Below, piece by piece: positions 1 to 64,000 of a stretch of DNA of 64,000 bases (its first letter is position 1; each line of letters begins with the position of its first letter). Source of the stretch: Thalia democratica (taxonomy: Eukaryota); contig OZ241826.1 of assembly GCA_965202585.1 (NCBI GenBank), positions 93,992,001 through 94,056,000 on the forward strand. Direction: 5' to 3'. The position numbers and the translations under genes were made by a program. A model generated the notes under the pieces. That model had not been told where the DNA came from and did not search any database. It was given only the letters and a program-made list of their open reading frames with translations.

Positions 1-1
1 A

Positions 2-136
2 AACATTAAAGCGTATTTTCCTAGGGAGGATCTTAACAAAAATGGCGAAAAAATAGGGAAAAATAAAGCGTATGATTTAAGAGAACGAAGAAATAAAATT
101 AATTACGCAGAAAGTTCATCTGATGACGAAATATAA
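2..136 (+). CDS. pol: C-terminal 44 aa of retrotransposon Pol/integrase (5' partial)
   Basis: Frame 2 reads NIKAYFPREDLNKNGEKIGKNKAYDLRERRNKINYAESSSDDEI*. NIKAY resembles the end of the gypsy integrase CTD (N/R-LK-x-Y), and YDLRERR..NY.E is the common Y-x-LR-x-R tail of Pol. Confidence 0.6.
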   Translation, partial: NIKAYFPREDLNKNGEKIGKNKAYDLRERRNKINYAESSSDDEI

Positions 137-894
137 GTCTGGCTGTAAATGCAAAAAAAATATTAAACTTATAGTTTCAGTTTTTTTCGGAATCACAAAT
201 ATTGATTTTCTAAGTATAAACTTACTGGTAAAATCAGCAAAAGTTATTTTTGATAATCAATATTTTCTTATCATTTCACTTGTTGGGAAACAATGCTGAA
301 ATTAATTTATTGAAATATTTTAATACTGAAACTAGTTTGAAACTAAGTTTTTGTGTTTAAGCAAAGAGAAAAAACTTTGACGACACCAGTTTAATAAAAA
401 AATCATCTCTTATCAAGTTTTAAATTAATTGTTTCCTAAGTTTAAAACACTTGTCAGTTTTTATTACATTAGCAAGTTCAAGCGAAAATTATCGAAAGTG
501 TTTCTTTTCACTCCCTAATGAATTTCATTCGCTACACGCGTAAACTTGCGGTTTTTATTTTCCCTTACTTTTTAAGTGTTCTGTTACGAACTTCAAAAAA
601 ACCTATACAGTTTTCTTTGCTTTCGCTACAATTCCAAGAATTTTTTTCTTTATTCATATTCAAGCCTCTAGTTTTAAAACAGTGATTTTGTGAAACTTAA
701 ATGTTTTATAGACATACTAAGCTTTCAAAGTTAAAATGTAAACCAAATCATGCACGTTTAAAAAAGATTACAAAACGGAAACACCTGCATAAACAAAAAT
801 AAATCAATGTTATCTCGATGTTTAGTTTATTTTTAAACCGTACTCCTTTGATTATAAATAAAATGGATATTTATAAATTTCTATGACAAACTTT

Positions 895-929
895 TCTTTT
901 CTCTTTTCCGTCTTTGTTTCGATATATAG
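895..929 (+). promoter_or_regulatory. Candidate splice acceptor for subgenomic env mRNA
   Basis: Long polypyrimidine tract (TTCTTTTCTCTTTTCCGTCTTTGTTTC) then AG at 928-929, 35 nt before the likely env ATG at 964. Confidence 0.4.
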
Positions 930-963
930 CGAACATCGTTTTGAAGCAAACATTTGTTTAAAG

Positions 964-2685
964 ATGTTCCGTGTAGTAGTTTGTCTGATTCTGGTCCTTA
1001 TTATAAAAGCGGATGAGGTTATCCGTAAGCAATACTTACCGCTTTGCGAAAACTTTCCAGTAAAAGCCTACAAGCTGACAGACCCAGGCCCTTGCAAATC
1101 TTATAACGCCACACAAATAGTGTCCCCTGTTGACGTTTACAGACCAATAGACGACACGAAAACATTAAAAGCAATTGCATGTAGAGTTAAAATTGAGTAT
1201 CATGAGTGTACTTATTATTTTTTCTTTTCCAAAAACTGTATTTTGAAAAAGGTCGAATATCGACCGGTAGACGCTGATACATGCAAGCGTGCAGAAAGAA
1301 ATAGGGTTACAAGGCAGGGAGTCTTATCCCCAAAAACTGATAAAACACTTTCATCCAGAAACATTCTTAAACCAGTGTTTAGTTACCCGTGGACCACGGT
1401 AAATAAAGTCGAGAATTTTATACTCGCATTTATAACGGTTAACAAAGAGAGATCTTCGAAAACGTTTTCTCACATAACACTTGGAACTTTAAGATGTAAG
1501 CAAGAAGAAAAAGTTTGCTCAGCTGATAACTGGATCATCGTATACGAGGAAAAAATAGAAAACAGTTGCAAAGACCCACCAAAAATAAAAAATACCAGTC
1601 TGGTTTTGCACACTACGGCAAACGGCGTAATTTACGAGATTAAACAAACTAATCTCATTTCCACGATTCTTTCAAAGTGTGACGATAAAGTAACTAGATG
1701 TATACCTACAAAGGAAGGGGAAAAACTATTATGTTTTCTTTCCGGTCACGTCATTAAAATCAATGAGAGTGCAAATGTTTCATCGACAGAAGGGTTATTG
1801 ATGAACACTTCAACAAAATTCAAACAATTGTATGCAGCACTAGCAACAGTCGCAAATATAAATTTGTTAAACACACAGCTACTGCAGCGTGTTTTCGAAA
1901 ACGCGCTATGCAAGAACGCACGAACTAGTTTAGTAAGTTTAATGGGGTCTCAAAAGTTTAACCCTTCGAAAACTTTAAGCTTCCTGTTGGAAAGGGAAGT
2001 TAATGCTGTTTTCTCGGCTGGATTGTTACGCGAACTTAAGTGCGAGATGGTTGAGGCATACTTGCAACCAAGTCTTAATTATAAAGGTCGCATTTCTGAC
2101 CGACCTCTTTTTCAGGCCTATGTTGGTCTGGGGACGGTAATGACAAGCCTCCGTCAGGGGCGTTTCTTGTCAAAACATATTTCAAATACTGTTTTTACCG
2201 CAAAACAAAAACACTTTGAGTTCCGTGACAACGTTTTACTTTTTGAAAACGAAACGCTTGTGAACGAGCGACCTTCGATTCATCGAATAACAATTAAAAA
2301 TTTAAATCTTAAAGAAAAATTATTTGCAATCAATGAAAGCGAAATGGCAAAAGACATTGAACTTATTACTAGTTCTGAAGAAGAAAATACAAAGGAACAG
2401 CTGAAAAACCTCATCTATTTAACAAAGAAAACATACGAGGCCCAAGGCATTGATATCGAACCTTATCTATTGGAAGGCCAAGGGTTCGATTTTTCTTTTC
2501 TTACGGACATTTTCACATCAGTAACTTCCGGAATATGGGGGAAGGCAGGAAACATCATCGATATTCTGACCAAAGTATATACGATTGCAATATCCTTGCT
2601 TCTGATAACGGTCATTGTTCAATCAGTACGAGAAGGAATGTCAAAAGTTTGCGGAAGAAGAAGGGCGATACAGGTTGAAACTTAA
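964..2685 (+). CDS. env: Envelope-like class III viral fusion glycoprotein (gB / mononegaviral G-like)
   Basis: Signal peptide from Met28 of the ORF (MFRVVVCLILVLIIKA), 14 ectodomain Cys, several N-x-S/T sequons, and two aromatic loops (CTYYFFFSKNC, VFSYPWTT). The segment LCKNAR..KFNPSKTLSFLLEREVNAVFSAGLLRELKCEMV..ISDRPLF parallels herpes gB [46 protein letters not shown]. An amphipathic membrane-proximal region, a C-terminal TM helix and a short basic tail follow. No stops. Confidence 0.85.
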   Translation: MFRVVVCLILVLIIKADEVIRKQYLPLCENFPVKAYKLTDPGPCKSYNATQIVSPVDVYRPIDDTKTLKAIACRVKIEYHECTYYFFFSKNCILKKVEYRPVDADTCKRAERNRVTRQGVLSPKTDKTLSSRNILKPVFSYPWTTVNKVENFILAFITVNKERSSKTFSHITLGTLRCKQEEKVCSADNWIIVYEEKIENSCKDPPKIKNTSLVLHTTANGVIYEIKQTNLISTILSKCDDKVTRCIPTKEGEKLLCFLSGHVIKINESANVSSTEGLLMNTSTKFKQLYAALATVANINLLNTQLLQRVFENALCKNARTSLVSLMGSQKFNPSKTLSFLLEREVNAVFSAGLLRELKCEMVEAYLQPSLNYKGRISDRPLFQAYVGLGTVMTSLRQGRFLSKHISNTVFTAKQKHFEFRDNVLLFENETLVNERPSIHRITIKNLNLKEKLFAINESEMAKDIELITSSEEENTKEQLKNLIYLTKKTYEAQGIDIEPYLLEGQGFDFSFLTDIFTSVTSGIWGKAGNIIDILTKVYTIAISLLLITVIVQSVREGMSKVCGRRRAIQVET

Positions 2686-3246
2686 ATTAAAACATTAAAC
2701 AAAAACTAAGTTTACACATTTTTTTTTTTCTTTTTCTAAAACTTTTTTTGATCAATAAATCTATTTTAAACTTTTATATAAACTTTTAGATTTAAAATAC
2801 AAAAACCTAGTGCCTTAAGTGTAATTACTAAGATACTCACAAAATTCGCAATTGTAGTTTTATCGTTAATCAAATTAATAACAACTTTTTTTCTGTTTTG
2901 ACAAATGTTAGATTTAAATATAGTATTTTAAACTTGTTGTTTTTCAAATAATTTCCTAGTTTTTTTTTCTCTCAGTAAATAAAGTAAACTAAAATCTTGA
3001 TTACCAGTGAACGATTTATCTACAATATTTTTGTTAAACTTATTAACTATTCACATTATAGGCTCGTTTGTGTTTAAAAAGTTTTACCTTTTTTTTTTGA
3101 GTTAAAGATTTTTCAAAGGACTTATAAATTTGGAAACAAAATTACTTTTTAGATTAAACGACGAAATTTGCTTTTAATCGATAACTCATATCAATTTTTG
3201 ATAACATCTCCCAATTTTGTGTGTGAATCGCAAAAACAAATTTGTT

Positions 3247-3410
3247 TTATTATCTGACGAATATAATCTTTGTAACAATTTAACAACCAGTTTTTGTTCT
3301 GTTCTCAAAACAAATCAGTTTTATTATCTGACAAATATAATCTTTGTAACAATTTAACAACCAGTTTTTGTTCTGTTCTCAAAACAAATCAGCTTTATTA
3401 TCTGACAAAT
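3247..3410 (+). repeat. 74-bp tandem repeat (2 full copies plus a partial) between env and the small ORF
   Basis: TTATTATCTGAC recurs at 3247, 3321 and 3395; the units are nearly identical. Confidence 0.95.
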
Positions 3411-3599
3411 GTAATTTTTTTATAATTTAACTCCCAGTTGTTTTTCTCTGTTATTAAAACGAATCCTTTTTGTTTTTCAAATCGTTAATACATCGACCTT
3501 TCGAGAAATCAACTCTCAATTTGATTTTTTCCCTACTGGCACATAAGAAGAGCGGACATTGGAAGTTGCTGTTTCAAATTTTGTACACTTGGCATTAGG

Positions 3600-3854
3600 A
3601 TGTACCATAGAGATTATAGCCCAATTCATCGTCGTCGAACAAGGTCTAGGTCACCAACACCAAGAAGAATTAAAGTTGAGTGGGATGCCCCCACAATAAA
3701 AATCCGTGACAGCGAGGATACAGGGTCAAGGAGTGATCGAATTATCCAGAAGTTGGAAACGTGTTACCAAGTTTTCGCTAGAGTACAAGCAATAACCATG
3801 TTCATTGCAATGGTTATCATTGTGTTGAAAGCTGCTCTTGGAATCAATACATAA
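3600..3854 (+). CDS. 84-aa accessory ORF: Arg/Ser-rich N-terminus and C-terminal hydrophobic helix
   Basis: GC-richer island with RRRTRSRSPTPRR near the N-terminus and ITMFIAMVIIVLKAALGI at the C-terminus; lies between env and the PPT. Confidence 0.65.
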   Translation: MYHRDYSPIHRRRTRSRSPTPRRIKVEWDAPTIKIRDSEDTGSRSDRIIQKLETCYQVFARVQAITMFIAMVIIVLKAALGINT

Positions 3855-4022
3855 ATTGGTGAAGAAGGAACAGACATTGTACATAAGAAATTTATAAACA
3901 ATGAACACTATATTTAATAGAATATTTTTTTTTGTGTTTTTGTGTTATGTGTTTATTACAAGTTAAATTTATGTTGTTTAAATATCTTTTTGAAGAGCAG
4001 CTTTGATCATTTTTTCGTGAGT

Positions 4023-4042
4023 TAAGAAAAGTAGGGAAAGAG
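4023..4042 (+). other. Candidate polypurine tract
   Basis: AAGAAAAGTAGGGAAAGAG followed by TG at 4047. An alternative purine run at 4085-4096 directly precedes TG at 4097. Confidence 0.5.
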
Positions 4043-4046
4043 TTTT

Positions 4047-4750
4047 TGTCTTTTAACTAGGCTTTAATTACTAAGTTAAAAAGTAAAAAAAGAAAATGTC
4101 ATAATATTAATATCGAAATTTTCGTAAACAATAAAAACTGCGATAAGCTTTCTCATCGGAATTTTCGTAAACAATAAAAAGTGCGATAAGCTTTCTCATA
4201 AAAATCATTTAAAGTTGCATAACAAAATATCATTAAAAAACAAAACTGCGTTAAGCTTTCTCATCGGAATCTTCGTAAACAATAAAACTGCGATAAGCTT
4301 TCTCATAAAAAATCATTTAAAGTTGCATAACAATAATCATTTTCCCATAAAAAAGCCAATATTGAGAGAATATGTGTTCTTTCCGAATGCATATATAAGC
4401 GGTTGTTTAAGAAACAGTGCTCGCTTTTTGTTATGCCCTTGAAACAGCGCGGAACTCAACTATAAGCCGCAGGAAAGGTTTACTACGATCAAAGCTGCTA
4501 CGACTTTCAAACGGATATCTGTAACGTGTTAGTGTGTTTTATAACTTGTCACTGCACTTTATACTTATTAAAGCACAATTACTTAATCACACTGAAGTTG
4601 TATAAAATAGCAGAAGTTTAGTAATAATATAAATGCCTCCAACGCGCGGAAAAACTTCCAAGTCGAAGAAACTTTCCCTTCAACGAGTTTTGCGGTCCAA
4701 GGACAAAACGGACAAATCGACTAACATGGATAACTCTAATACAGGTTACA
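4047..4750 (+). mobile_element. Candidate 3' LTR (start 4047 or 4097; end ...GGTTACA)
   Basis: Contains U3-like tandem repeats (about 4110-4335), a TATA box (GCATATATAAGC near 4389) and ATTAAA near 4567, and ends in TTACA. No second LTR in the window to confirm it. Confidence 0.5.
4110..4335 (+). repeat. Nested tandem repeats of about 43 bp and about 120 bp in the putative U3
   Basis: TTCGTAAACAATAAAA occurs 3 times and (G)CGATAAGCTTTCTCAT 4 times with one variant; AAAATCATTTAAAGTTGCATAACAA occurs twice. Confidence 0.9.
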
Positions 4751-7621
4751 GTTTCAAGTGCACTGAACTAATCATAGACAAATATCAGTTGAATTTTTAA
4801 AGTGTTTAAAAACTCTACAAATAAAGCTTACTATCATCTTGATATATTTAAAAAACTTTTGTTTTTTAATGTGTTTAAATACCTATCTTAATATATAGTC
4901 ATCTAATGACTCTGTGTTCATTACATTTAAAATCCAATGTATAAATACGTAACTGAAATCTGTTTTAAACATAAACAACAGGAACTTGTTGTGTTCATTT
5001 AACAATATAGTTTAAAATAATAAAAGTTTTCAAAGAACTTTTATTTAAATGTTGAAAGGTGTTTTTATTTAAACATAACTTCTAGCACTTTAAAAATAAA
5101 AAATGTTTAAAACAAAAAAAATTATAATTGATATAACTACTTTAAGAAATAGCATTAAATAAAAATAAAACTTATATATTACAGCTAAGGTAAACATCTA
5201 CAAATAACTAAAGCAAAAAGTTTTAAATTTAGTATGTCCACACTTAGTGACGTCATAAGCTTTTACACACAAAAAAAAAGTCTCGAACTTTAAATATAAT
5301 CTTAAGTGTTTTACACTTGTTAGTTTGTTATAAACTTGAATATAATTATATTTGAAATTTAAAAGTCCCCAGTTGTGTGCCTAATATTGGTAGAAATCAA
5401 ATGTTCACAAAAGGACTTTACTAACAAAACACTGTTCAAAATAAATGTTTAAAAATTAAATGTTTAAAATAAACCTGTTATTTGCACTACAGTGGTAGTA
5501 CTTGAAAGTGTATTTTGGTAAATATACTCATGTTTATGTAAAAAAATCACTTGACGCAAATCTAGATCACCATTTTAAGTATTACAAATAAAAGTTAGAC
5601 ACCAGTTTTAATGGTTTCAAATACAAAACTCGCCTACAATTTTTAGAAACGATTCTAACGATTGACAGTTTACTCGTGTAAGAAGTCTATCATAAAGAAT
5701 GCCACTTAAAAATAAAGTATTTAAAAACAAATCTTGTGAAACTTGATATTTATATATTCAAAGGAACACAGGTATTTATATAATAGTATATTATAAGTAA
5801 AGCTGAGTGAAATCATAAATATAAGAAACTATAATATGAATGATTTGTTTATGCACTTGTGTTACTGAAGCTATGCTAAGTAACAAATTAGAATAATAAT
5901 GATTTTCAACTAATAACTTTCATTTCTTATTGTAATAAGTTGTTGTAACCAAAGTGATTACAACTTAAGAAATAAGACTGAAAATAAAATACGATTTTTT
6001 TACTCAAGTTTTGTTCTCAAACAATCCTTCAACACTAATCGTTATGCGGAGGTAAAAAAGAAAAATATTTTTAAAGGGTTCAATATTTTTGATTGTAACT
6101 GAACAATAGTTAGATAGTAGTTAATGTTTTTACCAGCTTACTTATTTATTGTTCATTATTTAAGACCTTCTAGTAGAACTATTTATTATCTAATTTATTT
6201 TGTACAATTTATTACAATATTTTATATTGAATCGTTTTATCGTACCACTTAAAAGCTTTTTATTGTATTTTAATATTGTTTTTTTTTTAATCTTAAATCT
6301 ACAGAAGTATTAGACAGCAAAAACGATAAAATTGAAGTACAGAATTTTTAAGTTTTTTTCAATACACAAACTTTTATTGTTAAAGCTCACTAAACACTTT
6401 TTTTTAATATTTAAATATTTATACCTTTCATACACATGTTAAAAATATTTTTGAAGCTTTAAAACTTTCTAAATGCACATTCAATTAATGTAGCTGTATT
6501 TCTTTTTCTTTTTTAAATAAATATAAATAAGTTGTAGTGACAAATAATTAATTTTTGATTTGTTCTTTATTTTTTAATTTTCATTTACATTAGAACGTTT
6601 ACGCTTAGGGATAATTTTAGTGTGACTTTACAATTGGAATTTGACATAATTATTACTTTAGTCTAGACTTAGTATTACTCGATATAAATAACCAGGCACA
6701 ACAATTGAGTGGGTTTCTCTATTAGACGAACTACAATGAACACAAAATCAATTGTAAAAATCACAAGAAGTATTAAATATGCAATTTGAGTACTAAAATA
6801 CTGTATAATAACCACTATGAAAAACTCAATAGTATTTCAAGAAATACTTATTATTAAATGCAAAACCAAGTGTTCAAAAATACAAGAACTATAAATGTAT
6901 GTGACTTATGTGAAAAATGCTTTATATTTAACCACTGTAAAAAATGCTTTAAATAATTCACTTGTTGAAAATCAAAAGAGCTATAAAAATGTACAGTAAG
7001 AGAATTAATAAACTTACTTTAAATAACAATCTTAAATCTAACAAACACAATAATAATTATATATACTAAAACTTTATAAAACAACTTAATACCAATATTC
7101 AAGTGACTTTCTTGTAAACAGTCTCTGCAGCTCCTGGCGGTTCAACACACAACTCAGTCTGGACTGTCAGCTTGTGACTCAAAACATTAAAATGATCGTT
7201 ACATCATACAGTTTTGATTGTACGCCTTAAAAGAGAAATGCACTCTCATTCTCTTTTATTCTCTTTACGTCATAAAAGAAGAATGCGCTCTTATTCTCTG
7301 TGTTATCTTTCTCACTTTTTTGTTACATCAGACTTTGCCCGGGCAAGACTTAGAAGTGCAATAACTCTTAGTTTTCTCTTAAAATAAAAACGGTTTTTAA
7401 GTGAAACTCGGAATATTGTTACAGTATTAGTCAAGATATTATTTTTTCTTGTTAAAAGTTACGAACTTGATTACTAGTCGTTTATTATACTGAAGTATGA
7501 TTAATGAATATAGTATCAGTACCTTCGTAAAAAACATTAAAAGCTTTTAAAAACTCTAAAGCAAAAACTTTATATTGTTTAAAAAATATTAAATTTAATA
7601 TCAAAATATGTAAGTTTATAT

Positions 7622-8946
7622 ATACTATCATCACTTCACAGTAGATTAAAACAATACAACTACCACATCACAGTAGATAGCAACACTACAACTATCACAT
7701 CACAGTAGATGCAACAATACAACTATCACATCACAGTTGATTGAAACAATACAACTATCACATCACAGTAGATGCAACAATACAACTATCACATCACAGT
7801 TGATTGAAACAATACAACTATCACATCACAGTAGATTAAAATAATACAACTATCACATCACAGTAGATTAAAATAATACAACTATCACACCACAGTAAAC
7901 TGCAACACTATAAGTATCAAATCACAGTGGATTGCAACTTTACAAATTTCACATCAAACTAGATCGCAACACTATAATCTACTATTATCATATCTTCGTC
8001 GTTTAATTATTTAAGAAACCAAACTTTGACAAAACTCTTTAAAAGGCTCAGTACTTTTTAGAGTTGTCTTAAGTTTACATAAATGTTCTTCCTATAGGTC
8101 TTGGAAAGTTAAAAATAATTGTCGGAAATCTATCACTTTGTAATGGAATACTAGTTAAACTGCGTTTCCATTTAGATGTATACTGAATAAAGTAGAGGAT
8201 AGTTATGATAAAATGAGTCTTTTGAAAGATTTCCCAGGCTATGTTCATCTATATGTATACTGAGTTTCGGCAGAGACATGTACTTTAGACCACCTTGCTG
8301 CTGCTACATTTTGTTCAAGTAGACATTTGTATTTTTTGTTGTTAAATTTAAAACTTGTTTTCAAAAAGTGTTTTTTTTTTTTTAAACTGCAATTTTTTTT
8401 TTTAATTTAAGTACTTATTTGTAATATGACTTGATACATAAGTAGAGTATACTCCTTTAAAATTAAATTATTAAGTAAAGTTTTGACCACATTTAAGATA
8501 TTTGCTAAAGTATTAATTTTCTTATACGTTTGTTAGTTTTTGCAATTGTCAATTCAAGTAATGCCTAGTTTTCATAAGTAGTTCTAAGTACCATTTGATA
8601 TAAGTATTAGTTGGGTTAATGTTATTATTTATTTGATATGCGTTATAGTGTAGGTATAAAGTACACTATAACCTTATCTGCAATTTAAAATGGTTATAAC
8701 TAAAAAAAAACTTTTTATTTTAATTTTTACTGTATTTATTTGTAACGTTGCGATCAACTGTGATGTGATAGTTGTAACAATGCGATGTACTGTGATGTTC
8801 TAGTTGTAGTGTTGCTATCTACTGTGATGTGATAGTTATATCGTTGCAGTTTACTGTGATGTGATAGTTGTATTGTTGCAATCTACTGTGATGTGATAGT
8901 TGTATCGTTGCGGTCTACTGTGATGTGACAGTTGTATTGTTGCGAT
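7622..8946. mobile_element. Foldback-like element: inverted arrays of a 31-32 bp unit around a spacer of about 770 bp (copy 1)
   Basis: TACAACTATCACATCACAGTAGATTGCAACAA-like units at 7655, 7687, 7718, 7750, 7781, 7813, 7845, 7877, 7909; the reverse-complement array lies at 8741-8946. Confidence 0.8.
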
Positions 8947-10245
8947 TTTTTGAACACTTTAGGCCTAAAGCAACACGATTACAATCTGGAGCTTAAAATA
9001 GTTTGTTTACTTATTCTGTTAGCAAATATATTTATTTTTTAATGTAGCTGAAAATGAAGTATAGATATAAGACAAATTAATTTTGAGCATTATGAATGAA
9101 TTGAAAGTGTTGCTTTGTTCATTGAACAAATAAAATTCAGAAAAATTGGGTTTAAAATATTTTTTGTTTAAAACGATCATTTGTACGTTTGTACGTTTGT
9201 TCTTTTTTTTCTTTACAACGTAATTGAGTTTTAGATTTACATTTCGAATAAGCCCGTAATTTCATAGTTAAAAAAAAAAAATTATCATATAAATACTAAG
9301 GAACTTTGAACAACTTTAAATTATAAATTTACTTTGGTTTTGTTAAAAAAATTTTGTTTACAAACTAATATTCAAGTTTAAAAAAATAAATGATACACTT
9401 ACTTCTAAACTAAAATCTTTAAATAAATAATACAAAAAAGTTTAGACTTGAAATATTTTCTAGTTTTATTCTGTTAAAATTGAAAACATGGAACAAGTTT
9501 TTGAAAAATCACAAACGTTTTTAAAAATTTTAATAGTTGTTATTGTCATCGCTAGTTTTAACAAAAAAAAATAATACAAAACAGTATAAATCTTTTTTTT
9601 TTATAAATCAGTTCTAAAAAAAATTTTTTTATGTTTAGATTTCATTAATTTTTGTATTTTTATACTCCCCATAGTTCTTAAATTTTATTATTAATTACAT
9701 TCAAACTAGTTACCATTTTAACAATCTAGCACAGACTATTGCTTTTGTAAAGGCAAGATTGAGTTTATTTCTATATTTTTTATAATTAAATACAAACTAG
9801 TTACTTTATAAAAGATAATTTTTGCAAAAATTCATAAAGCTTCAAATTTAAGAAAATTAACATCTTACAGCTGATCACAATTTATAACAGCATCAACTTT
9901 AAGAAGATGGTTGTTATATTGCTTAATTCTAAAAAAAGAAACAGATTCAATTAAAGATTATATTAATTAAAAATTCTTAAAAAAAAACTGTTCAGCCAGA
10001 TGAAAAGTATCAATTCGAAAAGTAATACGAGTTAAAACAGATTACGTAGAAATGATTCAGTAGTTTAAATCTTAAAACGTTATGAGAGCTACTTGATTCT
10101 TATAATAATCATTATACTGTATTATGTTAAATAGATATACGTAGAAAACAAATTATTTGTGTTAAATAAGTACAAAAATATAAAACATAGTTTGAATTGC
10201 ATTGTTTTGGTTTTTTTAGTTTTAATCGATGATTAAAATCTGTTA

Positions 10246-10626
10246 ATGGAGTGTACTGATCGTGATATGCAAGCTTGCAACCATTATTTTGCTAAAAGAG
10301 TTCATAATGAAATAGATTTTTTGTTTCCGAAACCCTTGTATCCAAATTTAAGTATCAATTACAATGAAGGATGCAACTTTGCTTTCATTAATTTCGGAGG
10401 TACAGGCGTACAAGGATGTGTGAAGTATAACAGATTTTATATTTCTGTCGACCCGTTTCGCCCTGGTAACCAAGTTACAAATTGTAGTTACCCATTTTCA
10501 CCATATGTCATAACGGGCAGGTTGATGTTGGATGATAAGTTTAAGAACGTTCATTTTTCTTGGTTAAAAATTGAGGATTTGGAAGCAGATCTTATTGGTT
10601 TGGAAAGAAAAGCTAGAAATTGTTGA
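10246..10626 (+). CDS. 126-aa orphan protein, copy A
   Basis: GC-richer ORF with an acceptor-like TTTTTAG shortly upstream. The paralog at 49562 has the same length and an intact frame. No recognisable domain, no signal peptide. Confidence 0.8.
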   Translation: MECTDRDMQACNHYFAKRVHNEIDFLFPKPLYPNLSINYNEGCNFAFINFGGTGVQGCVKYNRFYISVDPFRPGNQVTNCSYPFSPYVITGRLMLDDKFKNVHFSWLKIEDLEADLIGLERKARNC

Positions 10627-13600
10627 ATATGCTGTACTGTGTTGCTAAAATTTTCTAACAGTGACTTAGTTTTGTTATATATAAATATGTTTGAACTTTG
10701 ATGTTTTTGTTAACAAGGTAATGCTATTTAGTTCTGCATTTGTCGTTAGAAAAATTAAAATCAACAACAAAGCAACTGTGTAAACTGTGCAGTAATGTAA
10801 ACATTTTTTAATAAATCTTAATCTTATTACTTCGCTGTTATAGGTTTGCAAAGTTGTTGTTATTAATTGTATATGTTGTAAAAATTGAACAAATAAAGTT
10901 AAAGCGTTTAAACTTAAAATCTCAATGAATCTTATAACTTTTATTGAAAACTTCAATTAAAAATAAATATAGTTTGGCAATACTAATAGTCACTTCGATA
11001 CTTCAATCGATACTTCAATGCAAATATTAACAACGTTCGATTTTAGATAAAATAAAAATTGCCAACAGTTTTCATGTGTAAGCATAACCGTTTTCCTTTA
11101 GATTTGTTATAAGTAGTTCTAGCTTACGTAAGTAAATATACTAAACTTAGCTTACTTATATATAAAAACGAACTTTTCAATAAACAAAAGTAAAATCTTT
11201 CAGAAAATAGAGTTGAGCTTCGTTATCGAACTGATTAAAAATATTTAACATTTATTCCTAACCCTATATACAAATTGCGTTGTGTGATTCTTTATTGACA
11301 CATCTTGAAATTTTTCATACTTACATATAAACGTATTATAAATGACATTTTTATTACAATTTATATTTAGAACCCTAACATTTTTTACTTATTTTTACAT
11401 ATATACAATAAATGACACTCTTGTTTTGTAGTCAACAACAAAATTGTTCTACTAGTTCTTTTTTCCTTAATAACAATTAGAAGTATTTTAAATTCCTAAG
11501 TCTTAATCTAATTAAACTCATAAAATAACTTATTGAGAGTCAGACATCTACATCTTTCAAAAAGAATTAAGAAATATTTTGTAAGAAACCAATTAAGTAA
11601 CGCAGCTATTAACTAACTATAAAAATCATAAACATCTAACGATGCAATGTTTCAAAATATTAGTTGAAAGATATAAAATAAATAGATTTTTATCCTATGT
11701 TAATTTTAACTTTTTTTTAATAATTTGAGCAACAAACATATTATCAGTTTTTGTTTGCAATTCATAATTGTTCAAAAATAAAATTGTCGTAAAAAACCAT
11801 GAATCTTATCTTTCTTTTGTATTGTCATGTTTATAAATATGCTTTCAAATAATTGTTTTTTTTAACTTAATAACTTTTAAATTTTACAAAATCATAATAA
11901 AACTGTCTAACTCAAAATTACTTAATCTAACTTAGTTTGTTTTATAAATACTAAAAATTAAGCTTAGAGTAGTTAAATAAATACTGAAATTTAACCCTAG
12001 GTATAAAATTTATTATAGTTACATATATGTATGAAACTAAAAAAAGTCTTTATAGGTTTTTTATTTTGTATCTCTATACAATTATAGTGCGTTTATAAGT
12101 AAATTTAAACATAAAGTTTAGTAGTAGATTGTTTCAATAAGACTAAGCAATTAAAATTCATACATTAACTAAAGTTTATAACTTATTTTTTCTACATATT
12201 CAAAGAAAAGACACTATTAATTTTAAAAAAATAGAAAAAATTGTAACTAATTTTAATCATCATTACATCTTAGAACCTACAAATTGTATTTTTACATTTG
12301 ACAAAGACAAATTACTTTTTTAGTAGTGGTCCTTTCTATTATTTCTTAATAGTTTGATTTTTCGGAAATTAAATTGTCCGAATTTGAATAGTCGTGCACC
12401 TGTTATTAGTACAATAAGGTATTTTTAAGATATGCATAACTTAAATACATTATATTTCTATTAGGCAGTGAGTCACAGCTAGTTCAAACTTTCGTTTAGT
12501 ATTTTTAAAACTTAAGATAGCTCTTTAAAATTTTTATTGCAAAGCTTGAACTAATTCGAATAAGTATGCTTAATCTATGCTTAATTTTGTTATTTTAATT
12601 TTTATATTACACGTCTAGATTCTTATTAGAGATACGAATAATCAGGCAAAAATGTATAATGCATTTGATGTAAGTTGTTTTTGATCTACTACAAATATTT
12701 CAAGTTTAGAAAAACTTGTATAAAAAAAAAAAAAAAACTTATTACCAAAAGAAACATTTTTAAAAGCGAACTTATCCTAATGAAAACTTTAAAATTTTAA
12801 GTTTACATTAAAATTCAATAATATCATATATACTTTTTAAAAACTTAGGCAAGCGTTTACTTCTTTTTTCTAACTCGCTTCTAGTTTTAAATATTACACG
12901 GATTAATGAAAACTTGTTGTGTAAGGTTCTTTGATTATACTTGTTCTACCTCATCAGCCAATATCGTTTTCGTATGAAAACCAGGAAAAAAACTTAAACA
13001 ATCTAAGTTTATTTTATTATCAGATAGTTTTATTTTATCTAAATTTTTGTTTTAAGTCATTTTTAATCGTTTGAAGCATTATTAAAAACGGTGTAGTAAA
13101 AAGACGTGTTGAAAAAATACTTGGTGTTTGATTCATTTTTAAGTTTTTAGTTACAAATCTTATTTCAATTTTAAACTAATTCACGCTTAGTTTTAAAATT
13201 TTATATCTCAAATCCTAATGTTAAATAAGTTTAGATTTACATAGGTTTTACTGAAAATCATACTTTTAATGAAGACCAATATACCATATAAAATTTTAGA
13301 GTATATTATGCAGTAGAAAACTGTTTTTATGAATTTAGAATAATTAAAAGCTTTTCACAAAGATGGCCTTGTATGTTATATTAATGTTTTAGAAACAACG
13401 ATAAATATAACGCATTATTACTTCTATGTGTAAAAACTATGATAAAAGAAATTATAGACATACTAAGAAATTTAGTTAAATTTAGACTAGTACTAGACTT
13501 TAGTTTGTACAGACAAAAACTGGCAAGTATTTCCTAGAATTAATAGATTAGCATTTACCACAAAATAATCAACAAAAGCTGCATAAAATATCATATTGCA

Positions 13601-13985
13601 GCTCACCAAACATTATAGCCCTCATAAGTTCACACAACAAAAATATTAATTTTCAATCTAACCTTTAGATCGAATACTCCCTCTTATTATTTGTTTTACA
13701 CTCGATATTAAAATAAATAAAATAACCAACTCGTTTAAACATTTATATTTATGAAGTTAACTAGTCCTGGCTCATTTGAATAGCCAAAAAAGTGCAAAAA
13801 CTAAATTAAATATCGTATAAAACATAAAATTATTTCATAGCTCCCAATACTTTGTTTACAGCATATAAAAATGATATTATATATTTCTAAAAATTTCAAG
13901 TTAAAGCGTCACTAGGTATATCTACGTTTTCTAGAAAGCTTTATAAGAAAGTTCTTTTTTTTGATATTAAAAATTAATATAGAGT

Positions 13986-14444
13986 TTAATCATTTTCTCC
14001 ATCAGAGTAGGGCTCATCACCAACTGAATTGAGTCTTGTTCTCGAAAACTGATTTCGCATGTTTCGTGACGTCATACGACCTCTGTCGGGTATGTAAGTT
14101 ATTGGTTCTCTGGCATCTGCTTCCCTGACCCTGGCATCTGCTTCCCTGAGCCTGGCAGCTGTTTCCCTAAGCCTGGAAGCTACTTCCCTGTCCCTGGCAA
14201 TTGACTCCCCGTATTGCCTTATCAGACTTCCAAATCGTGCTATTGCAATTTCTGCTTGGGTATCAAAATTTTCATTTGAATTATCTTCGCTCGATAAAGT
14301 GCCGCTTGGTACTGATATTCTCTGTCTAATAACGTCTGTCACTTGTACATTATCTTGTACTGGACTTGTTCGTGCACTTTGGCCTTCTGAAGGTGAATCT
14401 CGTGTAGCTTCCGTTTGCTCGTTTGAGTTGGTGTTGCTACCCAT
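13986..14444 (-). CDS. 152-aa low-complexity orphan with a heptad-repeat coiled coil
   Basis: Open, GC-rich island. A 21-nt internal repeat (about 14112-14200) encodes ARDREVA/SRLRETA/ARLREAD/ARVREAD. AAACAAAATG start context with an upstream CAG. Confidence 0.7.
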   Translation of the reverse strand: MGSNTNSNEQTEATRDSPSEGQSARTSPVQDNVQVTDVIRQRISVPSGTLSSEDNSNENFDTQAEIAIARFGSLIRQYGESIARDREVASRLRETAARLREADARVREADAREPITYIPDRGRMTSRNMRNQFSRTRLNSVGDEPYSDGEND

Positions 14445-15605
14445 TTTGTTTATAAATAGTCTGTTTGTTTTTTGTTTGTTGAAATTATTTGTAATTATAG
14501 TTTCTAAATATGTATAATTGATGTAAAAATTTAAAATAATGTAAATTAAATGACTTGTTTAGTTTCTAGAAAAATATTAGAACAAAAACTTTATAAATGA
14601 ATAAGTGTGAGAGATAAAAAAATTACGATGAATGTTGTGCATAATACTTTCTTTAAATAACCAATTTAAACCTGCTACATTTTCAAATTAAGAAAGTGTA
14701 TTGCATTTAGATTTTTTTTTTCTTTAAACTGTTTAATGTATTTTAAATTAAATATTTTTTTTTATTAGTATAATATTATACAACATCTTTTGATACATAT
14801 TTTTTATGTGTTTTTTAATTAAATTATTTTAAAATCTTGACAGTATAACTTTGGAAAATTCACAAACTAATTAGCTGACACATTTCATTAGTGTTTTAAA
14901 CTAGTTGAAAAGCAAGTTTTAAATTTACATGTTTACTTTTACTTACCAGTGTGATGCGAATTGAAAATATTCCCAGTTAACCAGTAGAATATTTAAGAAG
15001 AGTTATACTGACTAATTATAAAATACAATCATATTAAAAAAACATAAAATAAGCGTTCATTCAAAATATTTGTGTAATTTAGACGTAAACTTGATTTTAT
15101 AGATGTTTTACAATTACTTAGACATAAAATCATTAGAACATTTTCAACTAAAATAAGATTTATTTTTAAAAAAACTGTTTGTTTAAATTTATTAACCTTT
15201 GTTTTTAATTTGCTAAATTAGATTTTTTTAAGTAAGTAATAATATTTTCTAAAAGATAGATGTCAAAAGTATTTTTTGATTTAAAAAAATTTAGTGTTAC
15301 TAGTTTTACATTAAGAAGGTTTACTAGATTATTTTGATAATAAAAACTTTGTAATTTACTAGATTTTAAAGATTAAAAGACAAATTATAAAATAAATTGT
15401 GAAAAATCAGTTAGTGCATATTATTTTCAAAGTGTTTATTTGAAATAAAATATTAAAGTTTTATTAATGTGTTAAAATTTATATAATTAATAGTAAAAAA
15501 AAATAATAAGCACTTTAGTCTCTAAAATATAAATAGTTATACTTTAAAAACTAATTAAATATATATAACTTGTACTTTAAGTTATTAAAAAAGAATGATT
15601 AGATG

Positions 15606-15853
15606 CTAACTTATCTATAAAAACATACATATAACAGATATAAAAAGTTTATTATTCAATATTTTCACTTGCAAAATTAAATTTTACCTTTTAAAGGATC
15701 TTTAGTACAATTTATTAAATGATGTCAAATAGAAACTTAACTAGTTGAAAAAGATTTAAATGGTAACTGAAGATCCCTAAAAGGTGAAACTTAGTTTTAC
15801 AAATAAAAATTTTGAATAACTAATCTTGTATGTGTAAAGTGTTTTTGCTTGTT
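15606..15853. repeat. Imperfect inverted repeat (hairpin or small MITE)
   Basis: Arm 15652-15708 (TTATTCAATATTTTCACTTGCAAAATTAAATTTTACCTTTTAAAGGATCTTTAGTAC) pairs with arm 15763-15819 across a loop of about 55 bp, with weaker pairing further out. Confidence 0.75.
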
Positions 15854-17899
15854 AGAAAGAATATTTTTAAATAACCAGAAAAGTCAAAAACAGAAGCATG
15901 AAAAAAGTTTAATAATTTTAAGAAATCAAGTCAAAATTTATAAAAAGTTCTTTAAATGCTTAAATTAGTACTAAATATAAAACTTAAATTAATTGCTAAA
16001 ATTACTTCTATAAATGAAACTTAATATTTTTTATGAAACGTTAAGGTTTTTCTTATGGATTAGGTGGTTAAACTTTTAAAAAATCAATTTTATAGTAATT
16101 AATTACAAAACCCAATTAGAAACTCTGACATATTTATTTAGTTTTATGTAATTAAACTCACATATCTAAATGCATAATATAGTAACTTTTTATGCTAACT
16201 CTCATATTTTCGAACAACACAATTCAGAATAGTATACGTGAAAACAATAATAGTTGATTTAATCCATATTATTTCTTTATAAAAACTAATTCTAAAACAA
16301 TGCTTTAGTAAAATTTAAAGTATTAGTGCAAAGGAATAAAAAAAGACAGTTTAAATATGTAGTTGTGGTTTACGACTCGATAACCGAAAGGTTTTCCCGT
16401 ACACCAGTTCCTTACACCAAACTTTTAGGCGTTTTTCTATCGTTTAGTAAACAATATAAATAGTTAGTGTTTTGTTGTTATGAAAAATAATATTTAAAGT
16501 TATAACTCACACTGTACTTTCAGAGCTTTAACGAGTTTAAATGTTAAAAGAACTTTTTATTAGTTTTTAGTTGTATTAAACTTATTGTTTACAGTTAGAA
16601 CATAAACTCACCTTCTCTTAGGTTAGTGCTTAGGTAAGAGTTTAGATTAAGATTAGATTTTTAAGTTTACCAACGAAATCCTTATAAATTTATTTGAAAT
16701 ATGCATATATTTTTTTAATTTACTGTAAATAAAAGTAATTAATAAATAAACTATTTTAAAATTCAATTATAAGAAGTTGAAAATGCAAACCAATATAATA
16801 TGTTTTAATACAAAAACCCTATATTCCTTACCAATTTGTCTTAAAAACAATTTATAACAAATTACGTATATCGAAAGCTTTACTTTATACCCAAATTCTT
16901 GTCAACAACAGTGTACGAAACCTTGGCAATAATTTGAAAAAACTGTAACTATTAAAGTTCTAACATACAAGTTTAAACACTAGATAGTAATAAAGTCATA
17001 AGTATAATAATTTGAAATTTCAATTGTATTAAAAACATTTATGAATATATTCAAAAAAGTTACAAAAACAAAATAAATTAAACAAAGAAAACATTGTTTA
17101 ACTTTTTTTTTGAGCTTAAGTTATTGTATCAAACTGAAATCACACGTCAAAATCCTTAAATTTAAGGACAATATGTACCTTTCACGCTACCTTAATTTTT
17201 AAAAATAAATAATTTTTTGAATACTGAATCTAAAATCAATGACTCAAGTGCAAATTCACATTATTTGATAAAATAAGCTCATTAAAAAAAAAATTGGACA
17301 AATAGTATAAGTAGCAGGAAATGAAAATATTTTATACAAGTTAAGTACATTACTAGTGTTTTGTTATCAATTTTTTGTATTAAACAAAATTTAAAAATCA
17401 AAATGTTTTTCTATAAAATTTTGATTCAAAAAAGCTAGTGACTAATTTTTAGTTATAATATAGTTGAAATTATCAAAAAATAATATATTATTTAAAGAAT
17501 ATAATTTCTATTATTATCTTATTTCGAATGTGTTAAATTTTTCCTAAACATTAATTATTAAAAGTCTCACTTTTTTTATTATTTGATTTATGTTAGTAAA
17601 CACTTGTAAATTATTTTTAAATTAAATTTGTAAAGTCACTATCCTAGTTTTCAAATTTCACTATCTTTTATTATTTATACCTAAACTTTTAAAAAGCAGC
17701 ATTTTTAAAAGTAACATATAAAAAATCTATAAACCAAAGCTTACTTATAGTTAAGTTTAATTTATTCTAAGCATGCCACTAATAATATCACATGCTTAAA
17801 ATCTATTAGTAGGAAGGTACATATAAATTGTGTACTTAAATTTTATATATGAAAAGTCCACATTTCCTTATTCTTAAATCCACATTCATAACCCATATT

Positions 17900-19190
17900 T
17901 CCCAGCTCAGAAGTGTCACTTACCTAAAATAACCTAGAATTTGACAATTTAGGCTTAAAAAAACCTGGAAAAATCTAGAACTTGAGAAATTTTGAAAAAA
18001 AAAAAAAGAAAAATATGAAATTTTGTTCAAAATCAATAAAAAAATCTGGAATTCAAAAAACTTTCACATGTTTAGTAGTAAAATTTTGACTTTACTCAAT
18101 AATATAATATATATTTTTTTTTTTCAACTAAAACTTTTATTCTATTAGTAAATATATTAAAGTAGCTTTACAGTATCTTTTCAATGTTTTACTACTATCT
18201 AATACAATTTTTTACCCTAAACTAAATTTTAAACAAAAATAGACTCGAAATGTGTACTTATAAAAATTTGGAAGAAATTTAAAAAACCTTGAAGAATTTT
18301 GGAAAACCTTGATAAATTTTTGAAAAAACTATGGCAACCCTGCCAACTCCTTTGTGGGTATTAAAGAAATGGGACCGTAAGCAGTAAAGGGGCTAAAGGA
18401 GGGCCATAAGTAGTAAAGGGACCACAATGGGGCAATAAGGTCATAATTTGCATATATTCTTGAGTTGATGATAAAGAGCAAAAATTTAAAGAAATTTAGG
18501 GACCATGAGATGTTAAAGTGACGCCACAAGGCCATGACTTAAGATTTACACTAGATATTATGAAATTGATGATGAAAAACAAAAATAAAGGTCTTAGGCT
18601 TTTTTAATTATAGATTTTTGAGAAATCTCCTCGGAGGTAGCAATAGGTTTTATTAGTTTAAAAAAATAAAGCAATTTGAAAAGGAAAAGATTTAGAAATC
18701 CTGATTTAAAGTTAAATGAAAATAAAATCAACAGTTTAAAAGACGTATTCTTTAATAATTAATTTTGTCAATTATACATGCCTGCCAAAAAACCTGGAAT
18801 CACTGAAAATCCTGTAACTTGCCTATTCAGGTTAAAGGAACTTGAAAAATCCTTGAAAATTTGTAAGAAAGGGAATTTTGAACAAAAGCACTAGAAACAG
18901 TGGAATTTTTAACAAAATAGACATGCTAAGTAGTAACATTTTAATTTGAAACAAAAAATCAACGATATCAATAAAAAAATTTTCTTTTTATCAAAAACTT
19001 TTATATATAATAAAATATTTTGAGTTGCTTCACAGTATTTGTTCAATGTTGTTTTACTACTTAAAAAAGTTTTTTACCTTAAAATTAGTCTTTAAACAAA
19101 AAATAGACCCAAAAAATGTACTTTTAAAATGCGTTAAAAAAACTTTGAAGATCTGGAAGAAGTATCTCAAAATCAATTGGTCAACCCTGG
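17900..19190. repeat. Two tandem copies of an interspersed repeat, each ending ..GGCAACCCTG / GGTCAACCCTG
   Basis: About 17900-18342 and about 18780-19190 share AAAAACCTGGAA, CTTGAAAAAT motifs, TAAACAAAAATAGAC and the CAACCCTG terminus. Confidence 0.6.
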
Positions 19191-20819
19191 TTCTAGAACC
19201 TTTTATCTCATTGTTATTTTAGTACCATAAGATATCTTAATAACAGGTTTTTGTGAAAACTGTTTAAAAAATTATAAGTCATGCTTACCTAAAGTAAATC
19301 AAGTAAAAATACTTATTTTTATCATTTAAGTTTTACTGTAAAGCTTTAACTTTGTTAGTTCTGATTTTTTTATAGTAAATAAATATACTTTTATGAAAAT
19401 TAAGCAACAGTATTTTTTAATAAAAAATCATCCTTTTTATTTAGCAGAATATAGCTTAAAAGCTAGAAAAAATATTATTAAGAATAAACATATTTTATTT
19501 TGTTTCTATATTTTACGTAGGACTGCTACTCTTTTAAGATATTTAAATTTGGCATTTAATAATTAACTCTAATAATTAAATCAAATTTATAGCAAACAAT
19601 TTATAGTTTGTTTAAATACTGTTTAATAACTGAATAATTAATATAATTTATTAAAAAATAATAGCTAAATGTAAGTATTGTATACAAGAAATATGTTTTA
19701 TCGTTGATTTTGTATAAATATAAAGCATCTTTTTAAATGTAAATGTCGTAGTATAAACTGAAACATATTTTCTATGAGATTTTTGTTTAAAATTAAAAGT
19801 AAGGTAAAATACTTTTTGATAGGGAACTACATTTTAAATTTTTCTTAGAAAATGAAAATACATTATTTGTATAAATTTTTAATTTTATTTACAATTGCAT
19901 ATTAAACATTAAACGAGTGTAGAATTAAGATATAATATCAAATTAATTTATATTATTACTTTCTGTCACGTAAAATACTTGTAAAAAATCTGAGAAAATA
20001 TTTTTACCTCCCTTTGTTTTTAAATAACAACTTTGAGTATGACCATGTATCTTATTTAAACATCTTTAGTAAAACAAGTTTTAAAACAAACGTTTTTATA
20101 TACAAACTAAACTTATGTTTAAAAGGATATAAAACTGCATTTGATAATTATTTAAATTAAATGGAAATCTTCAAATAAAAATTCTTGTTTATCCTAGTGT
20201 TTAAGAGAAAGCTTGCAAGGTCATGTGTTTTACTGATACAAGATAAATAGAGTAAAGATAAGGAGAAAATAAAGAGCAGACAACAGACAGTAATCCATTA
20301 CTAATGTAATGTCGAATGAAGTTAAGATTCAGCCACAGAGAGTGGTGGGAGCATTTGTAGCCACAGCCTGCTGCAGTAAACATGGTATTATGGAGTAGAC
20401 ATTTATATTCTTTTGTTGATTTTTATAAATTATTTTTTATGTAATTTTTCATAACCTTTTTTTTGCTTGCACTTCAAGTAGTTAAATCTTATTTTGTGTT
20501 ACTGAATCTCTAAGCATATTTCTGTTTGATTAAATCTTGTGTAAAAATTTGACCACGTTTAAAAGTATTTTATATAAAAAAAATATTTTTTATATTTTTA
20601 TTAAGGTTTGCTTTTTCTTAAATATAATAATCAAGTTATGCCTAGTTTTATATGCCTTTTGTATTATTAGTATCAGTATTAGTTATTTTAATGCTGTAAT
20701 ATTGCTATGTATTTGTTATTTATTGTTTATAACATTGTTTGTAAAAACTTTATAACCCTACGCATGCTTTTACTTATTAAACATCATAAAATAAAGTTAT
20801 ATATTAAACTATTAGTTAT

Positions 20820-21330
20820 TGGTAAAAAGTGTAATACTCACGAAGCGACATTTTCGCACAAAGACAATTTTGCATGGCATCAATTTTAAACAAAGGCTTA
20901 ATTTTGTACAAAGACAGTTTAGAATAAGTGGAAAATTAAAAAATAAAAATTTATTATATATGTATTTGCTATCCTCGGTCGTTAAATAATTTTTTCGTTA
21001 TTTTTAAATTATTTATTAAAAGTTTTTCAATTTAAATTTTTTATTTAACATTTTTTGTTATCTATATTTATATACATATATTCTATTACTGCTACCTCTA
21101 ACCCTTACTCTAGGTCGGTATTATTTTTTTGTATTTTTTTTTTCAGTATCTTTTTGCAAAATACTTTGGTTTTAATTCTTACTGTCACTGTTACCCTTGA
21201 CCCCTGCTCTCGGTCAGTAACTTGTTTTTTTGTATTTTTTTAAATTATTTATTTTGTTCATTAATTTTTTACTCTCCTGCGAAAATGACCTTTAGTCCAA
21301 AAATGTTTTTGTAAGTATTTGACCTACTTC
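20820..21330. mobile_element. Degenerate MITE of the TTTGCACG-array family with TAACCCTTAC motifs
   Basis: GACATTTTCGCACAAAGACAATTTTGCATGG on the left, GCGAAAATGACC on the right, internal CTAACCCTTACTCTAGGTCGGTA. Boundaries approximate. Confidence 0.5.
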
Positions 21331-21812
21331 CTAGTTTATGATATACGACTAATCTACTTGAGTCTTTAAAGTATTTGTTTTTGTTTTAATAAATTACAGT
21401 AACAATGTTAAATGTTCATAATAATACTATATAAATTAATAATATACTACACTAATTATCAAAAAAGATAAAAGGTTTTGCTGTTAAGCCTAAAACATTA
21501 TGCAAAAGTGTAGTAAAGGACATATTTTTTTGTTATTAAATTTGGTAGGTACAAGATTTTTTTTAATTATAAAAATAACCAGCATTTATAAAATGGGAAA
21601 TAAAATGTCTAAAATATGGAACTTCAATGAAATCCATAAAAATCGGCAGGAAAAATTTCAAAAGCTATGCAGAGAAAATTCTCCAACAGTCTTCAAGGAA
21701 AGAGATTTTAGTGTAATAAATTCTCAAGCAGGTATATTTTGTAACATGAATAATATATTTACTTTTTAATTAATATGTAATTAACTTGTAATTATATCTA
21801 ACTAAAACGAGA

Positions 21813-22578
21813 TAGGGTCAAAAAAACAAGGATGACACTTTAGCACAGAGTGACACTTTAGCACGAAGTGACATTTAAGTAATGTGTGACAATTTAGCAC
21901 GGAGTGACACTATAGCACAAAGTGTCACTTTAGCACAACATTACACTTTGGTACGGAGTGAAATTTTAGCATAAAGTTTATTTTGCAATTGTTTTTAATT
22001 GTTTCAATGACATTAGGTACTGTATTGTTAAAAAATTTAAAAACAAACTATGCAACATGTAAATTAAAATTAAATTTACAAACTTTAAATTAATTAAAAG
22101 TGTAAGCTTTAGTTAAAACTATGACAAAAATAAAATTAAATTTTTATTTACCTGTTTTGCTGAATAATTTAAAAAAAAATGATTTAATACTTTTATTTTA
22201 AAGTTTTCGACATAAAATTATTTCAACAAAGATAACAATAAATACAAACTCTAGGATTATTAAAACTTTTTTAAATGCATTAATTATCATCAATAAGGCT
22301 AAACGTTAAGCGTAAGTTGTAAATAAAAAGTGAGGTAGATAAAAATTAAGAACGTTTATACTTTATTTTAGGTCATAGTAAAAACTTTATTTATAATATA
22401 TTTAAGACGATATTTTTAAAAGTGTTTTAACTTTGTTTCACAATTATTTGTTTGTTTTGTTAAGTATTTTAAATAATTAAACCTTATTTAAATAAACGTT
22501 TCAAAAGATTTAAAATTATTACGTGCCAAAATGACACTCCGTGCTAAAGTGACACTGTTCTTTTCTGACACCTACCTA
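21813..22578. mobile_element. MITE with terminal inverted repeats and a GTGACACTTTAGCAC array
   Basis: Left array at 21830-21970; inverted copy GTGCTAAAGTGACACTG..GACACCTA at 22520-22575. Confidence 0.7.
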
Positions 22579-22925
22579 ACTAAAACATATATAATGAAGT
22601 ATGTATTTAAAAAGAAAAACAGCATTGTATCACTTTTTATTAAGCAGTTATAAAGCTTTGAATTATTTATGTAGTTTCTTGGAAATATTTTATAAAACAT
22701 AAATAATGTATGTATAAACAAGGATTACTTCTTTCTTAAATTCAGCTACAAAGAAAGTCTCAAAATATTTTTAAAGACACTGAAATAATGGAAAGTATAT
22801 TCAAGTATGCTTGATTTTAATACTATTGAATAAACAACCTTATTGCAGTTTTGTTTTAATTAGTGTAGAATAAATAACATTTTTCAGATACCTTTCCTGG
22901 AGATGTGATAAAATGCTTGAAAGTT

Positions 22926-24320
22926 ATGAAATTTAACCAAATAAATGTTGGTAAAGATTTTAAAAATAGTGTGCTTAAACTCATGAAGAGTAAAATAAAA
23001 CCCAAAAACGTAGCGACTTTTTATTTTTTTTCTAAATTCTACAACTTGAATGACCTTTCTAAATTGACTTTGAAATATATTGAACTTTGGTTCACAACAG
23101 TTGCCGAAACTAACAACTTCTTAGAGTTAGATTTTCCACTGATGAAACGAATTATTTTAAGCTCTAACTTACACATCACTTCAGAAATTGAAGTTTTCTC
23201 CTCGGCAAATGAATGGGTAAGTTACAGGCCTGATGAGAGAACAAAACATGCAAAAAGTGTTTTGTCATTAATTCGCCTCCCTCTACTGACGGAAACTGCT
23301 CTAGTACAAGTTTTAAACAAATCCACATCTTTTCATGAAGCTGATGAGTGTTTAACACTAATAAACGAGATACTTGAAAATATAGAAATGTACTATAAAC
23401 GCTCGCCAAGTTCATGTTTCACAGCGAGATGTTACAAGGAAAACAACTTTGATGTTTTGCACTGCGGAGACTATTTCTCATCGGTAGACACAGGTAGTTT
23501 CATGAACAAAATAGATGGTAGAAATTTGATTAGATGTAGAAAAGCTAGTTCGCTCACAAAAAACCGTTATTTTCCATATTCTTCCACACCAGTGGTATAT
23601 TTAAAAGGTCATGTTTATTTGTTAGGATGTTTATACGTTGAAGGTAGAGATTTAAAAAAAATTGAAAAATACTCAATTGCTACTGATTCTTTAGAAATTG
23701 TAGGAGATATGTTTGATAATCGTCGTCGTTATTCTGCTTGTGGCTTTATAGGTAAAGTTTATTTTATTGGAGGTGAGTTAGCAAATAAACATACAGCAAA
23801 TTGCATATTTTTTGATACAAATGACAACACATGGGGTAATGTAGCAAGCATGAAAGAAGCTAGATCAAGTGCAGCTTGCACAGTATTTGAAGAAAGAATT
23901 GTTGTTTCTGGTGGATATAACGGTGAGTTTTTAAACACTGTTGAGGCATATGACCACATAGCTGATGAATGGGCATACATGCCAAGCATGAAAGAAAGAG
24001 CATCGAGGCATAGTTTAATTGCTATTAAGAACAAATTGTTTGCGATAGGATCTGATAAGCAATTTCTTGAAATGTACGACTCTACATCCAACGCATTTGT
24101 ATTTATTAATCATTACCCAAGCTATACATCTGGCATGTATTCTCCATATTCTTGGCTCACTCACGCCATAGGTATTGGGAGAAAAGTTTTCATTTTTAAG
24201 TTCGAAGCATCTGAAGCTCTTTGTTACGATTCTGACGAAAATGAATGGTCGAGTGAATCTTGTTGCACACCAACAAACGGTAGCAACTTCTTTTTGACGA
24301 TTCCAAAACTGGAGGTATGA
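22926..24320 (+). CDS. Kelch-like protein (partial BTB, BACK domain, Kelch repeats), 464 aa
   Basis: BACK signature (FLELDF..ILSSNLHITSEIEVFSSANEWV..IRLPLL) and Kelch GG/W repeats (VYFIGG, NTWGNVASMKEARSSAACTVFEERIVVSGG, DEWAYMPSM). The first true ATG is at 22926; the ORF track starts on GTG. Acceptor TTTTCAG ends at 22887. Confidence 0.9.
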   Translation: MKFNQINVGKDFKNSVLKLMKSKIKPKNVATFYFFSKFYNLNDLSKLTLKYIELWFTTVAETNNFLELDFPLMKRIILSSNLHITSEIEVFSSANEWVSYRPDERTKHAKSVLSLIRLPLLTETALVQVLNKSTSFHEADECLTLINEILENIEMYYKRSPSSCFTARCYKENNFDVLHCGDYFSSVDTGSFMNKIDGRNLIRCRKASSLTKNRYFPYSSTPVVYLKGHVYLLGCLYVEGRDLKKIEKYSIATDSLEIVGDMFDNRRRYSACGFIGKVYFIGGELANKHTANCIFFDTNDNTWGNVASMKEARSSAACTVFEERIVVSGGYNGEFLNTVEAYDHIADEWAYMPSMKERASRHSLIAIKNKLFAIGSDKQFLEMYDSTSNAFVFINHYPSYTSGMYSPYSWLTHAIGIGRKVFIFKFEASEALCYDSDENEWSSESCCTPTNGSNFFLTIPKLEV

Positions 24321-25850
24321 AATTTTAATTTGCAAAATTAAAACGTCAACACCCGTTTAGACAATAACAAGTTTTGAATGAAACTTATAAATAGTAATCT
24401 GTTGTGAGCAATAGTATAAAAAAAGTTCTTTTCCTATTTGAAAAATCGATAAGTGTTAAAGTTTTTATATTAACAACTTTGAAAAGTTATCAAACTATCT
24501 CAGATATTTACAGTTTTTTGGTATGTTTAAAATAAAGATATTTATGTAAAGCTAATATACTGATTAAAACATCAATTTGAATTAGGTAAAAAGCGTCAAA
24601 AAAGATCATAATTTTATTGATTAAAAAAAATAAATAAATGAATGCTACTTTTTTAGTATTTTTATTAAGTGTTGCGCTAAAAAATTACTTTTTACTTAAA
24701 TTATTTATTTATTCTTATAATAAGTTTATTAAAATGATTATTTTTTTTGTACTTTACTATAATTTTTAGATTACTGACTTTATTCTTTAACACTATATTT
24801 CACTTTGTACCAGTGCAATTAAAAACCAACTTTATTTTTTGTATTTTTATTTAAACTAAGAATATAAATACTTAGAAAAATTTTTAATTAGTAGGTTATG
24901 ACTGAAATAAGCAAAAAGTAGCAAAAAACTTATCAGGTACCATTTGTAACTTAGTTAAAAAATAAACAAATTAATTTATTTTGGTTTTTAGACGAAGCTT
25001 TTTAACAGTTATTTTATATCGTTATCAAGATTAATAAAAAACTTCAAACCTAATAGTTAAGTTTTTAATTGCGTTTAAGGTAGTATGACGTGAACGAAAA
25101 ACACTAGTGTGCTAAAAAATAAGTAAAAGTATAGGGACGCTCTCAGTTTAAACCCACATAAAATTCTCTATAAATTCCGACTTGAATCAATTCACGTATA
25201 ACTAATTTCTACTTGACTAATTCCCACCCGAATCAACTACCCCCTCAAACAAATGCTATACGATCAATGCTCGCCCAATGTCCAAATATTTCCACTTGAT
25301 CAATTTTGCAAGTCACTTTTACACAGTAAAAGATTTGCACAGTGTCAGTTTCGTATAGGTAACACTTTTCAACGAATCATCTCTTTTTTTTTAACTAGAT
25401 TTTGCACAAAGCGTTGTGTTGCATGGACTCATCTTTCCGCATGTGCAATTTTTTAAGCCAGCTGTATTTACAACCATTAAAAAAAGTTTAAAGGTTGTAA
25501 GATTATCTATATACCAACATGTGAATCATGTGTAGTTTAATACATAAATACATCTTATAAACTCTTTTATATCAACAACATCAAAATTTAACAAATAAAA
25601 TACAAACAAATTCGCTAAAAAAAAAGAAATTTACGTCTTAGTTTAAAAAAAAATTTTATTGTATTTAGAATAGAGTTTGTTTAGTTTATTGAAAGTTAAA
25701 ACAATAAACAAATTGCACTTCCAAAAAAATAAAAATTAACGTCTAAGCTTACTGTTTTTTATTTTCGAAAAAACAACTTTATTGGAAATACATTGAAACT
25801 TGTTTAGTTTGTTAAAAAATAAACAACATAAACACATTTTCATTTTAAAT

Positions 25851-27759
25851 CATGGGTTCCCAACCAGGGGTACTCGCACCCCTTAGGGGTGCGAGGCAGC
25901 ATTCCAGGGGGTGCGAGATGGCTTTTAATTTTTGTATGATAAATAAGGAGATTTTCACTCTCTGATGAAGTTTATAAAGTTAAAAAGTACACTTTGTTAT
26001 AAAAAGAAGTTGGCTCTAATTTTCTAAATAAATTAATCATACTAATACGTCATAGAGCAAGAGCGCTTTTCTAGAAGTAAATTCATTTTACTAATTTCGT
26101 TTTATAGCTGTTAGTTTAGAATTAACACTCAGTAAAGCTTTCTTAGAGTTTACACCTGTGAATTTTAATCATCTATTCTTAAAATATTTTATTTTCTTAA
26201 CTGGCCATTAATTGTATAAAACAGTTTATGAGCTAGCATCTATTTTAATTGAAATACTTAGATAAAAATTAGTTTCTTTAGCAGGTTTTTTATTAGCTGT
26301 TGAGAACAGGTTCTGCTAAGTCTATTACATTTATAATGTAACCTTTTACTAAGCTTAATTGTGCAGAAAGTGGTGCTTAAAGATTTAACATCAGTAAACT
26401 CTAAAGTTTACAGCAATAACTGTATGTTATACTATTAAAGAAAACTTGTTTTTAGCTTTAGTGAAATCAATTTTTATAGATCAGCAAAAGTATTCAATGC
26501 ATCAACTTTATTTCTATTCATTCCTTTTTTGAACTTAAACCGTTTACCTTTTTCAATCTACTTTTTTTTCTATTTACGTTGTAGGCATACAAACATTTTT
26601 TGTATTTGCTTTTATACATATCTTTTGACAATTTAAGACTAAATATCTTTTAACTTTTTAAAATCTAAACTCTAACCTTTATTATTTTGAAACCTCCTAG
26701 CTGCTAAAAGTTTTGAAAATAAAACATAATTTAGAACAGCTGAGTTTTATTTTCCAAGTACTTTTATTCAAAAAAAAATTATAAAAAAAATAATTTTAAG
26801 TTTAAGCCTAATTTTTGTGACTTTTCTTGTGCTGTTTCCTCATTTCTATTATTTTTTCAAATCTTAGAAAACTAAATGACGAAGTCATAGGCTATAGCAT
26901 TGTTTTTGTATAAATAGTTTTTAAAAAATGTCATAGTAATTGAATTTTTTATTTTTGTTAGAATACACTTTATTTAATTAGTACTCAAACATGTCAAATA
27001 TAAGGAAGTGGAGTTATAGTTATATTCAGTTTGGTTTTACTTCCACTGAAACAGTTGAAGACCTGCAAAAACTGCAATGCATGTTATGTATTATTGTATT
27101 TTCAAACTTAAATTTTAAGCCATCTAAGTAGCAAGAACATTTTAACAAACGACAAGGTGGAGCAGATATTTTAGGTCATGATTTTGAGTCATTAAAATCT
27201 AGAATGACCCGCTATGAATCACAAGAAACACTTCCAAAGTTCGGTTTTGTATCTGCTGGCAAACCCTCTTTTATTTGCTTCTTACCATGTGGCGTATAAC
27301 GTAGCTAAATTCAAAAAACCTCATACAATTGCTGATGAGTTAATAAAGCCATGTGTGTTACAAATGACAGAAAATGTTCTTGGAAAAGAAGTTTCAAAAT
27401 AGCTTGAGTTAGTGCCGCTATCTAATAATATTATTCAAAGTCAATAAATATATTTAAGATCGGATGTTTTGGATCAAGTCATTGCTGAAATCAAAGCTAG
27501 TTCTTTAAAAATCTCTCTCCAGTAAATAGATAAACTTGTTCGAATATAGTTTTTTTTTTTAGTTTTCCAAGTATTTTGTTTTTGGTAATATAGTACAATA
27601 ACATAAAAATAAAAACACAAACTGTTAATTAATGATACCAATAATTTTATAATCAAACTATTAATAAATAATTAAAGCAAATAGTGTTAGGGGTGCGAGA
27701 TCGAATTAAGAGACTTTAGGGCCAGGGGTGCGGGGCATCAAAAAGGTTGGAAACCACTG
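25851..27759 (+). mobile_element. Internally deleted hAT (Buster/Charlie-like) DNA transposon
   Basis: TIRs CATGGGTTCCCAACC ... GGTTGGAAACCACTG, perfect 8-bp TSD TTTTAAAT (25843-25850 and 27760-27767), and subterminal GGGGTGCG repeats. Confidence 0.95.
26991..27525 (+). pseudogene. N-terminal remnant of a Buster/ZBED8-like hAT transposase
   Basis: MSNIRKWSYSYIQFGFT..QCMLC..FKPSK*QEH then, after a frameshift, ASYHVAYNVAKFKKPHTIADELIKPC..LVPLSNN..ISLQ; stops, frameshift and truncation. Confidence 0.9.
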
Positions 27760-28494
27760 TTTTAAATGATAAAATAGCTTTTCGTTTTGTCAAATTTCGC
27801 AGCTAAGTATTTCTTAGAATACAAAAAAACAATAATACTTCAAAATTACTTTTCTCAAAACAAAAATATAATACTAATAGTTTATTGGTTTTGTTTGTAT
27901 TCTTTAGTAATTAAACCACCAGTGCAACCATGAGGAAATCAACTAAGCTGGCTAATCGTTTGATTTTGTTGGATGAACTTTCTGATATTTCTTCTGTACC
28001 GTCAACATCGACACCTTGATATTTCGACAATGCAAATTGCTAATTAGGTACAAGGTTGCAATTTTCTTTAAAAAAAACATTAAAGTTTAAAAGAATTAAA
28101 CTAGGTTCATCATTAAACTTTTAAAGAATATTTAGTAAAAAAAACAATATAAAGTTTTTATAAAAAGTATTATTTTTGTTATACTCAAACCTTAAGCCAA
28201 AATAGTTATATAAAGAAAGATAGGGTAAAAAACTATTGTATAAATTAAGATTCGATATGGGATATTACCAGTTTTTTAAATATTAAATTGTCTAAATATT
28301 ATAAAAATAAGTTAATAAAACAATATTTTTTAGCTTGCAAATTTAGATAAGTACACTTAAATAGTTAGAGATATTTTATAGTCTATAAAATATATTTTTT
28401 ATCTAAGTTAATTGTAGCAGAGTACACATTAATTTTCAAGTAAGTTGTAAATTTAACATCTTTTAAATAACTTATTATTGTAAATTGTAAAAAA

Positions 28495-28620
28495 ATTAAA
28501 CATGCTATCAAATATAGTGTGATAGTTGTATTGATATAGTCTAATGTGATTTGATAATTGTATTGTTGCGGTCTAATGTGGTTTAATGGTTGTATTGTTA
28601 GAGTGTACTGTGATATCATA
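28495..28620 (-). repeat. Degenerate fragment of the 32-bp foldback array
   Basis: GTGTGATAGTTGTATTG..TTGTATTGTTGCGGTCTAATGTG..TACTGTGAT matches the unit at 8741-8946. Confidence 0.7.
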
Positions 28621-31612
28621 GATGGGATTAAATATCAATAGATTGAAATTTAAACTAGTCAGATCACATAGAAACTATAAAATTAGGAATCTAATTAGAT
28701 TTATTATCCTAGACTAGACTAAAAATAAATTTAATTATAAAATGAGTTTTTTAAACTAAAAGATATTTATCCAGTTTATATAAAAAATCATTATATTTAA
28801 TCATAAAATGTATGTCTACGAGCAATTTTAGGTACATTTTGTTGTGCTGAGAAGATCAATTAGAAAATTATAAAATATATTAATGTTTTTATAAACAGAA
28901 CACTTGGATACATACATTAAAATGAATAGAATAAAACTGTTAGGCAACAAAAAAATAAAAAATTAAATTAAGATGGTCGGTAACTGTATGATTTGAGTCT
29001 TTATGATTAAATTTAACAATAACTTTTTACTAGCTTGCTTTAATGACTGCTTTAAAGTGTACACAAGTATTGTACGAGGTCTTCGAAAAGAATAAAAACA
29101 ATTTAACCTAGATTTCATAACAAAGTAATAACATAATCAATATGTAAACTTATTTAAAACTTTTAAATCTTTTAAATCTATTTTAAATACTGCAAGTCTT
29201 AGTTTTGTATATACATAAAGCAATCAAATAGCACGGGCTCTTTAATCTATCAAAATAATAAATAAAAAAGGTGCAAAAATATTAAATGCCTAGTTTAATA
29301 AACTAAATTTATTTGTCAAAGGGCGAGATCTAATAAAGAGGTGTGATTATGTAGTTGAGCTTAAAAACTATGATCTACAGTATAATGTAAAACAATTGTT
29401 TTTGACACAACAACATTTCTAGTGTCTTCTATATATATATAACTGTACTATGAGTCTGTAGTTTAAAAATATAAATTATTAAAAAGTATTTCGCAATGTA
29501 ATACATACTAAAGCATGTAAATATTAAGTGTTTTTTAAGCCTCATTTATTATTGAAAAGAAGTTTTTATTGTTAGAATTAAAAACAGTCTTTTTGTTTGC
29601 TTGCTGTTTTTCAATTAAATTTTATAATTAAACCTTATGTCAAATAAGTAATAGTAAAAATTTCAACAGAATGTTTCTGTTTTTTCATGACAGAAAAATT
29701 CAGTTAATTATTAAAACTGACGTTTTCAGAATTCTTGAGTTCAGGATGAAATTTATTGCAGCTCTCTATGACTACATCATCTTAATCAGCATCGTAAATC
29801 AGTTATAGAGATCCATCTTCAGTGTTGGTATTTTTCTAAGAAAACCCAATGTTTGCTTTTATTTGAATTTTGTCTTTTTCTTATTTAAAAGTCACAGTAT
29901 ATCTAAAAAAAGTTATAACTGTTCTTTAAAACAGTATTTAAGAAAACAAAAAAAATAATGTTATAGAAAACCAAACATTTGTTTGTATTTATTGACATCA
30001 TACAATATCATATATACAATACAAAAGTTATTGTAAAGTCCATTTAGTAAGGAGTAATCCAAGTACAGCTGTTGAGAAATTTCACAGCTGCTTTATAGAA
30101 CTTTTTACAGTTACAGCTTTTACGTATTTTTCACCCCTTTCAGATTATAGATTCATGCCTGCTGCGTTAAAAGATCTTTAATTTTATATAAAAAAAAAGA
30201 ATCAAACAAAAAACACAGAGAAGTTTAATGTCTTTTAAATTATAAAACAGTTTATAACTACTCAAAAAGATAATATGAAATTCTAGTAAATGTTTATGAA
30301 TTTTAAGTACTGTTTTAATAAATAACATAACTTAGTAATTTTTATCTATAAATTAGTAGATTAGTGTGGTGCAGGCAGAAAACTTTTTCAAACTGAAATA
30401 AACTAAAAAGCCAACTGTTTACCATAAGATTTTAAAGCTTCTTAAGTTGAAAGTTTTTCACAAAATTCAACTTTTAAAACAATAATTTCTACTATCAACT
30501 TATTGTTAGCTATCGTTAGCTAGCAATTTTTTCCTGTTTGTACCCTATGACCAAATTTGTTCTAAAGCCACAAGTTAATAAATAGAAGTTTAAGTTTTAA
30601 AATCTGGTAAGTGTTGAAATTTGCAATATATTACAATTTTTTTTACGAAACAATTCACAATAAGTAAACTACGAAGGTTGGTTGAACAACTAATAACTTA
30701 TTTAAAACCACAAACAAAATAAAAGCAATAAAACATTAAAAAGCCTTTTACTTCCATAGAGTATTTCATAGCTAAATTAAGTTCAAGTCATAATATGATT
30801 TTGTGAGCACGAGGGGACACTTTTGCACGGTGACTCTTTTGTACGAAGGGTCACTTTTGCACGCAAGGTCATTTTTTGCACGGCGTCACTTTTGTACGGC
30901 GATATTTTTACACGTCAAAACTTTTGCACGACGTTACGTTTGCATGGCGACATTTTTTGAAAGCATCACTTTTGCACGGCGTTATATTTTCACAGATATA
31001 CTTATGAACTGCGAAAATTTTATACAATCAGTCAATTTTGAACGGAACTTCACTTTTGCACGCTTTTAAGTTTAATTTTTTCAAATAAAAACTTAAATAA
31101 ATTATTTTTTTTGTCAACTTAAATAATATTTGCTTTGAAACGCAAGTTGTTTTGAGTGAATAAATTGTGGTAGTTTTTTAATGAAGTTTTAATTTAAAGT
31201 TTTTATGAATTTATTCTTGCAAAAATTTATTTTACAAACCAAGTTTCGGTCAAAGACGTCGTCAGTGATTAAATAAAATTCTTAATTTTTTTCTTCTTTG
31301 AAGTTATACACGTACCACAATTCATTAATTTATATTTATAATCTTAATTCAAATAAACTAGATGATTAACTAAAATAAACTAAAATTTATAACTCTAAAT
31401 AAAAACAATTTTGAATTCTCTGAATAAATATTGTCTAAATATCGTTAATTTCTAAACAGAAAGATATACCTAGTTTAGTAAGGCTCTAAAATACAAATCG
31501 TGAATATTATTTTTTACTTACATTATATTGATGTTAAAATTAGCATTATATAGTTGTTAAAAAATATTTTAAATTTATTTTAATTTTAAACAATTTTTAA
31601 TTAAAAAAAAAT

Positions 31613-34394
31613 TGTTATCCTGTTACACAGAAATGTTATTAAGGGGTAGGAATTAGTAATGTAGATTAGTACAACAATCACAACAACACTTATATTTTAT
31701 TTACAATAACTAAACAACACAAAGATACAATTACATCACTCTATTCTAGAACTACATTTAAACACAAATTAATACAATTGTAATAAGTATCTTATAATTT
31801 AATCAAGAAAAAAACTTAAATTTAAAATGTTTGAAATGCATCTTAACTTAAAGCACACCAATAACCGCCGAATGCTCTGTCGAAACTGCTTATATATGCA
31901 TTAAAAAACGCATAAGTTCTCTCAAATAAATAATTTTATTTTCGGAAAGCTTATCAAAATGCATGATTTTTACAAAATATTCCCACGCCCTAAAATCATA
32001 AAACATTTATTACTTATGATTCCCGTTTTAAATCGAGTATTTTTAAGAGTTCCCACACAATCGGTATTTTTCCCTTTGCAAATTATCATTTTAATGATCT
32101 TTGTCTACTTTTAAAATAAAAACTCAAAACCTAGTTGGTTCTTCCCCTACAACACATTAGTTAAACGACGACCAAGGCGTGGCTTAAAAAGATATTAGAC
32201 GAGAAATTTTTCGTCGCAGCGTTTAAGTGGATTTTAATAAATACAGACCTTGTTCTTTTCCCACCTAGTTAAACAAAAAAAAAAATCCATGCCGCGGTTT
32301 TTTTTTTAATAATTAGTACTCTTCCGAAAAATTGTATTACTTGTTATCTCAAAAATTACATAATTTAGAAAAATCAAGATTAAACACAACATAAGGACAA
32401 AGTGACAATGATAGTCATTTAGTTGTCTTCCGGCATCTTGTCTTCAGGCTTTTGTCCTCAGGCTCCTTTTCCTCAGGCTTCTTGTCCTCGGGTTTCTTGT
32501 CCTCGGGTTTTTGTCCTGGAGCTTCTTTTTCTCTGGTGGTTAATAAAGGCTTTGAAGCATCAATTGGATCATTGACAACGTCTTGTTCTTTTAGGAATTT
32601 TTTTGACTTTCTGTCTTCTAGCTGGTTTGTAGAATCAGCAAAACACCACATCGATTGGCTTTGGAAATAATGGCAGCAGGAATTTTTGATTGTGACGTAA
32701 TAGAATAAACACAAAATATTCATTCTTTCTTTTGTCTATTGTCGTACTTATAAACAAAAAAACTTTCAAAGTTTTATGAAGTAGTAAGGTGTTAGGTGTG
32801 CTTAAAAGCTATGCTTAAACGACAAAAAATTATTTGCTTCAAACTACGTTCAAAAAGATACAAACTGAACAATTTATTTAACAAGCGACGACTGCTAAAT
32901 TTAAGGGGAGTTTATTTTTGATTTCTTTCAAACGGAAAATTTTAACACAATTGTATACTTTAACTTGAAACGAGTAATAAAATGTGGCAAACAACTTGCC
33001 ATTTTACGACTAAGAAAGCTAAAAACTCATTCAAACATATTTTTAAACGTCAGCAACATTCTTATTTAAAACAAATACAATCTATACTTTAGAGCAATCA
33101 ATCAGAAGATCAAAACAATAAACTAGTAGTAGTAAAAAAATAGAAAAATTTGCTTTATCAGCTAAAACTCAGACGTTATTGAGAACAACTATTCTACTGT
33201 TATAATTCTAAATTTTAATGCGATTCTTACTTAAGTTTCTATGCTTAGAAAAATATTAATATTTCGCTCTCTTGGCAACTTATAAAATGTAATTTTGCAC
33301 TTAAATACTGCGTCTCCTGACGACTTATGTAAATTGCAACATCTTCAAAAGAACATTGTGCACTTGAGTAAAAAGACTGTGCTTTTCATAATCGAAATAC
33401 GGCGCCCCATGCGACTTATGTTAGTTGCAACATATATTATTCACTTAACTAAAAAAATTAAACTTTTTAGGATCGAAATACTTCGCCCTTATGCGACTTA
33501 TAACAGTTGCAATATAAATTGTGAACTTAGAAGAAGAAATATTGTGCTCGTTAGCAAATAAACTGTGCACCTAAGCACTAAAAAAGCATATATAAAAGTA
33601 TAAATTAAAATAACCGCAAAAATCATATACTATTTTTAGCGAAACATCCCTGACATCAAGCTTCTCTTTTAATTAAACTCAATAAACCACAATTACATAT
33701 TTGTATTATAATAGTAGACTTGTTGTTTCAGAGTACAACGTTTTTCACACAATTTTTCTTACCATAGTCATAGTAAAATGTCGCAAAGTAAAGTATTATC
33801 GCAAATTATACTGTCAAAGTTTTAAACTCATTAAAAAATTGTTTAGTTATAAACTAAAAGTTTTTTTTCCGCTGCGTTTTTTAAATGATAAGGCACCTGA
33901 TTCCTTATAGAAGATTCCTGAAACTCAGGCCACACATGGTCTCCAATTATCCCGTTACACAGATATGTTATTAAGGGGTAGGGATTAGTAAAGTAGATTA
34001 GTACAACAATCAAAACAACACTTATATTTTATTTACAATAACTAAACAACACAAAGATACAATTACATCACTCTATTCTAGAACTACATTTAAACACAAA
34101 TTAATACAATTGTAATAAGTATCATATAACTTAATCAAGAAAGAATCTTAAATTTAAAATGTTTGAAATGCATCTTAACTTAAAGCACACCAATAACCGC
34201 CGAATGCTCTGTCGAAACTGCTTATATATGCATTAAAAAACGCATAAGTTCTCTCAAATAAATAATTTTATTGTCGGAAAGCTTATCAAAATGCATTATT
34301 TTTACAAAATATTCCCACGCCCTAAAATCATAAAACATTTATTACTTATGATTCCCGTTTGAAATAGAGTATTTTTAAGAGTTCCCACACCACA
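31613..34394 (-). mobile_element. Non-autonomous LTR retroelement (about 2.8 kb) with two LTRs of about 445 bp
   Basis: Direct repeats at 31613-32059 and 33947-34394, about 97% identical by eye. On the minus strand: TATA (GCATATATAAGC), AATAAA, a PPT-like AAAGGGAAAAA (32067-32077) before the 3' LTR, and TGG-starting TGGAGACCATGTGTGGCC (33928-33945) right after the 5' LTR. ATTGTTA is repeated at both outer junctions. No gag/pol ORF. Confidence 0.85.
32415..32723 (-). CDS. Small accessory ORF with KPEDK pentapeptide repeats inside the non-autonomous LTR element (probable 1-nt deletion near the 3' end)
   Basis: 15-nt repeat. Restoring one A near 32447 keeps the repeat in frame: ..EPEDKKPEDKMPEDN*. 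The position just before the PPT mirrors the 84-aa ORF of element 1. Confidence 0.5.
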   Translation of the reverse strand: MNILCLFYYVTIKNSCCHYFQSQSMWCFADSTNQLEDRKSKKFLKEQDVVNDPIDASKPLLTTREKEAPGQKPEDKKPEDKKPEEKEPEDKSLKTRCRKTTK

Positions 34395-35840
34395 TTGTTA
34401 ATTTATAAAGTGAAAAGTAATTGAGATTTTACTTGGAGTATATTTTTCAGTTTATTTTATAATTTAGCGTGAGAATAAAAAAAATAAAATAGCGCGTTTT
34501 TTATGATTTGAACTTGGATTATTTCATTACTATAAAGTTGCATAATAATGATAAACTAATGAAAGAGAGTAACATTTGGAAGTTTAAACTTATATTCAAA
34601 GATAATAAACTATATTAATCTTTAACCGCTGCAACACTTCATTAATGAGGCTTGGCAGATTTTTTTTTACAGTCAGTTGAAATATGGAACAAACTTACAA
34701 ATAAATTAGTTTCTTGCAAAATTTTTAGAGAAATTCGATTAAAGTTAAAAAGTTTAATGAGAATTATATTTATGTTAGTAAAATTAATAAGTAATTTTAT
34801 CAACCGTTGATTTAGTTTTAATATTTAGCTTAGTTTATAGTTCAATTTTATTAGCAGCACCTTTACTCTATAAATAATGAGTCCTTTTTTATTAAATTTA
34901 ACGATTATTCATCTGGCCAGTCTATAGTTAATGTCCTTGAAGCGTTAAGTTTTTATTTTTGTTATTAGTCAATGCATTTAAATATTCAACGCTGATCGTT
35001 CTACATTGCACGATCTACAATACTAACAATTTATATCAAAGCGTTAATAAGTATAAGTTTGTGGTTAAAATTTTGTTTTTCATGTTAACCTATGAATTAT
35101 ATATCAAATTATGTTTTTATCTTTGTTTTAACAAATAAACTATTTCTGTTAATTTTTTTTTTCTTTATGTGTCTTTCAGTTTAAGTGGTCTAAGTTTTGA
35201 TGCAAAGTTGTTAATTAATATATTAAAGTTCAAAATAAACTAGAACAATTTACTTACACTTAAAGTATTTTTTTGTCCTAGTTTCTTAATAAATTAAATT
35301 TTTTGTACCTGGTATAAATCTTTTATAAATAATTTTGTTTTATCTTTCCTTAGTTTGCTTCTAACATTAACTTTTACTGTTTAAGAATTTAAATATTTCA
35401 TTTTTAGACTTTAATATAAGTATGTTATAAATTTTTAGTTTTCAGTTTCTTTTAAGTAAAAAATTGAATACTAGCCGAAAAACTTTTTACCAAAATGTAA
35501 AATTGATGTTCCATGCGAAAAAGTCATCGTGCCAAAATGTCGCTACGCAAAAACTTCATCGTAAAAGTCTGACGTTGTGCAAAAACATCGTTGTGCAACA
35601 ATACTACCGTAAATAAATGTCGCCATGCAAAAGTACCACCTCGTGCAAAAGTGTCCCCTTGTGCTAAAGTGACGCTCGTGCAAAAGTGTCCCCTCGTCGA
35701 AAAATGACGCTCGTGCAAAATTGACATCCACCCGATTGTGCAAACTGGTGCATAATTTTTTACAGATCAAATGTTTTACACTTTAATACATGAATAAGAT
35801 TTATAAACTTAGCGTTTCCACAATCTAGATCCCTTAGGTA

Positions 35841-35900
35841 CTGGGATGGCTAAACTGCGGCCCACAGGCAAAATCGGTGCGAAAAAATAAAATATTGTCG
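35841..35900 (+). mobile_element. Isolated hAT-type MITE terminus
   Basis: CTGGGATGGCTAAACTGCGGCCC resembles CAGGGGTGGCCAAACTGCGGCCC hAT ends; no partner end found. Confidence 0.5.
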
Positions 35901-36351
35901 CAAGTGACCATTTATTTGTTTGAAAATTACTACCAAAAATTGTTGTTGTGGTGGGAATTAAATTTTAATTAAATTTAATTGGAAATTGATAAATGTCACC
36001 ATTTATTTTTGTTGTTGTTTTGAAAAATGCTGTTTACTGCGAATAAGGGAAAACTTTTACTGAAGGTAGATGTAAACTAATACATAACTGTTGATTTTTG
36101 ATCTATCTTATTTAAAAGTAGAAAAACGTAAAGTATTTAAAAGTTTTTTATTTTATAACGATGACTATGTATACATTTTTTTAATAACTAGTCTGAAGAT
36201 AGTTTTTAAAAAAGGTAATGCAAACAAAAACAAAACACTATTGATATATAGGTAACTTAGTTATTAATTGTAAAACTCAAACATTTTATTATAAAACGTA
36301 ACGATCGAAGTAATAGTAAATAATAACGTTATACTAAATACCAGATAACGT

Positions 36352-36714
36352 TTAGTAATCAATCCTTACGAAAATTCGAACTATATTTGAACTTGGACCA
36401 GCACTCTTGATAAACTGTCTGAAAGCAGCAACAGATCCATTCAATAATGCATCAGGAATCAAATGATTTTCACCTAATACCGTATAAAAGCAACTGATTC
36501 TTCCATTTTCAATGTAAAGCTTCATATCATTATATGAGGGCTGACAACTAGAGGTAACAAAAATTTTAATAAAACTTGCCAAACAAAACCCATACACTGT
36601 TGAATCAATTAGTGCCCAGTTGAAATTTTTACGGTTAACCAACCTTATTATCGTACAGCCATTTCTACCTTCCATTGGTTGAATGTCGAGCAAACTTCTA
36701 AATTGGTAATCCAT
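36352..36714 (-). CDS. 120-aa orphan protein (possible beta-grasp/PB1-like fold, speculative)
   Basis: Open GC-richer island with globular composition. Acceptor TTTTAACAG about 20 nt upstream of the ATG, and a GTAACT donor about 70 nt further upstream. Confidence 0.7.
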   Translation of the reverse strand: MDYQFRSLLDIQPMEGRNGCTIIRLVNRKNFNWALIDSTVYGFCLASFIKIFVTSSCQPSYNDMKLYIENGRISCFYTVLGENHLIPDALLNGSVAAFRQFIKSAGPSSNIVRIFVRIDY

Positions 36715-38249
36715 GTCTAAATTATGAGGAAAAGCTGTTAAAATTTAAAAAAATTGTTTGATTGAGTAATTAAGCTAGTCTAAAAATTTTAATCAAAAAT
36801 CAAGTTACATTTATCGAAGTAAAAGTAATTAAATATATAATGCTAACTTATTTTAATTGGGACCGAAAATTTAAAAGTTAAACTACGAAACAATCAGTAA
36901 ACTCAACGTTAAAATTAAAAAAAGGCTAGCTAGTATACAAATGTTTTCAATTATACTAATAATCAATACGTTCGAATTTTAAGTTCATTCCAACTTTAAA
37001 TTTTCTAACTTTTAATTTTCGTTGTTAAAAAAGTTTTTAAATACAGCAAATATATTTTATTTTTTTTAAATAAAACAAAAAATTCCTTAACAATTATAAA
37101 ACTATAAATAAGTAAAATAAAAAGAACAGTATTTGTATATTTCAAGTATTATGATACTCATTCAAGTCATCTAGTATGCTGCGTACTTTTTATTATTATT
37201 TATATTTATTTAAAATTAACCTATTTAAATTATAAATTCAATTATACTGAATAGTAGATTTCAATTATTATCTTTCTAATTAATAATCTAACAAACTAAC
37301 TAAAGTTCAGGATGTAAAGAAATAAAAAAGCACATTTTAATTTGTCAATTACAAAATATTAGATCTAAAATTTGTCTTTATAAAGTTACTAATTATAAAA
37401 TAATTTAACTGTTTTAATATAAGTGTAAAATTCAAAATTTTGATGAATTTTTAGTACAAAACCTACTAAATGTAATTAACTTTTAGATAAATTATATTGT
37501 AAAAAATACGTACATCTTAAACTATAATATAATTTAAAGTTTGTTGTAATAGAATTAAAACAGTTATTTTTATAAAGAAGCTTATGCACTTGCCAAAAAT
37601 ATATTGAATTGAATAGACAAATTAGTATCTATTTAATAACAGTAACACAAAATTTCTATGAATAACTACTTTTCATTTATACAACAAACTTTATTGATTG
37701 TTAATTGCAAGATGACAAAACTTGAGGTAATTTACAGAAGTACAAACAAGACAGTAATAATTTACTGATAGTTTTCTAAGTAGTTGTAACATATTTTCAA
37801 AAGTTAATTGCAAAAGTTGAACATGTGGTATAAAATAACGCAGATACTTTTGTTTTCATCTTTTACACTAACATAAACTATATTATAGCAAATAATCGCA
37901 TTCTAATTGTAACTGTTTTTATTTTTAAATTAATTGAAATCATGTTAAAGATTAACTTTAGGTACTTATTACAATATGTCATACAAAAAACTAAAATCAT
38001 AATAATCATGGTAAAACTAAAGTTAAAAAATAATTAATACTCAATCTGTAGACGAAAAAAAAAACCTCAATTAATTATTATTGTAAATTTGTCAAATATA
38101 AAAGTTATATTATTTAATTGAATTAAACTTAAACTAATTAATTTAAATATGTTTTCAATTAAGTAATTTTTGTTCTATTCATAAAATTTACTGATCATTA
38201 AACTGTGAATTTGTCAACAACAGGGATTTAACCTTAAAACATTCAACTC

Positions 38250-38700
38250 AGAGAGTCAATTTGATTTAAAACACAAGTTAATTCTTTATGTTAGTTTACT
38301 TTGTGGTCCATCTATTCTTAAATTCTTCTTGTTATATATCTTCTATCTGTATTTGCTCTTTTGTAACAGAAAAATGTAAATTTCAAAAAATGTTAGTTTT
38401 TTACTCACCAAAAACATTTCAATAGTACAAGATCCTCTCTCACACTTACTTTTTTTATTCTCTCTCATCATTTTAACCAAATCTTCACCTTTGAAATGAA
38501 TTTTTTTGCAATAGTTTTCTATTTGATAATCGAAAGCTACAATAATCTATTTGTATACAAATTAGATGTTTTCAATTTGTTCAGTATTCACGACACTAAA
38601 AGTGCTAGAGAGTACCGTAAAAAGAAAATTATTTTTCAGGAGTTCAAAACTAAGTTTAAACAAATACTTGAAGTTAAAGAGACAAGGTCTTAAAAGCTGA
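38250..38700 (-). pseudogene. Decayed unknown ORF
   Basis: One minus frame reads about 110 codons with only two stops (..EQIENI*FVYK*IIVAFDYQIENYCKKIHFKGEDLVKMMRENKKSKCERGSCTIEMF..). Confidence 0.35.
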
Positions 38701-39882
38701 ATAATTGAGAGAAAAGCGAGTTTTTTAAGTGTTTACGTTTCTGTAGATTTGCTGCAGAAACGTACCCAAGCTACGTGTCTGCTTTCTAATGAAATTACTA
38801 AATAGTAATTGCTTTAGACCTGTACTTAAGCAGTAGATAAGTTAGCTCATATATGTTACATAATGTTTTTAAGTTTTTTTTTCAGCTATTTTTCATTTAG
38901 TTCTAAAAAAATTACTACTTTTTACCACATTAAAAAAATTAAAGGTTATTTAAGAAATTGACCAAAAAAATATGTTAAAGTATATTTAAGTTTTTTAATT
39001 TAAATTTGAAACTAAAATATTGTAGCTATCAAAAGTTACGTACTCTTAAAAGGTAATTGGTTTGAATTTCTAAAACTTATGTCTAACTTTGTGTTTAGGG
39101 GATATGCTATCAAGCTGATATACTTTCATAGTTTAATGATCAGTACATTTTATAATAACAAAACGAACTGAACTAAGTCTTTAAAGCATTATTATAGATC
39201 TTAACATAAAAAGCAGCTTAACGTTACAATCAAACTTAATTTAATCAAACTAATATACTATACCTTTTCAAAAAAAGGTACAAGCTATAAATTTTGTTTT
39301 ATTAATCTCAAAAAAAAACTATGTTATTTTAGTTTTATTTCTGCATTATATAAAACTAAGTTTTAAATTTATTTTCTATTCTAATTAGCAAACACAACAG
39401 AGTCATTTATAAATTTTAATTACGACTGATTAAGAAAAGCACAGTAAATTAAAAATAATGATAAAATAATGTTGCTGCCTTTTAGAGCATAGAATGGTTT
39501 CACCACTTTTTATTAAAATTTTACCTATTTTTTGTTAATATTTAGTTCTAATTATTATATATTTTTTTAAACTAACTTTAAAAGTATTTGTCAAAAAGTA
39601 TTTTGTAAATAGTTTTGAGCCTGATTCCTAATCGTTGATTATATTAAACTCTGATTAATTAATAAAGTATAAATACCTTCATAGAAAAGCTTAAATGTTT
39701 TTAAAGAGATTTAAGCTTAAACAGTGTATTGTTAAAAATTTTTTTTAATTTAACATCTAAACTTAATCTAGTTTATGAAAAAAGATAAACTCATATTTAT
39801 ACTCATACCTTTTTTTTTATGGTTACTTGAAAGTTTTTATTTATTCTCTGAAATTGTTACATTTTTCAGCTAAAGTTTCAAA

Positions 39883-40566
39883 ATGTCTCAGTTTAGTAGA
39901 AGTGAATTAGTGTCTCTTGCTGAAATGTGTCATAAAAATTATCGTCATGAGGATGTAATTAGCTACATGAAGGAAGTAATTAAAATGGGAACACCACTCA
40001 ACTTTAAAGAAAGAAATATCATATTCTACAGTTACAGTCAGCTAATAAAACCATATATCAATTCCTTTATTTCCTGTGATGATTCAAGTGTAGATGCAAA
40101 ACTACAGAGGGAAATAAATCAGAAAGCAAAATCAGAAACAAACAGGATATCTGATGATGTTATTGAGTTGTTAAATAGTTATTGGATTAAAAGAGACAAC
40201 AATATCGAGGCTGTTGCAGATTACAAACATTTTAAAGCAATTCAACATGAGTATTTAGCTGTTACTGCATCACGACAAGTGAGGAATTCAGCAATCAGTA
40301 AAGCAATGAAGTTATATGAGGAAGCATATGAAATTGCAAGTAAAAATCTTAGTCCTGCCTATCCACTTGTAATTTTGATTGCATTAGATCTTATAAATTT
40401 TTGTATTTTTTTTGAGGTTTCTGTTAATAACGCTCTTACTATTGCTATTGATGCCTACGACAAAGGTTTGTCTCATCTACAAGAAATACATGAGGAGTTG
40501 AAGTTTCGTGCTAATGAATTGCTAGTTGTATTAAAACAAAAAATCGATGATTTGAAACAGCTGTGA
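39883..40566 (+). CDS. Divergent 14-3-3-like protein, copy 1 (227 aa)
   Basis: 14-3-3 framework: ELVSLAE..EDVISYMKEV..LNFKERN, KLYEEAYEIASKNLSPAYPLVILIAL. Single-exon CDS; TTTTTCAG acceptor 13 nt upstream of the ATG. Confidence 0.9.
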   Translation: MSQFSRSELVSLAEMCHKNYRHEDVISYMKEVIKMGTPLNFKERNIIFYSYSQLIKPYINSFISCDDSSVDAKLQREINQKAKSETNRISDDVIELLNSYWIKRDNNIEAVADYKHFKAIQHEYLAVTASRQVRNSAISKAMKLYEEAYEIASKNLSPAYPLVILIALDLINFCIFFEVSVNNALTIAIDAYDKGLSHLQEIHEELKFRANELLVVLKQKIDDLKQL

Positions 40567-41964
40567 AGTTTTTGGTATGCGTTTGATGAACTAGAACTTT
40601 GGTTATCAATTTATTTTTATTGACTTAGTTTAATAATGTTGTTGTTTAGTTTCGTCTAAAAAACTTGTTTAATAAATTAAACTTGCTAAGTAAGTCTATT
40701 AGTTTTGGTAAATTAAACATATGTTTTGTTTTATGTAAAAAAATCTTCAGAAGGAAACAAAAATATTTAAAGGTTTAACTAAAAACATTTAATAGATATA
40801 ATGGTAGATTAAATCAGTCATTAAATTTGTTACTTTCGTCTGAAAGTCAGAATTCTTAAATTTGACTGTTTTCACTAATTTATTATTCTAATTAAGTCGA
40901 TAATCTTCTGAAGTATGTTGTTGTTTTGACTTGCAGTTCAAAATTTTATTTTTTCAGATAAGTTTAAAATTACTTCGGGCCTTGTTTAATTAGTTTGTTG
41001 ATGTGGGTATGTAAAATTTAAAATAAACTATAACAAGTTATTATAAACTACTCATATACCTTACTTTTACATCGTATACGCTTTGAAATTTGTCTGATTA
41101 TGTTTAAGTTATAACAAAATTGATAAAATCAAAGTTTGCATCATTATCTATTAACAACTGAATAAATAGATATAAATAGACTACAATATAACTAAAATCA
41201 TTAGCACAAAAAAATATTATTAAAATCTAATATAATATATTTAACGATAAATTAAAATTTAATATAAATATTCAAATTATAACGCTTAAAACTGATTTCG
41301 ATATATTATTTGAAGTTGAAACATAACTTCAACAACAGATAGTGATAGTCGAAAACAACTTTAGCTAAATCTATTGACGGCTCTAAAAATCAAAAAATAA
41401 AAATCTGGCAAAAGAAAAGCTAAAATAAATTTTGGAACTTAAACACTACCGCGGTGTAAACGAATTAAACAACAATTTTACGCTATTAGAATTGCTCAGA
41501 ACGATTTAAATACATTCTATAAAAATACTTTTTTATCAATATTCAAATGCAAACTATTTTTGGAAAGTTTTTTTTAATTTTTGTTTGTGCAGTTAAATAA
41601 GTTTTGTATTGCAGCTACACCAAGCTTTTCGACACGTAACCGAAAACCGTTGAACGAGAAAAAAAAGAAAAGCCGCGAGCGCTTAACATTGGTACGTTTT
41701 CAACCAAAACTTTTTGCTGACTTTCAATTAAAATAAAATCCTACCGCGTATAAACTTCTCAAGTAGGACAAGAAATGGTTAATGACACCACAATCACCAC
41801 CACTTTGGTTTTCTAGCTTAAGAGCAGGATACCTTTTTTCAAGATTTCAAACCTCTTTTTGTTTTACAAAGTTTGTTCAAAACTGTTGTAAAATTTACGA
41901 ATGATAAAAAAGAGATAAATAGTTTTAATTTAACGATTTTATTTTAAAGTGATGTAAATCAAAA

Positions 41965-42200
41965 GGGTATATTCGTGCAAAAGAGACGCTTCGAGAAAGT
42001 TAAAATCGTGCAAAATTGACGATCTTTTTGTATGGGAATGTATTCGGGTTAGAATTAATTGGGTGGAATTAGATTTAGGTGAGAAATGTTCAAATGGAAA
42101 CAGATTCGTGTAGGTATTGATTAGATAGGAATTGATTCTGGTTGTAGTTAATTGATAGGGATCTTTCTGGATTGGAATTGTGGCTAAATTTAATTGTTTC
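41965..42200. repeat. Adjacent fragments of two MITE families (CGTGCAAAA array; AATTAATTGGGTGGAATT type also at about 25180-25260)
   Basis: Motif matches to other copies within the window. Confidence 0.5.
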
Positions 42201-44049
42201 ACAATTCTAGAAGTAAATTAAAAACAAGACTTAAAGTTTTTTTTATGCGATTTTCTAGTAAGAATTTTTTCAAATGTTTATTTATGAAATAACATAAATT
42301 ATAATCTGTAAATGATACCCTTAGAAATATATCAATTTTGTGTTTTTTATATTTTTAACGCAGTGTTTTACCCTGTTAATATTTGTACTTATTTCTTACT
42401 TAAAAAAACTAATTGTTGTTCCAGTGTACAGGCTTATTTTTTATTTTGTTTTAACTCCGCTTAAAAAACAATTTTGAAATCAATACAGATCTAGTATAAC
42501 TTCGATAATGAAATAAGCAAATGAGTTTTAGTAGTCTACAATCATAGAAAATATTAGAAGAGTATTTAGTAGATAATGAAATTTATCGTTTCTAAAACTA
42601 AATAGAAATATATACAAAAAATTATAGTATATTAAAGTCAATAAAGTAGTTAAATAATTAGGATTAAGTTTATATGAGTTTTTTAAGCTAATTTAATACA
42701 AAGACATTTGTTAAAAAATTATTATAAGAATATGCACGCTTTCTGATAGTAAAGTTTTAAATTTGATATATAGCTATAGAACTTAATTTCATGAAAATAA
42801 TTATTATTATAAAAACTAGTAGTTTATGTATCCCGCAGTCACCCGATTTAATTGAAGTAATTCTATGTCTAATAGAAAATTAACATTATAGGTAAACTAG
42901 CTTTAAATTCCACCTATTATGCAATATAATAAATTTTATTATAAATCGTTGTGAAACAATTGGTCATTGGTAATTTTTATACTTACATGAAAAATTAAGT
43001 ATAAGACCATGGTATTGAAGTATTTCTTATCGTTATAAATGCTACACTCTCAAACCTTTTGTAATCAAAATGGTGTTTACTAATAATTATCAATCAAAAA
43101 CGTTGTAGATAAAACTGAGATAATGGTTTCTTGCTTTTATACAAAGTCAAGTTACGTCTTGTTTACTCGCTTAACTTTGATGGATAACATTTAATAAAGT
43201 AATTTTTTAACTTAACCGTTTTTATTATAACATAATAATTACGAAAATACGTTACATTAAACACATGAAACAAGTTGACTGTACATTGGCGAGGCAATTA
43301 TTATTGAAAACTTAGATAACAGGACTATTTAGTATATGTTTTAATTATTAATTTTAGTTTTATATAACAAATGATATTGTTACTATATAAGATGTATTGC
43401 TTTTTAACTTAATATTGTGACTTGATTTTTGTAATAAACCTTAGCTTTGTATAGTTTGTTATTAATACTATATTTTTGGTAATAAAGTTTTTGACCTAAA
43501 TATTATTTTTATTGTATACATTTTCCTACAACCTAGAAAAATTCTTATTATAAAAAACTTAAAATAAAAACTTTGCTAAGATGAAATAATCAAATCTTTT
43601 TGAGAATAAGAAAATACTTAATAAAGCAATGCTTAAATTTATTTAAATATCAAGGGAATAAAAAGGCATTTGATATTAGTTACTTAACAAAAAGAAAACT
43701 AAAACAATCAAAAAAAGTTATAATATCTAGCACATTATAAATTTAACAAGATCTTATAGTCTTACAAAAATTTCTTAATACTCAAATGCTTTGTTTTGAT
43801 ACAAAAGTGTATCCTAGATTATTTAAATTAATTTATATAAAACTAGTTATTCAAACAAGTCTTTATTTATAAGTTGCTCTGCTATTTTTGTAGCATAAAT
43901 AGTTAGTCAGTTTCAAAACATTATCGATTTTAAACTACAATCTTTAAAGAATTTTTTCATTATAGTTTTAGTTACGTTCTCACAGCTTGTATAAATAATT
44001 TCGTTTAACTTACAAAATTAATACTAAAACTTCATTTTGATAACAAAGA

Positions 44050-44460
44050 TGCACAATGCAAGAACTGGTCAAAGTTACACGAAGAAAATTTTGTATGGTG
44101 GTTCATTTTTCCACAAGTGTCATTTTTGCACGAAAGTCAAAAAAAGAACAGGAAAAAGAAAAAATAAATAAAAAAACAAAAAAAAAACTGAAGATAAATA
44201 ATTTAAAAAACGAAACAAAGAAAAAAAAAAATTCGGATCAAGGGTAAGGTTAGGGGTAATACTGATAGTAAAAAAAATAAATTGACAAAAATAACTATTA
44301 AAAAAAAAGAACTAATTAAACTAAAACAAAAGCTACCAACCGAGGGTAAGGGTTACGGGTAAGAGTAATAACAAAATAAAATATGAACAAATAATAAATA
44401 ATATAAAAAACATATTGATAAACAAAAAACATATATCTAGCTCGTCTTTTTTATGTAGCA
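44050..44460. mobile_element. Partial TTTGCACG-family MITE with GGGTAAGGGTTAGGG motifs
   Basis: GTCATTTTTGCACGAAAG, GGGTAAGGTTAGGGG, CCGAGGGTAAGGGTTACGGG. Confidence 0.55.
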
Positions 44461-45632
44461 GCACTACACCTATCACATCACAGTTGATATCAATAATACA
44501 ACTATTACATCACAATATATTACAACAATAAAACTATTACATCACAGTAGATCGTAACGATACAACTATCACAGTAGATAACAACACTACAACTATCACA
44601 TCACAGTAGATTGTAATAAAAAAACTACATCACGGTTGTACGCAACATTATGGATATATGATCATCATATCTTCGTTGTTTAATTACTTAAGAAACCAAC
44701 CTTTTTGTAATTTAACTTTTTAAAAGGCTCAGTTTTTTTAGGGTTGTCTTAAGTTTACATAAATGTTAATCCTAGAGGTCATAACAAGTTTAAAGTAACT
44801 GTCGGAAAGCAGTAAATCTGTAAAGGAATACCAGTTACACTGCGTTTCAATTTAGTTGAATACTGAATTATATAGAAGAAAGTTAAATTAAGGAGAAATT
44901 AATTCTTATGAAATAATCACTAAACTATGTTCAGCTATATGAATATTTAGTTTGGGCAGTGACATTCACTCTAAACCAAGTTGCTGCTGTTAACATGTTG
45001 TCCAAAAAAAATTTGTATTTTTTATTCTCAAACTTTAAGTTTTTTTTCAAACAGTACGTTTTCTAAATAGCAGAATTTAAGAGTTAAGTTTAAGTACTCA
45101 AAAGTAATAAGTTTTTGTACATTAGTAAAGTATTTTCCTTTTGAATTTAATTCTTATGTAAAGTTTTGACAACATTTATTTATTTTGTAAAGTATGACGT
45201 TCTTTATATATTTATTAGTTAGTTTTATTGTTCTTAAATACATTATGTTCTTTCAAGTCGTGCCTAGTTTTCATAAATCCATTTAATTATCTTTTGTTAC
45301 CAGCATTAGTTATGTTAAAGTTATTACTTATTTATAATGGGTTATAGTGTAGGTTTAAAGTACACTGTAACCTTCTTTACAATTTATAATTAATGGTTTT
45401 TCAAATAATTGTGCTATACTAATTTGTATCGTTGCAATCTACTGTGATGTGATAGTTGTATTGTTGTGATCTACTGTGATGTGATAGTTGTAACGATGCG
45501 ATCTACTGTGATGTGATAGTTGTAACACTGCAATCTACTGTGATGTGCTAGTTGTAACACTGCAATCTACTGTGGTGTGATAGTTGTATTGTTGCGATCT
45601 ACTGTGATGTGATAGTTGTATTGTTGCGATGT
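44461..45632. mobile_element. Foldback-like element with 32-bp inverted arrays (copy 2)
   Basis: Left array about 44461-44650, right array about 45424-45632; the spacer is homologous to 7976-8740. Confidence 0.8.
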
Positions 45633-48174
45633 TTTGAAGACTTTAGGTTTAAAGCAACACGTAATACAAACTTGAGCTTAAAACAATTTGTATAGTTATT
45701 CTGTTAACAAACATAATTATTTATTAATGAAGTTGAAAATAAAGTATAGATAGAAGACAAATTAATTTTGAGAAGTATGAAAAAAAATAAAATGTTGCTT
45801 GTTCATTGCATTTAACGAATTCAAAAAAAAGTGGTTAGAAACATTTCTATTTGTAAAAATGATAATTAAATGTATGTTGAAAATAATATTGAAAGTACAA
45901 TAGCTAAATTCAAACAACATTAAATTATTTTTCCAGTAAAAACAATTATATAAATATGTAAAGAAAAACCGAAATTAAAGTAGCTTTTAAAAGCTCAACT
46001 AATAAACAACTAGACGTTCATGACAAATTATTTTTTCAGCACACTAAAGCCTTGTTTTGAATAAAAGTTTAAATATCTTCAAGAAAATATATGTTTAACT
46101 ACGATTTGCTATTCCAGCTGAAAATATACTAAGGAAAAGACCACCGGAAGACAGTTAGGGAACTACTGCAAATAAAGAAACAGAAAACAACAAAATTATA
46201 ACTAATGTATGAGTTTTTTTCGCTAGTTTTAGTTTCAAACAGGTAACTCACCTGGATGTATAAACTAAAATTTAGAAAAAAATACTTTAATGTTATAATA
46301 GAAATAATAAATTTCGATTTACAAAAAAATCAATTTATGAGAAGCACTCCGACAAAATACTTATTGTAATAATACGAAGAAGTAAGAGAATATATTAAAT
46401 TAATCATGAAAAGTACCTATAATAAAATGGAGAGTTGACAATCTCTAAAAACATGAAAAAAAAACTATACTTAAGAGTGACTGTTGCACTTTATGGTGAC
46501 ACTTAAATAAATTTTAAAGTTTTGTACATACGCAGCTCTTGTCATCTTTAATACTATGATAAGTTTTGAAACGTTAAGTATTTGAAGAATCAAACCTTAT
46601 GAAATTCAAAACACACCAACAAGTCAAAATGACATCAAAAATATTGGAGAAGGAAATTTATTTGCTTTTGTAATTACGAAGGATATACTTTTGTTATTTT
46701 TAGTGTTATATAGTGGTATCAAAAATTATAAATCTACATGTGCTGGTAGATATTTTTAAATAGATTTTCTGTTTTTTTTATGCCCTAATCATTGACACAG
46801 TTCTGCTGAAAATAAGACAAAAATACATTGTGTTAGATAGGTTAAACTAAAAAATAAACATCGAAATAAAGAAGAAACATAAAAAGCAATAAAGTAGGTA
46901 CACACAGAACCAAAAAAAGTCTACAAGCAAGTAGGAAATTATTCATTGTTATGTAAAAAATGTATCCTTCCATCATAAAGAGAAGAAAAAACAGTATTAA
47001 ATAATTCATGATAAGTACTAAACACTTAATTCAGAAAAAACCATTTCATAAAAAAATAATTCTATAAGAACAAGTTTAGTACCTAATAGTAAAAATTATA
47101 AAAGTTAGGAATATTATATTTAAAAATAAATTATATAAATAAATATATATAAAGTAAATAAATTTAGGAATACAATATGATAATAAATATAAAAAAAAAA
47201 TAATAAACTTTAGGCGTATACATACTGGATGAATCAACTAAACATTTATTACTTTATGATCTTGAATCCATTTCAAATCCCTTGAAAGTAGAAACAAAAG
47301 ATAACATAAAGATGTTAGAAAGTAATAACTGCTATCTATTAAATTTATATAATGATAACTATTTTTTTTCATTTATTTAAATTAAGGTTGTTAATCTTAG
47401 AAAAATAAGACAAAAGCAAAAATGAGAATTTAAAAAAGTAGTAGAAGTCTAACTTGGTTTGAAAATTCATCTTAGTAATACGCTGTCATCTCTGTGTAGC
47501 AGATGACAATTAAACTTAATGGTAAAAAAATAAAGTTAAAATTATCAGTTTTTTTGTGATGTATTAAATAAAAGTTTGATTTAAAAACTAAGCAACAACT
47601 TTAATGTTTATATAAAGAAGTATTTTTAAACAAACTAATTTATCATCCTGAGACTGTCAAGTATAACTAATACAATTAGCAGAATTATTTTAGGTAACTT
47701 AATAAATTTGTATAATTAATGTTTCATTAAAGAATTACATGTGGAAAAAAAAAAATTGATAAAAATGTTGCAACTATGTACATAAAATATACGTTTTTTA
47801 AATATAAATGTTCGCTACAAAGAAAGTAGAGTTACACATGTAAAATATGAAGTATTTTAGTTTTAACGGAATTGAAATATGATACTTCCGTGTTAAAAAC
47901 ATGAAATTATTATTTTGAAATATTAACTTTCGTTATTTAAAAATTATCGTACTTTAATTAGTGTATTCTAACTAAAACACATTACCGATAAATTAAAAGT
48001 GTTTGTTCATTTATTGAATAAAAACAAATAATTTTACTTAATGCTCAATAAAACCCTTAATATCCTACAGTAATTGCTTAATAATTTCACTATATTATTG
48101 TAAAACCGAGTTTTATTTTAATATACTTTTATTTTGAAAAAACATAACAATACTTGTAAACGTGTACATATATA

Positions 48175-48826
48175 TGTAGCAAACGGGTCTAAATTGCACG
48201 AAGATAAAATTGCACGAGGTTATTAAATTGCACGAGAACAAAGTTGAACGAGAAAAAAATTGCATGAGTGCACAAAATTGCACGAAGCCAAATTTGCACA
48301 AAGCCAAATTTGAACGAGAGCAGAAATATGTACGAGGGAAAAAAATTTCACGAAGACGATTTTGCACCGAGGGCAAATTTTGCATAAGTTAAATTTTTGC
48401 ACGAGAGTAAAAAAAAAAAAAACAGAAAAAAAAAATACTGACCGAGGGTAAGGGTTTGGGGTAACAATGATAGTAAAAATAAAAATAAACTAAAAGAATT
48501 AAAATAGAAAAAATTAGATTCAAAATATAAAAAAAAATATACAAATTTTTGGAAATAAAAATATAATGCTACCGACCGAGGGTAAGGGTTAGGGGCAACA
48601 GTGATAGTAAACAAAAAAAATAAATAAACAACCCGTGCAAAGTTGTCTCCGTGCAAAATTGTTTGCTTGTGGAAAAAGTATATTCGTGTAATTTTATCTT
48701 TGTGCAATTTTATTCCCTTGTGCAAAAGTATTTTCGTGCAAAAGTATCTTTGTGCAATTTTGTAAACTCGTGCAATTTCGTCCCCTCTTGCAATTTTGTA
48801 CGCTAGCGCAATTGAGACAGCTACCC
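48175..48826. mobile_element. Near-complete MITE with inverted AAATTGCACGA arrays and telomere-like internal motifs
   Basis: Left end TGTAGC..GGTCTAAATTGCAC; right end GCAATTGAGACAGCTACCC; flanked by ATATAT on both sides. Confidence 0.8.
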
Positions 48827-49561
48827 ATATATGTTTGCTATTATAGGCTTACTTTAAGTTACATAAATAAAACTGTTTAATTTATTAGTTCCTTTAAAAT
48901 TTATACACATTTTATGCACTAAAATGCCATTAAATGCGTAGATGTTGTGTATGCTTTTTTGGTCTAGAACAATTTTACTCTTAATAATTATTTCAACATA
49001 CAAACTGTTATTAAATGTAATAGAAGATGTTTAACAAGGTATTTTAAACTAAAAACAAAAGTTAAAAGGAAGCTATGTAAACAAAAAAAAAAGAGTAATA
49101 ATTTATATTAAATTGACCTAAAACAAAAATAACTGTAAAATCAAGTTGTTAAAAATTGATAGCGTTGGTTACTGTAAGTTTGTTACTAATTTGTGCATTT
49201 GTAATTTTCTTAGTTTTTTTTCATTACAACTTGATTGAGGGTTTTACATTTCATATAAGCCGGTAATTTCATAGTTAAATAAAATCATTAAAAACTTTGA
49301 AAATAGTTGAAAAGTAAACTGTTTTCTTAAAACACACGAGTTAGAATATATCTTAAAATATTCAAATATGGTTTAAATCTTAAATATTATGAGAGCTATT
49401 TGTGTTGTCAAAGTTTCAACTTAATCATTGTACCGGTTTACGTTAAATAACCATATGTAGAAAATAAGTTCTTTGTTTTAATAAATTACCAAAACATAAA
49501 ACATAATATACATTGTATTTTTTCAATTCTTTTAGTGCTTCTTAACCATTGAAAATTCTTA

Positions 49562-49942
49562 ATGGAGTTTACTGATCGTGAAATGCAAGCTTGCAACCAG
49601 TATTTTGCTGAAAGATTTCATAATGAAATTAACTTTTTGTTTCAAAATGCCTTGTATCTAAATTTAAGTATCAGTTACAATGCAGGATGCAACTTTGCTT
49701 TCATTAATTTCGGAGGAACAGGCGTACAAGGATGTGTGAGGTACAACATATTTTACATTTCTGTCGACCCGTTTCGCCCTGGTAACCAAGTTACAAATGG
49801 TAGTTACCCATTTTCATCACATGTCATAACGGGCAGGTTGATGTTGGATGATCAGTTTAAGAAATTTAATTTTTCTAGGGAAAAAGTTGAGGATTTGTAT
49901 GCAGATCTTATTAGTATGGAAAGAAAATCTATAAATAGTTGA
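49562..49942 (+). CDS. 126-aa orphan protein, copy B
   Basis: 96/126 aa identical to copy A with no indels; acceptor-like TTTTAG upstream. Confidence 0.8.
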   Translation: MEFTDREMQACNQYFAERFHNEINFLFQNALYLNLSISYNAGCNFAFINFGGTGVQGCVRYNIFYISVDPFRPGNQVTNGSYPFSSHVITGRLMLDDQFKKFNFSREKVEDLYADLISMERKSINS

Positions 49943-52669
49943 AGATTATGTGTTGTGGTGTCAACGTTTACCAACAATGTCTAAGTTTTGATATTTATAA
50001 TTTTCATTAAGCTTTGCTGTTTTTGTATAATAATGTTATGTCATTAAGTTGTGTACTTTTTGTAAATAAGTGAACTATTAACAACAAAGCAAAATGTGAA
50101 AATAGTACAGTGATATAAACATTTATTTATATTTATTCCTTTTGCACTTTCATGTATTTTTAACTTCGCTGTTTTAGGTGGGCAAAGTAATTAATTTTAA
50201 TTGTGTTTGTTATAAATATAGATAGAATTGTAGCATAAAAAATAAAAGTCTTTTCTTTCAAGTGAAATACTTTATTTATTAAACAATTACAGTTAAACTA
50301 TACTAGTAGTCATTTCGATACCTTGATACAAATATTGTCAGTAGTTTTCTGCATATAAAAAGTTTTGCCTACAAAATTTTGTGTGTAAGCAAATCCCTTT
50401 TCCTTATACATTATTAATTTTAATTAGTTGTAAGTTATTTCAGCTTAGTCAAGTTAATATACTCAAGTTAGCTATCTTTTTTACAAAATAGAACTAATCA
50501 AAACTCTAATGCATAAAAGTATAAAAATTTCAGCAAATAAATTTTATCTTTGTATCGAGTTTATTCAAAAGCATTTAAACCTAATCTTCAAACAATTTTC
50601 GTTATTAATTCTTTATTCACAGATAATGAAATTATTTATATTTACATACGAACATATTGTACATTATATGCATTGCAATTTATAATTAGAACCTTAACAG
50701 TTTTGACATATTTACAAAAAAGTTACGTTCTTGCTTTCTGATTATTTTATAAAACTCCTTTACTCTTATCTTTTCTTAAATAACAAATATAATATTTTAA
50801 ATTCACAAATGGGTTTACTTGAACTCGTAAAACTACATGGTTAGAGTTAGATATTTATATCTAAAATAAATTAAAAACAAAAAAAAAATAAAAAATGTTT
50901 TGTAAAAAAGACCACTAAATAATGCAGTTAATAAAACTACTTATAAAAATTCATAAAAAATCTAGTGATGTAATGTTTAATAATATTTTTAGTAAGAAAT
51001 GTCATATAAATCTTTTTAACATAAATTTATCTAAACCATTTTTAAATGATTTAAGCAAGGCACATACTTATGAGTTTTTCTTTGTACTATTCTTTAACCT
51101 AGACTACAAATTAAATGTTTTTTCAAAACACTTTTACTATTAATAGTATAGTGTTTTAGCATTTACTACTAGACTTTTTAAACTTTAAATATTGATTTTG
51201 TAGAACTTTGTTTTTTTTAATTTGAAAAACTTTTACTGTTTGTATTCTGTTTCAATTTACTTTATTTTCGAAGCCTTTTAAAGTAATTCACAATACACAT
51301 AGACTAACTCAAATTTACTTAAGCAACCTAGATTAATATTTAGTTAATTTTATAATTAAACATGGATGCTAAATTGTTATACAACGACCGAGTTTACGAT
51401 CACATAATTGATTGTATCTCAAAAACAAGCTTGAACTTAGAATAACTTGGTATAATCAAATTTGCAATTTAAATTGATTCCTACGTAAAGTAATTTTTAA
51501 CTATACATTAAAAAATAAGAATGTACCCTGTAAGGTTTGATTTGTATAGATTATAGTTTTATGACGGTAAAAAAAGTACTGGAAAATTTTTTGTTAAAAA
51601 AGATAACTCATAAACAGTAGAACTAGAAATGTTTTAATGCATTTAAAAGTTTAATTTAACTATACATCAAAAACAGTTTAAAACTGAAAATTTTGTAATG
51701 TACTATAATATCTATATCATAATGTTAAATATAAAAATAAAAGCTAAAAAAAAGCTATTCACAATATTTCAGATATCTTTTAATTTTTAAATCGGTATTT
51801 AAACTTCTAGCATTTTTTTCGTCCTGAAGTTTTTTATAGTTTAATGTTTTTGCAAAAAAACTTGTATCAAATAACATTGGAAGTTTTTTTTAATAAAAGT
51901 TAACATTAATTTTTTTATGTTGAAAAATAGATTAAATTCGCTTAAACTTCTGGAACTTTGTAATGAAAGTTATGAAGGGTGCTACACAACTACTTCAAAC
52001 ATTAAAAAAAAAACTGGGCTCATAAAATATATATTTGTTTATACAGCCTTTTATAAATCTTTTTGCATCAAAAGAATATTTTATAGATGAAAAAAAAACT
52101 AAGATATCCAAAGTAAATTCGAAAGCAAAATTGTTAATAAGTAATAACCATATAAGACAATCAATTCAACAATTATTCAATAATAAAATTGTCGTTAAAA
52201 AATCAATCTTGTTTATATTTTTTTTTTGTCATTTTTATAAATTATGCTTTTAAATATTTCGTTTTGTATCACTTAATAACTTTTAATTTTTATAAAATTA
52301 CAACAAAGCTGTTTAACTTAAAATTACTGAATAAAACTTAGTTTAATTCGTATTTACTATAAAAGAACTTTAGATTTTAAACAAAATGCTGAAATTTAAT
52401 CCTAGGTATAAAATCTATTTTGATGAGATATTCGTTTAAAACTAAAATAAAAATCTTTGTTTATGAAATTTTATGTGTCACAATACGTTTATTGTGCGAT
52501 TTGTAAGTAAATTTGAACATAAAGCTTAATTATAGATTTTTGAATAAAACTGAAGCAATTAAAATTCATACAATAAGTAAAATTTATAATTTGTTTTTTC
52601 CAAGTATTCAAAGAAATGATTTAGTTAAACATATTAAAAAAAAATTTAACTAAATTTAGCCAAGTATAA

Positions 52670-53505
52670 TTTTTCAGGAGCTACTTAAATGTTTTCTGAT
52701 AAGTATCCTAATTTGTATCAAATCAGACATTGCAATCAAAATGAAAGTTACAGTTCTGTTTTTAGAAATGTTTCGTACCCTTTTTGTTTAAACTTTGAGA
52801 AAATTTAGTTTTATAATGTTAAAGACATTTCACACTTTAAAAGCTAAAAAAGTTGGATATATTTTCCTGGCTCTATCAAAAACTATTCATTTTCTGAAGC
52901 TAACATGAACAACTATTTGATGTCTAAATGAATGAAATTAGTGGTTGTCCTAACTTTTTGGAGTCATTTCCGGACGAAGAGTTTGATTTCTGTGTTTGTA
53001 GTTTTTTGAATTTTTTTTTTTGATTGGCGGTTGGCATCACGAAACTGCAAAAAGATTTTGCTTGGTATACAACTTTAGACAAAAACATTGGAGTTTCAGT
53101 GAAAATATAAACATGTAATAAAGAAGAAGCGCTGCAGCTTGTGCAGTTTTCGAAGGTAAAATTATTGTTTCAGGTGCAAAGAAAATCGGATAGATCATTT
53201 GAGAAAAATTAATTTATTTTCCTGATATGGTAAAGCCAAGAGTTCGTCATTCATTATTTACTTTAGGCAACAAAGTGTTTGCAATTGGTGGATATTATAA
53301 ATATAGCTGGGAAGTTTTTGATAGAATAAGTAGTAAATTCATCTTGATCACTAATGCGCCAAAATTTACGAGATCTATATACGGTATAGAAGAAGGTGCT
53401 TGTTGTGTTGGTGATAAGATAGTTCTAGTTGATATTTCTACTAAGAATATCTATGAGTTAATTGAGTACGACACTAAAACTGAAATTTTCAAAAAAGAAA
53501 TTTAG
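52670..53505 (+). pseudogene. Kelch-like pseudogene
   Basis: Fragments FSDKYPNLYQIRHCNQNESY, RSAAACAVFEGKIIVSG and MVKPRVRHSLFTLGNKVFAIGG lie in different frames. Confidence 0.8.
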
Positions 53506-56331
53506 TAACCTTTAAGAAAGTGTGTTTTTTTTTTGAGATAATAAAACTTCTTTTTGTTTTTAATTTTTGTATTTAATAAATTTGTTACGTTTGAATAAAA
53601 CATATGTTATCAGATTATATTATCACATTTATTTACTTAGAAACGATAGCGATAAAATATAACCTAGAAAAACTTATATAAACCAGGACATTCCTTTAGT
53701 ATCTACAACAATCGTATAAAATAACTTAGTAGCTGACAAAACTAATATATTAAAAAATGTTGACTCAGTCTAAGAGTACTATTCTAAGAATTGTTATTGT
53801 TCTTACTTTTTTAAGATTTGTAAAAGAAACGTTTTTTTTTTTATAAAACAGCAGAGTGTACAATTTTAAAGGTAAAATATAGCGTAAGGTAATAAAAATT
53901 GGTCAAATTTTAGTTTAGTAAAAGCGTAAGATCATAATAAAAACTATACTTACTTACCTGACATTAAATAATTATAAATAATGACAAAATAGTTGATTTA
54001 GGCATCAAAATGCTTGTAGCTAGTGGATGTAGCTGGGACGTTTTTAATACCAGGTTTTATATGAAAATTGTTATTAAAAACAAGATAAATTAAAAATCGT
54101 TATTTCAAGCAGCAGAAGTAAAAATTGTGTTTTAAGCAAAGTTAATGAACTAAAAGGTCCTGATTTTTGATCTTTTTAAGATAAGTCCTTCTTTAACTAA
54201 AAAAAAGTACTAGCAAAACATTTGTAATAGGTTCTGAAACTCATATACTTGGTGGATAATATGATAACTAAGAATGGACATATTCTTTTAAATTTGTTTT
54301 TCAAAGAAAAACGTCAGAAGAGCTAGTAACTGTATTTGATAATACAGCACCATTTCGTGTCTGTTAACATGTGAAATTTTTTATGTGTACTTAAAGGGTT
54401 GTAAATTCAACAAAAAAAACTTAACAGTACTCGGGATCTACGAGAAATAGTTTAGTTTAAATACAAAGAAATTACAAAACTATTTTGTGAACAACTACTA
54501 AAAATTAAAAAAAAAATATTTAGACTTTAACCAGACTAGCATTTAAGTGTTTATTAAAATGTTTAAAACAGAAGAGAAGCTTAGAGTTCAAGTATCGCCC
54601 AAAAATCTAAACTATAGTTTAGATACAGCAAGCGAACAAAACCAAGACTGTCAGCGACAGTTATGTAGACGTGGTACTTTAAACTTGTTGTTTTTTAGCA
54701 GCCTGGCAATACTGAATTGTGAACAGACTTATTACTGAATAGTCGATTTTGTTTGGCGGAATAGCTTAGGATAATTTAATACATTTTATTGCTTATTTTA
54801 GATTATTCACAATGTACTTCCATGTGTACTATTAAATAAATAATCTAAAACAAAGTTTGTCATTAGTTAAGTAAAACAAAAAATTTAAATAAATTTGTTT
54901 ACTTTACTGTTTAGCTAATAACTTAAGCATTTCTTCTTATTCCTTCAAAAACAATGTTTTAATTTCATTCTATCATATTAGACACAGTAAAAATAAGTTT
55001 TTCAATTTTTACATAATATTAAATTACGGAAAAACTTAAAACCTGTATGTCAGTATATATTTTTTTAAATGATTTACTACAAAACTGTTTTTAATTAATG
55101 TAGATCAATAAATTTTCTACATGTACTCAACTATCTAACATTTTTCTGTAAATATTGAAATGTTTTTTTAAAAAAAGTAATTGTTGTCTAAACTTTAGCT
55201 TGAAAAGTTTTATAATGAAATATATTAATAGATTGTTTGTTAAACTAATTTTTTTCATAAATTAATATAAATTTTTTGTTTTTAGTTCTTCCTATTCAAA
55301 TAACCTATAAAATTAAGAGAAAACTATGTTACAGTAAAAAACACACAAAAAAACTTAAAAAGCTGTTGTTTTATGTTTGATTAACACTGAAAACTAAGTT
55401 TGTAGTGTTTATCACTAAAGCAAACTCCAAGAAAAAAAATTTAATAATTACAGTGAAACATTTTTGGAAAACAATAACTAAACAGCAAATTTTTAACAAC
55501 TATTAACGTGAATTTATTAAACTTTTATTAACGTAAATAGTTAATTTCAGATATAAATATAGTTAATATATTTTGTTAAGAGTTGATTTTTTGTAGAATA
55601 AACATAAAATATTTTTATTTAATCTATCTATTGACAAGATAAAGCTATCAAATATGTTTTTCTAAATATGACTTATTTTTTCTTTTAAATTTATACAGTT
55701 CTTTTAGTAAAGTTATTAAAGCAATTTGTTTTTATAAAATAAACTTAAATCGGACTTTAGTGAAATAAATGTTTTCATAATAAACTTTATAAATAGAAGA
55801 TTTGAATTCAAATGTAAAATATTGACAAATCACGTGTAGTATGTTCAGTTTTTTTATATAACTAAACTTAGTTAAAATAAACTAGAATTTTTTATTACAA
55901 AAACTTATAGTTGTTTTACTCACAACTTAACTAAAAACAAATGTAGTAAGTTAAACAGTTTCTAAATACTGCATACTTGTTTGTTAAAGCTTCAATATAA
56001 ATTTAAATGCGAACTTAAGTGCTGTAATCAGTACGTTTAAATTTTTTTATTGCTTAGTTTATACGGTTTATAAGAATCGTTTCAATATGTCACTATAGGT
56101 ATAATTCAAGGTAGATTTCTTACTAGAATGATAACTATATCACTAGTTTACTGTAAAAAAAACATTCAATCTAAACAACTTAATTTATTACAAAAACATA
56201 GGTTTCAATATCATAACTTAACTAGACAACTCGATTAAAAAAAATTATATAGTTAAAGTAAAAATTGTAAGTACAGGAATGTAGAAGTTTGTGTTTCAAT
56301 ATTTTCCAACATATTTGAGAATAAAGGCTAA

Positions 56332-57000
56332 CTAATTCCAACTGTCAATTTTTTCTTTTAGTTTTTCTAGTGTTTTGTTAGCTGCGTCTTTGAACTCTTC
56401 TGGTAAACCGGATAAACTTTTTTCGTAAGCTTCAGTAGCAAAAGAACGAGCTTTATCAGTTAAACCAAGTGAACAAAAAAGAAAGTCAGAGTAATACAAC
56501 GCAATAATAACTGCAACTGGATGTGCTGGATTGAGATTTTTATTCGCTAAATCGACTGCTTCCTCAAAAAGTATTGATGCTTCATTCAGTTCTAGTTCTA
56601 TATCTTCCCCTGATGCAACAAAAAATTTACTTTCATGTTGAACAGCTAGAAAGGATTTGTAATCAGCAACAGCCTCGATATTGGTATCTCTTTTGATCCA
56701 ATAACTATTTATCAGTTCAATAGCATCATCAGATATCCGATTTATTTCTGAATGGGCTTTCTGATTTATTTCCCTCTGTAATTTTTCATCTACTTTCGAT
56801 TCATCACAGGAAACAAAGGAACGTTGATATGGAATTTTAAGGTTTTGATAACTGTTGAATATCATAATTCGTTCTTCAAAGTTAAGAGGTGTGCCCATTT
56901 TTATTACTTGTTTCATGTAGCTAATTACATCCTCATTACGATAATTTTCATAACACATTTCAGCAAGAGACACTAATTCACTTCTATCAAACTGAGACAT
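56332..57000 (-). CDS. Divergent 14-3-3-like protein, copy 2 (222 aa)
   Basis: Paralog of 39883-40566; the upstream region 57001-57660 is an inverted homolog of about 39160-39882. Confidence 0.9.
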   Translation of the reverse strand: MSQFDRSELVSLAEMCYENYRNEDVISYMKQVIKMGTPLNFEERIMIFNSYQNLKIPYQRSFVSCDESKVDEKLQREINQKAHSEINRISDDAIELINSYWIKRDTNIEAVADYKSFLAVQHESKFFVASGEDIELELNEASILFEEAVDLANKNLNPAHPVAVIIALYYSDFLFCSLGLTDKARSFATEAYEKSLSGLPEEFKDAANKTLEKLKEKIDSWN

Positions 57001-60000
57001 TTTGAAATTTTAGCTAAAAAAAGTACTTATTTTAGAATTTGAATACAAAGTAGTAATATAAAAAAAAATATGAATTTAAAAGGAGTTAAACTTTTTTTTG
57101 TTAAATTAGCTTAAGAATTAAAAAAAATATACATACTTAATATTAAATTCATTTTTTTAAACAACATACAGTATAAGCTTAAGTATTTTCAAAAACAATA
57201 AAAGCTTCTCTATGAAGGTACTTATACTTTATCAATTAATCTAGCAATCAGTTAATTAGAATACTGTTTTTTTTTTAATTTAATAGAAATAAGTATTAAC
57301 AAAAGCAGGGTGAAAATTTTAATAAAAAGTAGTGAAACCATCACATGGTCTAAAAAACGACAACATTATTTTATTATTATTTTTTAACTTGCCATATTTT
57401 TGACATTTTGTCGTATTTAAATTCTATAAAATTATTCTGTTGTGTTTGTTATTAGTTAAAAAAAAATTCAAAATGTAGTTTTATTTATTATATAAAAAAA
57501 AAAACATACTGTATAATTGAAATTAGTACAATATAATTTATAGCTTGTATCTTTGTTGCATAAAAATATTAGGTTGATTAAATTAAGTTTCATTGCAACG
57601 TTTAGCTGCTTATTAGATTAAGGTCTATAAACAACACTTTAAAGAATTAGTTTAGTTCGTTTTATTATTATTAATAAAATAAGAAATTTACACTAAATAT
57701 TGTTTTCGTTGTGCATTAAAAATTTAATTGTTTTGTCTATATTTAATAAAAATTTGATTTTAGTATCTTTTATTTAACAATTCAAACAATGTAAAATAAA
57801 AATAACAAATTGATTACTTGTCACTACAACTTATTTAGATATATTTCAAAAATAAAAACAAAACATCTACGCTAATCAAAAGTGCATTTAGGAAATTTTT
57901 AGTTAAAAATCTATTTATAATGTTTAGGCAAAATTTTAAAATTTTGAAAAAAAAATGTTTAGAGTGCTTTACCAATAAAAAATGTGTGTATTTTAACGAT
58001 TTTAAAAAGTTTTTTTTTCAAGTTTAGTTTTTTTTTGCTGTCTAATACTTGTGTAGATAAAATACTTTGTTACTTAATCAAAATAAAATGTTAAGATACA
58101 ATTAAAAACTTTTTAGTGGCAATATAAAATACTGTAGTGAAACTGTATTAAAAAAAAAGAAAATAAGTATTTTTTAAAGCTAAATACTTAGTAAATGATA
58201 GTTAACAAAATATAACGTACAGTTAAATATATACTTAATTATAAAATACCTAAGGACAAACTGAATTATTTTGTTGTTCTTAATAAACTGATAAAAAAAT
58301 GTTTTATTTAAAGTAGTTATTATTTATGTTTAATTTAATATTTAAAACAACTCAAATAAAGTTTACAAAATAACTAAATAGTTTTTTCTGTTTCGAAAAT
58401 TTACTAAAGTTTGAACTTTTTTAAGGTCAAACTTTTAAAACTCACCGTGGAATAAGATGTTATGAAAAATGGGTAAAAGTTCAAACTTAAAAAGTACACT
58501 GCTTATAAGGCTACTCAAACGAATAAAATAAAGTGAGCTTAAAGTTTTATTTAGTGATCAAATTTTACAAACTCATAAAAATTTTACTGCAATGCTCTAC
58601 TTTTGCAAAAATATAACTTAAAACGATAAACTTTTGCTCGTATCTTCGAGAATATTATACACACAATATTCTAATCTATGTTTATAATTTTAATAAATGT
58701 TTATAATCATTTATTCTTAGTTTAGTTTTATAAATAATTCAAAATTTATAATTTTTTTTTTTTTAATAAAAACGTTATCAAATGTTATTTAAAACATCCA
58801 ATAAAAAATATTCAATAAAAAACTTAAAAATAACGCATCATATTTTTTAGATTATACTTTGCCTTAATTACATTAAATTTTTTTGGTCTCATTTTGTTTT
58901 CAATTTTTGGTTTTGTACTAAAAAAGTATTTTTTAAGTTTCCTTTTTTAACTTGTTGTAAAAAAAGTACTTTTGTTCTTAATTTTAGACTGATTGCTTGA
59001 ACCTAATAATGGTAAGCTGATATTTAAAAAGTAATGTAAAGCCCCTTAAAAAAAATATTTATGAGTTAATTATAACTTTCAAATTTTAAAGCTTTTAATA
59101 TCTCATGTAAAAGTACAATATTTGTGGTAATAAATTTTTATTAGGGTTTAACTTTAATTCTCTAGTTATTAATAAACTCTCTTATCTTTTTATAGTAAGT
59201 TGTACATATGTGAAATTTAATAATACTTATTGAAATGTTAAACATAATTGATTTATTTTGTCATATTTTCATTATACTTTATCTCTTAATCATTGTTTAA
59301 AAGATTGAGAACAACTTCACCTTAGTTGAAACTACAAACATTACTAGTACGCATTCGTACTTTTTAAAATGATGTTAAATTTAACTTGAAGAATTGAAAA
59401 AATAAATATTATAGGCTAATATGTAATAAAGCTAATAATAGATTAATCATTTTTAATGTTTAATCCTGATTGCTACCAGTTAGTTAAATAATACCTCAAT
59501 CATTTAATTATAAATTACATTTTTAAAGCTTGAATCTTTAAAAATTAAATTAGATGATAGACAAAATAACTGAAGCTCTAATTTTAAAGTGTCATACGAA
59601 TAATCTATTTAAATATGTAAATTGTAATAAAACAAAATAAAAAACTTCTCCTTCATATTTATTTTCAGATTTTGATGAAAATATTTAATTGATTTTAAAA
59701 AATACAAACTTTCATTATTTTGAAAGATTCTTAGATGCAGAAATAAGCTTTTTATATGTACTCCTCTTTGTAAGTAATAAACCCTTGAAGTTTGATACTT
59801 TAATATTTGTATTTAAAGAACTCTAATAATAAGTTTTGTTATGTAATATCAAAAAAATTATACATATAATTCTTTTGAATAATAGTTTATGATTCGAGAT
59901 AAAAGTATTTTTCATTTAATGAAATTTAAAGTTTTGTTAATTTACTTCTATTCGAAAACTATTTCACCGAAAAATGACAATTAATTTGTTTAGACTTTTA

Positions 60001-60191
60001 CGTCATATATTTGTAAACAATCGTAGTTTTTCGATTTATATAATATATTTTGTTAAATGGGAACAAAATTTAGTTTTAACTTATCTAATTGTGTAATTAA
60101 TTAACCTTTTGTTAAATACTAAACGTTCTAAATAACTTTTTTGAAAAATTACCTCTATTGAAAGATAAAAATGTTTCAGCTTGAATTCAAA

Positions 60192-60842
60192 ATGTCTAAG
60201 TTTGATAAAAGTGAATTAGTGTCACTTAGTAAAATTTGTCATACAAATCATTTTTATGAGGATGTAATTAGCTACATAAAAGAAGTGATAAAAAACGAAA
60301 CACCTCTTAATTTTGAAGAAAGAAGTATGTTATTCGAAAGATATGGGAAGTTTACACAATCGTATGTTAATTCCTTTTTTTCCCCGTAATGACCCGAGTT
60401 TAAATGCAAAAATACGAATAGAATTAAACCAGAAATCATAATCAAAAGTTGTCAGATTTTTCTTTAAAGCTATACAATTGTTAGACAGTGACTGTGTCAA
60501 AAGAGATACTGATGATGAAGCTATTTCCTGATTACAAACGTTTTAAAGCATGTTTACATTTAGAAAAAGCTATATGAGGAAGCATATGATATTGCAAATA
60601 AAAATCTCAATCCAGTGCATCCAGTTACACTTAAGATTGAAGTTAATTTTTCTTCATTTCTCTTTGATATTCACGAGTTTCATAAAGCTCTTCCCATAGT
60701 TAGAGAAGCCCACATAAAAGGTTTTTCAAACCTATTTGCGTTACCTGACGAGTTAAAAAACAGTGCTAAAAAGTTTTTTGATGTACTAAAGAAGGACATC
60801 TTGGATCAGGCTCAATTTAGTTTCGGAATTCAATCATGGTAA
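60192..60842 (+). pseudogene. Divergent 14-3-3-like pseudogene, copy 3
   Basis: Starts MSKFDKSELVSL at 60192. Frameshift near 60380, in-frame TAA, further shifts near 60530 and 60570 with a deletion, then resumes KLYEEAYDIANKNLNPVHPV. Confidence 0.9.
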
Positions 60843-61371
60843 ACGCTATTTGGTTAATGGCATAAGTGTTATGTTGTTACTTAATTATCTAATTATAAAC
60901 TTGTATAATTTATTTACAAATGTTGCGTTATCAGATTCTCAGTTGATGTTTGGTCGTTTGTTGTAATAAACTTAGTAATAAAGACTGGACTACTAATATT
61001 TTTTGTAAGTAAATCCTTTGGTCTTTTCGGTAATCTAGCTGGAAAATCAAATTAATCTAATTAATTTAATGATGTAAGCCATCAAAATATCTATTTAGAT
61101 ATATATCCTAAGTTTTTCCTTTGTTAAACTAAATGATAGCTTAACGTTAACTTTTTAAATTACTGTTTCTATTATTAATTAATTTTTCTGATAATGGTTA
61201 TGACTTTTATGTTTTGGCATACTACTAACGTTTCTCTAAACATAAGTAAAATAAAAAGTACTTAATGTGACTGATTTGATTTGAGACTAGCTTCGTCCTT
61301 ATGAAGAATTAACAATTATTCACAACCAGGAAACTTTCAATCTATAAACTGATTTTTATGCTCTTACTTAA

Positions 61372-61649
61372 AGCAACCATTTGCTGGTATTGATCAAAGA
61401 CTGGTCACAGTCTACCAAAAGCTTGTGTTCTGATGACAAAATTGTACGTTCAACCCTTTTGTAAATCTTGAGCTTGTTACACAGCCTACGAATGACCAGC
61501 CTTCTGCTCAGCAGAAGTTCGTCGATGTTTTTTTTGTGATCATATTTAATACAAGCGTGTCAAACGTTTTGCCTAGTAGACGTTCTATTAAACGTTGCAT
61601 GGCAAAAGACAATGCTGACGTCATCGATCAATTCTATCAAATGGTTGCA
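61372..61649. mobile_element. Kolobok-like MITE (278 bp)
   Basis: Imperfect TIRs of about 25 bp (AGCAACCATTTGCTGGTATTGATC / GATCAATTCTATCAAATGGTTGCA) flanked by TTAA on both sides (61368-61371, 61650-61653). Confidence 0.7.
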
Positions 61650-64000
61650 TTAATTTAAAGCATTTTAAACCGGTTTTTAAATTGAAGACTGTATTTTTTT
61701 TGATTATACAATTTTAAAACACATGAAATCTAGCTATTGTAACTTACGAAACTTTGTTAAAGCATTTTTGACATATTTTAGTCTTTATAAATATATAAAA
61801 CATTTCGTATACGAATTGAAATGGATCATATACTAAAAATTAGTTGTGGCAGCAATTTATTTTAAATTCTACTAAACAGAGATAACAACCTTTATAAATA
61901 GCACCTTTAAATAGCACATAAACAGATTTAAACACATTTCAAACTAAACTTAACTAAAACAACTAGTTAAAAAATTAATTTGATAGTAATACGTCGATTA
62001 ACTGAATGCTTCTTAAAATGCAACAATTGTTAAATTATCGAATTTTTAAACTTTTTTAATACAGTAAAATTATCGACCGTTTGTTTTTCATATTAACATT
62101 TTGCACTGTTTGTTAAATTTTTTAAAACTACTGTTTCCGATTTGAAACATTTTGGATTTTTTAATTAGTAGTGATATAGATCGAAGACACTAGAAACCGG
62201 ATTCTTCCATTAAACAGGGTGTCTAGTATTTTATTAGGTTACGTTTAAATTTAGTTATTTAGCTAGAGATGTTTTTGTTAAATTTATTATAAAATTGTTG
62301 GGACAGTAATCACTTCAAAATCTTCTACAAACTTTTTGTTTTAATGTTTTTTCCTAGGACAAAAGACAAAGGATTTCAAATAATACCGAAATTAGTTGGT
62401 TACTAATTGTTAAATTTTTATTCAGTGAAATTAGATAAATATAACAAATTTATTATGTTGTTCAGGCTAGTAAGCTTCTAAAATATATAAGTTTTAATGA
62501 GGAATTACAAACAATAAAAATAAATTTTTCTGAAAACAATTGTTAAATTTTTTTAGAACTTTTAATTACCTAAACAATTTTATTAGTTTTACTGCAATTT
62601 GTTGGTAATCATTTCGTTATGTTATCAAACTTGTTATAGTTTTTTAGAACTTTTTATTACAAAAAAACTTTTTTATTAGTTTTCATTTTACTTTTTGGTA
62701 ATTATTTTATTTCTGACAAGCAGTAAAAGTTTTATTTATTGTGTTCTTAATTAAAATTTATTTAATCACAAATATATTTAAAATAAGTTAGTGTTTTGTT
62801 TGTTAAGTACCTTTTTGAGTTTATCCTATCTTGTAAATTATTAGCATAGGAGGCAAATAGTCTAGCAATCAATATTATCAATTTTCTTAATATAAAATAG
62901 TAAAAAATTGTGTTTATATCATTTTATTAACTCATTTTTTGAACTTTAAATAAATAACTTAGATAAAAACTCCTACATCATTATATATTTTAAAGTTTAT
63001 CGAACAAAATCTTTAAATCTTTTGATTTTACAATTATGTTTTTATCTGACAAAAAATAAAGAACAAACGAGCGAAAATAATAAACTGAAATAAATGTTTT
63101 CAGATTTTATTGATATGTGTTTATATTTAAATGAAGTTTGAGATCAATACGAGAAGCCATATTAAAATTGTTGATATAGAAAATTTTGAAAATATATTTT
63201 ATCATATATATAGAAAGTGATTGATGTGAAAAATAAAATTTAATACCATTTGAAAAATGTTTTTAACTGTTTCTAGTACATAGAAGTTTTTAAACAAACA
63301 TTAGAATAGTTATCATTTTTAGGTTTTGTTTATTTTTCTGAACTTATTTTAAAAAAAGAACTCACAATTAAAGCTGTTTACTCTTAAGTTAAAATTAAAT
63401 ATTTTTAGTCTTAAATTCTTTAATTTTTGAAAGAGTTTATTTTAAGATAATAAATTTATCATTGATACTCATGAAATTACCAAAACAAAATACTGCCATA
63501 GATTTTAAACGATCAAGCTTATGATATAAAAAAGTTAATATATTCTATTAATATTTTAACAACTATCTAAAAAAGACATTTATTAGATAAAACGTACATT
63601 TTTTTTTTCTTTTATTTTTTAAATAATAAAGTAAAATATAGATGAGGTACATTTATTTTTTGCTTAAATAAAATTTCAGAAATAATTTATATTTTGATTA
63701 TATTTTAAGGTGTAAGTTTTTCAGATACGTTATTATCTGAAATTAACTTTTTTATACGTTATGTTGTTGTTTTCATACTTTGACAAGTTTAGTCATTTTA
63801 GTCATTTCACGATAAAAACTTTAAACTACAAATGTCAATACTTTTTTTATTTTCTTAAATACCTCACAGTGTGTTTTAATTAAAAGAAAACGATAAATGC
63901 ATCAAAATATTTTTCATTTAAAGAAGCACCACCCCTTATTTGTTCTTTCTTTTAAAATATTCTTGCATAAGAAGAGTGTAGAAATCAGTTTTAATAAAAT

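Follow-up and report, generated by a model that had tools for sequence, protein, structure and literature searches.

The DNA analysed here, hereafter the window, is a stretch of 64,000 nt from Thalia democratica (contig OZ241826.1). Near its start lies the 3′ portion of a young Ty3/gypsy (Metaviridae) LTR retrotransposon that carries an additional open reading frame, ORF X, between env and the 3′ LTR. Its features in the window are as follows.

1-136 (+): 3′ end of the pol frame (protease-RT-RNase H-integrase), which begins upstream of the window (locus L022, 5525-9136)
911-929 (+): pyrimidine run and TATA-like box (TATATAG) that precede the ATG at 964 by 34 nt; putative internal env promoter
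964-2685 (+): env, 573 aa from the ATG at 964 (600 aa from 883), with signal peptide, ectodomain and C-terminal TM; class III (gB-type) fusogen-like
3233-3465 (+): 74-bp tandem repeat, 3.1 units, in the env-X spacer
3527-3567 (+): conserved block TTTTTCC...(C/T)A(C/T)ATAA...GAG...CATTGGAA; putative internal X promoter
3600-3854 (+): ORF X, with a disordered Arg/Ser/Pro-rich N-terminal part (aa 1-36) and a predicted helix (aa 37-80), amphipathic and then hydrophobic
4074-4096 (+): purine tract adjoining the 3′ LTR, likely the PPT
4097-4756 (+): 3′ LTR of 660 bp (TG...CA), with the same sequence as its 5′ counterpart, a TATA-like box at 4392-4398 and the first 41 gag codons from 4633
4757-4760 (+): 4-bp target-site duplication, AGTG

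The other genes lie immediately upstream of the window in locus L022, where we found the 5′ LTR, a 446-aa ORF in the gag position and, in the −1 frame relative to it, a pol frame of 1203 codons whose first 79 nt overlap the end of gag (L022:5525-5603). The order of the pol domains is gypsy-like according to Pfam, the DTG, YLDD, HHCC and GPY motifs are present, and the closest solved relative in the PDB is Ty3 Gag-Pol (E 1.2e-75). No Pfam match and no PDB sequence match was obtained for the 446-aa ORF. One nucleotide past the 5′ LTR, at the place of the primer-binding site, a sequence starting with TGG forms a putative PBS, and a second purine motif at ∼4021-4042 is common to the three subfamilies A, B and C described below. 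Since the LTRs are identical over 660 bp and accompanied by a 4-bp target duplication, the insertion is very recent. We also observed that the gag ATG is located inside the LTR (window 4633-4756; L022:4263), such that 41 codons are part of the LTR and the frame crosses the primer-binding site; gag-like starts of a similar kind were seen in the 3′ LTRs of several related families.

For env, the most likely start is the ATG at 964, which would give a protein of 573 aa with a signal peptide, because the 27 codons upstream of it hold a stop in all three B and C copies that could be aligned that far. A structural model of the protein (pLDDT 53) had herpes gB and rhabdovirus/chuvirus G among its top Foldseek matches, with E-values down to 5e-13. 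HSV-1 gB itself was matched with an E-value of 5.6e-10, but the TM-score was only ∼0.2 with this model of pLDDT 53. By its position after pol, its predicted class III fold, its signal peptide and its TM, the modelled env fits the definition of HSV/gB-type errantiviruses (PMC13524379). Searches of PDB sequences and of IMG/VR and JGI metagenome contigs with env returned no useful match.

ORF X encodes 84 aa, including RRRTRSRSPTPRR and a single C-terminal hydrophobic stretch, exactly where the preliminary description had placed such an ORF between env and the PPT. The distance from the env stop at 2685 is 914 nt, in line with the gap of about 900 bp with 74-bp tandem repeats reported there, and 242 nt separate the end of ORF X from the 3′ LTR. 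When the env-LTR region was shuffled globally, an ATG-initiated ORF of at least 84 codons arose in 43 of 3000 shuffles, and one of at least 80 codons arose in 92 of 3000 shuffles by 100-nt blocks.

Further downstream, the window contains inverted arrays of a 32-bp minisatellite (7630-7971 and 8740-8946, ∼770 bp apart), which are possibly a foldback/MITE-type element, as well as arrays resembling this minisatellite at 28520, 44470 and 45424. A 126-aa ORF without Pfam match is present at 10246-10626 (+).

Copies and relatives of ORF X

A DNA search revealed at least 21 close copies of the element (family A), in 19 of which X is open; one copy carries a stop and one a frameshift. Homologues of X occupy the same post-env position in two related subfamilies. 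In subfamily B, whose env is 88% identical, X is 120-121 aa long as the result of an in-frame insertion of 32 residues and is open in four of five copies; repeat-like matches to the 74-bp spacer repeat are found there as well. Subfamily C/C′ (env 63% identical) yielded 14 matches, of which 12 are open at 79-80 aa, one has a stop and one is cut by a contig end, that is, 12 of 13 when only complete copies are counted. Four further, older loci carry a degraded X. Length changes between subfamilies preserve the frame, and the G+C content of X (0.40-0.44) exceeds that of its flanks (0.23-0.30) in A, B and C, with 0.42 versus 0.24-0.28 for the ORF in the window. Seven aligned X proteins share M1, P8, R13, R15-S16-R17-S18, E53, Y56-Q57-V58, R61 and K77; unchanged in all seven are RTRSRS, one (S/T)P near the N-terminus, the E..YQV..R signature and a final K. 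In an integrase tree, the families with X group as a single clade (support 100/100). The 13 rows of this tree were obtained from 20 loci tried after leaving out seven with too little integrase, and they include no locus of the 692-aa ORF family described below.

X is open in seven of the eight family-A copies that have lost most of env, which argues against a strict cis partnership with Env. Seven of the 21 family-A copies (L030, L031, L033-L036 and L167) keep only env residues 1-67, and most of these retain gag, pol and X. This suggests an env-less sublineage within family A.

Outside the source genome, public protein collections contained only three unnamed metagenomic homologues of X, which are 52-57% identical over the core and have longer tails; no named relative was found there. 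X had no Pfam match above cut-off, no match in the ESM Atlas and no useful match among JGI metagenome contigs. We considered an origin from the env TM tail and rejected it, since hhalign gave a probability of 0.3 (E 0.18) and profiles scored below 3 bits with both env and gag.

We also inspected the post-env slot at 11 loci of more distant env families and found large unrelated ORFs at five of them and none at six. In a sister family with an env ∼40% identical, a fourth ORF of 393-400 aa follows env (L111:4361-5560, − strand; L112:4604-5782, + strand); part of it is coiled-coil-like, Pfam gave no match, and its two copies differ by 64 amino-acid changes versus 78 expected (P = 0.001), indicating purifying selection. 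A family with an env ∼37% identical carries a fourth ORF of 692 aa (L115:3338-5413, − strand; L117:4794-6869, + strand), which begins with an Arg/Ser/Asp-rich region, is split in two in L116 and is weakly similar to the 400-aa ORF (E 1.5e-4); downstream of this ORF lies a G+C-rich tandem repeat. X had no significant match to these large ORFs, the best being of low complexity (E 0.012).

Selection and expression signals

The comparison of C with C′, which were aligned as DNA without codon information and tested against a null that keeps substitution types, is the cleanest and the only one between subfamilies that does not depend on motif anchoring. The 37 substitutions are distributed 13/4/20 over the three codon positions and cause 16 amino-acid changes where the null predicts 25.0 on average (P = 0.0002). 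No gaps fall within the ORF, compared with 19 in ∼1.1 kb of flank, and shifting the sense frame brings dN/dS above 1. Amino-acid changes were also fewer than expected between A and B (core, 31 versus 37.3, P = 0.004; N-block, 11 versus 17.1, P = 0.0004) and between A and C (core, 25 versus 30.6, P = 0.001), with P = 0.06 for the core of B and C, in blocks anchored on conserved motifs, a procedure that biases these three comparisons toward selection. Within A, shared variants in X gave no selection signal (pN/pS 0.80, p = 0.42, versus 0.15 for pol), and single pairs were not significant (A versus its most diverged allele, P = 0.68; B versus B, P = 0.21). A non-coding control counted as codons had a pN/pS of 0.41-0.48; a raw dN/dS below 1 is therefore insufficient here, and raw NG86 values were given less weight after this control.

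We read these comparisons as pointing to a genuine gene whose constraint is loose but long-standing, with purifying selection between subfamilies and not within A or B. We regard it as highly probable that X is a functional fourth gene. The preliminary description had proposed a four-gene gag-pol-env-X element and considered that disruption or loss of the ORF in other full-length copies, or a lack of a transcript or of purifying selection, would speak against it; since most copies retain the ORF and purifying selection is seen between subfamilies, the proposal is supported.

The 3′ end of the element has diverged further than the remainder. Between A and B, X is 43% and env 88% identical, with a dS of ∼1.9 in X versus 0.31 in env, and DNA identity falls from 89% to 68-81% from ∼240 nt past env through the LTR. 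This points to recombination or to a faster rate in the 3′ module.

Conserved motifs suggest that X and env are expressed from internal promoters of their own. TATA-like boxes stand upstream of both X and env, and another lies inside the LTR; the one preceding env is also present in B, in C and in a family with 42% env identity, and the box preceding X reads TATATAA in B, C and C′ and a degenerate CACATAA in A, including the window. No other ATG lies between this box and the start of X at +41 to +53. As TATATA(A/G) is common (1-8 per 10 kb in the seven loci scanned), it is the conserved position of the boxes and not their rarity that lends support. There is precedent in the Oikopleura elements Tor3b and Tor4b, for which PMC4402516 describes transcription of env from an internal promoter. 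In one metatranscriptome run, a contig spans 3600-3861 with 40 differences and no gaps, and assembled contigs of the same run cover all 30 bins of the element; these contigs carry neither start nor strand and come with no silent stretch for comparison. No splice-like joint into X is listed among them. We examined the alternative that splicing joins X to env or gag as a 3′ exon and consider it unlikely: no YAG acceptor is common to A, B and C, and the frame in C is open for only three codons upstream of the ATG, which argues against a spliced tail exon. Transcription of X from its own internal promoter is the likely arrangement, as judged from these motifs.

Predicted protein and possible roles

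AlphaFold predicted a disordered N-terminal part and one helix spanning aa 37-80 (mean pLDDT 67). In A, B, C and C′, its N-terminal half has an amphipathic moment of 0.54-0.59. The second half resembles a TM in A and B, where the C-terminal 13-19 residues are hydrophobic on all faces, and is weak in C, below the usual hydrophobicity of a TM. Accordingly graded, the Kyte-Doolittle maximum over 19 residues is 2.49 in A (aa 64-82), 2.05-2.14 in B and 1.42-1.48 in C and C′, where a central Asp is present. The tail anchor assigned to X in the preliminary description is hence plausible in A and B, which are sufficiently hydrophobic, and doubtful in C and C′. In A, B and C, the stretch after the helix holds just 1-3 basic residues. 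X has no Gly2 for myristoylation and no ectodomain; its basic region comes first and its hydrophobic helix last.

The preliminary description had suggested that X may be a matrix, egress or fusion accessory linking RNA or capsid to membrane. We tentatively favor a role of X as a phospho-regulated adaptor that would hold element RNA or capsids at a membrane, which we see as possible rather than probable. A short capped mRNA would start at the TATA-like box and end in the 3′ LTR, the RTRSRS/SP arm of its product would bind RNA and be switched by SRPK/CLK/CDK-type kinases, and the helix would insert into or lie on a membrane, as a tail anchor in A and B and probably in amphipathic form in C. At the membrane, X might help to bring particles to where Env is. 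This preference is based on analogy, both with SRPK-controlled RS domains and with sORF2 of the MDG1/412 group, which co-localizes with capsids. According to PMC8040976, SRPK-phosphorylated RS domains govern RNA packaging in the HBV core protein, and RS domains also occur in coronavirus N and the lamin B receptor. Against the adaptor count the lack of a selection signal within subfamilies, the weakly hydrophobic helix of C, the degenerate TATA-like box in the window, the survival of X in copies that lost env and the absence of a fourth ORF from 6 of the 11 sister-family loci, so that the wider clade does not need one.

X could instead act in the nucleus, either in Rev- or CERV-like export or stabilization of genomic RNA or as an inner-nuclear-membrane tether like the lamin B receptor, with a helix used for oligomerization or nuclear-envelope anchoring. 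The conserved Arg-rich arm with its RS and (S/T)P sites would suit this role, as would the amphipathic half of the helix in all four groups, the retention of X upon env loss and the dependence of CERV-mediated genomic RNA export on S214 phosphorylation described in PMC10309623. However, CERV is, by its description, a large three-domain protein unlike X, internal promoters for env and X would presumably lessen the need to protect unspliced RNA, and the all-round hydrophobic C-termini in A and B fit poorly; we consider a nuclear regulator rather unlikely. We judge it unlikely, too, that X is a fast-evolving host-interaction protein with an anti-silencing or anti-restriction function, carried in a post-env slot that serves as an exchangeable cassette. 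Such a protein would agree with the excess divergence of X over env between A and B, with the drop in DNA identity that gives the 3′ module a different history or rate, with near-neutral amino-acid change within A and with the finding that sister families fill this slot with unrelated ORFs of 393-400 and 692 aa, but no test gave an excess of amino-acid change and recombination alone could explain the gap in dS.

It seems improbable that X is a mere passenger of the 3′ untranslated region, non-functional or in decay. Selection was not detected within families, the TATA-like box is degenerate in A and the four older loci are broken, whereas selection between subfamilies, frame-keeping indels, the G+C island and a start context conserved over a divergence that saturates synonymous sites all argue for a gene. 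We find it most improbable that X is a cell-cell fusogen of the FAST/sORF2 kind or a viroporin-like helper. Like sORF2 as described in PMC11952523, it is small and combines one hydrophobic helix with a basic region, but proteins of this kind have an N-terminal myristoylation motif and ectodomain and a polybasic region C-terminal to the TM, while X has the reverse order and lacks Gly2 and an ectodomain; moreover, the element already has Env and the helix in C is weakly hydrophobic.

X represents a new small-protein family and a candidate for delivering capsids or RNA to an Env-bearing membrane or for regulating RNA.

Comparison with known elements

In complex retroviruses, the interval from env to the 3′ LTR contains accessory genes, for example tas/bet in spumaviruses and pX in HTLV. 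The slot is that of X, but the retroelement family is a different one. Some retroviral 3′ accessory genes are stated in general terms to use an internal promoter (PMC4402516). On the broadest reading, which we consider doubtful, the clade would be a ‘complex’ errantivirus with a promoter-bearing post-env slot that encodes a kinase-switched RNA-to-membrane micro-protein, as a separate equivalent of a matrix or tegument, in one branch and unrelated large proteins in its sisters; if true, this would be a counterpart, evolved independently in Ty3/gypsy, of the accessory genes that complex retroviruses carry near their 3′ end.

The statement in the preliminary description that canonical gypsy elements consist of gag-pol-env only understated precedent, as accessory ORFs have been published for the MDG1 group (sORF1 and sORF2), for Cer1 (CERV) and for rotifer elements (ORF3s). 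Like X, sORF1 and sORF2 of MDG1/412 elements are small accessory ORFs of a gypsy lineage, but those elements have no env, whereas X coexists with one (PMC11952523). In the description given there, sORF2 has one TM and a basic patch and co-localizes with capsids at membranes; its N-terminal ectodomain, frequent myristoylation motif and basic patch after the TM are arranged in reverse to X. CERV is likewise an extra gypsy-encoded protein under phosphorylation control, by a presumptive proline-directed kinase, but it is large and nuclear, has three structured domains and is made from a spliced mRNA (PMC10309623). Tor3b and Tor4b are env-bearing and gypsy-like, and their env mRNA starts at an internal promoter, located for Tor4b in the pol-env intergenic space, similar to the putative one here; no fourth gene is seen in them as described in PMC4402516, and promoter use in the window element is read from motifs only.

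Accessory ORFs are thus already known from other gypsy elements, and it is the conserved small ORF after env in a gB-type element that appears to be new. The literature searched contained no report of one; the family could be present in the supplements of PMC13524379 or in other papers. Neither an extra nor a small ORF is mentioned in the main text of that article, where the word ‘accessory’ is absent (it occurs twice in a longer version), and the pipeline described by Chary and Hayashi annotated three ORFs only. Env-bearing gypsy elements have been described as three-gene systems, and surveys ending at env may miss accessory genes. The HSV/gB-type errantiviruses portrayed in PMC13524379 share with the window element a Ty3/gypsy pol, the gag-pol-env order and a gB-like env with signal peptide and TM, and they likewise occur as multicopy young insertions; to this plan, the window element adds a conserved fourth ORF after env.

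What the first reader, a model, noticed from the sequence alone, without database searches (positions are those of the whole stretch)
39883..40566. 14-3-3-like family that has lost, and partly charge-reversed, the phosphopeptide pocket
Aligned by eye to 14-3-3 zeta. K49 becomes S/Q/G, and R56 becomes I/Q/V, in copies 1/2/3. R127 becomes E in both intact copies, Y128 is Y/S, K120 is H/S, D124 is I/V, and N173 is D/Y. Known: K49, R56, R127 and Y128 bind pSer/pThr and are near-invariant in eukaryotes. The ORFs remain intact and multi-copy. Inference: a phospho-independent pseudo-14-3-3 clade with new ligands (possibly basic ones), or dominant-negative heterodimer partners.
Basis: partly seen in the sequence, partly recalled or inferred. 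Interest (0 to 1): 0.75.

Follow-up and report, generated by a model that had tools for sequence, protein, structure and literature searches.

The report
Pocket-less 14-3-3 gene family expansion
This intact gene is one of more than 100 tandemly copied relatives of the 14-3-3 signalling adaptor in a very AT-rich marine animal (probably a salp), all lacking the residues that grip phosphorylated proteins, so they are a large natural set of phosphate-blind 14-3-3 look-alikes of unknown job.

Summary
Window 39883-40566(+) is an intact 227-codon ORF that matches Pfam 14-3-3 at 85 bits against a cut-off of 33. Its model is a confident nine-helix 14-3-3 fold (pLDDT 95.6; TM 0.86-0.91 to human 14-3-3 beta/zeta). 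Two formal alignments confirm K49>S/Q/G, R56>I/Q/V, R127>E/E and Y128>Y/S. Copy 3 is a frameshifted pseudogene.

The family is far larger than three copies: at least 146-158 matches in the 802-Mb genome, about 49 intact full-length ORFs and at least 19 broken ones, mostly in tandem arrays. It forms one clade next to the genome's own intronless epsilon-like 14-3-3, which keeps the pocket.

None of 48 intact members has basic residues at 49, 56 and 127 together. ORFs stay open far beyond neutral expectation. Outside the groove omega is about 0.55; in the groove it is about 0.9 (CI 0.69-1.20), so nothing shows positive selection. The basal single-copy member has omega 0.27 between species. A splice-acceptor motif sits 9-13 nt before the ATG.

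No RNA data exist, and no family member is in the Tara metatranscriptome catalogue. "Charge reversal" is only local; the groove is mostly neutralised. The ligands and the heterodimer idea remain untested. Note s1-281783 described the same family on this window.

The parts
39883..40566 (+). Copy 1: intact single-exon CDS (227 aa plus stop) for a 14-3-3-fold protein without the phosphate-binding cluster
   Evidence: ORF. Pfam 14-3-3 at 85.4 bits. AF2 pLDDT 95.6 with nine helices. Foldseek TM 0.86-0.91 to human 14-3-3. Pocket residues S/I/E/Y at zeta 49/56/127/128.
39861..39869 (+). Polypyrimidine plus CAG motif that looks like a 3' splice acceptor, 13 nt upstream of the ATG (a 5'-UTR intron or a spliced-leader acceptor)
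   Evidence: Sequence read. The strict motif lies 9-13 nt (19-24 nt in five outlying members) before the start codon in 35 of 48 family members, against 11% of random 45-nt windows.
39152..39882 (+). Upstream block of about 731 bp shared at 85-92% identity with paralogues on the same and on another chromosome (putative promoter and 5' region)
   Evidence: blastn of oriented loci: copy 1 against L020, L019 and L005 extends 731 bp upstream. About 241 bp is still alignable with the copy 2 subfamily.
40567..40734 (+). Downstream block shared with all close paralogues (168 bp minimum; at least 1464 bp with L020)
56332..57000 (-). Copy 2: intact CDS (222 aa plus stop), same family, different subclade
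   Evidence: Pocket residues Q/Q/E/S. dN/dS against copy 1 is 0.51 at dS 0.565.
57014..57022 (-). Acceptor-like T7AG motif 13 nt upstream of the copy 2 ATG
60192..60833 (+). Copy 3: pseudogene of the 249-aa tail-bearing subfamily. It is split into four pieces in three frames, carries several in-frame stops, and has lost its hydrophobic tail.

Best explanation
Copy 1, and copy 2 with it, encodes a cytosolic protein with the full nine-helix 14-3-3 fold. It cannot clamp phosphoserine or phosphothreonine in the canonical way, because the basic cluster K49/R56/R127 with Y128 has been replaced.

The gene belongs to a lineage-specific clade. That clade most likely arose from an intronless epsilon-type 14-3-3 gene and lost the pocket on its stem. 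It was then amplified to more than 100 loci by DNA-level tandem and segmental duplication, with ongoing birth and death of copies.

Selection keeps the reading frame, the helical scaffold and the N-terminal half that makes the 14-3-3 dimer. The one face of helices C, E, G and I that lines the ligand groove is free to change.

The most likely way of working is a phosphorylation-independent, probably dimeric binding module. Its groove specificity would differ between subfamilies: hydrophobic-acidic in copy 1, aromatic-rich in the chromosome-4 subfamily.

Shown here: homology, fold, pocket loss in every member sampled, monophyly, the duplication mode, constraint on the frame and scaffold, and a hypervariable groove.

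Inferred: dimerisation, any ligand binding by the groove, and expression.
For: Homology and fold.

Pocket loss in 48 of 48 intact members: K49 is never K, R56 is R once, R127 is R four times, and basic residues never occur together at the three positions. The genome's own canonical gene L001 keeps K, R, R and Y.

One clade with support 1.0 on a stem of 1.18 substitutions per site. Its sister group contains L001 and epsilon-type sequences.

Flank homology of 0.7-1.46 kb upstream and 0.17-1.46 kb downstream, also between chromosomes, shows DNA-level duplication.

Frame maintenance. A neutral simulation with this genome's base composition leaves a 227-codon ORF open in 3% of cases after 10% change and 0.1% after 20%. 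Intact paralogues nevertheless differ by dS 0.5-0.8. About 49 of about 68 full-length loci are open.

Omega:
- 0.57 (CI 0.51-0.65) outside the groove, against 0.89 (0.69-1.20) at 16 literature-defined groove sites (the sites come from PMC3690454 and PMC13067609).
- 13 of those 16 sites are among the 30 most variable positions (p = 1e-10).
- 25 of the top 30 lie in helices C, E, G and I with 3-4 residue spacing.

Comparison with marine-metagenome contigs: pooled omega is about 0.43 for three near-orthologue pairs, 0.27 between species and 0.05-0.13 within the other species for the basal member L054.

A conserved acceptor motif precedes the ATG.

The dimer salt-bridge residues E5, R18, D21, K85 and E89 are all present in copies 1 and 2. 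D21 is kept in 37 of 48 members and K85 in 40 of 48.
Against: There is no transcript evidence of any kind. No RNA run holds the stretch, and the runs laid on it are genomic DNA.

None of about 50 family-like clusters comes from the MERC metatranscriptome catalogue (MERC defined). The cluster of the canonical 14-3-3 has four MERC members.

Groove omega near 1 is exactly what a functionless groove would give. I found no excess of amino-acid changes over neutral.

Overall omega of 0.5-0.6 is weak constraint, and some young pairs are near 1.

At least 19 full-length and many partial copies are broken.

The homodimer prediction gave no verdict.

The list of dimer-interface residues comes from my own knowledge of 14-3-3 zeta, not from a source read here.
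Confidence: 0.5

Rival explanations
1. Dead-subunit modulators. The groove has no ligand. The proteins act only through the conserved N-terminal half, pairing with canonical 14-3-3 or with each other. That would turn a two-handed phospho-clamp into a one-handed one, or titrate canonical subunits.
For: Groove omega is indistinguishable from neutral at all tree depths. The most constrained parts are helices B and D (omega 0.28 and 0.42) and the start of helix C. Canonical dimer salt-bridge residues are retained in copies 1 and 2 and in most members. Canonical 14-3-3 genes with an intact pocket coexist in the genome.
Against: It is hard to see why more than 100 loci and many deep subfamilies would be kept for a generic poison subunit. 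The chromosome-4 subfamily keeps an almost identical aromatic groove across seven members, and mostly also against a member at dS about 0.5. That points to a used groove. No dimer evidence was obtained.
Confidence: 0.2
2. Mostly junk. The family is a by-product of a genome that amplifies single-exon genes very readily. Most copies, perhaps including copy 1, are young duplicates under relaxed selection on their way to decay. Only a few founders such as L054 are functional.
For: Many broken and fragmentary copies exist, including copy 3 in the window. Some close pairs involving copy 1 have omega near 1: copy 1 against L020 gives 1.03 at dS 0.11. There is no transcript evidence. Other agents' unchecked notes report many similar tandem single-exon expansions in this genome.
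Against: Copy 1 and its relatives stay open at divergences where the neutral survival of the frame is 0.1-3%. Pooled non-groove omega is 0.57 with a CI that excludes 1. The upstream acceptor and about 240 bp of 5' flank are conserved between subfamilies that differ by dS about 0.56. Near-orthologues in wild samples give omega of about 0.4.
Confidence: 0.15
3. Processed retro-pseudogenes of a 14-3-3 mRNA, scattered by reverse transcription.
For: All members are single-exon, whereas other canonical 14-3-3 genes of the genome match exon by exon.
Against: Homology between paralogues runs 0.7-1.5 kb beyond both ends of the ORF. Copies sit in tandem arrays. The frames are kept. The nearest canonical gene, L001, is itself intronless, so lack of introns can simply be inherited.
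Confidence: 0.03

Closest known systems
Canonical 14-3-3 proteins (epsilon type), Pfam PF00244
   Same: Clear sequence homology (85 bits). The same nine-helix fold (TM about 0.9). The same length of core. Conserved helix B/C/D motifs and dimer salt-bridge residues. The nearest branch in the tree is the genome's own epsilon-like gene.
   Different: The phosphate-binding K49/R56/R127/Y128 cluster is absent in all 48 members sampled. The backbone-holding N224 and E180, and often N173, and the hydrophobic roof residues are replaced and hypervariable. Copies 1 and 2 have no acidic C-terminal tail. There are more than 100 loci, whereas animals (to my knowledge) and the plant surveys listed here have a handful to about twenty. 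Omega is about 0.6, whereas canonical 14-3-3s are, to my knowledge, under near-total conservation.
Cryptosporidium parvum Cp14a and Cp14b (PMC3154893)
   Same: Very divergent 14-3-3 paralogues that coexist with a canonical epsilon form. Cp14a did not respond to mode I-III peptides and lacks a C-terminal tail, and its authors raised the possibility of a degenerate 14-3-3.
   Different: Cp14a and Cp14b still carry the Arg-Arg-Tyr (or Arg) triad in sequence; in Cp14a it is only mis-oriented. Here the triad residues themselves are gone. Those are single genes, not a 100-locus radiation.
14-3-3-like domains of the nonsense-mediated decay factors SMG5, SMG6 and SMG7
   Same: A 14-3-3-type helical domain used outside the classical family. 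Phosphorylation-independent contacts are described for SMG6 (titles and abstracts).
   Different: Those domains are parts of large multidomain proteins, and as a class they bind phospho-UPF1. The salp-type proteins are stand-alone, score only on PF00244, and branch inside or next to true 14-3-3s.
Lineage-specific radiations of inactive paralogues, such as the Ser-for-Cys E2 and PARP-like families noted by other agents in this same genome
   Same: Large tandem arrays of single-exon genes in which the family's defining functional residues are replaced while the fold is kept (unchecked AI notes).
   Different: Different folds and chemistry. The resemblance lies in genome dynamics, not in mechanism. 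I did not test those families.

Membership tests
14-3-3 (Pfam PF00244) | Profile match above the curated threshold over the whole domain | tested here: met
   Copy 1 scores 85.4 bits and copy 2 scores 72 bits against a cut-off of 33.2, covering profile positions 2-218 and 2-223 of 223.
14-3-3 (Pfam PF00244) | Nine antiparallel helices forming the cup-shaped monomer | tested here: met
   The AF2 model has pLDDT 95.6 and pTM 0.91, with nine helices plus a short turn. The best PDB matches are all 14-3-3, with TM 0.81-0.91.
14-3-3 (Pfam PF00244) | Phosphate-binding cluster Lys49, Arg56, Arg127, Tyr128 (PMC3962474) | tested here: not met
   Copy 1 has S, I, E, Y. Copy 2 has Q, Q, E, S. Copy 3 has G, V at the first two. 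None of 48 members has basic residues at 49+56+127 (the definition is).
14-3-3 (Pfam PF00244) | Conserved groove residues that hold the peptide backbone and side chains (Asn173, Asn224, Glu180; Leu172, Val176, Leu216, Ile217, Leu220, Leu227, Trp228) | tested here: not met
   Most are replaced and highly variable. N224 is kept in 3 of 48 members, E180 in 2 of 48, and N173 in 13 of 48. 13 of 16 groove sites are among the 30 most variable positions (site lists).
14-3-3 (Pfam PF00244) | Dimer formed by the N-terminal helices | tested here: inconclusive
   Salt-bridge residues equivalent to E5, R18, D21, K85 and E89 are present in copies 1 and 2 and in most members. The homodimer prediction returned no verdict.
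14-3-3 (Pfam PF00244) | Binding of mode-1, mode-2 and mode-3 phosphopeptides | not testable with these tools
   This needs fluorescence polarisation or ITC on recombinant protein.
14-3-3 (Pfam PF00244) | Acidic, disordered C-terminal tail after helix I | tested here: not met
   Copies 1 and 2 end within or just after helix I. Other subfamilies carry a hydrophobic tail instead or a long acidic extension.
Processed retro-pseudogene | Homology to the parent or to paralogues ends at the transcript boundaries, and the frame decays | tested here: not met
   Flank homology runs 0.7-1.5 kb on both sides. The frames are maintained.

The most novel reading that the evidence does not exclude
The groove face of helices C, E, G and I is a hypervariable recognition surface shaped by episodic diversifying selection. 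On this reading the animal uses a tandem, birth-and-death repertoire of 14-3-3-fold proteins as a variable binder family. It would compare with the variable domains of TRIM or NLR-type defence families, perhaps aimed at viral or transposon proteins that normally hijack 14-3-3. It would sit alongside the expanded RING, E2-like and PARP-like arrays that other agents noted in this genome.
Probability: 0.13. Interest if true: 0.85.

Novelty: new variant of a known kind. Interest (0 to 1): 0.6.

Why it matters
14-3-3 proteins are among the most conserved eukaryotic proteins, and their Lys-Arg-Arg-Tyr phosphate clamp is treated as near-invariant. Even the most aberrant solved examples, Cryptosporidium Cp14a and Cp14b, keep those residues.

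This family is a natural radiation of more than 100 loci, about 50 of them intact. It keeps the fold and the dimerisation half, has discarded the clamp, and varies exactly the groove face.

- If the proteins are expressed, the 14-3-3 scaffold can be re-used for phosphorylation-independent recognition. The family would then offer dozens of natural groove variants for structural and binding studies.
- If they are dead partners, they would be a new way of tuning 14-3-3 signalling.

The family is absent from named protein databases and appears only in marine metagenome assemblies.

Tried and rejected
1. Homodimer prediction for copy 1. Score 0.62, but one unrelated control scored 0.52. No verdict, so it is not used as evidence either way.

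2. Expression through public runs. The one search found no RNA holder. The three best holders, when laid on 38000-42000, cover intergenic DNA as well and are whole-genome DNA. Nothing was learnt about transcription.

3. Profile search with alignment A2, which included the canonical gene. It was swamped by ordinary 14-3-3s and was uninformative for the family. I repeated it with the family-only alignment A1.

4. Family relatives in viral contigs and in JGI metagenome contigs: none.

5. Positive selection in the groove. Omega was 0.93 for a 26-site list from my own knowledge and 0.89 for 16 literature-defined sites. By tree depth it was 1.04, 0.86 and 0.84. It never exceeded 1 significantly. The first list was drawn up after I had glimpsed per-site counts, so the literature-defined list is the one to trust.

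6. Retroposition as the copying mechanism: rejected by flank homology.

7. Transposon capture. No convincing terminal inverted or direct repeats bound the shared unit. There is no Rfam match in 36000-62000.

8. Correlation between family variability and conservation in canonical 14-3-3s. None was found, because the canonical sample was too uniform, with 105 near-invariant columns.

9. Naming the organism. Run and organism names are coded and protein clusters carry no names. Only indirect hints point to a salp: other agents' notes, a genome size close to the 790.7-Mb Thalia democratica assembly cited in PMC13746493, and a nearest Atlas cluster that is mostly Chordata.

Full report
**What is at the coordinates**

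Window 39883-40566(+) is an uninterrupted 227-codon ORF. It sits in a very AT-rich stretch of about 25% G+C with few genes. The window is C1:93,992,001-94,056,000 of an 801.8-Mb assembly whose largest pieces are 40-117 Mb.

The protein matches Pfam 14-3-3 (PF00244) at E = 5.5e-24, 85.4 bits against a cut-off of 33.2, over positions 2-218 of 223. It matches solved 14-3-3 zeta and beta chains at E about 1e-21.

A second intact copy lies at 56332-57000(-). It is 222 aa, scores 72 bits, and is 60% identical to copy 1.

A third copy at 60192-60833(+) is a pseudogene. It is split into four pieces in three frames, has several stops, and has lost its tail.

**The residue claims**

HMMER's alignment to 14-3-3 zeta and a MAFFT alignment to the genome's own canonical 14-3-3 (L001:1408-2205:-, 352 bits against Pfam) give the same result. 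In copies 1/2/3:
- K49 becomes S/Q/G.
- R56 becomes I/Q/V.

In the two intact copies:
- R127 becomes E/E.
- Y128 is Y/S.
- K120 is H/S.
- D124 is I/V.

The one unstable call is N173. HMMER opens a three-residue gap and pairs an Asn of copy 1 with N173.

That K49, R56, R127 and Y128 contact the phosphate, and that helices C, E, G and I form the groove, is stated in PMC3962474.

**Fold**

I built an alignment of 57 sequences (A2). With it, AlphaFold2 gives pLDDT 95.6 and pTM 0.91, with the nine helices expected of 14-3-3. Foldseek against the PDB returns only 14-3-3 chains at the top, with TM 0.81-0.91 and 22-25% identity.

**Size and layout of the family**

The Pfam model finds 146 matches in the genome. 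A profile of 22 family members (A1) finds 158 matches among 308 candidates, of which only 150 were scored.

By my count, about 68 matches span the whole domain. About 49 of these have no internal stop and at least 19 are broken. The remainder are fragments.

The matches lie in arrays:
- About 47 matches in 1.06 Mb of C1, the array that includes this window.
- C1 at 36.6-37.6 Mb.
- C2 at 18.9-19.2 Mb.
- C2 at 73.5-73.7 Mb.
- C6 at 76.1 Mb.
- A divergent group on C4 at 73.3-74.7 Mb.

The genome also has ordinary 14-3-3 genes. One is intronless and epsilon-like (L001). Several others match exon by exon on C6 and C9.

**The pocket is lost throughout the family**

I collected 48 intact full-length members and tabulated the groove:

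| Position | What the 48 members have |
|---|---|
| K49 | Never K; R in 6 |
| R56 | R once, K four times |
| R127 | R four times, K once, E ten times |
| Y128 | Y nine times |

No member has basic residues at 49, 56 and 127 together.

The five-residue basic cluster 49/56/60/120/127 is fully basic in the canonical protein. In the family it holds on average 0.52 basic and 0.42 acidic residues.

So the groove is neutralised and often hydrophobic or aromatic, not systematically charge-reversed. The C4 subfamily has 8-10 aromatic residues among 26 groove positions, almost identical in seven members.

Every deep branch lacks the cluster, including the basal single-copy member L054. The loss therefore most likely happened once, on the family's stem.

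**Origin and copying mechanism**

In a tree with 38 canonical sequences the 48 members form one clade. Support is 1.0 and the stem is 1.18 substitutions per site. The sister group contains L001 and epsilon-type proteins. This is a FastTree result on a long branch, so the epsilon origin is likely but not proven.

Homology between close paralogues runs 0.7-1.46 kb upstream and 0.17-1.46 kb downstream of the ORF. This also holds between copies on C1 and C2. The copies were therefore made as DNA segments, not as processed mRNAs. The lack of introns can simply be inherited from an intronless parent.

**Are they genes or wreckage?**

Four lines of evidence point to genes.

1. Open frames. I simulated neutral change with this genome's base composition. 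A 227-codon frame stays open in 14% of trials after 5% change, 3% after 10% and 0.1% after 20%. Intact members nevertheless differ by dS 0.5-0.8, and copy 1 differs from copy 2 by dS 0.565.

2. Substitution counts on a tree of 32 core members. Overall omega is 0.60. Outside the groove it is 0.57, with a bootstrap CI of 0.51-0.65.

3. Comparison with marine-metagenome contigs of a close relative. Three near-orthologue pairs give omega of 0.82, 0.28 and 0.39, about 0.43 pooled. For L054, omega is 0.27 between species at dS 0.36, and 0.05-0.13 among variants of the other species. Those orthologues lack the pocket too.

4. A conserved upstream motif. A run of T followed by CAG or TAG lies 9-13 nt (19-24 nt in five outlying members) before the start codon in 35 of 48 members by a strict pattern, and in most of the rest by eye. 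Random 45-nt windows show it 11% of the time. It looks like a 3' splice acceptor, for a 5'-UTR intron or for a spliced leader. Similar motifs precede other ORFs of the window.

**The groove is the variable part**

The 30 most variable positions of the family include 25 in helices C, E, G and I. They are spaced three or four residues apart, which puts them on one face of each helix.

I took 16 groove residues from two papers: PMC3690454 and PMC13067609. Of these, 13 are in the top 30 (p = 1e-10). Their omega is 0.89 (CI 0.69-1.20) against 0.57 elsewhere, and Fisher's test on the N:S counts gives p = 3e-4.

Splitting branches by depth gives groove omega of 1.04, 0.86 and 0.84.

The groove is therefore much less constrained than the scaffold, but it is not shown to be under positive selection. 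A functionless groove and a diversifying one both fit.

The most constrained parts are helices B and D (omega 0.28 and 0.42) and the start of helix C.

The residues that, to my knowledge, make the zeta dimer salt bridges are E5, R18, D21, K85 and E89. All are present in copies 1 and 2, and D21 and K85 are kept in 37 and 40 of 48 members. A homodimer prediction gave no verdict.

**Expression is the weak point**

No public RNA run holds the stretch. The best holders turned out to be whole-genome DNA.

About 50 family-like protein clusters exist in public data. All come from marine metagenome assemblies and none carries a name.

None comes from MERC, the catalogue built from 775 Tara metatranscriptomes. 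The cluster of the canonical 14-3-3 has four MERC members. That is weak evidence that the family is not abundantly transcribed in bulk plankton. It does not exclude stage- or tissue-restricted expression.

**Organism and context**

Relatives occur only in Tara Oceans and other marine samples. Other agents' unchecked notes call the genome a pelagic tunicate, probably a salp. They also report many other tandem single-exon expansions in it, including families with replaced catalytic residues.

The nearest ESM Atlas cluster is mostly Chordata. I could not confirm the species.

I found no paper describing an expansion of pocket-less 14-3-3s. The closest solved precedents, Cryptosporidium Cp14a and Cp14b, keep the Arg-Arg-Tyr residues.

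**Verdict**

The reading "phospho-independent pseudo-14-3-3 clade" is supported as far as sequence, fold and selection can show. The proposed ligands and the dominant-negative role remain open.

I file it as a new variant of a known kind: true 14-3-3 homologues that fail the family's defining functional feature.

Noticed in passing
L006, L010, L013, L018 (C1 array); broken copy at window 60192-60833: A 249-aa subfamily ends in a 22-residue strongly hydrophobic segment (Kyte-Doolittle mean 2.1-2.3) at the extreme C-terminus. That suggests tail-anchored, membrane-bound 14-3-3-like proteins. This subfamily sometimes keeps Arg at the R127 position.
   Followed up: partly
L079:301-1512 and L080:301-1503 (C2 at 74.37-74.38 Mb): Two 400-403-aa members carry a long charged, probably disordered C-terminal extension with a repeated acidic motif of the type SSDDYD-x-D-x-SF. 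They keep R127 and Y128 but not K49 or R56.
   Followed up: no
L055-L061 (C4 at 73.3-74.7 Mb, C8): A divergent subfamily whose groove positions are almost identical in seven members and unusually aromatic: F, Y, Y, F, W, H, Y and others, 8-10 of 26 positions. This is the best hint in the family that a groove is still in use.
   Followed up: partly
L068-L072 (C1 94.82 Mb, C2 18.88 Mb, C6 76.12-76.15 Mb): Open frames of 280-390 aa that contain one and a half or two partial 14-3-3-like domains. They look like internal duplications or fusions within the arrays.
   Followed up: no
window 38134-38803: A very high-copy repeat. Summed unitig depth in whole-genome runs is 20,000-50,000 here, against a few hundred in neighbouring sequence.
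   Followed up: no
window 10246-10626(+) and 49562-49942(+): A pair of 126-aa paralogous ORFs with no Pfam match. Each is preceded by a T-run plus TAG acceptor-like motif about 25 nt upstream. Another note of the scan flagged the same pair.
   Followed up: no
window 22905-24320(+): An ORF with BACK and Kelch repeats, preceded by TTTTTCAG 17 nt upstream. It is probably a downstream exon of a BTB-BACK-Kelch gene.
   Followed up: no
window 883-2685(+): A 600-aa ORF with hydrophobic N- and C-terminal segments and no Pfam match. Another note of the scan reads it as the envelope gene of a retroelement. I only observed it.
   Followed up: no
L054 (C9:20415664-20416302) and Tara contigs L084-L086: The basal, single-copy family member has clear orthologues in another species from several Tara samples. 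They are 82% identical, with omega 0.27. It is the best-conserved pocket-less member and a good first target for experiments.
   Followed up: partly
ESM Atlas result for copy 1: A nematode cluster that mixes PF00244 with DUF7758 came up as a distant look-alike. It may be another lineage-specific divergent 14-3-3-like family. Copy 1 itself does not match DUF7758 in Pfam.
   Followed up: no
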